Source of the DNA: an uncultured Chlamydiae bacterium
GTDB taxonomy: Bacteria > Chlamydiota > Chlamydiia > Chlamydiales > JAJFMA01
DNA length: 64,000 nucleotides
Assembly: GCA_963713615.1 (NCBI GenBank)
Contig: CAVQMM010000001.1
Location: 1,920,001-1,984,000, forward strand
Direction of reading: 5' to 3'
Part shown: positions 1 through 64,000 of the stretch, piece after piece
Layout of the letters: every line of letters starts with the position of its first letter
Position numbering within the stretch: position 1 is the first letter of the stretch
The notes under the pieces: generated by a model
What the model was told of the DNA's origin: nothing
Seen by the model: only the letters and a program-made list of their open reading frames with translations
The model's database searches: none
Translations under genes and position numbers: made by a program

Positions 1-52
1 TCTAGCACATCGACAACAGCTGAACAGACCCTAGCGGACAAGGACAGGACCT

Positions 53-808
53 GTGATCCCTCAAGGCCTTTCTAAAAGGAAATTTTTGACTTTGACATCG
101 TTGCAACAGCACAAAAAATGTTGTCAAATCCTGCGAGCTGCATATGACAGTCTTGGAACAAAGGACCAACTGATGCAGAGCTACCAGGAAGTACTCAGTT
201 GGATGGGTCTGCCGCCCACCTCGATCCCTTGCAATCATCAGGTACTGGCTGACCGTTTTCATTGGCACCTTCAGTTCACTGGCTCTGGCTGCAAGGAGCA
301 TCGCCTATTAGTCACTCACGAGGACGCCAGCGAGGGAGAAATGCCACTTCCTATCGCCATCTACCTGGACCATATTCGCTCTGCACACAATATCGGAAGT
401 ATCATCCGCACAACCGAAGCTCTGCGCCTAGGGACAATTTATTGCTCTGAAGGCATGGCTTCGGTAGACCACAAGCAGGTACGAGATGCTGCTATGGGAA
501 GTCAGGACTGGATCGAAAGCCACGCCAATACCACCCTACAGGCTCTACCAAGACCAGTGATTTGCCTGGAAACGTCACCACAAGCTATGAGCCTACATGA
601 ATTCGTTTTCCCGACAGCTTTTACGCTAGTCCTAGGGAATGAAGAATATGGTTGCTCGAACGAGGCCCTGGCTCTGGCCGATCACATCTTGTACATTCCT
701 TTGCATGGCCGCAAAAATTCTTTGAATGTCGCTAATGCCTTCGCTATTGCAGGCGCAGAGATTCGCCGACAGCACCACCTTAATATTAATCGGAAAGATC
801 ATGGCTGA
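53..808 (+). CDS. SpoU/TrmH family RNA 2'-O-methyltransferase
   Basis: Motifs LDHIRSAHNIGSIIRT, LVLGNEEYG and SLNVANA of SPOUT methyltransferases. Confidence 0.9.
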   Translation: MIPQGLSKRKFLTLTSLQQHKKCCQILRAAYDSLGTKDQLMQSYQEVLSWMGLPPTSIPCNHQVLADRFHWHLQFTGSGCKEHRLLVTHEDASEGEMPLPIAIYLDHIRSAHNIGSIIRTTEALRLGTIYCSEGMASVDHKQVRDAAMGSQDWIESHANTTLQALPRPVICLETSPQAMSLHEFVFPTAFTLVLGNEEYGCSNEALALADHILYIPLHGRKNSLNVANAFAIAGAEIRRQHHLNINRKDHG

Positions 809-1514
809 CATACTTCAAAATGAAGATTACCCACTCGCTAAGCTTGATGACGATGATGGCGAAATCCATGTTGTCGTCTCTGAGTTAGCTATGACGACAA
901 ATTTTCGGTCGCCAACGGCTCCGCAGCCTCTGGCACTCACCGAAGATGAAAAAATCGACATCATAGCCGATCGCTTTCGCGATATCATGGAGGTGCTAGG
1001 ATTAGATCTTAATGATCCATCGCTCTGCAAAACGCCTGAGCGAGTAGCCAGGATGTATGTTCGAGAAGCTTTTGCAGGACTTAATCCTAAAAATTTCCCT
1101 TCCATTACCTTGATTGAAGATCGCTATCACAAAGACCAACGTCCCAATATGGTTTTGGTAAAAGCCAGTTTCTGTAGTTTCTGCGAGCACCATTTTGTAC
1201 CTATTCATGGAACAGCTCAAGTGGCCTATATTCCCAATGGCAAGCTCTTAGGCCTATCCAAGGTAACCCGTGTCGTGCGCTATTTCGCACGTCGCCCACA
1301 GATTCAGGAACGCCTCACAGCCCAAATTGCTGATAGCCTGGCAATGATTCTTGATACAGCGCATATCGCCGTCTCTATCAACGCTACACATGACTGCATG
1401 GTAGCCCGTGGAGTCGAAGATTCTGCCGGAGCAGCCATCACACAAGTGCTGCGTGGGGATTTTGAAGATGATGATGCGTTAAGGTTGCAGTTCTTCGAGA
1501 GTATCCGCTCCTAG
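801..1514 (+). CDS. folE: GTP cyclohydrolase I
   Basis: TPERVARMY, CEHHFVP, GLSK, RRPQIQERLT, H-C-M-RGV motifs; ATG at 801 overlaps the upstream stop. Confidence 0.93.
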   Translation: MADILQNEDYPLAKLDDDDGEIHVVVSELAMTTNFRSPTAPQPLALTEDEKIDIIADRFRDIMEVLGLDLNDPSLCKTPERVARMYVREAFAGLNPKNFPSITLIEDRYHKDQRPNMVLVKASFCSFCEHHFVPIHGTAQVAYIPNGKLLGLSKVTRVVRYFARRPQIQERLTAQIADSLAMILDTAHIAVSINATHDCMVARGVEDSAGAAITQVLRGDFEDDDALRLQFFESIRS

Positions 1515-1516
1515 GA

Positions 1517-1738
1517 TTAGGATGGCAAATACGGCTCGTTTAGCTTTTTAGGAGTAACACGGATGCACACGGATCTAGGAGGATTTAGAAGGATAGGATG
1601 GCAATACGGCTCGTTTAGCTTTTTAGGAGTAACACGGATGCACACGGATCTAGGAGGATTTAGAAGGATAGGATGGCAATACGGCTCGTTTAGCTTTTTA
1701 GGAGTAACACGGATGCACACGGATCTAGGAGGATTAGG
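1517..1738. repeat. Tandem array of ~3 x 75-bp units upstream of the GxxExxY gene
   Basis: acggctcgtt recurs at 1531, 1606 and 1681 (period 75); core ggagtaacacggatgcacacggatctaggaggatt. Confidence 0.95.
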
Positions 1739-2134
1739 ATGAAGGGAATAGAATGTGAAACGCGTAGGCTCAATCAGGAAAATTCACCAATTACACATCT
1801 GATTATTGGCTGTGCGCATCAAGTCGCTAATACCCTCGGATCTGGCTTTTTAGAATCGGTATATGAAAAAGCCCTAACCCATGAACTCAATAAAGCGGGT
1901 TTAGTGGTGGAAGCCCAACTTCGTATTCCAGTCTATTATGACGACATTATTGTTGGTAATTTTGTGGCAGATTTACTTGTTCAAGATGAGATTTTAGTCG
2001 AATTAAAGTCTGCCAAAGCCTTGGAATCCATCCACTTTACTCAATGCATCAACTATCTGAAAGCCACACGACTTAGACTCTGCCTACTTATCAATTTTGC
2101 CCCAACCGTAGAGATAAAAAGAATAACACTATAA
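1739..2134 (+). CDS. GxxExxY protein (PD-(D/E)XK nuclease superfamily)
   Basis: LGSGFLESVYEKAL signature, ADLLV...VELKS, Q..NYLKAT..L.LLINF. Confidence 0.92.
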   Translation: MKGIECETRRLNQENSPITHLIIGCAHQVANTLGSGFLESVYEKALTHELNKAGLVVEAQLRIPVYYDDIIVGNFVADLLVQDEILVELKSAKALESIHFTQCINYLKATRLRLCLLINFAPTVEIKRITL

Positions 2135-2703
2135 TCCTATTTCTGCTCGATGGATAGGCCATAACTACCATCCTATCCTCCTAAATCCTCCTAGATCCGT
2201 GTGCATCCGTGTTACTCCTAATCCTATTTCTGCTCGATGGATAGGCCATAACTACCATCCTATCCTCCTAAATCCTCCTAGATCCGTGTGCATCCGTGTT
2301 ACTCCTAATCCTATTTCTGCTCGATGGATAGGCCATAACTACCATCAGATCCTCCTAAATCCTCCTAGATCCGTGTGCATCCGTGTTACTCCTAATCCTA
2401 TTTCTGCTCGATGGATAGGCCATAACTACCATCAGATCCTCCTAAATCCTCCTAGATCCGTGTGCATCCGTGTTACTCCTAATCCTATTTCTGCTCGATG
2501 GATAGGCCATAACTACCATCAGATCCTCCTAAATCCTCCTAGATCCGTGTGCATCCGTGTTACTCCTAATCCTATTTCTGCTCGATGGATAGGCCATAAC
2601 TACCATCAGATCCTCCTAAATCCTCCTAGATCCGTGTGCATCCGTGTTACTCCTAATCCTATTTCTGCTCGATGGATAGGCCATAACTACCATCAGATCC
2701 TCT
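2132..2703. repeat. Tandem array of ~6.6 x 87-bp units downstream of the GxxExxY gene; core inverted relative to the upstream array
   Basis: taatcctatttctgctcg recurs at 2132, 2219, 2306, 2393, 2480, 2567 and 2654; contains ctagatccgtgtgcatccgtgttactcc, the reverse complement of the upstream core. Confidence 0.95.
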
Positions 2704-2726
2704 TATAGAACCGTGTGAGAAAAAAA

Positions 2727-3102
2727 TCTGGGAGGACGTTAAGCCGGATTCTGTCAATCGAGTTCTAAGACCCGATGAGCAATCATTCGTCTAGGGATCC
2801 CGTCACCGAAATCCTCAAGCGACACGTTGGGGCTCTGTGGAGCACAGGAGAACGCCCCGGCTTGTCTTGCCTCGGATAGGGTTTATAACGCCTTGGGTCG
2901 CCCCAAGTGCGGCACCGCCCCTTAGGCGGGCATTTCACCCTGTCTAGCAGATCAAAGACCTACTAGCGGTGTATTTTCTGTTACACTTTCCGTAGCCTTG
3001 CGGCCCCCAGTCTTTCACTGGTATCCGCTCCTATGAGGTCCAGACTTTCCTCTCCCCTACCCTGCAAGCAGGAATAGGGCAGCGATTGCTTGTCCTCCCA
3101 GA
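2727..3102 (-). ncRNA. rnpB: RNase P RNA
   Basis: Minus strand has GAGGAAAGTCTGGAC near the 5' end and ACAGAATCCGGCTTA near the 3' end; P1 helix tctgggaggac/gtcctcccaga closes the ends. Confidence 0.95.
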
Positions 3103-3113
3103 AAACTTTGCAG

Positions 3114-3884
3114 TTATGTCGCTTTAACAGAACGGCGGCGGCGCTGACGTTGGCCTGTAACACGACCTTCCATGGCCTCACTTTCAGACCAATAGAGGAT
3201 GCGTGAACAGTGCTCGCAAAAGACCAAACGCTCTCCTTTTCGCACCATATTCTCGTCCTGCGCCGTGAGTACGATGTGACAACCACTGCAGGAGCGGTTT
3301 TCGATCGGTACCACAACACGACTTCTTTTATTGCGTAAGAGACGCTCATAGATTTGAAAAAGTTCAGGCTCAGCCTTAGTAGCAAGCCCATCGCGCTGCT
3401 TTTTCAACTGAGTGCCTTCTTCATTGATGTGGCGAATGCTATCGTGAATTTCCTGCTCTAGCTCTTTGGAGCTGGCAATCGTCTGATCTAGACTTTCCTT
3501 GAGGCTCTTGTGAAGCTCCTCCTCAGTAGCCAGTTTATCATAAAAATCGCTAAGGCGCAGCTCCTTCGCAGATTTTTCCCTCTCGAGAGTAGAAATCTCC
3601 TGCGTAGAAGCATTGAATTCTTCAGCTTTGCGTAGCGACCCTTGCTGCCCTTCGAGTTTTTTGATGTTCCCAACGACTTCTTGGACATCACCTTCATCCA
3701 AACGAATCGTCTTTTTGAGTTCAATGACCTCATTTTCTTTGAGGAGAACCTTACGCTGAAGATCCTTTTTGATCGACGCGATGTTGTTGAGTTCCTTCTG
3801 ACGTTCCTTTTTCAGGCGCATCAGACGGATCATCTGCATGTCAATCTCTTGAATATCGAGAACAAGTTTGAGAGCTTCTTGCAT
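3114..3884 (-). CDS. Coiled-coil C4 zinc-ribbon protein (CT398/CdsZ-like)
   Basis: Long coiled coil plus CSGCH...CEHCSRILYW; N-terminus IQEIDMQMIRLMRLKKE typical of the chlamydial protein. Confidence 0.88.
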   Translation of the reverse strand: MQEALKLVLDIQEIDMQMIRLMRLKKERQKELNNIASIKKDLQRKVLLKENEVIELKKTIRLDEGDVQEVVGNIKKLEGQQGSLRKAEEFNASTQEISTLEREKSAKELRLSDFYDKLATEEELHKSLKESLDQTIASSKELEQEIHDSIRHINEEGTQLKKQRDGLATKAEPELFQIYERLLRNKRSRVVVPIENRSCSGCHIVLTAQDENMVRKGERLVFCEHCSRILYWSESEAMEGRVTGQRQRRRRSVKAT

Positions 3885-4049
3885 TGGTTGGTCCTAATCT
3901 TAGAAGTATTCCAAGGTAAAACGTTAGCCCTTCTCCCCTTATTACTCAAGAAAAAATGTCTCGAAGGGCTTATGTTCGTTAGAATTTATATTGACAGGTG
4001 TCAAGCGATCGAAATACAACGTTGCCAGAGATGTTTATATGGAGATTTG

Positions 4050-4424
4050 ATGATGCCCATAAAAAGAGCTTTAGAAGCTACTAACAAAGAAATTTCTAAA
4101 GGCGAATGCAAGAGTCCCACCAAAGTATGGCCCGGACAAGCACCTTCGTCAGCGACCGCCTGTACCAAAGGCAAGACTCGAATTACGGTAAAGTATGATG
4201 TGGGGTTTCCCAATACCTTATACCTCCGCGGTGAGGGCCCATCACTTAGCTGGCATCACGGCGTCAAGTTGCGAAATGTTAAGCCCGACGAATGGGTTTG
4301 GGAAACGGATCAGCCATTTCCAGCAGGCGAGTTTAAGGTGTTGATCAATGATACAACATATGAAAAAGGCGTTAACCACAAGTTGATCCCTGGCGCCAAT
4401 GTTGTCTACACTCCAAGCTTTTAA
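4050..4424 (+). CDS. Small protein with a CBM20/starch-binding-like C-terminal domain
   Basis: YDVGFPNTLYLRGEGPSLSW...WVWET...FKVLIND; start inferred from GGAG before the ATG. Confidence 0.6.
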   Translation: MMPIKRALEATNKEISKGECKSPTKVWPGQAPSSATACTKGKTRITVKYDVGFPNTLYLRGEGPSLSWHHGVKLRNVKPDEWVWETDQPFPAGEFKVLINDTTYEKGVNHKLIPGANVVYTPSF

Positions 4425-4442
4425 AGGTTCACGATATCCTAT

Positions 4443-5606
4443 ATGATTGATAAAATAGCTGCCAGTCAGTCCCTTCTCGAAGGTCATAAGCGGTTGTCTC
4501 AACCAGGACAAGAGGCGCTCTGCTTTGTAGGATTTGATGGTTTCACTGACGAAATCATCCGTGTGGTCGACCAACGCCTAGATGTCCATACCTTTGAGCC
4601 CATGTATACGATTGCTGACTTTGGTAAGCGCATCCTTGCCGCTTCGGGTAAGAGCTGCAACATTGAGCTGGTCCCCACCGAAACACGTTTAGGGGGCAAT
4701 GCTCCGATTCTTGCTAAAGCTCTGCTAGAGGGTGGTCACCGCATTGTTTTTGCTGGCGCCATCGGGCAGGAGGGGCACGTCGAACCTATTTTTCAGCCCT
4801 TCGCCTCGGCCTGTGAAAAAGTCTATGCGCTAGGCCCCAGCGGCCACACCGATGCCCTGGAATTTTACGATGGTAAAGTCTTATTAGGTAAAATTGGGGT
4901 CCTCGCAGAGGTGTCCTATGAAGCCCTAATCGCTCAGATTCCAGAGGATGAGCTCGTCAACCTCTTGGATCGCGTCGACCTCTTCGTTAGCGCTAACTGG
5001 ACAATGTTACCAAAAATGAATGAGATGTGGCAAAACATCCTCGAGCGCATCATTCCCCGTTGTTCGTCTCGGCCAGAGGAAAAACCACGCTGGCTGTTCG
5101 TTGACTTGGCTGATACAGCAAAACGTTCTTCTAAAGACTTGCTGCAAGCGTTGCATATACTGCCCAAGTTTCAACCTATCTTCCGCGTTGTCTTGGGTCT
5201 GAACCATTCTGAAGCACAACAGGTTTATCATGCACTCATCGGTCCACCACCCAGTCCAGGACCTGAGCATGTCAATGTCATGGCTAAAGGAATCCGCAAT
5301 AAAACGGGCTTGAACCAGGTCGTGGTGCATGCTAAGAGATACACTGTGGCAGCTACAGAAGCAGGAACCATCAAAATAGAAGGTCCCTACTGTGCTGAGC
5401 CCAAAATCACCACCGGCGCAGGTGATCATTTCAATGCGGGATATTGCAATGGCTTACTCTATGGTCTGAATACAGAATCCTGTTTACTGGCTGGGGTAGC
5501 ATCAGCGGGGTACTACGTCCGAACAGCCAAAAGCCCGTCTATGGCTGATCTTGCGACCTTTTTGGAAAAATGGCATCGGTTAGGTGCATCATTAGATCTT
5601 TCATGA
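4443..5606 (+). CDS. PfkB/ribokinase-family carbohydrate kinase
   Basis: GGNA motif and TTGAGDHFNAG signature. Confidence 0.85.
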   Translation: MIDKIAASQSLLEGHKRLSQPGQEALCFVGFDGFTDEIIRVVDQRLDVHTFEPMYTIADFGKRILAASGKSCNIELVPTETRLGGNAPILAKALLEGGHRIVFAGAIGQEGHVEPIFQPFASACEKVYALGPSGHTDALEFYDGKVLLGKIGVLAEVSYEALIAQIPEDELVNLLDRVDLFVSANWTMLPKMNEMWQNILERIIPRCSSRPEEKPRWLFVDLADTAKRSSKDLLQALHILPKFQPIFRVVLGLNHSEAQQVYHALIGPPPSPGPEHVNVMAKGIRNKTGLNQVVVHAKRYTVAATEAGTIKIEGPYCAEPKITTGAGDHFNAGYCNGLLYGLNTESCLLAGVASAGYYVRTAKSPSMADLATFLEKWHRLGASLDLS

Positions 5607-5692
5607 TGTGGTGTAAAACTTTTCTAGACAAAAAAAGCATCTCATGTTTTGGTGGCTATAGTATCTCTTTTTTTTCTGGGAGGCTCTTTTTT

Positions 5693-7018
5693 ATGAAAAA
5701 GTTTGGCTTAACATGTCTTACCGGCCTGGCCCTTCTTGGATTGGTCAACGAGGCTGAAGCCCGTGTGGGCACATGGGATGTGGGATATGGTACTAAATCA
5801 CGAGGCATGGGCGGTGTGGCTGTCGCATTGGCTCAAGACTCTATGGTGGGTGCTACAAACCCTGCTGGTGTGGGTTGGATCGGTGATAGGCTCGATTTGG
5901 GCGCGCAGATGTTATCTGCACCTCGAATCTACTCTTACAGCAACCCCGACTTCAGCAGTCCTTTTTTTGGTGGTACTCTGCCCTCACAAGGAAAATTTCG
6001 CGCGTATCCTGAAATTTTCGTCCTTCCTGAAGCAGGGATCACCCAATGGATTGACGACGATAGTCTGTGGGGCGCTGCTCTCTATACCGGCGGCGGCGAG
6101 AGCATGTATAAGCGCAATAACCCCATCGCCTCTTTGTATGGCACAAAACCTTTGTCGCAAAAGCTCGGCATCCAGCTGGATCAGTACTTCCTGGCCTTAA
6201 GCTATGCTCGCTGGATTACACCTTGGCAATCCGTGGGTCTTTCGCTGGTTACCTGCGCACAGTGGGTAAACATTCGCGGACTCCACGCTTTTGATAATGC
6301 CTTTGCATCTGCCTCTCCACATCATGTGACCAACCGTGGCCGTGATTGGGCTGGTGGCGCGGCGCTTCGCTTTGGCTACCTGGGTGAAATTTGGGATGGC
6401 GTAACACTCGGCGCATCCTACACCACACGCACAGCAATGACGCGTTTTAAGAAATATAAGGGTATTATTACCGACAATGGTCGCCTAGAAGTTCCTGCTA
6501 CCTTAGCCGCAGGCGTAACATGGGATTGGTTGCCCTGCAGCGAGATTAGCTTTGAATGGAACCGTCTTTTCTACAGAGACATTCCTGTATGGCATAACAG
6601 CATTAATAATTTCGTCTTCGCCGGTGGTACACAGCTAGCTGGTACTAAAAATGGCCCTGGCTTCGGTTGGAAAAACATCGACGTCTATAAAGTCGGTGCC
6701 GACTACGAATGGGATTGCAGCTGGAAGTTCCGCGGTGGCTACTGCCTATCGCAAGTGCCTTATAAAAAGACTGAGCTCGACGTAAATATTTTGACACAGA
6801 ATATGGCCCGTCATCATATCACCTTGGGCTTAACCTATCGCATTGGTGAATGTTCTGAGTTGGACATCGCCTATTTCCATATGTTCCGCACAAGCCTGAC
6901 AGGACCTTCTCAGCTCACTGTGCCCACAGGCGAGCCTGGAGAAGCGTTGGGCCTAGGTACTGTAACACAGAGAATGTATCAAGACTCTGTTTCAGTGAAC
7001 TATGGATGCACCTGGTAA
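5693..7018 (+). CDS. FadL/OmpP1-type outer-membrane transporter
   Basis: Signal peptide, GMGG..A...NPAG motif, beta-barrel pattern, terminal aromatic residue. Confidence 0.85.
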   Translation: MKKFGLTCLTGLALLGLVNEAEARVGTWDVGYGTKSRGMGGVAVALAQDSMVGATNPAGVGWIGDRLDLGAQMLSAPRIYSYSNPDFSSPFFGGTLPSQGKFRAYPEIFVLPEAGITQWIDDDSLWGAALYTGGGESMYKRNNPIASLYGTKPLSQKLGIQLDQYFLALSYARWITPWQSVGLSLVTCAQWVNIRGLHAFDNAFASASPHHVTNRGRDWAGGAALRFGYLGEIWDGVTLGASYTTRTAMTRFKKYKGIITDNGRLEVPATLAAGVTWDWLPCSEISFEWNRLFYRDIPVWHNSINNFVFAGGTQLAGTKNGPGFGWKNIDVYKVGADYEWDCSWKFRGGYCLSQVPYKKTELDVNILTQNMARHHITLGLTYRIGECSELDIAYFHMFRTSLTGPSQLTVPTGEPGEALGLGTVTQRMYQDSVSVNYGCTW

Positions 7019-7041
7019 CAGCTGCAATCGCTTCGTACAAT

Positions 7042-7075
7042 AAAAGCCGTTGGAATGACTTCCAACGGCTTTTTT
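7042..7075 (+). terminator. Intrinsic (possibly bidirectional) terminator
   Basis: aaaagccgttggaa-tgac-ttccaacggctttttt hairpin with U-tract. Confidence 0.85.
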
Positions 7076-7148
7076 ATTTCCCATCGACATCCAGTTGCCC
7101 TTAATTGCCATGATCGTTCAATATATCTGGCAACTCAGCGAGGTACCC

Positions 7149-8624
7149 ATGCGCTTTTTGAATGATTATCTAAAAAAAACACCCGAAGACCAGCGCAATT
7201 CGGCGGCCATCGCCTACCTGGCGACCTTAGATTATCTTGAGGTAGAATCGCCAGTCATCGCTGGTGCTATCGAACAAGAGCTGCGCGACCAACGCTCATA
7301 CCTCAAACTGATAGCCTCTGAAAATTATTCTTCCTTGGCTGTTCAGCTGGCTATGGGCAATTTGCTCACTGATAAGTACGCCGAAGGCTATGTTCAACAT
7401 CGCTTTTATGCAGGTTGCGATAATGTTGACACGGTCGAGGCCGAAGCTAACAAACAACTCATAGAGCTTTACGGCTGTGATCATGCCTACGCTCAGCCAC
7501 ACTCCGGGGCCGATGCCAACCTTGTAGCATTCTGGGCTATCCTCACCCAACGCATTCAAACGCCCGAAGTCGAACGCCTAGGCAAAAAAAGCCTCGATGA
7601 CCTCAGTGACGACGAATATGAAGCCATGCGTCAGCTTCTAGTCAACCAAAAGGTGATGGGGCTCTCCCTGAACTCGGGCGGCCACCTGACTCATGGGTAC
7701 CGTCACAATATTTCCTCTAAAATCATGCGAGCGGTGACCTATGATGTCGACCGACAAACAGGCTTGCTAAACTACGATGCCATCGCCGAAAAAGCTCGCC
7801 ATGAACGTCCAACTATCCTATTGGCAGGATATTCCGCCTATCCCAGAAAGATCAACTTCGCCAAAATGCGCGAAATCGCCGATAGCATCGGTGCTGTCTT
7901 TATGGTCGACATGGCGCATTTTGCCGGCTTAGTGGCTGGAAAGGTTTTCACCGGAGAGTATAATCCGGTTCCCTATGCACATATTATTACGTCGACCTCG
8001 CATAAGACCTTGCGTGGGCCGCGCGGTGGCTTTGTCCTGTGTACGTCCGAGTTTTCCGAAGCTGTTGACAAGGGTTGTCCTTTAGTCTTGGGAGGTCCCC
8101 TCCCTCACGTCATGGCCGCCAAGGCTGTAGCCTTTCAAGAAGCTAACACCGCTGCCTTCCAAGAGTACGCTCACGACATTGTCGATAATGCAAGCACTCT
8201 CGCTGATGAGCTCACTAGCTTGGGTGAACGGGTCCTTACGGGTGGAACTGAAAATCACCTCATCGTGTTCGATGTATCCCGATTTGGTATCACCGGACGT
8301 CAAGCAGAACAAGCCCTGCGCGATGCGCATATCAATGTTAACCGCAATGCTATCCCCTTTGACCAAAATGGTCCTTGGTACACTTCCGGAGTGCGCATCG
8401 GCACGCCAGCAGCGACAACTCTAGGGATGGGAAAAGAGCAGATGAAAGAAATTGCCCGCGTGCTTGTAGAAATTCTGTCTCATACGCATCCAACAATGAC
8501 TTCAGCGGGAGAGCCAAGCAAAGCCAAATATACAATTGATAAACAAGTGCTAGAGGGCTGTAAAGGCCAAATCCATGACTTATTAGGTCAATATCCTTTG
8601 TATCCAGAAATCGATATTCACTGA
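7149..8624 (+). CDS. glyA: Serine hydroxymethyltransferase (long chlamydial type)
   Basis: LIASENY, DKYAEGY, GGHLTHG, SHKTLRGPRGG. Confidence 0.97.
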   Translation: MRFLNDYLKKTPEDQRNSAAIAYLATLDYLEVESPVIAGAIEQELRDQRSYLKLIASENYSSLAVQLAMGNLLTDKYAEGYVQHRFYAGCDNVDTVEAEANKQLIELYGCDHAYAQPHSGADANLVAFWAILTQRIQTPEVERLGKKSLDDLSDDEYEAMRQLLVNQKVMGLSLNSGGHLTHGYRHNISSKIMRAVTYDVDRQTGLLNYDAIAEKARHERPTILLAGYSAYPRKINFAKMREIADSIGAVFMVDMAHFAGLVAGKVFTGEYNPVPYAHIITSTSHKTLRGPRGGFVLCTSEFSEAVDKGCPLVLGGPLPHVMAAKAVAFQEANTAAFQEYAHDIVDNASTLADELTSLGERVLTGGTENHLIVFDVSRFGITGRQAEQALRDAHINVNRNAIPFDQNGPWYTSGVRIGTPAATTLGMGKEQMKEIARVLVEILSHTHPTMTSAGEPSKAKYTIDKQVLEGCKGQIHDLLGQYPLYPEIDIH

Positions 8625-8704
8625 TATCTCTGGATTTTGCGTGCCTTTACAATGCCATTTGGTGTATTTTGTGGTTATAAACGACTCTAGAATCGGAGGT
8701 CCAA

Positions 8705-9310
8705 ATGGAAGATGACGAGGACAAAGCACCAGTTCATAAAACCTATGACAAGATCGAGCAAACGATCCTCGGTGCACGCCGCATTTTTATGTGCAATGCT
8801 TTCGATGAGGAAAGCGCTAATCAAGTCATTAATAAGCTTTGGTACCTTGACATCAAGGAACCTGGCAAACCGATCCTTCTGGTCATCAATAGTCCAGGTG
8901 GCTCGGTAGATGCTGGCTTTGCCATTTGGGATCAAATCCATATGATCAAGTCGCCAGTAACGACTCTTGTTACTGGGTTGGCGGCTTCGTTTGGATCCGT
9001 TTTGGGTATTGCGGCCCCCCCAGGACGCCGTTATTGCACCCCAAATGCACGCATTATGATTCACTCCCCATTGCTATCGGGGGTAATGCAAGGCCAAGCG
9101 ACTGACCTTGAAATTCAGGCGAGAGAAATTCTGCGCACACGCGATATCCTCATCGATCTCTATGTAAAGGCAACTGGTAAGTCACGTGATGCGATTGAAA
9201 AAGCAATCAATCGTAATACATGGATGTCCGCTGAGGAAGCCCTGGAATTTGGTGTTATCGATAAGATCGTGACGTCGTTCGAAGAGGTTAACAAGCTCCT
9301 CGCCAAATGA
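8705..9310 (+). CDS. clpP: ATP-dependent Clp protease proteolytic subunit (ClpP1-like)
   Basis: [21 protein letters not shown]; synteny glyA-clpP-dapF. Confidence 0.95.
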
Positions 9311-10185
9311 TTTCTATCCCTTTCTCAAAGTATTCAGGCTGCGGTAACGACTTTGTCCTAGTCGATAACCGCAGTTCTTTTTTTCCTGTCCATGAGATCT
9401 CATACATTCGCCATCTTTGCGATCGCCGTGAAGGTATCGGTACCGACGGGGTGATCTTACTCGAGAAGTCTTCCAAAGCCGATTTCCGGATGCGCATCTT
9501 CAATGCCGATGGCAGCGAAGCGGAAATGTGTGGCAATGGCATCCGATGTCTTATGATTTTTATTCAAAAGCTTCATCCAGCAATCCACCACTGTACTGTT
9601 CAAACAACTGATCGAGTCATTCCTTTGGAATTGGTCGGTAATCTGGTTAAGGCTGCTGTTGGAGACCCTACGGACCTTCGATGGAGCCTTGAAGCCATCG
9701 TAGATACCATTCCAATCACGTTGCATTCGTTAAACACCGGTGTGCCCCATTGTGTTGTTTTTGTCCCCAGTATCGAGTCTTATGACCTCATGAATATAGG
9801 TCCAAAGCTACGTCACAACCCATTATTCGGTTCCCAAGGCACCAACGTGAATGTTGCCCTGCCCGTCGAAGGACGCATCTACTATCGAACCTATGAACGT
9901 GGTGTAGAAGATGAAACGCCAGCATGCGGCACGGGAGCCGTTGCTGTAGCCCTCGCAGCAGCCCATCAGCTACAATGGCCTTCTCCCATCTCCGTACAGA
10001 CATCTAGCAAACAGGAACTCCTTATCGAATTTAGGCAGCACGATAAGACCTATACCGATGTCACTCTGACAGGTCCGGCAACACATTCTTTTGATGGCAC
10101 TATTATATACCACACGCGGGTAGGTTTTGCACATTCGACTAGCGCGAAAGCTCCAGCGGTTGAACGATCGCAAGTGGGTCCATAA
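9307..10185 (+). CDS. dapF: Diaminopimelate epimerase
   Basis: [31 protein letters not shown]. Confidence 0.95.
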
Positions 10186-10268
10186 TGAAATAGAGTTGAA
10201 TCAGGTTCGCCTCAAATTCTCTCCATTCCTACCCCATTTCACATTAAGCATATTGTCAGCCCTATTTG

Positions 10269-10428
10269 GGCCTTATTCACCTTTGCGGTCAGTTTTCGGT
10301 CGACTGCAAAAGGATCGTCTGTCGCGTTTTGCTCCTCGGACATAGCTGGCGCTATGCCCTCGTCACAAACCACGACATCCGACCTTTTTCGTCCGACCGA
10401 AATTCTGACCGTAAAGGTGAACAAGGCC
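10269..10428. mobile_element. 160-bp palindromic MITE, copy 1 (GGCCTT ends, 8-bp TSD cctatttg)
   Basis: Terminal IRs ggccttattcaccttt/aaaggtgaacaaggcc; direct repeat at 10261-10268 and 10429-10436; same element at 17416 and 43401. Confidence 0.9.
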
Positions 10429-10613
10429 CCTATTTGCATTTAGAAGGTGGGAGTGATCCTGCCTATCATGCCGCGAAGCAATCTTATCGCTACCTATAGC
10501 CTGCCTTGAGCGTACCTCGACATCTGCCCGACTCTTTTCTCTGTATTTTGTTGCGCATAATCAGTATTATTACGTTTTATCAATCTACATATTTAACAAG
10601 AGCTGGTAAGGAC

Positions 10614-11855
10614 ATGACCATTAAGACCAAGAAAAAGAGTGAAAGTCTCACCGCCCAATCACCCCTCATTCTGCGCTGTCAACGTCTGATGGAAGCCTTT
10701 GCAAAATCCGATGATGAACGCGATTTCTATCTTGACCGTACCGAAGGCTTCATCATCTACGTAGACTTAGACCGGCCAACTGAAGAACTTGAAACTCTGT
10801 ATGCAGAAATAACTGAGCGTTCCGACCGTTATTGCCTAATTCCGAAGCTAACCTTCTTCGAGACCAAGAAGATCATGGAAGGCTTTGTGAATGAAAAGGT
10901 CTATGACATCGACACCAAGGAAAAGCTACTAGATATTATTCAATCCAAGGAAGCTCGTGACCACTTTCTCGAATTCTTATTTGACCATCACACCGAATTA
11001 GACAAATGGCAGCAGTACTATCAGGAGCGTTCGCGCATCCGAATGATTGAATGGCTACGCAAAAATGATTTCTATTTTGTCTTCGAGGAGGACCTAGACC
11101 TCACGAAAAATACCCTGGAGAATGTCAAGAGGACCCTATTTGATAAAGAAGTAGCGCGTGATGTGCAGACAGCTCGCAAAGTCTTGGCGACCAAAGCAAA
11201 AACCTACTATTCGAGTGAAGCGCTTAATCCTAGACCGAAACGTGGCAGACCTCCTAAGCAAACAGCAAAGCTAGATATTGAGCCTCAGGTTTCAGTCGAT
11301 ATCTATACTCAAGTATCGGCTGTTGTACGCCCATTCCTCTTTATTCCAGATATTTCGTCAGCCACCGGTGCAACCTTTTCATCCAAGTTTGAAAGTGAAG
11401 GCGATTTATTGGCTACTCGCAGGCTCCAGATGGACATGGATCGTGACCTCACCCTCGAGAATCTGAATAAAAAGCTGGCTTCTCTGCGCGACCTTTCTGG
11501 CAAGCTTGTAGAAAAGGGCATCCCCGTGCCCCTCAATGGAACTATCGCCGTAAAAAGTTCTGATCTTTCCCTTTTTGAAAGCCTGGGTGATGAGGACGAA
11601 GACGACGAAGATGAAGATCTTTCCTTTGACGAAGACTCCGATAAGGTTTCAGCCAAGCCATCGAAAGGTAAAGCAAAGGCAACGCCACCCAAAAAGGCTG
11701 CTGCTGCACCCGTGAAGAAGGCACAAACGCCTTCATCAGCTGCTAAAAAGCCTGCGGTCGCTAAGAAAGCGGCTCCTAAGCCTGCTGCTGCCAAGCCTGC
11801 AAGTCCCAAAAAAGCTCCTAGTAAGCCTGCAAAGGCACCGCCTAAAAAGCGGTAA
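10614..11855 (+). CDS. UPF0158 family protein (CT429-like) with acidic patch and Lys/Ala/Pro-rich tail
   Basis: FAKSDDERDFYLDR..G N-terminus typical of chlamydial UPF0158; synteny after dapF. Confidence 0.85.
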   Translation: MTIKTKKKSESLTAQSPLILRCQRLMEAFAKSDDERDFYLDRTEGFIIYVDLDRPTEELETLYAEITERSDRYCLIPKLTFFETKKIMEGFVNEKVYDIDTKEKLLDIIQSKEARDHFLEFLFDHHTELDKWQQYYQERSRIRMIEWLRKNDFYFVFEEDLDLTKNTLENVKRTLFDKEVARDVQTARKVLATKAKTYYSSEALNPRPKRGRPPKQTAKLDIEPQVSVDIYTQVSAVVRPFLFIPDISSATGATFSSKFESEGDLLATRRLQMDMDRDLTLENLNKKLASLRDLSGKLVEKGIPVPLNGTIAVKSSDLSLFESLGDEDEDDEDEDLSFDEDSDKVSAKPSKGKAKATPPKKAAAAPVKKAQTPSSAAKKPAVAKKAAPKPAAAKPASPKKAPSKPAKAPPKKR

Positions 11856-11873
11856 TGTAGAGCTATTTCCTAT

Positions 11874-12003
11874 GTGGCGCAGTCATTCCATGACTGCGAG
11901 AACGGTTGAAACAGATTCCGTTTGCATCGCATCACATGGGACGTTTGTTTTGCACGTCTCCACAATTGCAACGGATTTCGCAGTCATGGAATGACTGCGC
12001 CAC
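11874..12003. repeat. REP doublet (REPIN-like): GTGG-cgcagtca-ttcca-tgactgcg in inverted pair
   Basis: GTGG tetranucleotide plus hairpin; further copies at 14342, 29633, 42578 and 55107. Confidence 0.88.
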
Positions 12004-12053
12004 AGACGATTGTGGAGCAGCCTGCAAACAGGCTGCTCCACAAAAAGAAGTTC

Positions 12054-13355
12054 TTAACGCTGACGTTGCGGTTTCTGTGTATTGGGAACGACGAGAAAGT
12101 TCTCTACAACATAGTTAGCAACATCACGTCCGAGCTGCTCTCCACTCTCATTCCCAGATTTGCTGAGAACACCGCCATAGATGCGGCTTCGTCCCGCCTC
12201 GTTGGCAGCTTCCGAAAAACTCGTGTATGAACGCGTAACACCTGGTTTAGCGTCCGAGCCAACAGTGAAGCTAGTGTTATCACCTAACAAATCTGAGAGC
12301 ACTTGCGCAGCTGCAGCGCTATAGGCACTGTTACCCGATACGTACTCTGGCGAATGGGGACAAGTAATCAAAGAAGTCCAGCTGTCGTCAGTCTCTATAT
12401 CGGTATTTTTTGTCTTTTGCGGTTCGCGAATGGCTGTCTCAGGACGCAGGCTGTTATAACGAAACTTGCATTCCCAGGCAGCAATACCGCTGTCAGCCAA
12501 TGCCATATTCAAGAGAGCAAAGAGGCGTGCATTGTCTATCAAACTATTATTCTTTTGACCGACAACTGTCTCAGCAATCACGTTCCATTGTCCTGGAGGC
12601 GTCGCTGTCCCTGGTCCTTCATCCCAAAACATTGCTATCTCTGTCTGGTCTGGTGTGCGGGCCTTGCTGCCCTTACCTCCCAAGTCTTTTACTTCGTTGA
12701 CTTCAACGGCATAATCCTCACTCCTAAAGTCAGGAGGTGGTCCTGGACGAAATTGTGCAGGATTTTTCAAAGCAAAGGGTGTTACTCCTGACCAATGTGC
12801 CAGAGTAGGTGGACGGCTATCATTGGCCACAGCCTTCCATTGTCCAAGGTTTGAGGACTGCTTAACGGAAATCTGACGGTCACTATTGTCCTTGGCACGG
12901 ATTGCCAACAACGCCTTGGCTACCTGTCTGCCTACCTCAATACCATCCTTCCGAGCTTGATCGTTCGGAATCTGCTGGTACTGTTCACGCATCAGATGGT
13001 CAAAATCAGCCCCGCGATTTGGAAACAAAGATTGAAGCACAAAATGCGCAGCGGCGATAGCAGCTGCTGGCGCTGAGGCATCTTGTCGCGCCTCAATGCC
13101 TTTTAGATAAGGTTGATATTTTTGCTGTACTGCATTGACAGCATCAAAGACTGCCAAATGTAGAATGGCTAAGTCGCGCGCCGCCACCGGAGGACTTACA
13201 CCATCGGCACGGATGGCATCCAGTGCAGTGCGGTTCCATTGCACAACGAGATCCCCTGAAGGAATGCTATTTCTATCGCTAGGAGCAGCCTGAACGATAT
13301 TAAAAGGCAACACAAGGGCCATAAAAGAAAAGCAAAGATGTGAAAGCCTGGACAT
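12054..13355 (-). CDS. Secreted vanadium-haloperoxidase/PAP2-like protein
   Basis: Signal peptide, W..KF.Y...RP, P..PEY.SG.S and SRIYGG motifs; both catalytic His positions substituted. Confidence 0.82.
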   Translation of the reverse strand: MSRLSHLCFSFMALVLPFNIVQAAPSDRNSIPSGDLVVQWNRTALDAIRADGVSPPVAARDLAILHLAVFDAVNAVQQKYQPYLKGIEARQDASAPAAAIAAAHFVLQSLFPNRGADFDHLMREQYQQIPNDQARKDGIEVGRQVAKALLAIRAKDNSDRQISVKQSSNLGQWKAVANDSRPPTLAHWSGVTPFALKNPAQFRPGPPPDFRSEDYAVEVNEVKDLGGKGSKARTPDQTEIAMFWDEGPGTATPPGQWNVIAETVVGQKNNSLIDNARLFALLNMALADSGIAAWECKFRYNSLRPETAIREPQKTKNTDIETDDSWTSLITCPHSPEYVSGNSAYSAAAAQVLSDLLGDNTSFTVGSDAKPGVTRSYTSFSEAANEAGRSRIYGGVLSKSGNESGEQLGRDVANYVVENFLVVPNTQKPQRQR

Positions 13356-13749
13356 GTTCGTTATCCTTTCTAGCTACGGTTATTCCTATGAAGCGACAGC
13401 TATACTGTAGAGACGCTACTACCGCTCCGTTAACTATCACCGGGTAACAGGATTACGTTCTTCAAACTATGTTTTGATCCAACCGTCGCTAAGAAACCTT
13501 TCTTAGCGGCCCGCAGTAAAAGAGTTATGGGCGAAAAGAATCAAGCAAAGTGCTGCGACGGCTATGCCTTTCGTGTGAGATCTAAGCGCGATCTTGGATG
13601 TGAGTTTATTTGTGGTCATAAAGAAACCCTCACCCTTTTGGCAAGCTTTTTTTTGATTTTCAGGAAAGAATGCTGCCTTCCCACTTTTCATTTCTCTGAA
13701 ACTCAGTATCTTTGCTAAAATGCCTGTGCTTTGAGGGGGAGGGATATTC

Positions 13750-14229
13750 ATGAAAATTTGCGATATACCAGGCGTCCATTATTTTGGTCTTTGCCGAAAA
13801 CATCACCGCGATGGAACGCTGCGGAAGACAACCACAGACTATGTCGTACTGATCTCTCGTATAGCTCTAGGAATTATTGCCGCGATCACATCGCTCGTGC
13901 TCTTTGTTCCTTTCTTTGTTGGCGGCATCGGTTGGGCACTGCATAAGCTCCATGACCCCTCCTTACATTCTCACTATCACCATCATCATCACGATCCTTT
14001 TTCCGTCGCCGGTTGTGGCGAATATATGCAGACGATTTCAGGCATGGAGTTCTCGCCTGAAGCCAACCTCGTTGCCAATCTGGCCATTACAATCTGCCAT
14101 ATCGACCATCATCCGATTGTTTTTGTCCCCTATTCAGCACTGTCCATAGGCATGTGGGTCGGACAACTTATCGACAAGCCCCTAACAAATGCTTTTTCCT
14201 GGCTAAAAGAGGTTGTTCCAGTCGCCTAA
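13750..14229 (+). CDS. His-rich membrane protein of unknown function
   Basis: RBS-like gaggggg upstream, hydrophobic segments, HSHYHHHHHD and CHIDHH. Confidence 0.65.
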   Translation: MKICDIPGVHYFGLCRKHHRDGTLRKTTTDYVVLISRIALGIIAAITSLVLFVPFFVGGIGWALHKLHDPSLHSHYHHHHHDPFSVAGCGEYMQTISGMEFSPEANLVANLAITICHIDHHPIVFVPYSALSIGMWVGQLIDKPLTNAFSWLKEVVPVA

Positions 14230-14341
14230 GCCTCGTTTTCCTGCTTCTTATGAATAATTGGGGGCGCTTTGGAATCACAATCGTTGCTCGGCGCGAAGCG
14301 CTTTGGAGTAACTCAAAAGGTTGGCTGGCGCAATTTCCTAT

Positions 14342-14468
14342 GTGGCGCAGTCATTCCATGACTGCGAGAATGGTTGAAACAGATTCCATTTGCATCACAT
14401 GGGACGTTTGTTTTGCACGTCTCCACAATTGCAACGGATTGTTCGCAGTCATGGAATGACTGCGCCAC
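14342..14468. repeat. REP doublet (GTGG-cgcagtca family)
   Basis: Near-identical to 11874-12003. Confidence 0.88.
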
Positions 14469-14568
14469 AGAAGATTGTTCTTCCTGAGATTGTAAGGGCT
14501 GACTTTGCAGGATTTTATCTTGACTATCTTTCTAATTTAGACTAATATTCTAGATTAAGCGAGGCGTT

Positions 14569-16065
14569 ATGACTAAAAAGATACCCATTCCGCAAAACTC
14601 AACGGCGTGGCATGTGACAGCACAGGCACTGGTCGATCTATTCTATCCACTGCTAGAGGCCACCCTAATCAATTTGCGTGACAACAGCATCATTGTCTCC
14701 ATTAATAGCTTTGATTCCAGCAATAAAAAATTATCAAATGCAGAGACTATTCCGAACTACACCCGACCTGTGATTACAAGCTTAAAAGGTGGCCGAAAAG
14801 TTAAAACGACAGATATCGCCATTCGCAATGAAGAGGGCATACCTGAAATGGTATTGCGTCTGCGTTTCGATATCACCATTTTTGAAGCGATTCAGGGACA
14901 GATCGCCACCTTACTAGCTGCCGAGGAAACAGCCTCTTCACCACAGGACAGATGGCAAACGCAAATTGACCTAACAATCAAGAGCTATCTTAAAACCCGC
15001 AAGCTTACGATGGCAGCGGCATCGCGAAGTCACAAACGCGAGATTGTCATGGAACTATTTCAAAAGGGTTTGTTCGACTACAAAGATGCCTCAAGCTACA
15101 TTGCCGATGTCCTAGAGACATCGCGCGCAACGGTATACAATTACCTCAATTGGGCTACGACGGTTCGTCGCGTCAGCATTCATCAAGTCGATGCCTTTAC
15201 CGACAAACGCTTCGGAGGCAATCCAGCGGGGGTGGTGCTCGATGCGGAAGTGCTGACTGATGAACTGATGCGCAAGATCACTCGTGAAATGAACCTCTCG
15301 GAAACAGCTTTTGTACTGCCAAGTGGTAACGCAGACCTACGTTTGCGCTATTTTACACCTTCTGGTGATGAGGTGAAATTCTGTGGCCATTCGACTGTTG
15401 GGGCATTGTATATGCTTGCCAGAGAAGGCCGGCACAACATCACGGCACCTGGAAAATACACTCCTTCGGTGGAAACGCTCTGTGGGGTCATTAAAGCCTA
15501 CATTTCTATCAATGACGTAGACAACATCACCGTAGGCTATGAAGCTCCTTACATCGATCTATCCGATGCCGCATTTTCGCCTCTTACGGTTTGTGACGCC
15601 TTGGGAATTAACCCCAGCATTGTCGATACGACCCTAGCAATGGGAATCGAAGACACCAATAGAACCTTATTTGTGCCCATCAAGACATTGAAGGCATTGG
15701 GAGAAATCACCTGCGATTTGCGCAAAACCGCGGAATTCAGCAAGCAGAATGACCTGGTCACTATCTGCCTATTAACCACGGAATGCTTCGATTCCACCAA
15801 CCACGCTCATTGTCGCGTGTTTGCTCCGGCGGTAGGCATTCCTGAAGACCCCTTCACTGGATCAATCCAAGGAGGCCTTGCGGCATACCTACATCAGCAT
15901 AAGCTTGTGAAAAACAGCCTGACACATATTCGTGCAGAGCAGGGACATTTCATGGAGAGGCCGGGTACTGTAAGGATCTCGCTTCAAAAAAAAAACGGGC
16001 AGTATCATGCCATTATTGAAGCACAGGCCGTGCACTTGTTTTCTACCCAAATAGACCTTTTATAA
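14569..16065 (+). CDS. YheO/DauR-like PAS-HTH regulator fused to a PhzF-family isomerase
   Basis: KREIVMELFQKGLF...SRATVYNYL (HTH), then VDAFT...GGNPAGVV, EMNLSETAF, FCGHST, EDPFTGS (PhzF). Confidence 0.85.
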   Translation: MTKKIPIPQNSTAWHVTAQALVDLFYPLLEATLINLRDNSIIVSINSFDSSNKKLSNAETIPNYTRPVITSLKGGRKVKTTDIAIRNEEGIPEMVLRLRFDITIFEAIQGQIATLLAAEETASSPQDRWQTQIDLTIKSYLKTRKLTMAAASRSHKREIVMELFQKGLFDYKDASSYIADVLETSRATVYNYLNWATTVRRVSIHQVDAFTDKRFGGNPAGVVLDAEVLTDELMRKITREMNLSETAFVLPSGNADLRLRYFTPSGDEVKFCGHSTVGALYMLAREGRHNITAPGKYTPSVETLCGVIKAYISINDVDNITVGYEAPYIDLSDAAFSPLTVCDALGINPSIVDTTLAMGIEDTNRTLFVPIKTLKALGEITCDLRKTAEFSKQNDLVTICLLTTECFDSTNHAHCRVFAPAVGIPEDPFTGSIQGGLAAYLHQHKLVKNSLTHIRAEQGHFMERPGTVRISLQKKNGQYHAIIEAQAVHLFSTQIDLL

Positions 16066-16086
16066 TAACCCAAGAGGACTCAAATC

Positions 16087-16503
16087 ATGCACCAATGGAA
16101 AAATAAATTAGTAGCCGTCATGAATCAGAGCTTGGAGCCTGGCGTGGCGATGAATGCTTTAGCACATATGTGCATTGGCTTTGGCGCCAAACTGGGCGCT
16201 GAAGAACTACAGCTTATTGACTACATCGATGCAGAGGGCAATGCCTATCCAAATATTTCAAAGATGCCTTTTATTATTCTGAAAGCCAGCTCCAATAAGC
16301 TGCGTAGCCTTCGGCTAGCGGCTATTCAGGAAGGCATGGCATTTGCTGCCTTCACCGATACAATGACCGTTGGCACCTGGGAGGACCAGATTAGCAAGAC
16401 CAAACAGACTCCTGAAGCAGACTTGAACTACTTTGGCATCGTCCTCTATGGTGACTGGCAGAAAGTGACAGAGTTCACTCGCAAATTCTCACTCTTGAAG
16501 TAA
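16087..16503 (+). CDS. DUF2000 family protein (Pth2-like fold)
   Basis: G.AMNALAHM..G, Y.DA.G, terminal GI.LYG...V..FTRKFSL. Confidence 0.75.
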   Translation: MHQWKNKLVAVMNQSLEPGVAMNALAHMCIGFGAKLGAEELQLIDYIDAEGNAYPNISKMPFIILKASSNKLRSLRLAAIQEGMAFAAFTDTMTVGTWEDQISKTKQTPEADLNYFGIVLYGDWQKVTEFTRKFSLLK

Positions 16504-16562
16504 CCAGTGAGGATTTTTTTGGGGTTCGGCGTAAAGGGCCAAAGGGATGAAAAGGACATAAA

Positions 16563-17195
16563 GAGGTAATTGCAGAAGTCCGATTTTCCGAAGTCAATTT
16601 CCTGAAAATCGGATGCCGGTGAAGAGAGAGTCATTCCCTTCCCAGGCCCGAAGGGTCGATATTGCAACAGGCCATGGCATCGCCACATAGGCCTCAACCT
16701 AACAGGTCTTTTGAGCTTATATCTCAATGACTTAGGACTTCACAATCGTATCTCGGCGCGCAGCGCTTTGGAGTGCGGTCGCTTGCGACCGCTTTTCGTT
16801 CCTTGGGACGGCAATGCTAAACGGCATTGTATGGATTCGTCGAAGGCTGCATGTACTAACTATTTTACCCTTAGGGAATTATAGTAATGCCGTTGCACAC
16901 GACCGTCGCAAGGAACCCAAAGCGGTCGCAAGCGACCGCACTCCAAAGCGCTGCGCGCCGAGATACGATTGTTAGGCTTAGGTTGAGGCCTATGTGGCAT
17001 CGCCATGGTATATGCCAAAACGGTTTTAGCAGCCTGTAGGGCTGCCATAAAGCGCATGCATAAATGGTGTTTGTAAACTGGCGTCTTGTAGCAGTCCTTC
17101 AGACTGCGAAATCCCTTCCTGGCATATACCATGGCGATGCCATGGCCTGTTGCAATATCGACCCTTCAGGCCTGGGAAGGGAGAAAAGCCTGTCT
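16563..17195. mobile_element. Composite MITE (GAGGTAATTGC left end) carrying a long palindrome interrupted by a 309-bp CATAGG-ended MITE
   Basis: Same structure as 36780-39834 without the IS66; inner element 16686-16994 flanked by 11-bp TSD tggcatcgcca. Confidence 0.8.
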
Positions 17196-17415
17196 GAGAC
17201 TTCTCTACAGGGCTGTATTCCTGCAAGAGCCCCTCAGACGGGATTTTGTACAGAGCCAATAGGTGGACATTCTCTTCTCTCCTCCTCTTTCCTAATCCTC
17301 TCTCTCCTATCTCGGTGTCTCGGTGTCTCGGCGGTAAAAAATTCCTAAGTCCTTTATGTCTCTTAGGTCCTTTCGTCCACCCAATAGCGACGTCTTAGCT
17401 TCCTACCCTTTGTCT

Positions 17416-17575
17416 GGCCTTATTCACCTTTGCGGTCAGTTTTCGGTCGACTGCAAAAGGATCGTCTGTCGCGTTTTGCTCCTCGGACATAGCTGGCGCT
17501 ATGCCCTCGTCACAAACCACGACATCCGACCTTTTTCGTCCGACCGAAATTCTGACCGTAAAGGTGAACAAGGCC
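17416..17575. mobile_element. 160-bp MITE, copy 2 (8-bp TSD ctttgtct)
   Basis: Matches 10269-10428; direct repeat at 17408-17415 and 17576-17583. Confidence 0.9.
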
Positions 17576-17617
17576 CTTTGTCTTACCAAAAATCCTCTTC
17601 TCTGGCATACTTACACC

Positions 17618-18463
17618 ATGTCAAACACTATCGCCATCATTTTTGACTTTGACGACACCCTAGCTCCAGATAGCACAACGAGCTTCTTGGCTAATATCGG
17701 TGTCGATGTCCACAAGTTTTGGAAGCAAGAAGTCCAGGCTCTCATCGAGGCCGACTGGGACCCCGTGCCTGCCTACCTGCATCAAATGATCAATCTGTCC
17801 AATTCTAGGCCTGAGAGCCCCATCACCTCAGAAGCCATGGCTCAATGGGGTAAGACGGTTAACTATTATGCTGGTGTCGAAACGGTTTTCGATCGCCTAA
17901 AGGCCCATGCCAAAAAGGTCAACCCCATGCTGAATCTGGAGTTCTATCTCATCAGCAGCGGCATTGGCCAAATTCTACGTCATACAAGTATTGCGCATCA
18001 TTTTGAAGACATCTGGGCCTGCGATTTCGCCTGCGATGACACCGGAGCTATTACTTTTCCTAAACGCATTGTCAGCTTCACTGATAAAACGCGCTACATC
18101 TTCCATATTTCTAAAGGCATCTTCGGCGAGCGCTCACGCGGACGTCCTTTTGATGTTAACCTAAAGGTCGACGTTGAAGATCTACGCGTCCCGGGTAATC
18201 AAATGATTTTTGTTGGTGATGGTTATACCGATATCCCTTGCTTCTCTCTAGTACGTAAGGGTGGAGGAATAGCCATCGGTGTATACGACAGCAATAATAC
18301 AGATAAGTGGGGACGCGCTTGGGGCTTCATCGAACAACAACGCGTCTCCAACCTCGTGCCGGCCGATTACAGTGACCGATCCGCTTTGGCAAATTCCCTC
18401 ATGATGGCTGTCGAAAGCATGGCCCGCCGGATAGAACTCACGCGTCTCACATACCAGGGGTAA
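17618..18463 (+). CDS. HAD-superfamily hydrolase
   Basis: FDFDDTL, ISSG, GDGYTD motifs. Confidence 0.88.
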   Translation: MSNTIAIIFDFDDTLAPDSTTSFLANIGVDVHKFWKQEVQALIEADWDPVPAYLHQMINLSNSRPESPITSEAMAQWGKTVNYYAGVETVFDRLKAHAKKVNPMLNLEFYLISSGIGQILRHTSIAHHFEDIWACDFACDDTGAITFPKRIVSFTDKTRYIFHISKGIFGERSRGRPFDVNLKVDVEDLRVPGNQMIFVGDGYTDIPCFSLVRKGGGIAIGVYDSNNTDKWGRAWGFIEQQRVSNLVPADYSDRSALANSLMMAVESMARRIELTRLTYQG

Positions 18464-18465
18464 TC

Positions 18466-18894
18466 ATGGAGCCAGATTCCATTCCTAAACTCTCCCGTCT
18501 CGGAGCTTATGCCATCGCCATTCGTGACGGATCACTGCTGCTGACTACCAAGGTGAAGGGTCCTTATGAAGGTTTGTTAGACTTGCCTGGAGGCTCCATT
18601 GAGTTTGGAGAGAGCCCTGAACAAACCTTAAAGCGCGAATTTGAAGAGGAAGTAGCCATGACCTTCGGCTCTACAGCCCTCTGCGCGAACCTCTCATTTG
18701 AAGGAGCGGTAAACACAGAGACCAAACAGTACGCCTTTCATCATATTGGTTTGATCTATGTCGTCTATGATACCAACAACATCCCCGATGTCATCCCACA
18801 AGATCCCTTTCAGTGGTACCCTATCGACGATCTGAAACCTGCTTCCTTAACACCATTTGCTCAAGAAGCCCTGCAGATTATCCTATCAGCTTAG
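18466..18894 (+). CDS. NUDIX hydrolase
   Basis: LPGGSIEFGESPEQTLKREFEEE Nudix box. Confidence 0.9.
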   Translation: MEPDSIPKLSRLGAYAIAIRDGSLLLTTKVKGPYEGLLDLPGGSIEFGESPEQTLKREFEEEVAMTFGSTALCANLSFEGAVNTETKQYAFHHIGLIYVVYDTNNIPDVIPQDPFQWYPIDDLKPASLTPFAQEALQIILSA

Positions 18895-19501
18895 AGAGAT
18901 CGCAACGGATGCCTTCGCGCAAAAAACCCTCCCATTCCTTGTCAAAAAACTGACGCAGATGTGGTGACTCCAAGAGGTTGACCACTGTAGCGGGAGCATC
19001 GACCTTACGCTGACGGTACATTTCAAAGATGGAGTAGATGACAATTTCATTGTCAATACGCTGGCAAGGATAACTCAAGACGCGAGGAAGCAAAAAAAAC
19101 TCTAAGGTACCTTTAGGACCTTCGATCGACTCCAGGATCTCATTAAGCTTCTTCTGAGTTCCTCGAATTTTTGTGAACAATTCGGCCTCGGAATGTTCAG
19201 GAAAGATCTTTCGGATTTCTTTTAGAATCAATGGATTTCGCGGATCAGCCATAACGAGGCGTAACTTAGTGCCTGGTCGAGATAGAAACTTCTTCAATTC
19301 GACGGCATAGGCGTCGACCCACGAGGTCCAATAATAGGCTACAATGTCGATGTTCTTTTCAGCGTATGCTAGGATAGATGGCCAATCGACTCCTCTGGCG
19401 CAGTCATGAAAGTTTAGAAGTTGTGGACGTACTGCGTCCTGCTTCTGTACTGCATAAATCAGTGGCGAACGCACCGTAGTAGCCATAACATACCTCTCCA
19501 C
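18878..19501 (-). CDS. Hypothetical protein (possibly PLD-like fold)
   Basis: 207-aa ORF; LRLVMADP...RID pattern weakly suggests a PLD-like/DUF5919 domain. Confidence 0.5.
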   Translation of the reverse strand: MERYVMATTVRSPLIYAVQKQDAVRPQLLNFHDCARGVDWPSILAYAEKNIDIVAYYWTSWVDAYAVELKKFLSRPGTKLRLVMADPRNPLILKEIRKIFPEHSEAELFTKIRGTQKKLNEILESIEGPKGTLEFFLLPRVLSYPCQRIDNEIVIYSIFEMYRQRKVDAPATVVNLLESPHLRQFFDKEWEGFLREGIRCDLSKLIG

Positions 19502-19544
19502 AAAACATTAAGAATAGAACACGCACCCTATACCGCGCGCGGTA

Positions 19545-20354
19545 TTATGATGCCAGCTTGGCAGCCTCAGCGGCCAGCTCACGAATACGTCGGTCAAATG
19601 TTGCTTCATCGATAAAGCCTGCGGAGTAATCTTTAGCGCCCGTGTATTCCAAGCCTAGGAAATTGATGCCCCAAGGCTTTAAAGCCTGCTCAACATGCTC
19701 GAGATTTTGACGGCTATCGTCGACAAAGATCACCATCTTCGGCTCCCAATCAAGCGCCTCTAAAAACCGTTCCAAGATAACACCCTTATCCATCGCTATG
19801 CCATTAGCATACAAAATGCCTTTTTGAAATGAGGGATAACTCCCTCGATGGCTTGGCAAATCTTCAAAAACACTGCAGGTAAGCTCTGGAAAGGACTGTG
19901 AAAAATCAATACCCATTGTCCTCAGCACCGAATAACGATAGTCTGGAAAATTGCCCACCAAAGGCGATTGCCCATTCCAAGAACCAGTTAATGCAATAGG
20001 GCGGAACCCTCGCTCCGATAGATCCTGAATTAATCGCGGTGTCCCCCCCTCCACAAGCAAGGATGGATAGCGCTGGACAATGAGATTAAGAAAAGCATCT
20101 TGACCTTCATGGGAAAGAGCCTTGTAGACCATACGAAAAGTATTACTAAAGCGTTTCATGTTGGGCATCTGAAACGCTGGTTCTGCCGGGATAGTGAGAA
20201 CGTTATCGACATCGAATATTGCTAGTGTCTGCGGACCCGCCTCATCAAAATAACGACGCACCTCAACCATCGACCTGGCTTGTACTACTGTGCCAGAAGT
20301 CTCACTGGGCACCGCTAAGATAGCGACAAAACACGCTAACAACAAAATAAGCAT
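19545..20354 (-). CDS. DUF2608 HAD-like secreted protein
   Basis: Signal peptide, IFDVDNVL, KG..L..FL, IFVDD...NL. Confidence 0.8.
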   Translation of the reverse strand: MLILLLACFVAILAVPSETSGTVVQARSMVEVRRYFDEAGPQTLAIFDVDNVLTIPAEPAFQMPNMKRFSNTFRMVYKALSHEGQDAFLNLIVQRYPSLLVEGGTPRLIQDLSERGFRPIALTGSWNGQSPLVGNFPDYRYSVLRTMGIDFSQSFPELTCSVFEDLPSHRGSYPSFQKGILYANGIAMDKGVILERFLEALDWEPKMVIFVDDSRQNLEHVEQALKPWGINFLGLEYTGAKDYSAGFIDEATFDRRIRELAAEAAKLAS

Positions 20355-20736
20355 AAAGACCTCCCGGAAAAACGCTATTATAGAGCCGGAGCGCAGTTCC
20401 TGGCAAGAGAGGGGTTTCCTTTAGAAATCGCTCGGACAGTTCCCCTGAAGTCGTCGTGTTGAAGGATTTGTTAGCAGAGGCAATGGGGAAACGGGGACCT
20501 CTCCTGACCCGATATAACGAGTTAGATGTGCAAAAACACGATAAATGGGATACACCTGATATACATGATAAAGGAAAAGAGAATCAGTTTTTCACCACAG
20601 AGAACGCCATCTTCTATCTATAAACTACAATTGCCTACTATATAAGCACTAACTAGATCGACTAATCACTAATTGACATGAAGTCAATCTCTGTATAGTA
20701 TTATCATATTTGCATCAAATATTAGAGAGTAAAACA

Positions 20737-23700
20737 ATGAATTTCCCTGAATCAAACTATAATATAACTATTAACGATAAAAATGATCCTTCTATTGAAT
20801 CTGCTATCAAAAAGATTGAGGAAACTGAAATTAAGGAGGGAGAGTGTTTGAGCGAAGTTTTTTCATCGCATTTTGATGAGGGAGCGTCCACGCTAAGCGC
20901 GGATTTTGAAATACTAGAAACGAATTTTACTGCCCTAGTAGACGCTACGAATACGATCAATGCAGCGCGTGTCAAAAACTCACTGGATTTTGCCACATAT
21001 GAACAAGTGACAAAAATCTCTTACCGCGTTTTTCGAGCGATGTGCTTTCATATATTAATTTTTAAACAACAACTACCCAGCTTTCCTACCGTATTACCAC
21101 TGCAGGAGGCGTTGTGCCGACTCCACACAAAAATAGAACGTGCTGCCACAAGTCTGTTTGCTCTGCAGTCTTTTCACACTTATAAACAGCAAATTGACAA
21201 AGGCCTCACCCAAATGAGTGCCCAACAACAACACCTAAACCTAGACAATCTCAATTATTCGACTGCTCCACTAAATCAGGCATTGTCCGCTATTTCCTTT
21301 TCCGCTCTGATCAAGCACGCGGACAAGGCAAATCTCCAGCGGCTGCATGCCCCTATCTTGCAGAGTATAGAACAATTTAGAACTGCACTACCACAGCATG
21401 GTCAGGAATATCGATCAGCCCTTTATGCTGATCTCAGGGAAGCTTCCGCTCAAAGCGCTCTAGCAGCCAAGAACTTTCAAAATACTCCATCCAATTCCTA
21501 CAAGGATCTATCCATAGAACAACAGTATTGGAATCACCTCTGTGCTGAACATCAGTCCTATATAGAGACCCTTCAATCCGGAATAGATGGCATCGCAAAA
21601 ATAACGAAATCTCTAAAAAATGAAAATCATTCCACCTCTGTCAAGCTGCTTCGCGTATACACCCTATTATTAAAACAGCTGGAACAGGAGCTACAACAAG
21701 CGTTTAGCATGGAGACATGGATTGAAGAGCATGGCAATGCGATGCTTGAAAGAATGGATCGAATCAACCAACGCATTACGGAAAGTTCAATTGCATTTAA
21801 ACATGAACTTGTTCAACCAATTATTGATAGTTCCTATAAATTAAATAGTCGCAATCTGCAAAACCCACAGGCGGTTAATAGTTACTCCTGTTTGTTGCAA
21901 CTTCGTTCTCTTCAGAGTATCCTGCCTACGAATGCATTCCAAGTTAACAGCACCATTGAAGAAATCGGCTCCTTGCATCAGTCTGATGAAGAGATGTTAC
22001 ATTTGTGTGTACTCATGCAACACCGAAAGCACCTGCCCCCAGTAACAAGCTCTAAAAAAATGAGAAGAGAGGCTAGCACCTTCAGATCGATTCTAGACAA
22101 GCTTGAAGCACAAGGTGATAAAAAACTTGAAAAACTAGGTGCACAAACAGACTCTCTTGAAAACCTATCACACGATTACTCCGTTCAGGCCATTGAAAGC
22201 GTCTTTGAATACATTGATCGGCTGTTCAATCTCTCCAAAAGCTACCAAGCAGACAAATATTCCTCCTCTCTTAAGAAGAAAGCTGCTCAAGAAATCGCTT
22301 ATGAACTCGATACCGCAATTGGATATGTAGAAGAATTCTATGATGCTCTCCACCATGCCCTCAGCGCGGAGATCCTTGCTGGTTATGATGAAGGAAATAA
22401 GGTCAGTGTTAAGAGATGGGGTGCCATACGCCGACACACTCATTTCCTAAAAGATAACTTTTCAGATCTTTCTATCAAATTTCAAAAAGATTCAAATGAA
22501 ATAAAAAAACTTGGAAACCTCCATAATAGTTACAACACCCTGCTTATTTTAAATAAAGACATTATCAACAACATTGACATTCTATTAAAACAACCGATTG
22601 GAAAAAAAATCGTTAAACAGCATCTCCCTGTTAACAGTTCCAAGTTGTTCGAAAACTGGCCTGCTTCCGAAAACCGTGGACGAGTCGCCGCTAAACAGAA
22701 GCTGCTCGCTGCTGAAGAAGGCGCCAATGATGCGAAGAAGCAAGCGATGGGTTTGGCCTTGCTAGGCTTAATAGGTGTTTCTTGGGTAAGCGAGGGCGTA
22801 AATTTAGGTAACCAGGCTCAAGCATTACGCAGATCAGCCGCCCTTGCATCTAATGAACTTCAGAAAAGGGTTCCGCAATCCGTTAAAGATGACGCTAGTT
22901 TTATTGGGACAATGTTGAAAGACAAACTCAAAGACTTGCGTTCTTACAACGACGCTCAGTTTGAAAAAATCACTAAAAGACACCCCGAAACACGTCCCAC
23001 TCTAGAACCCTTTCGGCATTCATCTGGTCCACTCACAGTAGATATTCAGTCTGTGATGCAAAACCATATCATGCAAAGGGCTATTGTGAGTGAGCAGCGC
23101 TCTCTCTCCATTGAGGAGTGGTTGAATGACTTCTTTACCGACCAACACGCACCTGACTTAGAACCCTATCCAGTATCCGCGCGATGGAGAGAAGATCTTC
23201 AAACCGAAATTAGTAAAATCGAATCTTCAGGAGCCCCTGTGGAATTAAAGAACCTCTCGCATGAAGGGCTTATGGCAGAATTGGGACAAGCAATCGCGCT
23301 TGGGTCTCAAGAGCTCTTTTTGGAACTAGTCAATCACGGGGTCCCTCTGAACATCCCCTTTGTAGGGACGGAGATCACCCCTTTGCAAGTGGCCCTAGAG
23401 AGCCAACACTCTGATCCAATCATTGTAAATAGACTACTTGAAGATACTGTAAGCTATCCTAGCACAAAATCTAGCCTCAAAGGGCTCATCGCCTTGGTGG
23501 AAAAGACGGGTGATCATCAGCACCTATCCAACGCAGTTAGTCGTGGCCTAGATATCACAAAACAACTGAGTGGTGCGGATGAAAGCCCAGTTGAACTTAT
23601 GCTCATACTGGGAGGGCAAACCACCTATGAATGGCTTGTGAACTATCTAGAAGGCGCTGATACTACTAGTCATCAATGGATTGTCGATACGGCGGCTAAA

Positions 23701-25839
23701 TTATTAAATAGCGACTTTCTTCAGCAATATTCAGCTGCAGGATTCTCCTTCAATGAAGACATGGAGGAAACCTTATCTGCCAGTCTCTCCAATGCGAAAA
23801 GTCTCCAAAGCACCTCCCCACTAACCGGCGAGAGCAGGCTTTTTAAGGCCATCTTATCCGGCGATGTTGAAGTCGCTACCAGCTTAATCGAACGTGGAGC
23901 AAACCCCAAAGCTCTCTCCTTGGCTGGGGAAACCATGCTTCATGCTTTTGCAAAAGGAGCTAATACCTCCAAATCTCTTTTGGAGAAAATCCTGAAAACA
24001 GGTGTCGATATCAATGCTAAGAACTCTTCTCTGCAAGATACTGCCCTACACATCGTTTTAAAAGCGGGCAATCTCAGGATTGCAAAAATGCTTATTGAGG
24101 CAGGTGCTAGCGTCGTCGAGGTCAATCAAGACAAGAAAAGCCCACTTCACCTTCTCTATAGTTGTACGAAATGCCTGGACTCTCCAGCTTTTGAAAATAT
24201 TCAAGAGGCCATTCTAAAGGGAATAGATGAAGCCGATGGACAGATTCCTGCCACGGGTGAAACACCTTGGCATATTATTTACAAAACAGGTTTCGATCAT
24301 GAAAAACTTCATATCAGCGTAAAAGATACTCTGCCCAAATATATCAATAGCGTCGATAAGCAAGGGAATACTCTTATTCATGCAGCCGCTGAATATACGT
24401 CCATCGACAGTAGAGACCTTGGTAAATCTTTAGACAGATTTTACGCTTTGATAATTAATTCCTACGACGACTTACCACTCAAATCCCTTATTATCGAAAA
24501 AACAAATGCCGAAGGTGATAATTTTTTACACGTCTTAGCGCATAACCCAGACATGTGGAGAATGTACATGTATTTTGAAATTTTCTTGTCTGAGACGCTG
24601 CTAACAACGAAAAATCATCGAGGTCAAGTACCCATGGACCTAAGACAAAGTGAGTTAAATGTCTCGGAAATAGTTAATTCCCTAATAGATTTTTTCACCC
24701 CAGGTACCTACAGGAATCTAAAGCGACAATTAATGATCCCGTCCGATTTAGTTGAGCTCGCCTATGCCTGGGAAATAGGTGGACAAACTCAAGTCAATCA
24801 CTATCCAGTCACACTATCCAATTATCCCTACGGTGAACTTCGAGACATGCTTCAGCGGTCCATTCATTCCATGCAAAACTCCTTCCCCAATCTGATGACA
24901 CCTCATCAAGTGAATCTGTGGAATACGATCCTTCAAGATAACTTTGTGGCTGACCTTCCGGCATACACTATATGGAATATTAAGCGTGGAAAAACCGAGA
25001 GCTTGCTCGTTAACCTTACATCTAATCTATTTAAGATTGTTTTTCATCGTGGATATTTAATCGTGTTTGATATTGCTAACATTAATAATAAGGCCATTCA
25101 GGCGTATAAAGTTGATGTAGGAATGGTAAGAGAAGACCTTTTCACCGGATTGGCAAATGAGAATTTCAAAGACGGCTATGACGCCGAATTGCAAAGAATC
25201 ATTGATCAACTTGATGGATACAGAGATAACATCTCCACTATTCTTGAGAATTTTTCCCCACACAAAAAATATGAACCCAATACCAATACCTACGAAGGCG
25301 TTGAACTTGCCTTATATGGAACCCTCGCACTAGATGAGTTGATTGACTCAGGCGCGGATTTCTCCTCAAAAATGTTCGCGATAGCATCTAGTGTTGAAAT
25401 CTTTCAAGCCCTTTTAGGTCAGGTTCGCTTAGATGCATTGGAAACGTACTTGACGGGGTTCTCGGACGCTCCTAGCACCCAGCTTTCCATCGCTCACGAT
25501 GTGATTAAAAGACTCTGCAACAAGGAGCTTCAGGAGCTAAGAAGTCGCGATGAGGAGCAACTATTGGTGAAGGAAGAGGGCACAGACCCCATTTTAAATC
25601 CAATACAGGCTAAGCAACTATACAGCGATCTCTACCATTGCCGCTATGTCATGGGAAAGACAAACGTTGAGGTTCAAAAATGCCTAGCCAATGGATTCTC
25701 TATGCCGGCTTGGCGTGAAAAAATGGAAGAGCGCCTTGGTGAACTGAAGGGTAAATATAGTCGTATGTACGCCATGGACCCTCAGCAGCTGTCGATCACC
25801 AATGCGGCCCAAAGTAGAGGATTTAATCGCCCTATCTAG
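20737..25839 (+). CDS. Large ankyrin-repeat protein, putative secreted effector
   Basis: ~1700 aa; GETMLH, DTALH, KSPLH, GNTLIH, GDNFLH repeats; helical N-terminal half and one hydrophobic segment. Confidence 0.8.
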   Translation: MNFPESNYNITINDKNDPSIESAIKKIEETEIKEGECLSEVFSSHFDEGASTLSADFEILETNFTALVDATNTINAARVKNSLDFATYEQVTKISYRVFRAMCFHILIFKQQLPSFPTVLPLQEALCRLHTKIERAATSLFALQSFHTYKQQIDKGLTQMSAQQQHLNLDNLNYSTAPLNQALSAISFSALIKHADKANLQRLHAPILQSIEQFRTALPQHGQEYRSALYADLREASAQSALAAKNFQNTPSNSYKDLSIEQQYWNHLCAEHQSYIETLQSGIDGIAKITKSLKNENHSTSVKLLRVYTLLLKQLEQELQQAFSMETWIEEHGNAMLERMDRINQRITESSIAFKHELVQPIIDSSYKLNSRNLQNPQAVNSYSCLLQLRSLQSILPTNAFQVNSTIEEIGSLHQSDEEMLHLCVLMQHRKHLPPVTSSKKMRREASTFRSILDKLEAQGDKKLEKLGAQTDSLENLSHDYSVQAIESVFEYIDRLFNLSKSYQADKYSSSLKKKAAQEIAYELDTAIGYVEEFYDALHHALSAEILAGYDEGNKVSVKRWGAIRRHTHFLKDNFSDLSIKFQKDSNEIKKLGNLHNSYNTLLILNKDIINNIDILLKQPIGKKIVKQHLPVNSSKLFENWPASENRGRVAAKQKLLAAEEGANDAKKQAMGLALLGLIGVSWVSEGVNLGNQAQALRRSAALASNELQKRVPQSVKDDASFIGTMLKDKLKDLRSYNDAQFEKITKRHPETRPTLEPFRHSSGPLTVDIQSVMQNHIMQRAIVSEQRSLSIEEWLNDFFTDQHAPDLEPYPVSARWREDLQTEISKIESSGAPVELKNLSHEGLMAELGQAIALGSQELFLELVNHGVPLNIPFVGTEITPLQVALESQHSDPIIVNRLLEDTVSYPSTKSSLKGLIALVEKTGDHQHLSNAVSRGLDITKQLSGADESPVELMLILGGQTTYEWLVNYLEGADTTSHQWIVDTAAKLLNSDFLQQYSAAGFSFNEDMEETLSASLSNAKSLQSTSPLTGESRLFKAILSGDVEVATSLIERGANPKALSLAGETMLHAFAKGANTSKSLLEKILKTGVDINAKNSSLQDTALHIVLKAGNLRIAKMLIEAGASVVEVNQDKKSPLHLLYSCTKCLDSPAFENIQEAILKGIDEADGQIPATGETPWHIIYKTGFDHEKLHISVKDTLPKYINSVDKQGNTLIHAAAEYTSIDSRDLGKSLDRFYALIINSYDDLPLKSLIIEKTNAEGDNFLHVLAHNPDMWRMYMYFEIFLSETLLTTKNHRGQVPMDLRQSELNVSEIVNSLIDFFTPGTYRNLKRQLMIPSDLVELAYAWEIGGQTQVNHYPVTLSNYPYGELRDMLQRSIHSMQNSFPNLMTPHQVNLWNTILQDNFVADLPAYTIWNIKRGKTESLLVNLTSNLFKIVFHRGYLIVFDIANINNKAIQAYKVDVGMVREDLFTGLANENFKDGYDAELQRIIDQLDGYRDNISTILENFSPHKKYEPNTNTYEGVELALYGTLALDELIDSGADFSSKMFAIASSVEIFQALLGQVRLDALETYLTGFSDAPSTQLSIAHDVIKRLCNKELQELRSRDEEQLLVKEEGTDPILNPIQAKQLYSDLYHCRYVMGKTNVEVQKCLANGFSMPAWREKMEERLGELKGKYSRMYAMDPQQLSITNAAQSRGFNRPI

Positions 25840-25855
25840 AAGTCCGCTCTTTTTT

Positions 25856-26212
25856 GGTTCTTGTGAAGAATTGGGGCGAGGCGTTCGTGGGGGTTTTTAG
25901 GATTTTTACCGCCGAGGCGCCGAGACACCGAGAGAGGAGAGAATGTTCAGGTCCTCAAAAAAGTTAGATTGAGCACCTGTGCCGTTTGTGTGTCCTTGGG
26001 CAAAATGCTGTCTAAGGGCTTTACCAAAACGCTAACCCCTCAAGAGGCCCTTGGGCAGAATTTTGCCCAAGGACACACAAACGGCACATTCTCTCCTAAT
26101 CCTCTCTCTCCTATCTCGGCGCCTCGGCGGTGAAAATCCTAAAAAAGCCCCACGAACTTCTACGTGCCTCGGCGGTAAAAATCCTAAAAACCCCCAATTC
26201 TTCACAAGAACG
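25856..26212. mobile_element. MITE with gttcttgtgaagaattgggg IRs and 8-bp TSD tctttttt, containing nested palindromes
   Basis: IRs at both ends; direct repeat at 25848-25855 and 26213-26220; inner modules shared with 61.2-61.6 kb. Confidence 0.75.
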
Positions 26213-26293
26213 TCTTTTTTCTTCCCCCTCAGTCCGTCATGATTTATAACTCGGATTTATCCACAACGTCCTTAAAATCGGCTTGCTCTGTAT

Positions 26294-27574
26294 ATGGGAT
26301 ATCCAAAGCTCGTGATCATTGGAGGAGGATTCGGCGGTCTCAAGGTCGCCAAAACCCTTCAGCACGCACCCTTAGATATATATTTAGTGGATAAATCCAA
26401 CCATCACCTTTTTCAACCGTTACTGTATCAGGTGGCTACCGCGGCCTTATCCCCTCGTGATATCGCTGCACCAATCAGGGAAATTCTAAAGAAGCAAGCG
26501 AATACAACGGTCATCATGAACGAAGTGGTGTCGATAGACAAAGATGCCCGAGTGATTCACATGGCCAATGGATCACATCTAGATTTTGACTATCTTGTTA
26601 TAAGCGTAGGTACCAGCCACGGGTACTTCGGCCACACCGATTGGGAGTCACTTGCACCCGGACTAAAAACACTTCCCGACGCCTTGCTGATTCGTAAAAA
26701 GATCCTCCTCACCTATGAACATGCCGAAATATGCGATAGCATTTCCGAATCACAGGCCCTGTTAAACTTTGTCGTGGTGGGTGGAGGTCCAACAGGAGTG
26801 GAGCTAGCAGGTGCTATTGCTGAAATCGCCCACAAGACCATGCTGAAAAATTTTCGTAATATAGACCCCACCAAAACACAGGTCTTTTTAGTTGAGGCTG
26901 CAGCAAACCTCCTACCCTCTTATCCCAGTGACCTAAGCCAAAAAGCCCACAAGATGCTGGAAAGCATGGGCGTCAAAGTCCTTTGCAATACCAAAGTTGT
27001 CGACATCAAGGAGGACCGCGTAGAGCTAGATAATGGCGTCATTCGCAGTCCAAATGTTTTTTGGGCCGCAGGCAACCAGGCCCCAGCACTTTTGCGTACA
27101 CTGAATACACCTCTTGATCGGCAAGGACGCGCTATCGTCGAGAAAGATCTCTCTATTCCTGGATACCCTAATCTATTCGTTATTGGCGATTCTGCCTGCT
27201 GCCGTAACGAACAAGGCCAAGCACTTCCAGGTGTGGCTTCAGTAGCCATTCAACAAGGCGGCTATATCGCCAAGATCCTTGCAAAACGAACCCCAGCCGA
27301 CAAACGTAAGCCCTTTCATTATTTTGATAAGGGCTCTATGGCAACGATTGGTAAGGCAAAAGCTGTCGCCATGATGGGGAAATGGCATTTTTCCGGCTTT
27401 CTGGCATGGCTCATCTGGTGCTTCATCCACATCATTTACCTAATAGGCTTCCGCAACCGTACCCTGGTCATGATGCAATGGTCATGGTGGTATATGACCG
27501 GACAGCGAGGCTCGCGTTTAATCTACGATAGTGACAGCACATCTACCGCGCCGCAAAAACACTCAGACGATTAA
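26294..27574 (+). CDS. ndh: Type II NADH dehydrogenase
   Basis: GGGFGG, HLFQPLLYQVATA, GGGPTGVELAGA, YFDKGSMATIG. Confidence 0.92.
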   Translation: MGYPKLVIIGGGFGGLKVAKTLQHAPLDIYLVDKSNHHLFQPLLYQVATAALSPRDIAAPIREILKKQANTTVIMNEVVSIDKDARVIHMANGSHLDFDYLVISVGTSHGYFGHTDWESLAPGLKTLPDALLIRKKILLTYEHAEICDSISESQALLNFVVVGGGPTGVELAGAIAEIAHKTMLKNFRNIDPTKTQVFLVEAAANLLPSYPSDLSQKAHKMLESMGVKVLCNTKVVDIKEDRVELDNGVIRSPNVFWAAGNQAPALLRTLNTPLDRQGRAIVEKDLSIPGYPNLFVIGDSACCRNEQGQALPGVASVAIQQGGYIAKILAKRTPADKRKPFHYFDKGSMATIGKAKAVAMMGKWHFSGFLAWLIWCFIHIIYLIGFRNRTLVMMQWSWWYMTGQRGSRLIYDSDSTSTAPQKHSDD

Positions 27575-29030
27575 GAAGACGCCCTAGCACCTGGGGCATC
27601 AGCCTTACGACATCAAACGGCCCCATGCGGCGCAAAGCCTCTTGATGCGTTACAAGGCGATTTTCTAGAAAAAACAGTTTGTGATAGGACTCCAAGAGAA
27701 CGACTTCCTCTGGCATGTATCCCTCAACAGACTCCGGAGAGCTATCAAGAACTTTCTTCCACGCTTCTGGATCTCCGGGTTCTGCTCTATAAGCCTGCGA
27801 GAAGGCCTGAAGCATCATGAAGTCAAAATCTAGTGGGGTCGAGAGGAAGATGCCAAATCGTTCAAGCAACGCTAGCCAAGTATGCATCCCCGCAACAGGA
27901 GAGTCCCAATGTGGCAAAGCCGCGATCTCCTGCTCAGTGATATCTCCTAGTTTGCCCCCTTGAATAGCCAACATCTTGCGAAGAAGGTACTTCACTTGGT
28001 GCCATCCCCCTTCGCGTCGCCCAAGTTCCAAATCCAACAAAGCCACGCAGGGCATTCTTAAACGCCCCAGAAACACCCAAGAATCGCTGAAGGTAGTGTC
28101 ATGCCCCAGCTCCCAGACATATACCAACTTCTTAAGGTGACCATAAAATTGCAGAAAATGAGTCATCAGCAATTTCTCGCAAGCTCCCTGAACTAAAACG
28201 GCCACTTTGGCAGACTTAAACGCTGGGCTAGAGGTGATGCGTTCCGCCGCCGACAAGGTTAAATTAAGCCCGAAAAGAAACTGTGGAGTAATCTTTTCCA
28301 GATGCAGCAAACGCGGCTGGGTCTGTTCAATAATGGGTACACGATCGTTGTCGTTATCGCGAGGACGTGTTTGGTCCTCGTCTTCTGTCTCTCTTGTCAG
28401 CCCCAGACCCAAACGCTCTTTTTCCTCAACTTTCTCCTTCTCTTCAGGTTTTTCAATAGGACCTTTATCGGGAATCTTTTGATCATCAAGCTTATAACGG
28501 CGATCTGGCAACATACCTAAAGCCGAAGGCAACGGAGGCTTTTCGGGCTCTTCGCTCTTCAAAGGTTCACGGCGTGCAAAGACATCGCTGATGCGTTCTT
28601 TGAGTTCTTTCAATGAGTAGGTATGAGTATTTTCAGAAAATTCCTTCACAACTCTATCTAAAGGAGCATTCTCTTGGGCGGCCTGAGGTTTGCCTCCCGT
28701 ATCGGGACGTGGCCCCGCCTGGGCGGACTCGGGTTTAAAGCCCTTGGGGATGAAATCCTTGCCCACCACAACTTCACCTTCGGGGGATTTTTGAGGCTTT
28801 GGGAAGGGATCAGCCCCTTCTGAACGAGAGGGCCCTTTAACAAGGTTTCGCACCACATGCTTTCCCGGAATTTTGACAATAATTGCCTGTGCTAACGCTA
28901 CCCAAGTGTTCTCTTGAGGAGTCGGCGACGTCTGACCACCAGGCGGAGAAGGCGGCCCGGGAGGCGACTGAGGGGCTACTGGCCCGACAACTGGGGGACT
29001 AGAACCAACAGGGATTGGGGGCAGATCCAT
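27543..29030 (-). CDS. Pro-rich N-terminus plus degenerate OLD-family Toprim-like C-terminal domain
   Basis: VLVQG..E, ALLDLELGRREGGW..VKY, F.STPLDFDF.ML.AF..AY resemble OLD-endonuclease C-termini (recognised by eye). Confidence 0.6.
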   Translation of the reverse strand: MDLPPIPVGSSPPVVGPVAPQSPPGPPSPPGGQTSPTPQENTWVALAQAIIVKIPGKHVVRNLVKGPSRSEGADPFPKPQKSPEGEVVVGKDFIPKGFKPESAQAGPRPDTGGKPQAAQENAPLDRVVKEFSENTHTYSLKELKERISDVFARREPLKSEEPEKPPLPSALGMLPDRRYKLDDQKIPDKGPIEKPEEKEKVEEKERLGLGLTRETEDEDQTRPRDNDNDRVPIIEQTQPRLLHLEKITPQFLFGLNLTLSAAERITSSPAFKSAKVAVLVQGACEKLLMTHFLQFYGHLKKLVYVWELGHDTTFSDSWVFLGRLRMPCVALLDLELGRREGGWHQVKYLLRKMLAIQGGKLGDITEQEIAALPHWDSPVAGMHTWLALLERFGIFLSTPLDFDFMMLQAFSQAYRAEPGDPEAWKKVLDSSPESVEGYMPEEVVLLESYHKLFFLENRLVTHQEALRRMGPFDVVRLMPQVLGRLLNRLSVFAAR

Positions 29031-29149
29031 AAAATAATACCTTGTTTACTTAAGTATAACGCAAAAAAGATGTGTCTTGCACCACCTTTGAAAATGCGCT
29101 ATCGTGCTTCTAAGGTATAAATGCTAATTTTCAGAGAAGGAAAAACATC

Positions 29150-29545
29150 ATGACAACACCCTCTATCGATCTCATTTGGATTTCTGTAGCAGATCTCCAA
29201 AAAGCCGTAAAATTCTATTCTGAAGTCGTCGGCCTCAAAGTGTTGGAAATGCACGAAGACGAGCATATGGGCTGGGCGGAACTCGGTAATGCCAAAGGCG
29301 GCGGCGCGCTCCTGGGCATCGCTCGCCACGGTCACCATTCCCCAGTTCCTGCTGGCGGCAATGCTGTCATCACCCTCACAGTTCCTGACCTCGACCTAGC
29401 CTCCAGTGACATGAAGAAAAAAGGCGCTAAAATCGTTGGCGAGGTCCAGGAAGTTCCAGGACATGTCAAGATGCAACTCTTCATAGACCAAGACGGAAAC
29501 CACTGTCAGTTGGTTCAAAACCTAGGTGCTAAGCCAATCTCATAA
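29150..29545 (+). CDS. VOC/glyoxalase family protein
   Basis: V.DLQKAVKFYSEVVGL, F.DQDGN..QL. Confidence 0.9.
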   Translation: MTTPSIDLIWISVADLQKAVKFYSEVVGLKVLEMHEDEHMGWAELGNAKGGGALLGIARHGHHSPVPAGGNAVITLTVPDLDLASSDMKKKGAKIVGEVQEVPGHVKMQLFIDQDGNHCQLVQNLGAKPIS

Positions 29546-29632
29546 TCGTCTATCGGCGCGCAGCGCTTTGGAATGCGGTCGCTTGCGACCGCTTTTGGGT
29601 AACTCAAAAGGTTGGCTGGCGCAATTTCCTCT

Positions 29633-29780
29633 GTGGCGCAGTCATTCCATGTCATTCCATGACTGCGAGAACGGTTGAAACAGATTCCGTTTGCATAACA
29701 TGAGACGTTTGTTTTGCACGTCTCCACAATTGCAACGGATTGGTCCGCAGTCATGGAATGACATGGAATGACTGCGCCAC
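29633..29780. repeat. REP doublet (GTGG-cgcagtca family) with a 10-bp internal duplication
   Basis: gtcattccat duplicated in both arms. Confidence 0.85.
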
Positions 29781-29909
29781 AGAGGAAACCTTGTTACTTT
29801 CGGATATTGGCGACGCAGTCGGTTGGGGCTCCAAAGCGCTGCGTGCCGAGATACGATTGTGAGGGGGCGTGCTTCAGCCGGCACACTGATGTGTGCCGGC
29901 TAGTACAGT

Positions 29910-30341
29910 CTAATGCTGGTGCTGAAAATGGTGCCACTGAAAGCTTACCCCAGGGTTACTGGGATAGTAGTAATACGTCCCATCGCCAGCCACATATGAC
30001 CCGTCATTATAGTAGTATTGCTGTGTATCAGGGTCCCAATACGTATAACCTTGGTAGGAACCATCCCCATCATAATAGTCATAAGGTGCTGTATAAAAGG
30101 CGACATCGCTATCGTGATGCCATCCTCCTCCATATCCCCCATGACCTCCTCCTCCATACCAACCGCCGCCACCTCCATGACCTCCTCCTCCATACCAACC
30201 GCCGCCACCTCCATGACCTCCTCCTCCACCGCCACCTCCATGATGATCAGCGTAAAGGGCTTGTGGAAGTGAAAAGCCTAATAGAAACCAAGTCAGGATG
30301 ATCGCCCCAGGAATTAATCGTCTGATATAACCAGGGTACAT
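29910..30341 (-). CDS. Gly/Tyr-rich secreted small protein
   Basis: Hydrophobic N-terminus, GGGGHGGGGGWY repeats, Tyr-rich tail, RBS-like aagggg upstream. Confidence 0.7.
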   Translation of the reverse strand: MYPGYIRRLIPGAIILTWFLLGFSLPQALYADHHGGGGGGGGHGGGGGWYGGGGHGGGGGWYGGGGHGGYGGGWHHDSDVAFYTAPYDYYDGDGSYQGYTYWDPDTQQYYYNDGSYVAGDGTYYYYPSNPGVSFQWHHFQHQH

Positions 30342-30442
30342 AACTGCCCCCTTCCTATCAAATAGGATGTCAGGTGAATGGCCCCGTAGGAGCCACTCGC
30401 CCTCTAACCTGACTATATTCCTGCATGACCATTAGAGTCAAA

Positions 30443-30814
30443 CTACTGAAGGTGGCGCTGTGAAGGCATCACTCCTCTTTGAGGATGAGGGCTAGAGTAA
30501 AAGTATGTGCCGTTGTTGTAGGGGTATCCACGATCGATATAATAGGCCTGTGGATGAAGGGTTCCTACGTCATAATAGTAGCCCCAAGGATATCCATAAT
30601 ACCCGTAATCACCAAAATAATAATTTGTCGTCTGCGTACTAGGCGACCGTGCCTGATAGTAACCGCCGTGGTCATAGTTAGGTGTCCGGGTCGCAGCGCC
30701 CGGCTCAAGCGCAATCGCTGGCAAACTCTCAGCATTGGCGGCTTCGCCTAATAGCAGTCCGACAGCAAAGACTGAACCTAAGAGCCATGATTTTAACATA
30801 CTCTTTCCCTCCAT
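30443..30814 (-). CDS. Tyr-rich secreted small protein
   Basis: Signal peptide ending ANA; YYFGDYGYYGYPWGYYY. Confidence 0.7.
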   Translation of the reverse strand: MEGKSMLKSWLLGSVFAVGLLLGEAANAESLPAIALEPGAATRTPNYDHGGYYQARSPSTQTTNYYFGDYGYYGYPWGYYYDVGTLHPQAYYIDRGYPYNNGTYFYSSPHPQRGVMPSQRHLQ

Positions 30815-31246
30815 CTAATCCATCATCTCATGTGGTGTTGCAGGATTACCGACAAAGGGAACCACTGCCTCAAAACCCTGGAAAACGAGATATGCACCCA
30901 CTAAGATCATTAAAAAAATCATCGCCTTCATGACCGGAGAATCCAAAAATCGAGCAGCCATTGGATCCACCCATTCAGGGAAGAATAAACGCATAACGCC
31001 TTTGATCACCGCTAAATATCCAATGATCGTGATAGCCACTGGCCAGTTAAACACCCAAACATTGTGCAGAAGTACAATGACCAGACCAAAGACCAGGGCA
31101 AAGGCTCCGGAGAGAAATACTAATGCCCGACTGGCGACGAAATCTTTGACGACAAGCGAGAGTGTATTTGGACGAACCAGAAGCGCTAAGCCAAGAATCA
31201 GCATGTAGAGGCCAAGGAATTTTGCAAAAAAAATGGATATTGCCAT
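30815..31246 (-). CDS. Four-TM membrane protein
   Basis: HNVWVFNWPVAITIIGYL..IKG..RLFFP; four hydrophobic helices. Confidence 0.75.
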   Translation of the reverse strand: MAISIFFAKFLGLYMLILGLALLVRPNTLSLVVKDFVASRALVFLSGAFALVFGLVIVLLHNVWVFNWPVAITIIGYLAVIKGVMRLFFPEWVDPMAARFLDSPVMKAMIFLMILVGAYLVFQGFEAVVPFVGNPATPHEMMD

Positions 31247-31293
31247 AGCTACCCCCTTTTTCCTGACCTTATCATAACATTTATTTAAACAAA

Positions 31294-32445
31294 CTAGATG
31301 CTGCTTTTTCGAGGACGATAGATCCAAGAATGACCACTTTCTTGCAACTTTGCTGTCAGGACATCAGATGAATTTTGCCGAAGATATTCCCTTTCCAGAT
31401 TTGAGATTGGAAGGGCCCAGAGGAGGTTAACAGGATCACCACGATAATCGGGTAGGCTCATGGAAGGAATCCCGAGACCCCTCTCAATCATAAACACACT
31501 ATCGAAAACTGTGTTTGGATCATCACCCATAAATAGGTTGCAATCGACTGTATGCCCCGACCCAATCCAACATAACCGGTCCCAGGGCACGCTGGCCATT
31601 AGGCCAATAGAGGCCGCTATTTTTTGAAGGGTGAAGGTCTCCACGAATTCCTTAGTAAATGCCATGCCCCACTCAAACCGACGAAACTGGTACGGATTGT
31701 CTACGAAAAGCTCAACGCGCGGCTGTTTCATTATAGACATCCCGATCGTCACACAAATGATAGCATCGTTGTAATCAAAAACCACCAGGGCCCTTGGAGG
31801 AAACTTATTTTCATCAAGAGCAAAATAGTGGGTGTGAGGCCCAAAGTGTTCCTCAAGAATATGCAGCCTGGCAGTCAAAAAATCCTGCCATGCTCTGGGC
31901 GATGCCCAATAACTCCAAAACTCCAAAGCTTCCTGCACCCGCATGTCGATGAGGTCTCTGACCTCTTCTAGCGGACGCAATCCTATAAAACCCGCTGCAG
32001 AACATTCCCTGGCATATCCAGAAACATTGCAAAAAGCTGGGGTAGCCCAAGGCGGAATTACCGCCATCACTTCTCCGTCATAGAGCAAGGTCGCACTATC
32101 ACCCTCTTCAGCCCAAACGACATCAAGCAACTCTGGTTCCAGTGTCATGGGGTTTTGAGCATGTCTACAATACGAAGCCGGCATCACAGGAGCCCTACCC
32201 GCTGCAATGTCCACCAACGCTGCTGTTACGCCGCCGGGCTCTGAAACCGGAACACGATTGCACACCCAACAGCCACGTACTGGAAACCAGTCATCAGGAG
32301 TCTCGCCCATCGGAATAATCTCTTCAGGTCCATACAGATAAAAGTATACAGCCTCACCATCATCTTCCACATAGGCAGTAATATTACCCCAAGGCGAGGT
32401 TTTTTCAAAAATAACTTCATCAAACATATTCATACTCATTAACAA
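31294..32445 (-). CDS. Suppressor-of-fused (SUFU) domain protein
   Basis: TIGMS..QP.VE, W....WIGSGHT, V.LLW.LPI...ER. Confidence 0.75.
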   Translation of the reverse strand: MLMSMNMFDEVIFEKTSPWGNITAYVEDDGEAVYFYLYGPEEIIPMGETPDDWFPVRGCWVCNRVPVSEPGGVTAALVDIAAGRAPVMPASYCRHAQNPMTLEPELLDVVWAEEGDSATLLYDGEVMAVIPPWATPAFCNVSGYARECSAAGFIGLRPLEEVRDLIDMRVQEALEFWSYWASPRAWQDFLTARLHILEEHFGPHTHYFALDENKFPPRALVVFDYNDAIICVTIGMSIMKQPRVELFVDNPYQFRRFEWGMAFTKEFVETFTLQKIAASIGLMASVPWDRLCWIGSGHTVDCNLFMGDDPNTVFDSVFMIERGLGIPSMSLPDYRGDPVNLLWALPISNLEREYLRQNSSDVLTAKLQESGHSWIYRPRKSSI

Positions 32446-32642
32446 TCAATCTCATATAATATATTATAATCAACTTTAAATAAATAAAAAATTAAAGATA
32501 ACATATTATAATTATTTATATAGTATTTACAAATGCGAGCTAGAATGAACTATACTACACGCAGGTGGGTGTTGCACATTCGATATAATAATTATTTACT
32601 TACTTTTCGTTTTCATATATAATGTAGAAAAAATGGCACTAT

Positions 32643-33701
32643 ATGATTAATTTAGTTAAATACATATCAATTTTGATTACGGTATCTACAGCTATTGTAG
32701 GAGCTATTCTCAGCGAAGAGTCTACAAATGAGAAGAGAGAAAGCAGCATGCCCCCTCCAGAACACCCCCATAGTGAACCCAAACTTATCGGCGTAGAACG
32801 CATCTGGGACCAAGCCCCGCATAATGCCTTCACCGACCTAATCGAATATAACGGCCGGTTGTTTTGCTGCTTTCGTGAGGGTGATGATCATGGTGGAGGG
32901 ATTGATGGCACTATTCGTATCTTAGCCAGCGATGATGGCTTGGCATGGAGCTCTGTAGCTCACCTGAAAGCTAAAGGATTTGATCTACGCGATCCTAAAT
33001 TCTCCATCATGACAGATGGTCGTCTCATGCTAACGGTCGGTGGCTCCATCTTTCAAGGAGATGAATATCTTGGCTGTCGCCCCCATGTGGCCTTCTCGAA
33101 AGATGGAATACATTGGTCAGATTTTGTCGATCTTCAGATGCCTGAGGAATGGATCTGGAGAGTGACATGGCATCAAGGAATAGGCTATGGGGTCTCCTAC
33201 CGCTTTAGCGACCACTCCGACTTGGATCAACCCTGGATTATGACCTTATTCCAAACACAGGATGGCATCAAATACGATGCCGTAACAAACTTAGAAGTAC
33301 CCGATTTTCCCAGTGAAGCGACACTGCGTTTTTTGCCAGACGGTACCATGGTTGCCCTGGCACGACGCTATGGAAATGGATGGATTGGAACGGCTACTGC
33401 ACCTTATACGACATGGTCATGGACCGAAACCCGTTGGCGCCTTGGTGGCCCCAACTTCTTAATATTACCCAATGGCAACATGTGGGCGAGCTCGCGTCTG
33501 ATATCGGAAGGTTTAGAACCCACGACACAAACGGCCATTGGCCCCATGACCACGACATCATACGTTCCATCCTTGGTATTACCTAGCGATGGAGATACCA
33601 GCTATGCCGGTATGGTGTATCGCGCTGGAATTCTCTACGTCAGCTACTATTCGTCACATGAAGGCAAAAGTTGTGTTTATTTAGCGCGAATACAGCCTTG
33701 A
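32643..33701 (+). CDS. Sialidase/BNR-like beta-propeller protein
   Basis: APHNAFTDL, Asp-boxes SDDGLAW and SKDGIHWS, GDTSY.G...YVSYYSSHEGK. Confidence 0.8.
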   Translation: MINLVKYISILITVSTAIVGAILSEESTNEKRESSMPPPEHPHSEPKLIGVERIWDQAPHNAFTDLIEYNGRLFCCFREGDDHGGGIDGTIRILASDDGLAWSSVAHLKAKGFDLRDPKFSIMTDGRLMLTVGGSIFQGDEYLGCRPHVAFSKDGIHWSDFVDLQMPEEWIWRVTWHQGIGYGVSYRFSDHSDLDQPWIMTLFQTQDGIKYDAVTNLEVPDFPSEATLRFLPDGTMVALARRYGNGWIGTATAPYTTWSWTETRWRLGGPNFLILPNGNMWASSRLISEGLEPTTQTAIGPMTTTSYVPSLVLPSDGDTSYAGMVYRAGILYVSYYSSHEGKSCVYLARIQP

Positions 33702-33712
33702 AAGGCCTCTGC

Positions 33713-34069
33713 CTAGCCATCCATACTATAGAAGGCATAGTCTTGAACAACCTGGCCACCAACCAAATGCTCCTGGATGATCCTCTCAATAACTTCAGGA
33801 GTACACGAGTGATACCAAACGCCATCCGGATAGACCACCGCGATAGGCCCTTTTTCACAAACACGTAGACAATTGACCTTGGTGCGGAAGATCCCCCCCT
33901 GCTCACTCAGCCCCAATTCACTCAAACGCCTCTTTAGATATTCCCACGCCAATAAGCCCAACTCTTTACTACAGCATTTCGGATGAGTCTGATCGGCACA
34001 TAGGAAGATATGTCGTCTGATTCTATCAATCCCTAGACTTTCCACTTTGCTCCGAATACTGTCAGACAT
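33713..34069 (-). CDS. Thioredoxin-like [2Fe-2S] ferredoxin
   Basis: HIFLC...[22 protein letters not shown]. Confidence 0.9.
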
Positions 34070-34204
34070 AGCCTTTCCTGCTCCTGAGACAACCGCACTT
34101 CCCATCAAGTCTATCCTAAATCAAACATTTCTCTCGATATTTGAAAAAAAATATCTCCAAAAATCAAAAATCATTACATAATTACAATTTTACAAGGAGA
34201 TGCT

Positions 34205-35224
34205 ATGACCAAGATGCGCGCAGTACAAATTGGACGTCCCAATGGACCTTTTGAACTTGTCGAACGCGATATTCCCGAACCTTCGCCAGGTGCGGTTCGC
34301 ATTAAAATTCAGGCTTGCGGTGTCTGTCACAGCGATTCTCTGACAAAGGAAGGCACGTTCCCCGGTCTAAGCTATCCTCGGGTTCCGGGTCATGAAGTCG
34401 CTGGTGTTGTCGACGCTGTTGGAGCCGACGTCACAGCCTGGAAGCCAGGTCAGCGCGTAGGCGTGGGCTGGTATGGCGGACACTGCGGTGAATGCCTTTC
34501 CTGCCGACGCGGAGATTTCATCACCTGTGCTAAAATGCCGGTAACCGGTATTGCATACGATGGTGGCTACGCAGAATACATGATTGCCTCTGCCAAAGCT
34601 TTGGCTCTGATCCCTGATGAGCTATCTCCCGTAGACGCCGGACCGCTTATGTGTGCTGGCATCACAACATTCAATGCCCTACGTCACGCCGATGCCCATG
34701 CAGGAGACCTAGTGGCTATCCTGGGTTTGGGGGGTCTTGGACATTTAGCGGTACAATATGCCTCTAAGATGGGTTTTAGAACGGTTGGAATTGCACGAGG
34801 CAAAGACAAAGAAGCCTTAGCTAAACAGCTAGGAGCCCTTCACTACATCGATAGCGAAGCCCAAGATGTCAGCGCGGAACTGTCTAAACTTGGCGGAGCC
34901 AAAGTCATCCTAGCAACTGTCACGAATGCTAAAGCCATGAATTCCGTAATCAATGGCCTCGCAATCAACGGCAAACTTGTGGTTGTAGGTGCCCCACGCG
35001 AACCTTTAGAAGTTCCAGTCTTTACGATTCTCGGTGGCAGACGGTCTGTATCCGGATGGCCATCGGGCACCTCAATAGACTCGCAAGATACCATGGCCTT
35101 CAGCGCTATGAGTGGTATACGCTCCATGAATGAAGTTTTCCCCCTGGAACGTGCAGCAGAGGCCTATGAGCGAATGATGAGCGGCAAGGCACGCTTTCGT
35201 GTCGTCATCACAACCGGCTTGTAG
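34205..35224 (+). CDS. Zinc-dependent alcohol dehydrogenase (CAD/AdhP-like)
   Basis: CGVCHSD, GHEVAG, C..C..C, GLGGLGH. Confidence 0.93.
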   Translation: MTKMRAVQIGRPNGPFELVERDIPEPSPGAVRIKIQACGVCHSDSLTKEGTFPGLSYPRVPGHEVAGVVDAVGADVTAWKPGQRVGVGWYGGHCGECLSCRRGDFITCAKMPVTGIAYDGGYAEYMIASAKALALIPDELSPVDAGPLMCAGITTFNALRHADAHAGDLVAILGLGGLGHLAVQYASKMGFRTVGIARGKDKEALAKQLGALHYIDSEAQDVSAELSKLGGAKVILATVTNAKAMNSVINGLAINGKLVVVGAPREPLEVPVFTILGGRRSVSGWPSGTSIDSQDTMAFSAMSGIRSMNEVFPLERAAEAYERMMSGKARFRVVITTGL

Positions 35225-35226
35225 AG

Positions 35227-36162
35227 CTACAGAAGATTCCAAAAGATACCGATCTCAATAACATACAGCAAAAGGACCACTAGAGTGCCCACAAAGGTCT
35301 TTTGAAAGCGCCTACCGTCTCCAGGAGATAACCACCAGCCCAAAAAGCTGATCAGAATAGGCATCATCGGAAAGGAAATTAAAGTGACACTGATCGCATT
35401 GCCGATGAATGTCCCTAAAGAACTGTTCAACGCCGCAGTCCATGGAGAAAGATACTTCAACTCTAGCATCACAATAGGAAAGAGACCTAACAAAACAATC
35501 ATCGTCTGCTTCCAGACAGATGGAATCTCGCCGGTTTTTGCTATCGAAGCGAACCAACCGGCATAGGGCGACACCACGCGATGAATTTCGAGAGAAGTCA
35601 CTAAAGAAGCCGCTTCTTTTAATACCTCTCGCCGCTCTGAGGATGCTAGCCAACGATCGAGGCTATCCGCACTATCGAATTGCAGTAATGTAATCCAATT
35701 GTGCCCTCCACTGTGACTCGGAGACTGCAGGTAAACGCCCCGAAATCCGGGAAATTTCGCCTCCACCTGATGCATTCTGGCACTCCATTGCCGGAAGGCC
35801 GCTTCATTCTCGGGGCTAATTTGAGAGATAATCAGTTCAGTGACACCTCCCTGCAGGCCTGACTCAGATCCTGTCGTTTCTTCAATGCCATTGCTGACAA
35901 GGGTGTGAAGCTCACGCATGAGCTCCCCATGCTGTACCGAATGACTCCACAAAGAAGCAGCGTTAGAATCGTAAAATCGTTGAACAATCACCCACTTATC
36001 CTGCTGATCCGGAGTCGCCAGAAACTCTAAACTGATGAATCCCGGGAAACCAGCAAGCAAAGTATTTAGCTTTGCTTGCCAATCAACGAAAGGGATTCTA
36101 GCTTCTGGCAGAATTGTTACCTGCAGAGTCGTGATGGCAGGTTTTTGGGTAAATTGAGGCAT
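35227..36162 (-). CDS. Double antibiotic-biosynthesis-monooxygenase-domain membrane protein
   Basis: Two FPGF-containing repeats, W..S.ER motif, C-terminal P..WK plus TM helices. Confidence 0.75.
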   Translation of the reverse strand: MPQFTQKPAITTLQVTILPEARIPFVDWQAKLNTLLAGFPGFISLEFLATPDQQDKWVIVQRFYDSNAASLWSHSVQHGELMRELHTLVSNGIEETTGSESGLQGGVTELIISQISPENEAAFRQWSARMHQVEAKFPGFRGVYLQSPSHSGGHNWITLLQFDSADSLDRWLASSERREVLKEAASLVTSLEIHRVVSPYAGWFASIAKTGEIPSVWKQTMIVLLGLFPIVMLELKYLSPWTAALNSSLGTFIGNAISVTLISFPMMPILISFLGWWLSPGDGRRFQKTFVGTLVVLLLYVIEIGIFWNLL

Positions 36163-36185
36163 AGCCTACCTACCTTTCTCTCCGC

Positions 36186-36671
36186 TTAGTAGCGAGCTCG
36201 ATCGGGCAATTCGGAAAACTCCTTCCAGACCTCAACAGCTTCCGGACGCATCATCTCTGTGAAGGTAATGCGACGATCCGAGGGCTCCTTGGAAATTTCT
36301 GACAGGATGTCAACATCGGCGAAATCCCCATATTTTAAGGAATCTTCTGTTGTAGCCCCATAATAAATGTGTCTGATATGAGCCCAATAAGCTGTTGCTA
36401 AGCACATTGGACAGCACTCCGCGCTGGTATACAAATCGCAACCATCAAGATGCGGTGTCCCCAATTTTTTGCATGCTTCTCGAATGGCTTGCATTTCCGC
36501 ATGCCAAGTAGGGTCATTGTGCTTGATAACTTGATTATATCCCTCTGCGATGATCTTGCCATCCTTCACAACAACAGCACCAAAAACACCGCCAGTTTTC
36601 TCTCTGATGGAAGCGCGTCGGCTAAGCTCAATGGCTTTTTTCATGAAAATTTCATGATTTTTTTTATCCAT
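36186..36671 (-). CDS. Nucleoside/guanine deaminase (cytidine-deaminase fold)
   Basis: FGAVVVKDG, DPTWHAE, ECCPMC. Confidence 0.88.
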   Translation of the reverse strand: MDKKNHEIFMKKAIELSRRASIREKTGGVFGAVVVKDGKIIAEGYNQVIKHNDPTWHAEMQAIREACKKLGTPHLDGCDLYTSAECCPMCLATAYWAHIRHIYYGATTEDSLKYGDFADVDILSEISKEPSDRRITFTEMMRPEAVEVWKEFSELPDRARY

Positions 36672-37144
36672 AGCACCTCCAAATTTTTGAAAAGCCTTAC
36701 ACCTTGATTTGACAAGCCTTCCCGTTAAATGTCAATAAGGGACGAAAAGGACCTAAAGGACTTAGTTCTGAGTCCTTTAGAGGTAATTGCAGAAGTCCGA
36801 TTCTCCGAAGTCAATTTCCTGAAAATCGGATGCCGGTGAAGAGAGAGTCATTCCCTTCCCAGGCCCGAAGGGTCGATATTGCAACAGGCCATGGCATCGC
36901 CACATAGGCCTCAACCTAAGCCTAACAATCGTATCTCGGCGCGCAGCGCTTTGGAGTGCGGTCGCTTGCGACCGCTTTGGGTTCCTTGCGACGGTCGTGT
37001 GCAACGGCATCACTATAATTCCCTAAGGGTAAAATAGTTAGTACATGCAGCCTTCGACGAATCCATACAATGCCGTTTAGCATTGCCGTCCCAAGGAACG
37101 AAAAGCGGTCGCAAGGTAAGCGTCAATTGAGGCCATCTGGCGAT

Positions 37145-38689
37145 TTATTCGGCAGTGGGGGCTGATGAGGTGGATGAGGCCTTTGCTTGTCGCCTGGCGG
37201 CAGCCCAAGCGTCGGGCAGAAGCTCGTGAAGTTTTTGAGAATTATGGGCTGGCAGGCGCCTCATCACATCCTCTAGGTATTCGTGGGGGTTGACTCCTAT
37301 CGCGCGGCAGGTCTGTACCAGGCTTAGCAGTACGGCGGAAGCTTCCCCACCCTCCTCGCTTCCAATAAACATCCAGTTCTTGCGGCCAATAGCTAGAGGG
37401 CGTATCGCTCGCTCCGCTACATTGTTGTCGAGACGCGCAAATGCATGTTGGGTGTAGTTTTTCAGATGGGGAATTAAGCTGCAATAATAGCCTAGAGCCT
37501 CCCTTAGATTCGATTTGGGAAGAGCCTTGCCATTAACCAGCCGGTCCTTGATGCGTGCAGTCAGCTCATCTATTATTGGAGCTTCTTTCTCTTGTCTTAT
37601 CCGCAGACGTTCCTCTGGAGAACGTTCCCAAGCAACTCTCTCTAACATAAATAGATATTTTATCTTGCGCAGTACCCAGCTAACAAATTTTTTATCGCCA
37701 CCTACAGCGTCGAAAAACTTGCGCCGAATGTGACTCCAGCATGGACACCAAGTGAATTGCTTCTTATTAGCCAGTGCTTCATAGGCTCCATATTTATCCG
37801 AATGGACAACACCTTTATATCCAGCTAGTATTTCCACAGCATGCTTGTGGCAGCGGTCCGTGCGAAAATGATAGACTCGATAAGGCGGATTTTTTTCCTG
37901 CCCTCCAACGATCACCCACATAAAAGCCTGGTGCACCTTTCCCTTACCAGGGACAAGCATGTCCACAGGAGATTCGTCCACAAAAACATTGTTGCTGCTG
38001 AGCACGCGAGCAATCATTTCTTCATATAGCGCCTTTAAGGCATATCCACAGCGCATTACCCACTTGCAAAGTATTTGTCGGCTGATGAGAATGCCCTCGC
38101 GAGCTAAGATTTCCGATTGACGAAATAAAGGAAGGTGATCGGCGAATTTTTTCACGATCACACTGGCTAAAAGACTTTCATCGGCTTGACAGCGAGGAAA
38201 AATGCTATCTGGTAAATCTGCGATAAAAACGCCCTCTTCACTATGTGCTCTACATGCATACTTGGGACGTACTAGCTCCTTGACGTAGTAGCTACCTGGC
38301 GTATGCGCTATTTTGTGAGTGACTTCTTCGCCAATTTTGACGAGGGCTTCACCCGTTGTAGGGCAAACTTTTTGATCCTCTGGCAAATCTAAAATACAGC
38401 GTTGAACGGGAATATTGTCTGGAAGCGTAATTTTATCTTTGCCATTGCGCCCCTGCTTAACCCGTCGATGAGCAGGCACATTTATTGTCTCTTTTTGCTC
38501 TTCGGAACCAAGATTTTCGAAACCTTCCAGGTAGAGTTGTTGACCGCCATCGTCGACTACTTTTTCCGAACGTTTCCCAAAAATCTGACGCCTAAACCAT
38601 TCAAGCTGCTCCTTGAGAAAGCTATTCTCATTTCGCAGGGAATAAATTTCCGATTGAAGCTGTTCTAGTGATAGTGTTGAGGTTTCCAT
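37145..38689 (-). CDS. tnpC: IS66 transposase TnpC
   Basis: FGKRSEK, HLPLFRQ, DESP, CWSHIRRKF, LDNNVAERAIR..AIGRKNWMF. Confidence 0.96.
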   Translation of the reverse strand: METSTLSLEQLQSEIYSLRNENSFLKEQLEWFRRQIFGKRSEKVVDDGGQQLYLEGFENLGSEEQKETINVPAHRRVKQGRNGKDKITLPDNIPVQRCILDLPEDQKVCPTTGEALVKIGEEVTHKIAHTPGSYYVKELVRPKYACRAHSEEGVFIADLPDSIFPRCQADESLLASVIVKKFADHLPLFRQSEILAREGILISRQILCKWVMRCGYALKALYEEMIARVLSSNNVFVDESPVDMLVPGKGKVHQAFMWVIVGGQEKNPPYRVYHFRTDRCHKHAVEILAGYKGVVHSDKYGAYEALANKKQFTWCPCWSHIRRKFFDAVGGDKKFVSWVLRKIKYLFMLERVAWERSPEERLRIRQEKEAPIIDELTARIKDRLVNGKALPKSNLREALGYYCSLIPHLKNYTQHAFARLDNNVAERAIRPLAIGRKNWMFIGSEEGGEASAVLLSLVQTCRAIGVNPHEYLEDVMRRLPAHNSQKLHELLPDAWAAARRQAKASSTSSAPTAE

Positions 38690-38771
38690 ATGCTCTAAAT
38701 CATATCACAGACCCCCTCTATTATCAAGTATTTTATCTAATAAAATGCACATTGTTTTTAGGATTTTAGGC

Positions 38772-39353
38772 TCAATGACTACTCTCCAACAACATTAGAA
38801 ATTCTCGACGATCGATAGCGGAATCTGGAATGCTTCCATTGCGAAAACTTCCTTTTTCAAGTCGCTTGTACCAGACGGCATGACCATTACCATCCCAGTA
38901 AAAGACCTTCACTAGATTTCTACGACGATTTAAAAAAACGAAGTAGGCCCCGCAGGTAAATTCGCCCGAGAACGAACTGTCAACAAGATTGCTCAAGCAC
39001 TCAAATCCCTTTCGCATATCGATCGGCTCTTGATAGAGAAAGACACCCTTGTTTTTCTGATATGACGACCTCAGAGTTTTGCTCGCAGACTTTAGGGTTA
39101 GATAGACGCTCTTCTGATCAAGCGAAAGCTTGAGCTCGGGCAGGGTAATGTCTATCCAACCCGTCGAGGAAATGTGGTCGGGCGGGCTAACTTTAAAGCG
39201 TTGGTACCAGTACAAGAGCTGCTGGTAGCTTATATTGTTCTCTAGGCACCACCTGCGGCCACTCTGACCGCTCGCCATCCATTGGTCTATGCGTCGAGCC
39301 CACTCAGAACGCTTCCTTTTGAAATCCATTAGTATCTCCATGGTTAGGGTCAT
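38772..39353 (-). CDS. IS66 accessory protein, TnpA-TnpB fusion
   Basis: N-terminal W...SGQS..WC....YW (TnpA-like) in frame with DMRKGF...FVFLNRRR..VK.FYWDG.G...YKRLEKG (IS66 TnpB). Confidence 0.88.
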   Translation of the reverse strand: MTLTMEILMDFKRKRSEWARRIDQWMASGQSGRRWCLENNISYQQLLYWYQRFKVSPPDHISSTGWIDITLPELKLSLDQKSVYLTLKSASKTLRSSYQKNKGVFLYQEPIDMRKGFECLSNLVDSSFSGEFTCGAYFVFLNRRRNLVKVFYWDGNGHAVWYKRLEKGSFRNGSIPDSAIDRREFLMLLESSH

Positions 39354-39858
39354 GGAGAAAACTTAGAACCTCGCGGAATTACGAAAAAGGTGGCTTCAAT
39401 TGACGCTTACGTCGCAAGCGACCGCACTCCAAAGCGCTGCGCGCCGAGATACGATTGTGAAGTCCTAAGTCATTGAGATATAAGCTCAAAAGACCTGTTA
39501 GGTTGAGGCCTATGTGGCATCGCCATGGTATATGCCAAAACGGTTTTAGCAGCCTGTAGGGCTGCCATAAAGCGCATGCATAAATGGTGTTTGTAAACTG
39601 GCGTCTTGTAGCAGTCCTTCAGACTGCGAAATCCCTTCCTGGCATATACCATGGCGATGCCATGGCCTGTTGCAATATCGACCCTTCGGGCCTGGGAAGG
39701 GAGAAAAGCCTGTCTTTCCAGACTGGATAGTGCCATACCACTTAAGCTCTCTAGAATCGCCTTCTCACAAAAAAAGGTAACCTTTTTTCCCGAGAATCGA
39801 TTCTCAAGGGCTCAAATAATTTTGCGATTACCTCTTTAGGTCCTTTTTGTCTCTTAGA

Positions 39859-40869
39859 TTACCTGGACAATTTAGCGATAGCATCCAAGAGAGCCCTGCT
39901 ATGCCGGTCTTCCAAAGGAACCAAGGGAGGACGCAATAGATGCCAGCTAAGTCCCTTCTTTGCCTCTACGAGACTCTTGATAGCTGGAAAGATAGGGTAT
40001 TCGCTTAAGACTTCAACGATACCTTTCAAATCCCCATTGTAGTCAGGCTTACGATGATCTTTGCCATATTTATAGAGAGAACAGATCAACTCAGGATAAA
40101 CATTGACAAGCCCTGAGATAACCCCTACAGCACCTTTTCGAACAGCCTCGGAAATCTGCACTTCCTTCCCTACAAAAACCTTAAATCCTGGAAACTGTGA
40201 AATAACGTCAGAAGCAAAAGCTAAATTCCCGTCACTTTCCTTCAAACCAATAACTTGGTCAGGAAACTCCTCGCGCAATGATCTGATGATATTTAGTGTG
40301 ATGGACACGCCACTGTATTTAGGAATGTGATACAACAAGACTTTTAATTCAGGACGTCCAATTCTAAGAATAACCTCCCGATAGAAAGCCACCACCCCTG
40401 CATCTTCAACATCTTTATAAAAGAAGGGCGGTGCTATCAAAACCCCGGCGCATCCATAATCAACGGCTGTCACAGCTAAGTCTACGGCATCCTTGATCGC
40501 CGAGCAACCAATGCCGACTAACACTTTGTGGGGGCTAACGCCACGCTCAATCAAGGCTCGAATAGCACCTTTTCGCTCCTGTACAGAAAACAGTGTGCCT
40601 TCCCCAGAGGTGCCAAAGAGCAGAACGCCACTGCATCCTCTCTGAATTAGGTCCTGACAATGCGCAGCAAACGCCTCGTAGTCACAACTATAATCGGGAT
40701 GCATAGGCGTAAGCGAAGCCGCATATACACCGCTAAACGAGGGAGCGTCTAGCACTTCTTGCTGTAGCGCCCTTCCTGAGATCTCATAGTCCACGCCTTC
40801 ACCTGATAAGGATTGTTGGTACAAAGCACAATATAAGGCATTGCGGAATGCGGCACCACTAATTTGCAC
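39859..40869 (-). CDS. Dihydrodipicolinate synthase/NAL family aldolase
   Basis: FGTSGEG, PPFFYK, LYHIP, GLKES; start codon uncertain. Confidence 0.85.
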   Translation of the reverse strand: MQISGAAFRNALYCALYQQSLSGEGVDYEISGRALQQEVLDAPSFSGVYAASLTPMHPDYSCDYEAFAAHCQDLIQRGCSGVLLFGTSGEGTLFSVQERKGAIRALIERGVSPHKVLVGIGCSAIKDAVDLAVTAVDYGCAGVLIAPPFFYKDVEDAGVVAFYREVILRIGRPELKVLLYHIPKYSGVSITLNIIRSLREEFPDQVIGLKESDGNLAFASDVISQFPGFKVFVGKEVQISEAVRKGAVGVISGLVNVYPELICSLYKYGKDHRKPDYNGDLKGIVEVLSEYPIFPAIKSLVEAKKGLSWHLLRPPLVPLEDRHSRALLDAIAKLSR

Positions 40870-41186
40870 AACACACCTGATATCTCCGCGTGCTATCGCT
40901 AAAATTTGCCAGGACTTATAATTCCAATTCCGTTAAAACTAATTGCTTCATCAACGATAAAGGAACTCGCTAAAAATGAAAGACGAACAAAATAAGTCCA
41001 ACTGGTTGTCTCACATCAGAAACCTAACAATGACCCCAATCATAAGGTCGCTATGCCCTATGTACTTGTCATGACATACAGAACGGAACTGTCGGAAATT
41101 TTACAAGAAGCTGCAGATAGGATGGGACGATTGATCTCTTGCTAAATTGCTTTTCAACGCTATAAGGAAGGGGTTTTAGAAAACAA

Positions 41187-42101
41187 ATGGATTTTGAGAC
41201 GCTTCATCAGATCGAAATTAATCTAATGGGTCATCTGCAAGGCATCAGGGGCCCTATCTTAGATCAAATTATCCTCGCCTTGGACAACTGCGACCGCCTA
41301 CCTTTTTACACGATAGCGATTCTTTTGGTATGGTTCGTCTATCGTCCAAAGCTAGGAATGCAACTTTTTCTCTTGTTTGTCCTTTGTATAGTCACCAATC
41401 AAAATAGCAAAATCTTCTTTGCGCAACCTCGTCCATACCATGTGGATGCTTCTCTAGGACTTCTCTCTGTTGCATCGTTTGGCTTTCCCAGCGGAGCGGC
41501 TCAGGCATGGACAGTATTTTGTGGATGGATTGCCCTGACGGAACAAAGGCGTTGGGTGTGGATACTGGGTGCAAGCTTTTTGCTGTTGGTGAGTTTTTCC
41601 AGAGTCTACCTCGGAGTTCATTTCGCTACCGACATTCTTGGTGGATGGATCATTGGCAGTATGATCCTATGGGGATGTTACAACAATATGCCTCGACTAG
41701 AACGCTATCTAGCAGAGAAATCAAAGACCCAATTAGTACTCCTTAGTGTACTCTCGGCCATTTTTCTGGAGCTATGCTGCTTGGGAACTTCTGGAAAAAT
41801 CATGATCGCGGCAGGGCTTGGAGCATGCATCGGGTATATTTATGCTCCACAACTATTAAATCCCACCTGGAAGCAGAAAGTCCTTCGTGTTATCCTGGCC
41901 CTTGTAGGTGCCATTGTCTTACAACAAATCTCAAATGCCATTCGAAATAACACGGATGCTAACATCCACATATGGACCTCAGCCATTCTTTTCTTCCTCG
42001 TAGGCTTATGGGTTAGCTATGGTGTTCCTTTGATCACTGAAGAGAACAAAAAAGGACAACTACTCGGATCCTGGTCAATAAGAGGAAACACCGTTGAATA
42101 A
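41187..42101 (+). CDS. PAP2-family membrane phosphatase
   Basis: K.FFAQPRP, FPSG, SRVYLGVHF..D. Confidence 0.88.
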   Translation: MDFETLHQIEINLMGHLQGIRGPILDQIILALDNCDRLPFYTIAILLVWFVYRPKLGMQLFLLFVLCIVTNQNSKIFFAQPRPYHVDASLGLLSVASFGFPSGAAQAWTVFCGWIALTEQRRWVWILGASFLLLVSFSRVYLGVHFATDILGGWIIGSMILWGCYNNMPRLERYLAEKSKTQLVLLSVLSAIFLELCCLGTSGKIMIAAGLGACIGYIYAPQLLNPTWKQKVLRVILALVGAIVLQQISNAIRNNTDANIHIWTSAILFFLVGLWVSYGVPLITEENKKGQLLGSWSIRGNTVE

Positions 42102-42500
42102 AAAACCCGTGGTGCTCCTACTCGGATCGACCGGTCAACTGGGCTCACTGATTGCCAGACAACTTAAAGATCAACCCTCAATACACTTAAGGGTCACATC
42201 AAGAAAACAATCACAACTGCACGATCTTTCAAAACAGTATGGCGATGCTGTTTTCCTGGATTTTGATGACTCGAAATCCATTCAGGAGGCCTTTGCAGGC
42301 GTTGATCGTTTGTCTTGCTGACAGGCTATAGTTTTTCTATGGTGATACAATCCAAAATCATTGTGGAGGGACCCGACATTCATCATGGTAAAGACTATTG
42401 GTTTTCTACTGAATCCTTGAACGTATCAAAGCTAGCCGAAATTTTATCCGAGGTCACGGGAAGGAAGTTTACACCCGATCCAAAATCATCGGGAATCACA
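42094..42500 (+). pseudogene. NmrA/SDR-like oxidoreductase remnant
   Basis: LLGSTGQLGS Rossmann motif, frameshift near 42315, apparent internal deletion, runs into a REP cluster. Confidence 0.65.
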
Positions 42501-42577
42501 ATCGTCACTCGGCGTGAAGCGCTTTGGAGCCCCAACCGACTGCGTCGCCAATATCCGAAAGTAACAAAGCCTCCTAT

Positions 42578-42719
42578 GTGGCGCAGTCATTCCATGACAT
42601 TCCATGACTGCGGACCAATCCGTTGCAATTGTGGAGACGTGTAAAACAAACGCCCCAGCAAACAGAAGCTGTTTCAACCGTTCTCGCAGTCATGGAATGC
42701 CATGGAATGACTGCGCCAC
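42578..42719. repeat. REP doublet (GTGG-cgcagtca family), reverse orientation
   Basis: Reverse complement of the 29.6-kb unit. Confidence 0.85.
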
Positions 42720-42826
42720 ATAGGAAATTGCGCCAGCCAACCTTTTGAGTTACTTGGGTCTGAAATAGTATGTGAACCGTCTAAAATGATAACGGACACT
42801 TCCCTTTAGGGAAAGTGTCCGATAAT

Positions 42827-42910
42827 TGCCGAGGGTCGGACTCGAACCGACACCCTGTTGCCAAGAATAGATTTTGAGTCTATCGCGTCTACCGATTTCG
42901 CCACCTCGGC
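42827..42910 (-). tRNA. tRNA-Leu(CAA)
   Basis: gccgaggtggcgaaatcggtagacgcgatagactCAAaatctat...ggttcgagtccgaccctcggca; long variable arm; CCA not encoded; hairpin at 42794-42820 downstream. Confidence 0.96.
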
Positions 42911-43400
42911 GTGGTGATATGCAAGACTATAAAGAAAACGCTCTTTTTCAGCGATGCAAAAATTCGCATCGACAACGCAGATAGCCATTAAACCTCTTAT
43001 AATCGCTTCTCGGGCCGCAGCGTGTCGCTCTTGGATGGACATAAGGACCAAAACGACGAAAAGGACTCAGGAGGCATAATTCTGTACCCTATGATTTGAA
43101 GCAAACGGCAAAAAACATGATAAATGGGATATGTCTGATATACATGATAAAGGAAAAGAGAATCATTTGGTTCTTGGCAGGAATTGGCGAAGATGAGCTG
43201 CGTTGGCAGATGCTAGGTTTCGAGAGTGCAGGAATGCCTTTAGAAATATATAAGAAACAACAGGGAATCCTCCCCTACTATGGTGAAAGGCCGCTTGCCA
43301 TGCTGACTTCTAAGGAACGTGAGGAATGGCATAAGGTTACCTTGAAGGATGGGCACATGACGCGCCATGACAGACCCTATGATTCCTCATATGACAAAAC

Positions 43401-43560
43401 GGCCTTGTTCACCTTTACGGTCAGAATTTCGGTCGGACGAAAAAGGTCGGATGTCGTGGTTTGTGACGAGGGCATAGCGCCAGCTATGTCCGAGGAGCAA
43501 AACGCGACAGACGATCCTTTTGCAGTCGACCGAAAACTGACCGCAAAGGTGAATAAGGCC
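43401..43560. mobile_element. 160-bp MITE, copy 3 (reverse orientation; 8-bp TSD gacaaaac)
   Basis: Direct repeat at 43393-43400 and 43561-43568. Confidence 0.9.
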
Positions 43561-43578
43561 GACAAAACACCCTCCAGA

Positions 43579-44688
43579 TTAGTCGTTAAAAAACGATCGA
43601 AACATCCACTCCAACGATGCGTTCACGACTTGCTGATCAACCGTTGTGCAGTAACTACCTTTAAACGGCAATGACTCGCCAATACCACCAATCATCACAA
43701 ACCGTGGCAGGCTCTTCGTCGATTTCTTATCGAGAATCATGGCATCGCTCGTCGCTAGTGATGTCATCCCTGTAGGCAGTTTCAGAGGCAATTGATACTG
43801 TCGAAGCACATCGTGGATACGTCTAAAAGAAGTTTCATCCAGATAACCCAGCTGCACAGCCATGTGGGCTTCCACCAACAATCCCAAAGCGACTGCTTCG
43901 CCATGCGCCAACGAGTACTCCGATAGCAACTCCAGGGCATGCCCCACAGTATGTCCAAAGTTCAGAAGGCGACGCATCCCTTGCTCTTTCTCATCTTGCT
44001 CAACAATCGTTTTCTTGATGGCACAGCTATCAAAAATGGCCTTAGCTAAAAGTTCTTCATCACCAGCCAAAAGTTCCTCCGCATGCTGTGCCAAAAACTC
44101 AAAGTGCTGGTAATCGGTGATGCATCCGTGCTTGATCATCTCCACAAAGCCGTTTCGAAGCTCGTTAATCGATAGGGTCTTCAAAACGATTGGATCTATC
44201 AACACCTTTCTGGGTTGATAGATGCTTCCCACGAGGTTTTTACCATAGGGAACATCAACACCTACCTTACCACCAATGCTAGCATCCACCATGGCTAGCA
44301 GAGACGTCGGGGCCATAATTAAGGGTACCCCTCGGCAATACGTTGCCGCTATATACCCTCCCATATCGGTCACGACGCCACCACCCAAAGCAATCACACA
44401 GGTATCTCGTCCCAGTCCCTGCTTAAACATCTGATCTTCCAAAAATGCCTTGGTCTCGCGTGTCTTATGTCGTTCTCCACTTGGAAACGTGAATAGCCAC
44501 GCCTGCCAGCCATGGTCAACAAGCATCGCTTGTAGCTGAAGGGCATGTAACGGACCCACTATGCTATCACTAATGATCACAAAGCGGCTGCCGCAATTTT
44601 CAAAACAGGCACGCTCCGACAATACTCCACTACGGATCTCAATATCGTACGCAACAGCAGGTTGCGAAATCTCACACGTCAGCTTCAT
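43579..44688 (-). CDS. aroB: 3-dehydroquinate synthase
   Basis: GGGVVTD, PTSLLAMVDASIGGK, LNFGHTVGHALE, HGEAV. Confidence 0.96.
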   Translation of the reverse strand: MKLTCEISQPAVAYDIEIRSGVLSERACFENCGSRFVIISDSIVGPLHALQLQAMLVDHGWQAWLFTFPSGERHKTRETKAFLEDQMFKQGLGRDTCVIALGGGVVTDMGGYIAATYCRGVPLIMAPTSLLAMVDASIGGKVGVDVPYGKNLVGSIYQPRKVLIDPIVLKTLSINELRNGFVEMIKHGCITDYQHFEFLAQHAEELLAGDEELLAKAIFDSCAIKKTIVEQDEKEQGMRRLLNFGHTVGHALELLSEYSLAHGEAVALGLLVEAHMAVQLGYLDETSFRRIHDVLRQYQLPLKLPTGMTSLATSDAMILDKKSTKSLPRFVMIGGIGESLPFKGSYCTTVDQQVVNASLEWMFRSFFND

Positions 44689-45776
44689 AGTCGCACACAT
44701 CGATTGTAAAGGTATGCGTCAACAAGCACCAAAGCAACCATAGCTTCGACAATCGGGACGGCACGTATGGCAACGCAAGGATCATGACGCGAACCTACAG
44801 GCAGCTGAAAGGCTGCAGCTTCTCCCGAAGTGGTGACAGTCTGCTGCTGCTTCATAATGCTGGATGTAGGCTTAAAAGCGACTCGTCCTACCAATGGCAT
44901 TCCTGTCGAAATCCCACCAAGAGTCCCACCAGCATAGTTGGTATGCGTCTTAATTTCCCCACCCTCTTCGGTAAAGACATCGTTGTGCTGAGATCCTGGC
45001 ATGGTCACAGCACGGAAACCAGAGCCCATCTCAAACCCCTTAGTAGCAGGTAGCGACATCATCGCATGGGCTAGGCTGGCTTCCAGCTTGTCGTAGATGG
45101 GGTCTCCGAGGCCCACAGGTAATCCTGCCGCAGAAAACTCGATGACACCACCAAGAGAATCTCCTTCAGCCTTGGCCTTCTCTATCAACGCTGCCATAGC
45201 GGCAGTCCCTTGTTCATCTGGACAAAACAATGGGCTCCGATAGGTAGCGTCTCGGAGGTCGCCAGGCGGAATGTGCTCAACGTTGGCCTCGATGACCCCT
45301 ATTTGCTTAATGTATGCTGTGATCTCAATACCCACGCGGTGCAGTAGCTTGATGGCGATAGCACCAGCAGCCACGCGCCCTACCGTTTCACGTGCCGAAG
45401 AACGTCCACCGCCTCGATAGTCAAAAATGCCATACTTCTCCAAATAGGTAAAGTTGGCATGACCAGGCCTCAAGAGGTCTTTAATCGGCTCATATTTGCT
45501 GGAGTCAGCGTCCTTATTACGCACGACGATGCAAATGGGAGCGCCTGTAGTACGTCCCTCAAAGACGCCTGAAAGGATTTCAGCCTTGTCAGACTCTTGC
45601 CGAGGGGTGGTATACGGATTACGTCCAGGAGCTCGCAGCGCCAAGGCAGCATTGATCTCACTGTCATCGATCTCTAGGCCTGCAGGACAGCCATCGATGA
45701 CCACTCCAACGGCTTTTCCATGAGATTCTCCCCAGGTAGTTATCCTAAAGATCCGTCCAAACGCGTTGCTAGCCAT
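44685..45776 (-). CDS. aroC: Chorismate synthase
   Basis: GESHG, RPGHA, GGGRSSARET, FKPTSS, RHDPC. Confidence 0.97.
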   Translation of the reverse strand: MASNAFGRIFRITTWGESHGKAVGVVIDGCPAGLEIDDSEINAALALRAPGRNPYTTPRQESDKAEILSGVFEGRTTGAPICIVVRNKDADSSKYEPIKDLLRPGHANFTYLEKYGIFDYRGGGRSSARETVGRVAAGAIAIKLLHRVGIEITAYIKQIGVIEANVEHIPPGDLRDATYRSPLFCPDEQGTAAMAALIEKAKAEGDSLGGVIEFSAAGLPVGLGDPIYDKLEASLAHAMMSLPATKGFEMGSGFRAVTMPGSQHNDVFTEEGGEIKTHTNYAGGTLGGISTGMPLVGRVAFKPTSSIMKQQQTVTTSGEAAAFQLPVGSRHDPCVAIRAVPIVEAMVALVLVDAYLYNRCVRL

Positions 45777-46299
45777 GCTCTAACCTACGTACAATTTCGG
45801 ATACGATTTGCTCCTGGCTTAAATTGCTAACTTCTAAGGTTACATTTGCCACAGATTCATAGGTGGCTTGTCGTTGTTCAGCTAACTCATAAAAGGCCTT
45901 TTCAGGATCCCCAAGATCCAGATCCAGATATGAAGGTGTTTCGCGCTGTTTCACGCGCTCCCAAAGCACCTTAGGGTCAGCCTTGAGGTAGATCAGGCAT
46001 CCTTCTCGTCTTAGCACTGCGAGATTTACGGGATTAAGCAGTGTGCCTCCGCCTACAGCGATGATAGTCGGTGGCTCGAGTTTCAGTTGGAGGATCTGCT
46101 GTTTTTCTAAGATGCGAAAATAGTCAGCTCCTTCCTTCAGGCTAATCTGACGACAGGTGCACGCCAATCCCGTCTTGGCAGTGTAAGCGGCTTCGATGAG
46201 CGCGTCAGTATCGATGAGTTTCCATCCCCACAACTCGGCGATCTTCTTGGCCACGGTGGTCTTACCGCTTCCAGGCATGCCGCATAAAATCAAATTCAT
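45769..46299 (-). CDS. aroK: Shikimate kinase
   Basis: GMPGSGKTT, DTD, FR..E, GGG. Confidence 0.93.
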   Translation of the reverse strand: MNLILCGMPGSGKTTVAKKIAELWGWKLIDTDALIEAAYTAKTGLACTCRQISLKEGADYFRILEKQQILQLKLEPPTIIAVGGGTLLNPVNLAVLRREGCLIYLKADPKVLWERVKQRETPSYLDLDLGDPEKAFYELAEQRQATYESVANVTLEVSNLSQEQIVSEIVRRLEHG

Positions 46300-47585
46300 A
46301 GTGTCTCCTTAATATTAGCTCCAAGAGCATTAAAATCGTGCAAAAAGGTCGGAAAGGTCTTTGCCACACACTCGACAGGTCCAATCGTTGTCTGTCCTTG
46401 CGCACCTAGGCCAGCCACGGTCAAAGACATGACCATGCGATGATCATGATAGGAATGTACTTGCGTACCTTTTAAAGCGGACTTCCTGATGCGTAACCCA
46501 TCTTCCAGCTCGACGACATCAGCACCCATTTTGCGCAGTTCGGTGGCTATACATTGAATGCGATTGCACTCCTTTTGCCTGGCCACTGCAGCATTATAAA
46601 TATGTGTCTCGCCTTCCGCATAACAGGCGACTACAGCCAGAATCGTAATGGCATCAACAAAGTCATTGATATCAACGGCAATGCCGCGAAGAACTTGATT
46701 GGCTGGAATATGCAAAGTACGTTGGTTAGCATCAATCTCAATCGATGCTCCCATGCGCTGAAAAACGTTGATGAGTTCCTTGTCACCTTGCGTATCGCTC
46801 ATATCCACATTGCGAAGTGTGAGCGCTGAGCCCGTTACAAGGGCTGCTGCAAGCGGAAAAGCCACTGAGCTGAGGTCGCCAGGAACAGGGTAATCAAACC
46901 CGGCAACGTGGGCATTGCCGCGCATACGATAGTGTCGATAGTCTTGGTGTTCATAGGGGATTCCCAGTCGATCAAACCAATCTAAAGTCAGCGCAACCCA
47001 AGGTTTTTCGCCGGGGTTGGGCACCAAGAGATCAATAGGTCCTTGGGCAAAGGCTGCAGCAATCAATAGTGAAGAGACTGGCTGGGAGTCTTCACCTTCA
47101 ACTTGAGTGCTTCCGGCCTTCAGGGGTCCCTGGATAATAATCGGAGCAAAACCATCGCCACGGGTAGATATGGCTGATACACCCAGTTGAGCGAGGCCAT
47201 CGAGCAAGGGCTTCATCGGCCTTTGATGCCGAATGGAGTAGTCGCCCGTAATCACGATAGGTCGGTCCGCCAAAGCGGCTATAGCCGCACAGAAACGCAA
47301 TACGATACCCGAATTGCCAGCGTTGATGACATCTTCGGCATACTGAATCCGGCCACCTACCCCACCGATGTTAATCTGGTCTGGCAAGACCTCCAAGGTG
47401 GCCCCTAGCAAACGGCAGGCTTCGATCATCGCGCGGGCATCAGGCGAATCCAGGTAGTTGCATATTGTCGTCTTCCCCGTTGCCAAAGCGCCAAAGAGAA
47501 TAGCTCGCAAAGTATGCGACTTGGATGGCGGCACAAGGATGTCCCCATGCAATGTGGCTTTATTGACCAAGTATTGACTCATCAT
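46296..47585 (-). CDS. aroA: EPSP synthase
   Basis: PPSKS..RA, GNSG, SQPVSSLL, KECNRI, DHRMVMS. Confidence 0.96.
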   Translation of the reverse strand: MMSQYLVNKATLHGDILVPPSKSHTLRAILFGALATGKTTICNYLDSPDARAMIEACRLLGATLEVLPDQINIGGVGGRIQYAEDVINAGNSGIVLRFCAAIAALADRPIVITGDYSIRHQRPMKPLLDGLAQLGVSAISTRGDGFAPIIIQGPLKAGSTQVEGEDSQPVSSLLIAAAFAQGPIDLLVPNPGEKPWVALTLDWFDRLGIPYEHQDYRHYRMRGNAHVAGFDYPVPGDLSSVAFPLAAALVTGSALTLRNVDMSDTQGDKELINVFQRMGASIEIDANQRTLHIPANQVLRGIAVDINDFVDAITILAVVACYAEGETHIYNAAVARQKECNRIQCIATELRKMGADVVELEDGLRIRKSALKGTQVHSYHDHRMVMSLTVAGLGAQGQTTIGPVECVAKTFPTFLHDFNALGANIKETL

Positions 47586-48639
47586 GAAGCTCCTTATCAA
47601 TCGTTAGCTGATCAATTAAACAGTCAAGGTAACTGCGTATGAACTTCTGATTGAACATTTCAATTTCCGCCCGCATCTCCCTATTTCCATGTGCCAAACG
47701 CGTAAACGAATGAAAGCCAGGGCCTGCCATTTCTAGACTGGCTGGATCTGCTGCCTGCACTAACCGCCAAACGCTTTTCGACAGAATGCCAGGAATGTGC
47801 GATACCAGAGCAGCGCGTTGATCGTGTACATCTGCATCGAGATCAAGCGGTTCAGCGCCCAAAAATCGAATAAACGCCTTTGTCTGCTGTAGCGCCTGAA
47901 TACAGTTTTTGCCATGGGGTACGACGACCCAGGGTCTTCCGACAAAAAGCGTCGCCTGGCCATTGGCAAAACCGCGCTTTTCTGTTCCTGCCATCGGATG
48001 CGTCCCCACAAACTCTACGCGAGCGTCCGATAGCTTTTCAAAAGCCTCCACAATGTTTTCCTTCACGCTAGCAATGTCGATCACGAGCAGCTTCCGAGCG
48101 TTGTAGCGATGCCGCTGAATCTCTTCTGCCAGGGGCACCACGGAAGAAATGGGACTAGCCAGGATAATCACCTCAGAGTATTCCATCAGCTCTACAAGAG
48201 TGTCGCAAGACCTGTCTATGCAACCATTCTCGATTGCCAGAACATAATCCTCCGAAGAGTGCACCATAGTGGCTATTTCAATCGTTGGATCCTTCAACTT
48301 AATGGCTTTGCAAATGGATCCTCCCATCAAGCCTAGCCCAATGATGCCTACTCGCCTAAAGGGGCTTGCGGGATATTTGAAAAACTGCTGACTTATTTTG
48401 GACCCTTCTATGATGGCTTGAAAGATTATGCCGATGCTCTCCTTAAGCACAGGATGCTGCACCTGCATCTCTGCACGCTCCACAATCGTTCCTTCGCGTC
48501 CTTTGTCCGTTAAGGGAAGGTTGTGTTGGTATTTGACTTGGCCGATCTGACCCACCATGGTCATTCTTTCATCCAATAACGAGGTAATTTGAGCATCAAT
48601 TTGATCCAGGCGATCACGCAATGACGTTAAGTTTTCCAT
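47560..48639 (-). CDS. tyrA: Chorismate mutase-prephenate dehydrogenase fusion
   Basis: LR..LD.ID..I..LL.ER (AroQ), then GLGLMGGS, HPMAGTE, HD...SH.P. Confidence 0.9.
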   Translation of the reverse strand: MENLTSLRDRLDQIDAQITSLLDERMTMVGQIGQVKYQHNLPLTDKGREGTIVERAEMQVQHPVLKESIGIIFQAIIEGSKISQQFFKYPASPFRRVGIIGLGLMGGSICKAIKLKDPTIEIATMVHSSEDYVLAIENGCIDRSCDTLVELMEYSEVIILASPISSVVPLAEEIQRHRYNARKLLVIDIASVKENIVEAFEKLSDARVEFVGTHPMAGTEKRGFANGQATLFVGRPWVVVPHGKNCIQALQQTKAFIRFLGAEPLDLDADVHDQRAALVSHIPGILSKSVWRLVQAADPASLEMAGPGFHSFTRLAHGNREMRAEIEMFNQKFIRSYLDCLIDQLTIDKELHDESILGQ

Positions 48640-49451
48640 AATATTCCTGCTTTGTAAAGTCCTAATATTCTTATTGTTTGACCAAGAGTAGCCAATTCGG
48701 CATGACCGCACTGGGTCATGTCGTCTGTAAACTCGAAGTCCACGTAAAACACATATTCAAATGGCTGACCGCGTAAGGGGCGCGACTCCATCTTCATGAG
48801 ATTGAAGCCTTGACTGCTAAAGCGGTTCAACACGGCGGCTAGTGCTCCGGGAACATGCTCCAAACGCAAGGATAAGGAACACTTACTGGCGCCAGGAACA
48901 ACGACCCTTTCCTTAGATACGATCACGAACCGCGTATAGTTGCTTGGATCGTCCTCAATCCCTCGCTGCAATCCCGACAGCCCATAGATCTCACCCGCCG
49001 ATGCACTGGCAATAGCGGCATAGGCAGGGTCTCCTGAAGCAGAAACAGATGCTGCCGCCGCGGCAGTATCGCTATGCGCGATACCTTGCATCCAAGGATG
49101 CTTTTCGAAGAATGCTAAGCATTGCTCCAAGGCTTTGGGATGCGAAAACACAGTCTTAACATCCTTTAAAGTGGCATGAGGCATCCCAAGCAGACAGTGG
49201 TCAACCTTAAGAAAATGCTCTTCAACAATAGTGAACTGATGCTGCTCCAGGAGGTCATAATTTTCATAAATTGACCCCACTAAGCTATTTTCAATAGGAA
49301 CAGCAGCATAGTCAGCCTCACCATCCTCAAGCCGCTGAAACACTTCTCGGAATGTCTTGGCGCTCACAAAATGGTTGTCTTGGCCGGAACTTTTCACAGC
49401 AGCTAAATAGCTAAATGAGCCTCTCAGCCCTAGATGTGCGATCGTCTTCAT
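48627..49451 (-). CDS. pheA: Prephenate dehydratase with ACT domain
   Basis: PIENS..GS, SHPKALEQC, NYTRF, ESRP; ATGA overlap with the upstream gene. Confidence 0.93.
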   Translation of the reverse strand: MKTIAHLGLRGSFSYLAAVKSSGQDNHFVSAKTFREVFQRLEDGEADYAAVPIENSLVGSIYENYDLLEQHQFTIVEEHFLKVDHCLLGMPHATLKDVKTVFSHPKALEQCLAFFEKHPWMQGIAHSDTAAAAASVSASGDPAYAAIASASAGEIYGLSGLQRGIEDDPSNYTRFVIVSKERVVVPGASKCSLSLRLEHVPGALAAVLNRFSSQGFNLMKMESRPLRGQPFEYVFYVDFEFTDDMTQCGHAELATLGQTIRILGLYKAGILWKT

Positions 49452-50254
49452 GCGATGTCCCATTGGTATTTGGGTCCCTGAGTAATCCTCAACAGCTCTT
49501 TGAATTGTTCAGGAGAGAGCTGCTGCTTCGCATCCGTCTTAGCCTTCTGGGGCTCGCTATGCATTTCCACCAAGCAACCATCGAAGTCATAAGCCGCTGA
49601 CGCCGCCATCACATCGAGGACATTTTCCGGTGACCCACCAATATGAGAGGGATCCAACAACATGGGGATACCCGTCTGCTGCTTCACTCGCATAGCCATG
49701 TCGAAATCGGGCAGATTGCGAAAGCCCTTAGGGTTCGGCTGTTTGCCCGGGCAGAAACCGCGGTGGCAGGTCATCAGACGTTCCTGCGGGAATCCAGCCG
49801 CCAGAAGGTGCTCGTAGATACCTAGCCAATGCCGCTCATCATCCCACATCTGGTTCTTGAACATCAGAGTGATGCCTTTGGGGCCTGCGGCAAGAATCTG
49901 AGCAATACGCCTCTGTTCGATATGGTTTTGGTTGCGCGATCCCAGCCACACCAGCATGCGCGCATCGCGTCCATAATGTTCCAAAGCTTGCACGATCATG
50001 TGAGCGTGCTCGACGCTGATGATCTCCGTGGCTGGGGTCATGCCATGAGCAAGCGTCTCTTCCAATAAAAGTGGAAGGCTCATCCATCCGAGTCCCTCCC
50101 AACCCGGCTGTGTGCGCGGTTTCCATAAGGAGGCTCGTATCATGGTGACGCCCAGCTGCTTTAAAATTCGCGCACACTCTCTTAGCTGGTGCCGAGATTC
50201 CAAAGCACATGGGCCCGCAATGACCCATTTGCCGATATTTGTCTGTTTAAGCAT
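49448..50254 (-). CDS. DAHP synthase (class I beta)
   Basis: IAGPCALES, WKPRT.P.WEG.G, CHRGF, DPSH, E.H..P..A.TD..QQ. Confidence 0.88.
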   Translation of the reverse strand: MLKQTNIGKWVIAGPCALESRHQLRECARILKQLGVTMIRASLWKPRTQPGWEGLGWMSLPLLLEETLAHGMTPATEIISVEHAHMIVQALEHYGRDARMLVWLGSRNQNHIEQRRIAQILAAGPKGITLMFKNQMWDDERHWLGIYEHLLAAGFPQERLMTCHRGFCPGKQPNPKGFRNLPDFDMAMRVKQQTGIPMLLDPSHIGGSPENVLDVMAASAAYDFDGCLVEMHSEPQKAKTDAKQQLSPEQFKELLRITQGPKYQWDIA

Positions 50255-50287
50255 TTTTCAAATCCTTTCTTTTTTTGATTTTGGACA

Positions 50288-50316
50288 ATAAAAAACCCCG
50301 CCTTAGGCGGGGTTTG
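50288..50316 (-). terminator. Attenuator terminator 2 (proximal)
   Basis: Minus strand aaaccccgcc-taa-ggcggggtttttt, about 35 nt before the DAHP synthase start. Confidence 0.9.
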
Positions 50317-50350
50317 CGTTTGGGTTAGCCTTATTTTTATGCTAACGACA

Positions 50351-50464
50351 TCACAACTCCCGCCATGGGTGTGGAGTAAAAAAGTAATAATAAAAGTAGA
50401 AGCTGCAGCCTTGGACAGAAGCCCTAAACTCGATGGCAGGATTGTGACTGTCTGAATGATACAT
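50351..50464 (-). CDS. Phe/Tyr-rich leader peptide 2: MYHSDSHNPAIEFRASVQGCSFYFYYYFFTPHPWREL
   Basis: Translated by hand; 8 consecutive Phe/Tyr codons; 3' end ggcgggagttgtg complementary to the 5' arm of terminator 2. Confidence 0.88.
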   Translation of the reverse strand: MYHSDSHNPAIEFRASVQGCSFYFYYYFFTPHPWREL

Positions 50465-50503
50465 TTTATTTTATTCCACTAAAAACTGGTTCGGATTCGG
50501 ACC

Positions 50504-50536
50504 AAAAAAAAGCCCCGCTTGTGGCGGGGCTTTTTT
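50504..50536 (-). terminator. Attenuator terminator 1 (distal)
   Basis: Minus strand aaaaaagccccgc-cacaa-gcggggctttttttt. Confidence 0.9.
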
Positions 50537-50564
50537 GATCACTTGTTAAAGTTTATTACAAGCG

Positions 50565-50636
50565 TCAGCTAGCCTCACACCACTTAGGTGCCTTCATAAA
50601 GTAATAGAAGTAGGCAAAAGCTAACAAATGACGCAC
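50565..50636 (-). CDS. Phe/Tyr-rich leader peptide 1: MRHLLAFAYFYYFMKAPKWCEAS (GTG start)
   Basis: AAGGA 9 nt before GTG; FAYFYYF run; gtggtgtgaggct complementary to agccccgccac of terminator 1. Confidence 0.82.
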   Translation of the reverse strand: MRHLLAFAYFYYFMKAPKWCEAS

Positions 50637-50665
50637 TGTAACGCATCCTTTATTTATTTAACCTA

Positions 50666-50695
50666 ATTTTAAATTAATTAGCTATTTTTTTGCAA
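50666..50695 (-). promoter_or_regulatory. Putative sigma66/sigma70 promoter of the aro operon leader
   Basis: Minus strand TTGCAA-N18-TAAAAT, about 30 nt upstream of leader 1. Confidence 0.5.
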
Positions 50696-50825
50696 GGACT
50701 TTAAGCTTACCCTAGAGGGCTTAATGTCCATTTCTGTCCATAGTGTCCATGCTGTCCATTAATGTCCATTCTAGCCCCAGTATAAATGGACTTTATGGAC
50801 AATAATGGACTCCATGGACAGAAAT

Positions 50826-52165
50826 GCCAGGGGTCAGTCGTGACTTATTGACTTGTTGCCTTCAGTCAAAGGGCCTGTCCGTAACGAAAAGTCAACAAGT
50901 CACGTCTAGACCCCTAACACGTCTGACCCCTAACATTGTGAGAAGGCGATTCTGGAGAGCTTAAGTGGTATGGCACTATCCAGTCTGGAAAGACAGGCTT
51001 TTTTCCCTTCCCAGGCCCGAAGGGTCGATATTGCAACAGGCCATGGCATCGCCATGGTATATGCCAAAACGGTTTTAGCAGCCTGTAGGGCTGCCATAAA
51101 GCGCATGCATAAATGGTGTTTGTAAACTGGCGTCTTGTAGCAGTCCTTCAGACTGCGAAATCCCTTCCTGGCATATACCATGGCGATGCCATCGGCCTGT
51201 TGCAATATCGACCCTTCGGGCCTGGGAAGGGAGAATGCCAGGGGTCAGTCGTGACTTATTGACTTGTTGCCTTCAGTCAAAGGGCCTGTCCGTAACGAAA
51301 AGTCAACAAGTCACGTCTGACCCCTAACATCTGACCCCTAGCATTGTGAGAAGGCGATTCTGGAGAGCTTAAGTGGTATGGCACTATCCAGTCTGGAAAG
51401 ACAGGCTTTTTTTCCCTTCCCAGGCCCGAAGGGTCGATATTGCAACAGGCCATGGCATCGCCATGGTATATGCCAAAACGGTTTTAGCAGCCTGTAGGGC
51501 TGCCATAAAGCGCATGCATAAATGGTGTTTGTAAACTGGCGTCTTGTAGCAGTCCTTCAGACTGCGAAATCCCTTCCTGGCATATACCATGGCGATGCCA
51601 TGGCCTGTTGCAATATCGACCCTTCGGGCCTGGGAAGGGAGAATGCCAGGGGTCAGTCGTGACTTATTGACTTGTTGCCTTCAGTCAAAGGGCCTGTCCG
51701 TAACGAAAAGTCAACAAGTCACGTCTGACCCCTAACATTGTGAGAAGGCGATTCTGGAGAGCTTAAGTGGTATGGCACTATCCAGTCTGGAAAGACAGGC
51801 TTTTCTCCCTTCCCAGGCCCGAAGGGTCGATATTGCAACAGGCCATGGCATCGCCATGGTATATGCCAAAACGGTTTTAGCAGCCTGTAGGGCTGCCATA
51901 AAGCGCATACATAAATGGTGTTTGTAAACTGGCGTCTTGTAGCAGTCCTTCAGACTGCGAAATCCCTTCCTGGCATATACCATGGCGATGCCATGGCCTG
52001 TTGCAATATCGACCCTTCGGGCCTGGGAAGGGAGAAAAGCCTGTCTTTCCAGACTGGATAGTGCCATACCACTTAAGCTCTCTAGAATCGCCTTCTCACA
52101 AAAAAAGGTAACCTTTTTTCCCGAGAATCGATTCTCAAGGGCTCAAATAATTTTGCAATTACCTC
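50826..52165. repeat. Three tandem ~400-bp units of two palindromic elements, ending in a GAGGTAAT-type MITE end
   Basis: ggggtcagtcgtgac...gtcacgtctgacccc and cccaggcccgaagggtcg...cgacccttcgggcctggg each occur three times; right end ttttgcaattacctc matches 39820-39834. Confidence 0.9.
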
Positions 52166-52461
52166 TATATGGTTCTTGGGGATTGGGGGCGGAACGCATC
52201 ACTTTAGAAATTAATGGATTAAAAAATTTAAAACATATCCAATGCCGCTTCCTCTGCGTCTCAGCGCCTCTGCGTCTCAGCGCCTCTGCGTTAAATTTTC
52301 TAGGCTAATTGCACCTGTATGCAATGTGCCCCCAATTCTTCCCAAGAACCTTACAGGTTCGTACGGTACCTAGTTCGCCCAAATCCAAAGTGGTCGCGAG
52401 CGACTGCACAGGTTCCTTGCGACGGCAGTGCTAAGCGGCATCGTATGGATTCGGTTAGGCT

Positions 52462-53520
52462 TCATGTACTAACCCTTCTACCTCTCTCTTTGAGGATGGA
52501 TATTGTTTCTTCAAGCTTCCACCGACCCTTTAGTGCCAAATCATAAACTGATAGTACTGTCTCACTTGTTTGACTATAATTGACCCCTAAGCCGCAATTA
52601 GTTACAAACAGGAAAGCCTCTTCAAAACTAAGCCCATGATATTTAATTAAATAAGCAAGGACTATTACATAATTCCACTCAGCTTCGTTAGTAAAACGGT
52701 AAAGCAAAACCCCGCCATTATGAATGCATCGATAGAGAACGTCTGCATAATAATCTAGCCGAAGATACTGATCAACTGCAGACCCATCCACCTGAACAAG
52801 CGATCCTATCTGATAGCCTTGCAATTCGATACCTTTTTCGTTTAGGTAATTGGCGTTCAAGTTTTGGGTCCATTCCATGGGACATATCAGATGTTTAACG
52901 TCCATGTCGTCTACAAGCTCGTGACACCTGCCGTTACCTACGAACAAGCCAGGCAAAACCTTATAATAATATGGCTTGTCTGACGAATTCAAAGGTAAGT
53001 CTTTTTGCGTTAAGCCTACAGGTAAAGGTAATATTTCTTCTGGTATGCCATCTTCATTTCCAGGTTGTTTCAACAAATTATTTATGTCAGCAAGAGCATT
53101 TTTTACTATTTCTTTTTCACACTCAGTGACAAGACTGTCAAATGGTTGCGACTGTTCAATTAGGTCGTTAATGTTTCCATTACCTGCGCTATGCGACTGG
53201 TCACTCATCTCTTTGTTCGGTTTCGATAACCCAGTTTTGAGGTTCCAGTTGTTTTCATCATCTACCTGCTGCTCTACGACGGTTTCTCCATTAAGTGCTC
53301 GCTTAGCTGCTAGGTAATTTTTTGCAAACATAGCACCTGCAATTAAAAATGCAGTAGTGACACAACCAAAGGCTAGCGTTTGGGTGGAGTTGTTCCGGTC
53401 TTCATTGGACTTATTCAAAGCATTTACTGCTGGAGCTAAAGCACTTAATGTAGTAATAGCAATATATGATGGTCTAACATGCTCTGCTACTGTATTTAAT
53501 AAACTTCTTATTGCTTCCAT
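52462..53520 (-). CDS. Putative effector with hydrophobic N-terminus and degenerate dual-specificity-phosphatase domain
   Basis: LPGLFVGN...GGVLL...IVLAYLIKYHGLSFEEAF.FV; no HCxxGxxRS. Confidence 0.65.
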   Translation of the reverse strand: MEAIRSLLNTVAEHVRPSYIAITTLSALAPAVNALNKSNEDRNNSTQTLAFGCVTTAFLIAGAMFAKNYLAAKRALNGETVVEQQVDDENNWNLKTGLSKPNKEMSDQSHSAGNGNINDLIEQSQPFDSLVTECEKEIVKNALADINNLLKQPGNEDGIPEEILPLPVGLTQKDLPLNSSDKPYYYKVLPGLFVGNGRCHELVDDMDVKHLICPMEWTQNLNANYLNEKGIELQGYQIGSLVQVDGSAVDQYLRLDYYADVLYRCIHNGGVLLYRFTNEAEWNYVIVLAYLIKYHGLSFEEAFLFVTNCGLGVNYSQTSETVLSVYDLALKGRWKLEETISILKERGRRVST

Positions 53521-53893
53521 AACTTGTTCTCCTCTTATGAGATTATGATTTTTATGGCGATAATACATAAATTGAATGTTTCACACAAGTTGAATTTCTT
53601 TCCACTGCATTAGTCCAACCTAGTTTAATAGACAATATGGACATGATGGATGTTTGTAAAACAAAGAAAATTCTTTAAAGCAGTTGTAACTCTTAAAGGT
53701 ATTGAAGAATCAGCTCAAGGATCTGTTAGCCCCGGGGAGTTAAGCGCTTATGGAGCATCACTCTAGGTAGATATTTACTAATTACAAGTTATAATGAATA
53801 ACCATTACACACAAAATTAAATAGATTAATATTGACCTATATTACTATAAACATTAAAGTATCAACTTAGTCCTGCAGAAGGTAACTATAAGT

Positions 53894-54997
53894 GTGAATC
53901 GAACAAACAATAAAAGAGTTTTGTTAATGGCACTTCATTTATTATCTCAAAGACCTACAAAAACTTTCCTTGCCTCTCTAGTTATTTTTATTACTTGCTG
54001 TGTGTTAACTACAGAGCAACCTCTTCTTTCCGAAGAGCTTCCCACAAACAGTTCAATTGTGCGACGGGTAGCTTTTGATCTTGGATCCGGTAAAGTGAAG
54101 GTTCAAGTAGCCGATGTCGATGTGACCACTAATACTATCTTCCGAGTGGTTTTTACCAAATCCGTTCCCCTCGAAATGAGTCAAGACCTCGTTAGTGGTG
54201 GTCAAGGTCGTTTTAGTGAAAAGATTCAGACCAAAGCTCTCGAAACAATTGCCAAGTTAAAAAGATTAACTGATGTATTTGCACCAGAGAGTTACCGTGG
54301 CGTTGCCACAGCAGCCTTCCGTAAGGCCAGTAATGGCGGCGATCTCATTCAGCAGATAGACAGTCAACTAGGCATTCCTGTGACCATCATCGATCAAGAC
54401 GAGGAGGGAGCTCTCGGGTTTCTAACCATGATAGCTGAATCTGGCGCAGATCCCGAAGAGGTCATTTGCTGGGACACTGGGGGCGGCAGCTTTCAGATTA
54501 CGGCACAATGTGGGCAAGAAGTCAGTGTTTTGCAGGGAGATTTGGGAATTAATTCTTTCAAGAACTGGATCATCCGCGAACTCGATCACCAAGACCCCAA
54601 TGATACGGCGTCCCCAAATCCTATATGGATCCATGAAATAGGCGAAAGCTTGGAATATGTGGCCTCCAAAATGGGTGAAATCCCCTCTTGCGTGAGGAAA
54701 CGGTTGAATGATTATTATGTGCGCATTGCATTCCTTAGCCATTCGGCTGTTTTGCCAGATCAAGCAGTTGTCACTTCGAATGACTTGTGGAATTTGTTAG
54801 AGGAACGCCTAGGCCTCTCCGATGAAGAGCTTGCTATCAACCTTTCTTTAAGACGCTCGAATACCGATATCGCCGTTGCTTACCCCCTGCTTCTGCTGGG
54901 AATCATGAAATCGTTGGGTATTCATGAGCTACATGTTTATGAAATCGTCTCAGGAAATACCAGTGGTTTGCTGATCTCCGAAAAATACTGGGATTAA
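53894..54997 (+). CDS. Ppx/GppA-family (ASKHA) phosphatase-like secreted protein
   Basis: FDLGSG, VATAAFRKASN, EEG.LGF, WDTGGGSFQ. Confidence 0.85.
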   Translation: MNRTNNKRVLLMALHLLSQRPTKTFLASLVIFITCCVLTTEQPLLSEELPTNSSIVRRVAFDLGSGKVKVQVADVDVTTNTIFRVVFTKSVPLEMSQDLVSGGQGRFSEKIQTKALETIAKLKRLTDVFAPESYRGVATAAFRKASNGGDLIQQIDSQLGIPVTIIDQDEEGALGFLTMIAESGADPEEVICWDTGGGSFQITAQCGQEVSVLQGDLGINSFKNWIIRELDHQDPNDTASPNPIWIHEIGESLEYVASKMGEIPSCVRKRLNDYYVRIAFLSHSAVLPDQAVVTSNDLWNLLEERLGLSDEELAINLSLRRSNTDIAVAYPLLLLGIMKSLGIHELHVYEIVSGNTSGLLISEKYWD

Positions 54998-55072
54998 AGC
55001 CCTTACTCTGAACTTTTGTAGATAAGAGTCAATACCTTACACATCATCGAATAACACGCGCAGCGCTTCCAA

Positions 55073-55353
55073 GTAACTCAAAAGGTTGGCTGGCGCAATT
55101 TCCTATGTGGCGCAGTCATTCCATGCATTCCAAGACTGCGAGAACGGTTGAAACAGATTCTGTTTGCATCTCATGGAACGTTTGTTTTGCATGTCTCCAC
55201 AATTGCAACGGATTGTTCGCATTCATGGAATGACTGCGCCACAGGGGATTGTTTTCATAAAGTTATGTGGGTAAAGGCCCCCGCAGTCATGGAATGACTG
55301 CGGATGGGCCCTTACCCACATAGGAAATTGCGCCAGCCAACCTTTTGAGTTAC
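55073..55353. mobile_element. GTAAC...GTTAC-ended element with 38-bp IRs enclosing REP units
   Basis: gtaactcaaaaggttggctggcgcaatttcctatgtgg and its exact reverse complement; the same end occurs at ~14308, ~29599 and ~42753. Confidence 0.75.
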
Positions 55354-55438
55354 TCGGAATCTTCAACTTCAACTAGTTATCGTTTATTAAACTAATTACT
55401 TTCTGTTATAATTCATTTATAAATAGGGAGGGTTAGTT

Positions 55439-57355
55439 GTGGAAGACTATAGACTTGCTCCTGATAAATATACGTTGGGTAATGCTCTAGTTTGGGGAAA
55501 TTGCAACGAACATCGTAAAAAAATATTCGAAGCGGGTCAATCTTGGTCTGGCAGGATAGTCCATAGCCTTATTGCCTTTTTGGAAGCTATACCCGTCCTG
55601 GGTCAAATTGCCTCTCTTGCAGAAATGCGACTCGCCCGCGGTGGCTCAGCAAGCAAAGCGATCAAAAATCCGTCAAAACTTTCAGTTCAAGGAGAACAGG
55701 GAAGAAAAGGCCCTCTATCGGGTGCGGCCGAAAAGGTCGAAATCATTTATATGGTCCCTGCCGACGCCAAGAAAGGTAAAGAGGCGCTTGAACTCGTGAA
55801 AAAGCTCATACAGGATGGAATGACCATCGATAGAGACTACATCATGTTCAACTACCCTAACCTAATAGCAAGGGTAGGAAAAGAAAATGAAGCGGAGGCC
55901 CGCAAACTTATTAACGAAACGTATCTGAGCCAGTTGCAAGAAGGTATTTCAGCAGGTGAGGTCCCCATCCCTCAATCCGTTCTAGCCCTGCTGAAGTATC
56001 ACAACAAAGAAAGTGTCGTTCAATCTCATGAAGCGATCATCAGGCAAGAAATGACAACAATGCTGGCTAATTTACCAAAAGATAAGCTTCAAGAACCCGA
56101 ACCTTCGCAATTGGTTGATCAGCTTCGTAGTATTCTTTTTGAATGCATTTCCAAAAATATAGAAATGGACCAAGACGAAGTTGCACAGTTTAAAGAAGAC
56201 CTTATTCATCTCCATGATTTGGAACTCCACTGGCTAAAAGTCAAAGAAGAGAGTCAAAAACATCTACGTGAAAGGATCTCCGAATGCGATATCGTTATTT
56301 CCGATCTTTGCAAAGGAATAAACGACCAAAAATTTGTCGCCGATTTAAAACAAACAGTGAAAGATGAGTTGTTAAGGGTTCCAATACCTGATTTTACTCA
56401 ATCACAAATTAATGCCGCGTTAAGAGTTAAATCTAAGGATAATACTTTCCGTCTATTACGTGCAATTGCTGTAAGCATCAATCAAGATGATGTAGATAAC
56501 TATAAAAATTATATTAGTCAGTCAACAGAGCATGTTCTAAAACAGATTCTTTCCAGCAATTTTGTTTCTAGTCTTTGGATGAAAAAATTTAATTGTGAAC
56601 AAAAAGTACGCTATTCTCAAATCAGCGGAGGAAATGATGAAGTATTAGGCAAGGGGTGTTGCCTTGCGATTAACTTAAATTGGGGAAAATCTCTAGCTAC
56701 TTTAGGAACAACAAAGATAAAATCAGTAGAACAACTTTATCAAAATCCAGATTCTGAGGGTGAGCAGTCCAAACTATTAATAAAAGCTCTTACTAATACA
56801 AATATTCTTGAAAAAGCAAAAAAATATAGGCCGTCAAAGCATGACTCTTCGGAGGACGAAGACTCTTCCTGGGACGAATTTGAAAGTCCCAGGCCAGATT
56901 TTATTTATGATGACTCCAAAGACAATGTAAAGACAAAGGAACGATTCGTTCAAGCCAAGTTTGCGCATGAATTCAAGTCAGATAATTCAACACACCTCAT
57001 CCAAAACGTTGTCAAAAAGGATGGCTTTGCAGCAAAAAAGGTGCCTATAAACAAGCTACAAACCATAGGAACTAATCTAAAAACAATAAATAGTGATAAT
57101 AAAAAAAATGGAAATGATTTCGATTCACTTGGCTTTATAGCTCTAACAATTAGAGATAACACTGGCGTTGGTCATGCTATTGGTTGCAAAATAGATCATA
57201 ACACCGACCTCTTCCGGTTTTGGGATCCAAATTTTGGTATATTTGAGACAAAGAACTTTGAAGATTTCTGCAACGCATTTGATGCATTTCTCGAGCAACA
57301 CTATAAGGGATGGTTTCCAACTGAGGCAAATGAGATCTTTAAAGTAGCTGCGTAG
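55439..57355 (+). CDS. Putative effector with YopT-like (peptidase C58) cysteine protease domain
   Basis: KGCCLAI..W, GHAIG, FWDPNFG give a Cys-His-Asp arrangement; GGGAGG RBS before GTG. Confidence 0.72.
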   Translation: MEDYRLAPDKYTLGNALVWGNCNEHRKKIFEAGQSWSGRIVHSLIAFLEAIPVLGQIASLAEMRLARGGSASKAIKNPSKLSVQGEQGRKGPLSGAAEKVEIIYMVPADAKKGKEALELVKKLIQDGMTIDRDYIMFNYPNLIARVGKENEAEARKLINETYLSQLQEGISAGEVPIPQSVLALLKYHNKESVVQSHEAIIRQEMTTMLANLPKDKLQEPEPSQLVDQLRSILFECISKNIEMDQDEVAQFKEDLIHLHDLELHWLKVKEESQKHLRERISECDIVISDLCKGINDQKFVADLKQTVKDELLRVPIPDFTQSQINAALRVKSKDNTFRLLRAIAVSINQDDVDNYKNYISQSTEHVLKQILSSNFVSSLWMKKFNCEQKVRYSQISGGNDEVLGKGCCLAINLNWGKSLATLGTTKIKSVEQLYQNPDSEGEQSKLLIKALTNTNILEKAKKYRPSKHDSSEDEDSSWDEFESPRPDFIYDDSKDNVKTKERFVQAKFAHEFKSDNSTHLIQNVVKKDGFAAKKVPINKLQTIGTNLKTINSDNKKNGNDFDSLGFIALTIRDNTGVGHAIGCKIDHNTDLFRFWDPNFGIFETKNFEDFCNAFDAFLEQHYKGWFPTEANEIFKVAA

Positions 57356-57786
57356 TCCAATTTTCCGTTTTATCGACTTTCTCTTTACCTCTCATCATGC
57401 AATTTCAAAATCGCATTTTGAAATTGCATGATGAGAGCGATATGTATCTTACACGCGCGATAGAAGCCTCGCTTCTCAGAGCCATTCGGCAGTTTCCTAA
57501 GCCTCCTGGCCACTCGCGCGGGGCAGCTTCTCAATATCTCAGAAGTCTGAATGTCCATTTCTTGCGCCGTACAAAATCCTGTCTGAGGATTTTGTCGAAG
57601 GATAACCCTACAGAAGTCCTTAGAGTGAATTTTGTCTAAGGCCCCACAAACGGGTTATTCTATCCTCTCTCTCCGATCTCGGCGTCTCTGTGTTCTCTGT
57701 GGTAAAATCCTAAAAAGCCCCACAAGCGGCTCGCAAGGCAAAGCGCCCAAACAAGAATGTGTGCTCTCCTTTGCGTTAAACTCCCG

Positions 57787-58605
57787 CTAGTAGCGAAAGT
57801 AGGTACGGGCATCTTTCCACGTATATTGAACACGTTCTTTGCGGTCCCAATCGTAACGCACTTGTACACTCAGATAAGGGTAGGCGTGATTGTTGTCGAT
57901 ATTACGCCCTTCGTATCGTTGGTATAGCTTCACAAACACTTCTTTATTATACCAAGGCGGTGTCGAAACGTCGGTATCCTTGTCATACCGCTCAAATTCT
58001 GTGTGAGCTTTATCGCCGCGATATTTTGGAGTGTCTCTATAATATTGAAAAATCAGCTCCAAAATACTTTCAGGGCGATTCTCCAGGCCCATAACATAAA
58101 AAGAGGCCTCAGCACCCACAAGGTGTTTACTGCTAGCGTTTGCTGGCGATGGATCTAGGTACTTATTGTGATCCGGACAGCGATGCCCTGAGGTGATCAC
58201 GACACGCTTACCTGTTTTGTCCTGAATGTAATTGGTCAGGTCAATCAGGATGGGATAGATACTCTCTTTGCCATCACGCACGGGAAGACCATGCGTATCG
58301 CCTCCACCGCAATCGCTGTGATGGATGGCAGGCCCCTGCGCTTGAGCTACCACATGTGTGGGATTGGTGGCACAGCCGCGACACCGAAAAAACTCCTTAG
58401 TAATTCGAGGATGCTGACTACGCATTCCTGAATCCCATGGATACTGCTCGGGAGCCTGCCACGAAGGCGGCGTGGCTACAAAGACAGATTCGTCGTGTTG
58501 TCGGTCGATATAAGAAGCTAGTTGGTTATTGCGTCGAGATCCTTCGTCTCCCGACGTACAGGCTACCAACAGGCACAAAAGCAAAAGAGGAAACCATTTC
58601 ATCAT
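57787..58605 (-). CDS. Lipoprotein with peptidase M15A-like domain (chlamydial conserved)
   Basis: LVAC lipobox; ITSGHRCPDHN...SKHLVG. Confidence 0.8.
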   Translation of the reverse strand: MMKWFPLLLLCLLVACTSGDEGSRRNNQLASYIDRQHDESVFVATPPSWQAPEQYPWDSGMRSQHPRITKEFFRCRGCATNPTHVVAQAQGPAIHHSDCGGGDTHGLPVRDGKESIYPILIDLTNYIQDKTGKRVVITSGHRCPDHNKYLDPSPANASSKHLVGAEASFYVMGLENRPESILELIFQYYRDTPKYRGDKAHTEFERYDKDTDVSTPPWYNKEVFVKLYQRYEGRNIDNNHAYPYLSVQVRYDWDRKERVQYTWKDARTYFRY

Positions 58606-59393
58606 AGCTCGTCAGGATACCGCACTTTCACAAGAAATAAGCCGTGTGATGGGGCCGCCTGTCCCGCTAAGCGTCTGTCACGGGCTTGCAAGAGGCGCGC
58701 TATGTCCTCAACTGGTCTTTTGCCATCGCCAACCTCTACCAAAGTGCCTACAATATTGCGCACCATCTTATACAAAAAACCTTCTCCATCAAACTCTAGC
58801 CTCACTCCCTCGTCATCTGGCACCACGTCAAGTCTCCACAACGTCCGCACGGCATCTTTAGAAGCACTGCCTTTGTGGGTTTCATTGGCAAAGGAGGTAA
58901 AATCGTGCCTCCCAATGAATTGCTGGGCTGCCAGGCGCAGGGCTTCAAGATCCATCCTGTGACGTACATGCCAGCGATAAAGACGGTGAAATGGATTTTG
59001 GGTGCGGTTAAGCGTCAGAAAATAATGGTATTCCTTGCCAATAGCGCTATAGCGAGCATGAAAATGAGCCGGAGCGGGCTCCAGAGTCAATACGCGTATA
59101 GCGTGAGGCAGTATGCCGTTTAGTGCATGAATAATACGAAAAGTGTCCAACGGTTCCCGAGAGTGAAAATGTGCGACCTGCTCCAGAGCATGCACACCAG
59201 AGTCTGTACGTCCCGCCCCTAAAACGGTCACGTGATATTTAAGCAATACGGCAAGGGCTTTTTCGACAAGCTCCTGAATGGTCACGCCATTGGGCTGAAC
59301 CTGCCAACCGCTGAATTCCGTGCCATCATAGGCAAGGTTCATACGGTAGCACAGCTGCGGAAGATCGGGTTCGCTAGTGCCCATAATTATCAT
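58602..59393 (-). CDS. truA: tRNA pseudouridine(38-40) synthase
   Basis: YDGTEFSGWQVQ, AGRTDSGVHA, FHARYSA, FLYKMVRNIVG; start uncertain. Confidence 0.96.
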   Translation of the reverse strand: MIIMGTSEPDLPQLCYRMNLAYDGTEFSGWQVQPNGVTIQELVEKALAVLLKYHVTVLGAGRTDSGVHALEQVAHFHSREPLDTFRIIHALNGILPHAIRVLTLEPAPAHFHARYSAIGKEYHYFLTLNRTQNPFHRLYRWHVRHRMDLEALRLAAQQFIGRHDFTSFANETHKGSASKDAVRTLWRLDVVPDDEGVRLEFDGEGFLYKMVRNIVGTLVEVGDGKRPVEDIARLLQARDRRLAGQAAPSHGLFLVKVRYPDEL

Positions 59394-60108
59394 TAACTGT
59401 TGGGAGTGTGTGTGCAAAGAGAGCGGCATGCTTGTCTAAGAGGCATTCTGCAAGCACCAAGTCGTCAGGAGTTGTGATTTTGAGGTTTGAATAATCCCCC
59501 TGAACGAGCTTGACGGGCTTTCCTAGAGCCTCAACAAGGGATACATCATCAGTAACGGCGATGTTATGGGCTAATGCATGTTGAAAAGCATCCCTAAGCA
59601 AAGTAGCTCGAATGACCTGAGGCGTCTGAATCTCCCACAAACAAGACCTTTCCAAGGTACTATGGACAAGATTGTCGCCATAGCTTTGCTTGACAGTAGC
59701 TTTGAGGGGAACACCGACGGTGGCGGCGCCATGCTCTGCGGCTCCCTCCAGGGCAGACACAAGCATTTGATGCGTGATCATGGGCCTTGCAGCGTCGTGG
59801 ATACAGATATAATCGGCATCCTGCGAGGCGGCCTGCAGCCCATTGTAGACGGAATCTTGGCGTCTTGGGCCTGGTTCCGCAAAAACTAATGGGATTCTCG
59901 AAAAGGCGCTAGAAAAATAATGGCGGTAGTCAGGATGACAAACAACAATGAGCTCTGATATCGCAGGACTGTTTACAAAGAGGTCAAAGCTGTAATGGGC
60001 AACCGGTTTGCCATCGAGAGGTAGGTACTGCTTAGGTGTGTCTCCCCCCATGCGCGTGCCGGTGCCTCCAGCCAGAAGAATAGCACTCACCCTCCCCCAT
60101 CCTGTCAT
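59374..60108 (-). CDS. ispD: 2-C-methyl-D-erythritol 4-phosphate cytidylyltransferase
   Basis: LAGGTGTRMG...PKQY, IHDAARP, QTPQ, TDD, NLKITTPDDL. Confidence 0.96.
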   Translation of the reverse strand: MTGWGRVSAILLAGGTGTRMGGDTPKQYLPLDGKPVAHYSFDLFVNSPAISELIVVCHPDYRHYFSSAFSRIPLVFAEPGPRRQDSVYNGLQAASQDADYICIHDAARPMITHQMLVSALEGAAEHGAATVGVPLKATVKQSYGDNLVHSTLERSCLWEIQTPQVIRATLLRDAFQHALAHNIAVTDDVSLVEALGKPVKLVQGDYSNLKITTPDDLVLAECLLDKHAALFAHTLPTVNDNYGH

Positions 60109-61097
60109 ACTGAAGCTCCAGTCTGGGATAAAGTAATTAATGTTAATTCTGGGCTGGCGCGAAAGCGAAAACGTAACGTGCCTCCAAGACCCCGACTAAT
60201 ATGCACCCATTTGTTTCCGTAACGGAATGTGCCTCTGACAAAGTTGGGATTTTCCAAGACAACAAAGCGACCACGCACCCAGGGCAAATTGATCTGCCCG
60301 CCATGTAGATGACCACAGAGGATAACATCGCCTGGAAAGGCCTCCAACCGAGGAAGACAATCGGGGTTATGGGCAAGGACAATGCCGGGAAGCTGTGTGT
60401 CATAGCCGCGAAAAGCTTGGTCAGGATCGAAATGGCTAGCCATGTATTCCCCAACACCCGTGAGGTTAAGAGCTGACTTTTTAACGGGTATTTGAATCGT
60501 GCGGTTATCCAGTAGTTCAAATGGAGTACCAGCCAGCAGAGAGGTGAGCTCAGCATTGGGCTGTAATGCGCCTAGGCGTGGCGAATATACCCCTGTAACC
60601 TTTTGCTTGCTCAAAACACGCCGAAAGCCCTTGCTGATCTCTCCAGGAACACTCTCCACGATGTCATAGTCCCCAGCCGCATTGACGGCAACATAAGACT
60701 GATAGTCGTGATTACCGAAGATGGTATAGCATCCCAAGGGAGCGTTAAAACGGGAGAGAAAGCTTTTTAGCCTGATCGGGTCACTCATTTTAGAGTAACA
60801 AAGGAAGTCACCGGTGAATACAACGAGGTCTGGTTCCCAGTGCTGAATCTTGCGAAATAGTCGGTCTAGGAAGTGATCGGGTACATCTGGTTGGAGATGC
60901 AAATCGCTGAATTGGGCGATTTTTAGACCTTCTAGATCTTCGGGAAGCTTCGCTATTGGCAGCGATAAGCGGGTCGTAAAGAGAAGGTTGGGTTCGATAA
61001 AACGCGGCCAAATGCCAATAATGGACACAACGCATCCAAGATCCCAAAGAATTCTTGTCATTTTTGAGGAGGCAGAAGCAGAAGACGTCGCTGTCAT
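60105..61097 (-). CDS. Calcineurin-like metallophosphoesterase (CT461/LpxG-like position)
   Basis: SDLH, TGD, GNHD, HNPD, GHLHGGQ; synteny between SWIB and ispD. Confidence 0.88.
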   Translation of the reverse strand: MTATSSASASSKMTRILWDLGCVVSIIGIWPRFIEPNLLFTTRLSLPIAKLPEDLEGLKIAQFSDLHLQPDVPDHFLDRLFRKIQHWEPDLVVFTGDFLCYSKMSDPIRLKSFLSRFNAPLGCYTIFGNHDYQSYVAVNAAGDYDIVESVPGEISKGFRRVLSKQKVTGVYSPRLGALQPNAELTSLLAGTPFELLDNRTIQIPVKKSALNLTGVGEYMASHFDPDQAFRGYDTQLPGIVLAHNPDCLPRLEAFPGDVILCGHLHGGQINLPWVRGRFVVLENPNFVRGTFRYGNKWVHISRGLGGTLRFRFRASPELTLITLSQTGASV

Positions 61098-61159
61098 ACA
61101 TTAAGCCAAATGATTTCCTGTGGAAACGCTACCAGACATGAGGTATAAATCGCTAGGAT

Positions 61160-61660
61160 TAACCGCCCCCTCTCCCCCTCTTGCCCGTGCCCATATGCGT
61201 TAAGCTAAGAGAATTAGGAATTTTCACCGTCGAGGCGTGCAGAAGTTCGTGGGGCTTTTTTAGGATTTTCACCGCCGAGACACCGAGATAGAAGAGAGGA
61301 TTAGGAGAGAATGTGCCGTTTGTGTGTCCTTGGGCAAAATTCTGCCCAAGGACACACAAACGGCACAGTGCTCAATCTAACTTTTTTGAGGACCTGTTCA
61401 GTTAGTACCGACTCTGGACAAAGTCCTGTCTAAGGGCACTACAGAATCGTTTTCCTGCGGGAACCCTTAGACTGGATTTTGTCCAGAGTCGGTACTAACT
61501 GAACATTCTCTCCTCTCTTTCCTATCTCGGTGTCTCGGCGCCTCGGCGGTAAAAATCCTAAAAAAGCCACACGAGCTTCCATACGCCTCGACAGTGAAAA
61601 TTCCTAATTCTTCTAACTTAACGCGCTTGGGCAGGGGCACGATGGGGAAGGGGGGGCACA
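61160..61660. repeat. Large compound palindrome with nested hairpin modules
   Basis: Arms aggattttcaccgccgagacaccgagatag / ctatctcggtgtctcggcgcctcggcggtaaaaatcct enclose two TGT...ACA hairpins. Confidence 0.8.
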
Positions 61661-61707
61661 GACGGAATGCAGCCGCTGAGCGGCCACATTCCAAAAATCA
61701 AAAGCTC

Positions 61708-61998
61708 TTAACGAACAGGTGCTGGCTGGTCATCTCGAATGTGCTTATTGATCTTCGCGTTCATTTTGAACATATCGATAGCTGCATTAGAACCAAAAAC
61801 TTTGGCTAATTTAGCGTCTGGCTCAATGTTACGACGATTGTCTTTCGCTTGAAGGTTGTGCTTCTTAATGTAATCCCACAAGCGCTTCGTAACTTCTGTA
61901 CGGGGAAGGGGTCCTGGTCCAACAATTGCTGCCAGTTCATCACTGACATTAACAGGCTTCATGAAAGCCGACGGCTTTTTTGGCTTAGCTGTTGTCAT
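61708..61998 (-). CDS. SWIB/MDM2 domain protein
   Basis: SAFMKP...LAAIVG..P.PRTEVTKRLWDYIKKHNLQ. Confidence 0.93.
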   Translation of the reverse strand: MTTAKPKKPSAFMKPVNVSDELAAIVGPGPLPRTEVTKRLWDYIKKHNLQAKDNRRNIEPDAKLAKVFGSNAAIDMFKMNAKINKHIRDDQPAPVR

Positions 61999-62634
61999 CT
62001 TTATTTGCTCCTTACTTTAGTTTGTGATGTCCTTGATCACCATCCACAGGAAAACTACATCCAGGGGACCTGAAACTAGGGCAGTTTGTATCGTTGTACC
62101 GATTTTCAAGTCAAAGTAAACATTCTACTTCTCCTGGCCTGCAGCTTCATAGCCCGGGGGGAATACTACATAAGGATACTGGTTGCCAGCGTTGTAAGCA
62201 ACTAGTAACATAGGCAGAAAGTTTTTTTGTGTTACGATCCTATCCAATGAAATGCCATGCGCTTTATATCAAGCGCGGTTAGATTTGACGCCAAAGCTCC
62301 TGGGTTGAACGATCGCAAGTGGGTGCATATTTCTAATATTGACCCACTTGCGATCGTTCAACCCCGGGGTTTTGGCGCAGTCGAATGTGTCAAATCTAAC
62401 TGTGCGTGGTATAAACTTAACGGTTGCCGACAACTGCAAAAGTGGTGAAAGAAAATGCCTTTATTAATTGCGGGCCGATTTATAGAATGGGGTAAGAGAA
62501 GTTCTATTGCTGTTAGGATAGGTTCACAGTGCATCTTCGGGGCAATGGTTACCATTACGACTCTAGAACCTATCCTTCCACTATATGCGACTTCAAACAA
62601 TTCTATCGATCTCGGTCTTAAGGGGGTTTCGCTT

Positions 62635-64000
62635 ATGCCTACTGAAATGCATGCCAGAAACCAAACGACAAGACGCCTGGAAAAAATTGAATCCTTGACA
62701 CGACTAACAGGCAAACTTCTTAAATCACATGACTGGAACGAACGCCTAGCCATTTTGAATGCCGAAGACGAGGTAAAATCTTTTCTTGCCCTTCACCCTA
62801 TCCTCAGTCGTTTCCTAGAACGCGTTTGTTCTGAGCAAGAATATGTTATTAAAGCCATTATAGCCATTGGTCAGGGCCCTATTGTACTCAATTTACCCGA
62901 GGACAATGATTCCTATTTTCCACTCCTACAACGTATTGCCCAAGACCTGGTTCCCGTAGAGACTTTTTATGATGCCATAGGAGGTCTGATCGGCTATCAC
63001 TTGGCCATTCTTCGGCTCATTGGCAGAGAAGATCTTGGCCCCTACGCACAGTCTGGAGCTATTCAATATAGTAAACCGCAGCACATTGACCTGCGACAGC
63101 TCACCCCTGAAGTGAAAAAAGCCATTCGACGCAGTATTGAGAATATGACATGCTTGGCGGAAGTGTATGTCGTCGGTGGTGCAGGCGACCGCCTAGACCT
63201 GCGCGACAGTAATACTAGAGAGCCTTTACCAGCAGCGCGTTTACAATTCCAAGGACGAACTCTTCTGGAAGGATTGGTCCGCGATGTACAGGCACGCGAG
63301 TATCTTCATTACAAACTTTTCCACCAGCAGGTAACCACTCCTATTGCCATGATGACGTCGGAAGAAAAAAATAATTACCAGCATATTCTAGCAATCTGTC
63401 GCGAGAGCAATTGGTTTGGGCGTCCGTCCGAATCCTTCTTCCTGTTCAGCCAACCCGGTACGCCAGTGGTCACAGAGGAGGGTAACTGGTCCCTAAAAGC
63501 ACCCCTAACACTAATGCTTAAGCCAGGCGGCCATGGAATGCTTTGGAAGCTGGCTGAAGACCGTGGAGTCTTTGACTGGCTCCTGCGGCAGCACCGGACC
63601 AAGCTATTGGTACGCCAGGTGAACAATCCAGTCGCTTGTTCGGATTATGGCACAATAGCCTTCTTAGGCTTCGGATTAATGGGCGAAAAGGGCTTTGGGA
63701 TGTCCTCCTGCGACCGTTTGGTAAACATGCCGGAGGGAATGAGTGCTCTAATCGAAACACGCTCTGGCACGGACTTTCAGTACCGCATGAGCAATATCGA
63801 GTATGTCGAATTAGCCAAGCGAGGAATCAAAGATCTACCAGCGACTCCGGGAAGTCAGAGCTCGGCCTTTCCTTCAAACACCAATATCTTGTTTGCAGAT
63901 GTCGACACCGTGCGGAAGACTCTTCCCACCTGTCCCTTTCCCGGCTTGCTCATCAATATGAAAACTGAAGTTCCATTTCTAGATGTCGATTGGTCCCTTA
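62635..64000 (+). CDS. UTP-glucose-1-phosphate uridylyltransferase-like protein (UGP3/chlamydial type), runs off the window end
   Basis: Translated by hand (absent from ORF track): FYDAIGGLIGYH, GGAGDRL, LLEGLVRDVQARE, PIAMMTS, KPGGHG. Confidence 0.85.
   Translation, partial: MPTEMHARNQTTRRLEKIESLTRLTGKLLKSHDWNERLAILNAEDEVKSFLALHPILSRFLERVCSEQEYVIKAIIAIGQGPIVLNLPEDNDSYFPLLQRIAQDLVPVETFYDAIGGLIGYHLAILRLIGREDLGPYAQSGAIQYSKPQHIDLRQLTPEVKKAIRRSIENMTCLAEVYVVGGAGDRLDLRDSNTREPLPAARLQFQGRTLLEGLVRDVQAREYLHYKLFHQQVTTPIAMMTSEEKNNYQHILAICRESNWFGRPSESFFLFSQPGTPVVTEEGNWSLKAPLTLMLKPGGHGMLWKLAEDRGVFDWLLRQHRTKLLVRQVNNPVACSDYGTIAFLGFGLMGEKGFGMSSCDRLVNMPEGMSALIETRSGTDFQYRMSNIEYVELAKRGIKDLPATPGSQSSAFPSNTNILFADVDTVRKTLPTCPFPGLLINMKTEVPFLDVDWSL

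Follow-up and report, generated by a model that had tools for sequence, protein, structure and literature searches.

Two homologous Phe/Tyr leader peptides as probable serial attenuators of an aromatic amino acid operon in an uncultured chlamydial bacterium

The aromatic amino acid operon of an uncultured chlamydial bacterium is preceded by two homologous leader ORFs rich in Phe and Tyr codons. From their anatomy, their conservation and the modelled folding of their RNA, these leaders are likely to be classical ribosome-mediated attenuators arranged in series on one transcript. They lie on the minus strand of the 64,000-nt stretch of DNA analysed here (the window), and the pair recurs ahead of related aroF loci in 14 relatives, with start codons in the Phe/Tyr frame in nearly all modules and with no good promoter match before the second leader.

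Results

The aromatic operon and its two leader modules

The operon lies on the minus strand, with the gene order aroF-pheA-CM/tyrA-aroA-aroK-aroC-aroB. Its first gene (49448..50254, ATG at 50254) encodes an aroF-like DAHP synthase of 268 amino acids. It is followed by the genes for prephenate dehydratase (pheA, 48627..49463) and a tyrA-like chorismate mutase/prephenate dehydrogenase (CM/tyrA, 47560..48711), and by the overlapping genes aroA, aroK, aroC and aroB, which extend to the end of the operon (43579..47600). The assignments of aroF, CM/tyrA and aroK are based on scores under the curated cut-offs.

An earlier note on this DNA had described two minus-strand mini-ORFs of common layout, at 50636-50565 and 50464-50351. 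Both are found at these positions, and their terminators, small hairpins and G-rich strands are all as described there. Each module consists of a run of Phe/Tyr codons, a G-rich strand at the end of the ORF, a small hairpin and a GC stem with a U-tract; all the coordinates below refer to the minus strand. A sigma70-type promoter-like site (TTGCAA-18-TAAAAT, 50666..50695) is located 29 nt ahead of leader 1; this site is weak alone (1 found versus 1.7 expected by chance), and a comparable site is present ahead of leader 1 in most relatives. Leader ORF 1 (50565..50636) encodes 23 amino acids from a GTG start, read as Met, with a Shine-Dalgarno-like (SD) AAGGA 9 nt ahead of it (50646..50650). Its control codons, FAYFYYF (50598..50618), include three Phe and three Tyr. 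Downstream lie the antiterminator strand, predicted by folding to pair with the 5' arm of terminator 1 (50571..50583), the inner hairpin of antiterminator 1, also predicted by folding (50540..50564), and a predicted intrinsic terminator (terminator 1, 50504..50530) with a 7-bp GC stem, an energy of -14.4 kcal/mol and a U8 tract. A 39-nt spacer (50465..50503), with a weak SD (GGA) and without a good promoter match, leads to leader ORF 2 (50351..50464), which has an ATG start, encodes 37 amino acids and carries the control codons FYFYYYFF (50378..50401), four Phe and four Tyr. The folding model places the second antiterminator strand, the predicted partner of the terminator-2 5' arm, at 50352..50364 and its inner hairpin at 50324..50346. 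The predicted intrinsic terminator 2 (50287..50312) has a 7-bp GC stem, an energy of -13.6 kcal/mol and a U6 tract followed by AUU. The Trp codon near the end of the window leader ORFs lies inside the antiterminator strand and was not counted as a control codon, because a ribosome stalled there would be expected to mask that strand; Trp is present within the run itself in the leaders of some relatives.

Such an arrangement is rare in the 3.97 Mb genome: three of 110 terminator-like hairpins were preceded by a short ORF rich in Phe, Tyr or Trp codons, two of them being the window modules and the third a weak hairpin that no gene follows. In two metatranscriptome runs (7% of words present), contigs of 222 and 238 nt fell within CM/tyrA and pheA, and the sole match to the leader region was a 34-nt unrelated hairpin, an outcome that speaks neither for nor against the model.

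Leader modules in aroF relatives

Relatives of aroF were drawn from genome contigs (10 loci), from the relatives of this genome and its order, and from metagenomes (best 80 of 200). Ten duplicates (L037, L039, L047, L051, L083, L084, L096, L098, L104 and L113) were dropped, as was L131; also excluded were weak matches to paralogs, with identities of about 26-42%, and a single fragment at a contig edge. The window itself is locus L011. Modules were called by a script, with a strict caller used for the counts and a looser version also run; kin among the surveyed loci are not independent. A quick protein tree of 98 rows comprised a chlamydial side (39 rows) and a sister side (59 rows). The frameshifted L010 lay outside the tree and was counted with the chlamydial side, giving 40 loci.

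On the chlamydial side, aroF is followed by pheA or CM/tyrA at 25 loci, of which 15 (window included) have two modules, eight have one and two have none. Modules therefore precede 23 of these 25 loci, versus none of the other 15 aroF loci of the clade (12 stand-alone and three followed by aroA; three with less than 230 nt upstream). Contig ends truncate three of the eight single-module loci; in one of the three, L059, a further terminator is visible at the edge. At least five relatives (L004, L005, L038, L056 and L061) manage with one leader, indicating that the second is dispensable. In the 15 doubles, the start, run, spacing, antiterminator and terminator are kept in both modules, with aroF 57-77% identical to that of the window. 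The search upstream of homologous operons that the earlier note had proposed thus found the double leader conserved in 14 relatives. The aroF gene itself is patchy, being present in 15 of the 400 genomes scored in the order, a count that includes the window, and in none of six in its own family (E 1e-50); one genome of the same genus has a 61% aroF fragment at a contig edge.

The double-leader arrangement extends beyond Chlamydiae. With the strict caller, 18 of the 59 sister-side loci had two modules, 33 had one and eight had none; four of these eight show a module by looser calls and three have less than 80 nt upstream. The sister aroF clade is probably CPR.

Two further observations concern distant loci and other DAHP synthases. 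At L081 and L130, both distant, genes resembling trpB-trpA (named by eye from N-terminal sequence) lie directly upstream of a Phe/Tyr/Trp leader and aroF. At L016 (G049) and L017 (G016), on the reverse strand at ~1040-1145, DAHP synthase genes of a different clade have short ORFs ahead of them with a Phe/Tyr run right before the stop. These ORFs share a small hairpin over the stop codon, with no clear U-tract terminator, and are possibly a second type of attenuator.

Reading frame, control codons and a predicted relay form

Start codons (ATG or GTG) lie in the Phe/Tyr frame in 36 of 37 modules, the corresponding counts for the other two frames being four and three; leader 2 of L057 has neither ATG nor GTG. 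A Leu-run ORF with an ATG start, which overlaps leader 1 in the -1 frame (50649-50584), was considered and rejected, given this distribution of starts (36/37 versus 4/37 in the -1 frame). Its Leu run arises automatically when TWY codons are read in the -1 frame.

Over 12 doubles, the control codons were F42 Y37 W1 in module 1 and F57 Y43 W0 in module 2. Both positions carry Phe and Tyr codons, so the pair repeats one signal rather than forming a Phe-AND-Tyr gate; a division of labour between a Phe and a Tyr module was not seen in this set and was rejected. The four operons lacking pheA have Tyr-dominated control codons (F4 Y21 W3), set against F128 Y95 W5 for the other 19 (two runs slightly undercounted), and pheA was not found in the three genomes searched of these four (completeness 91%, 61% and unstated). 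In G061, there was no PDH match and the leader is Tyr-free; G012 also lacks a PDH match and its leader keeps Tyr, and the leader of G079 is Tyr-free with PDH present. Codon content thus matches operon content only partly.

Two single-leader loci from different branches, L005 and L056, have one leader followed by two abutting terminators (L005:2901-2955 and L056:2398-2450). Folding with a stalled ribosome frees the terminator-1 3' arm, which then pairs with the terminator-2 5' arm (-39.7 and -39.2 kcal/mol, respectively), so that the two terminators are predicted in this model to be linked by relay pairing.

Of 39 terminators at gene ends in the genome, only two were found within 12 nt of a stop codon. 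The spacing pattern of terminators has reportedly been linked to the coupling of transcription and translation in B. subtilis, and the small number of terminators near stops, as an uncalibrated count, suggests such coupling here. Several distant loci (L067, L068, L071, L072, L077, L080, L092 and others) have a -10 match no more than 9-11 nt from the leader 1 ATG and mostly lack SD motifs, suggesting that their leader ORFs are nearly leaderless. Leader 2 of these loci often stops two codons past the run.

Predicted folding of the leaders

When the window leaders were folded without the terminator 3' arm, the G-rich strand paired with the terminator 5' arm, with energies of -25.0 kcal/mol in module 1 and -24.7 kcal/mol in module 2 (z -4.8 and -4.1, respectively), and none of 200 shuffles was as stable for either module. 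The antiterminator beat shuffles in 34 of the 38 chlamydial modules. A stalled ribosome was modelled as a mask of 12 nt from the last control codon. The 5' strand of the antiterminator started 12-20 nt past that codon, at +17 in 22 of 38 modules, the floor of 12 being set by the mask. Folded up to the leader stop, module 1 gave -18.7 and module 2 only -10.3, and no conserved 1:2 helix was defined.

The energy at the decision point was calculated as terminator minus antiterminator (in kcal/mol, U-tract excluded) and is given in the order stalled/ribosome at stop/no ribosome. The window modules gave +0.3/-14.6/-8.9 and +0.4/-10.6/-7.4, the medians of the 38 chlamydial modules were -0.2/-11.5/-9.1, and the E. 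coli controls gave -6.2/-16.2/-16.2 (pheL) and -2.7/-12.0/-12.0 (trpL). The antiterminator was favoured in 17 of 38 stalled modules, in none with a ribosome at the stop and in one without a ribosome. Folding with and without ribosome-masked segments, as suggested in the earlier note, thus yields predicted energies that switch as in the pheL and trpL controls; by this comparison, the modules switch in the model at least as well as validated ones. In an equilibrium fold including the U-tract, run on the chlamydial modules, the terminator was favoured (P ≥ 0.9) in 29 of 38 stalled modules. Since the terminator wins at equilibrium even in the stalled state, antitermination must be kinetic and would depend on a pause of the polymerase.

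Covariation in the antiterminator columns of the chlamydial set was not significant (91.7% paired, one two-sided change, 79 of 500 shuffles as high). When partners were swapped between modules, the antiterminator duplex that a module forms with its own partner beat the mean foreign duplex in 25 of the 38 close modules and in 65 of the 69 distant ones; among the latter, GGGAGG/CCTCCC and GCGGGG/CCCCGC pairs replace one another.

Probable series arrangement and age of the duplication

As the earlier note had pointed out, a separate promoter between the leaders would make them independent units. By consensus scoring, leader 1 was preceded by a promoter score of at least 10 in 10 of the 15 close doubles and in 11 of the distant ones (14 of 18 scored), and leader 2 in none of the 29. 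The regions compared differ in base composition, so that this result is supporting rather than decisive. The spacer between the modules ranges from 3 to 167 nt across doubles. No shared operator upstream of the promoter was evident by eye at the 15 loci.

Modules of the same locus have a mean identity of 58%, and those of the same position 64-65% (module 1 mean 0.64, module 2 0.65). The nearest neighbour of window module 1 is module 1 of L055 (77%), and that of window module 2 is module 2 of L052 (81%). Because each module most resembles the modules at its own position, the duplication appears to be old, predating the divergence of the operons, with both copies kept. The module tree itself had no branch with support ≥ 95. 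Duplication in the assembly or a recent repeat was ruled out, given that the leader region is single-copy in the genome and that the window modules are nearest to same-position modules of relatives.

The surrounding DNA contains several repeats. At 50823-52036, a 393-bp unit occurs three times in tandem; parts of it gave 570 BLAST matches in the genome, many of them 99% identical, with arrays of ~473 bp, and it represents a dispersed repeat family or a small mobile element. A short degenerate repeat rich in TGGAC/GTCCA (50701-50823; 104 BLAST matches in the genome) ends just upstream of the promoter-like site. Two ORFs at 37145-39353 resemble, by eye, an IS66-type transposase and accessory protein. 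The gene upstream of leader 1 (52462-53568) has a paralog of 485 amino acids (26%) at whose end the 3' half of module 1 recurs with 83% identity (G000 C1:352963-353028), including the stop, inner hairpin and terminator; this copy may be half of an attenuator that was captured and now serves as a simple terminator.

Discussion

Proposed mechanism and alternative explanations

The earlier note had read both leaders as following the logic of ribosome-mediated attenuation known from pheL and trpL. The anatomy of the modules, their predicted energies, the presence of the pair in 14 relatives, the frame of the starts and the absence of any good match to a promoter between the modules all support this reading. 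Transcription would begin at a single promoter located before leader 1. When charged tRNA-Phe and tRNA-Tyr are abundant, the ribosome is predicted from folding to reach the stop and cover the G-rich strand, allowing terminator 1 to form, and the few polymerases leaking past it would meet the same test at leader 2. With Phe or Tyr short, the ribosome is predicted to stall in the run, leaving the G-rich strand 16-20 nt downstream free to capture the 5' arm of the terminator while its 3' arm has yet to be synthesized, and the polymerase would read on. Each module would thus act as an OR sensor, responding to starvation for either Phe or Tyr. For the pair, read-through would be the product of the two read-throughs, with the consequence that the basal leak would be squared and the response steeper; repression may be multiplied or the response sharpened in this way, as the earlier note had proposed. 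Stacking would give the range that repressor-plus-attenuator systems obtain from two layers.

The pair might contain a single working module, the other being an inert or always read-through duplicate. The occurrence of at least five relatives with a single leader, together with the shorter U-tract of terminator 2 and the weak SD of leader 2 in the window, would be consistent with this, but both modules keep all their parts in 15 loci and module 2 is as well conserved as module 1; we consider such redundancy improbable. Coupling of the modules, whereby read-through of module 1 would alter the loading or folding of module 2 and generate a cooperative or two-threshold response, has a similarly small chance of being correct. 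It would accord with the relay pairing predicted for L005 and L056 in the stalled state and with the longer run of module 2 (100 versus 80 aromatic codons over 12 loci). Against it, a translated ORF and ~200 nt separate the window terminators, spacer length is variable (11 to 167 nt), and no strong, specific pairing of the freed arm was obtained in the window when antiterminator 1 was enforced in the fold.

Two independent attenuated entry points, each module having its own promoter, are very improbable: in the window, a TAAAAT immediately precedes the leader 2 ATG, and spacers reach 100-167 nt in a few relatives, but the TAAAAT lacks a -35 partner, spacers as short as 3-11 nt exist, and the score before leader 2 never reached 10 in the 29 doubles. 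We attach the least weight to a leucine signal read through the -1 frame, or to irrelevance of the ORFs with the hairpins acting through a protein or as plain terminators, for which there is hardly any likelihood. The Leu-run ORF is present in the window, but its ATG abuts the SD, few modules have a start in its frame, its run follows automatically from TWY codons, and the regulated genes make Phe and Tyr. The reading that we prefer therefore remains that of two ribosome-mediated Phe/Tyr attenuators in series.

Other features of the genome bear on the place of such a system among its aromatic regulators. No match to the TyrR-type HTH domain (PF18024) was found in this genome, which is 99% complete. 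TrpR and a Trp-Trp leader accompany the trp genes, and a separate DAHP synthase goes with trpEG. At G000 C1:1016517-1016995, trpR is followed by a short ORF ending in Trp-Trp-Arg-Leu-Thr-Ala and then by trpD-trpC-trpF-trpB-trpA. The genome scan found no intrinsic terminator at this locus, and the short ORF is a candidate trpL of another type. These features fit an aromatic operon that is specific for Phe and Tyr and gains its range by stacking.

Comparison with known systems

The closest counterpart in anatomy is E. coli pheL-pheA (Rfam Phe_leader, RF01859), which has a Phe run, a G-rich strand near the end of the ORF, an inner hairpin, a terminator with a C-rich 5' arm and the three-state energy pattern. 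Unlike the window pair, it is a single module, responds to Phe only and controls pheA alone. Rfam gave sub-threshold matches only, the window modules scoring 31.4 and 31.0 bits against RF01859, below its gathering score of 55. Mixed leaders are known from the aroR-aroF attenuator of C. glutamicum (Neshat et al. 2014, as summarized in the available text of PMC11802643), in which a leader with Phe-Tyr-Phe precedes a DAHP synthase operon; there is one leader there, whereas two with three to four Tyr each are found here. According to the same review text, Tyr availability had no effect on transcription, a result that, by analogy, calls for caution about Tyr sensing here. The Acholeplasma uORFC-13-1 motif, in which a predicted uORF containing Phe codons and a terminator precede aroF, differs from the window pair, as far as its description in PMC8632094 goes, in being a single motif found in Acholeplasma and unassigned environmental DNA.

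Tandem T-boxes are serial sensors, each with its own intrinsic terminator. The same is described for the tandem riboswitches of B. clausii metE in the accessible portion of PMC3641672. These tandem riboswitches and T-boxes sense a ligand or tRNA through RNA, whereas the translating ribosome would be the sensor here. The leader of Salmonella mgtCBR has two short ORFs, each controlling transcription of the operon, with additive responses to ATP and proline, and is contrasted with leaders having two intrinsic terminators (excerpts of PMC3641672). It thus combines two different signals, whereas the window has two homologous copies of a module for one signal, each with an intrinsic terminator. The same 2012 paper, in these excerpts, presents a single attenuator per biosynthetic operon as the norm.

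Within Chlamydiae, leader peptides have likewise been proposed before amino acid genes: the putative trpL leaders in the available parts of PMC7755916 and PMC3937554 are single, Trp only and unvalidated, and that of C. trachomatis is termed atypical and a poor predicted attenuator there. The survey of Naville and Gautheret, in its accessible sections, notes that hardly any of the predicted chlamydial attenuators has an assigned function; Protochlamydia is among the genomes in its tables, which may thus contain a chlamydial terminator that precedes aroF. No report of tandem Phe/Tyr leaders, in Chlamydiae or elsewhere, was found in the literature searched (subscription journals outside coverage). 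The mechanism is old; what sets this system apart is the doubling of a module for one signal, the occurrence of such a layout in Chlamydiae, the apparent retuning of codons and the predicted relay form.

Significance

Classical leader-peptide attenuation has no validated chlamydial case in the accessible text of PMC7755916 and PMC3937554, and the window provides a clean, conserved candidate. Natural single, double and predicted relay versions occur in close relatives, so that multiplied repression and a sharpened response can be compared directly by experiment. The pair may also offer a compact part for a Phe/Tyr biosensor. It would imply coupled transcription and translation and real fluctuations of Phe and Tyr in these host-associated bacteria. 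More tentatively, and with the balance of our judgement somewhat against it, a portable and stackable aromatic-sensing attenuator may accompany a single clade of DAHP synthases as it moves between CPR bacteria and environmental Chlamydiae, tuned by the number of modules, by the rewriting of codons to match the terminal enzymes and by the collapse of module 2 into a relay terminator switched by module 1. If so, serial sensing by ribosomes would replace a repressor and provide a squared, steeper response in host-dependent bacteria.
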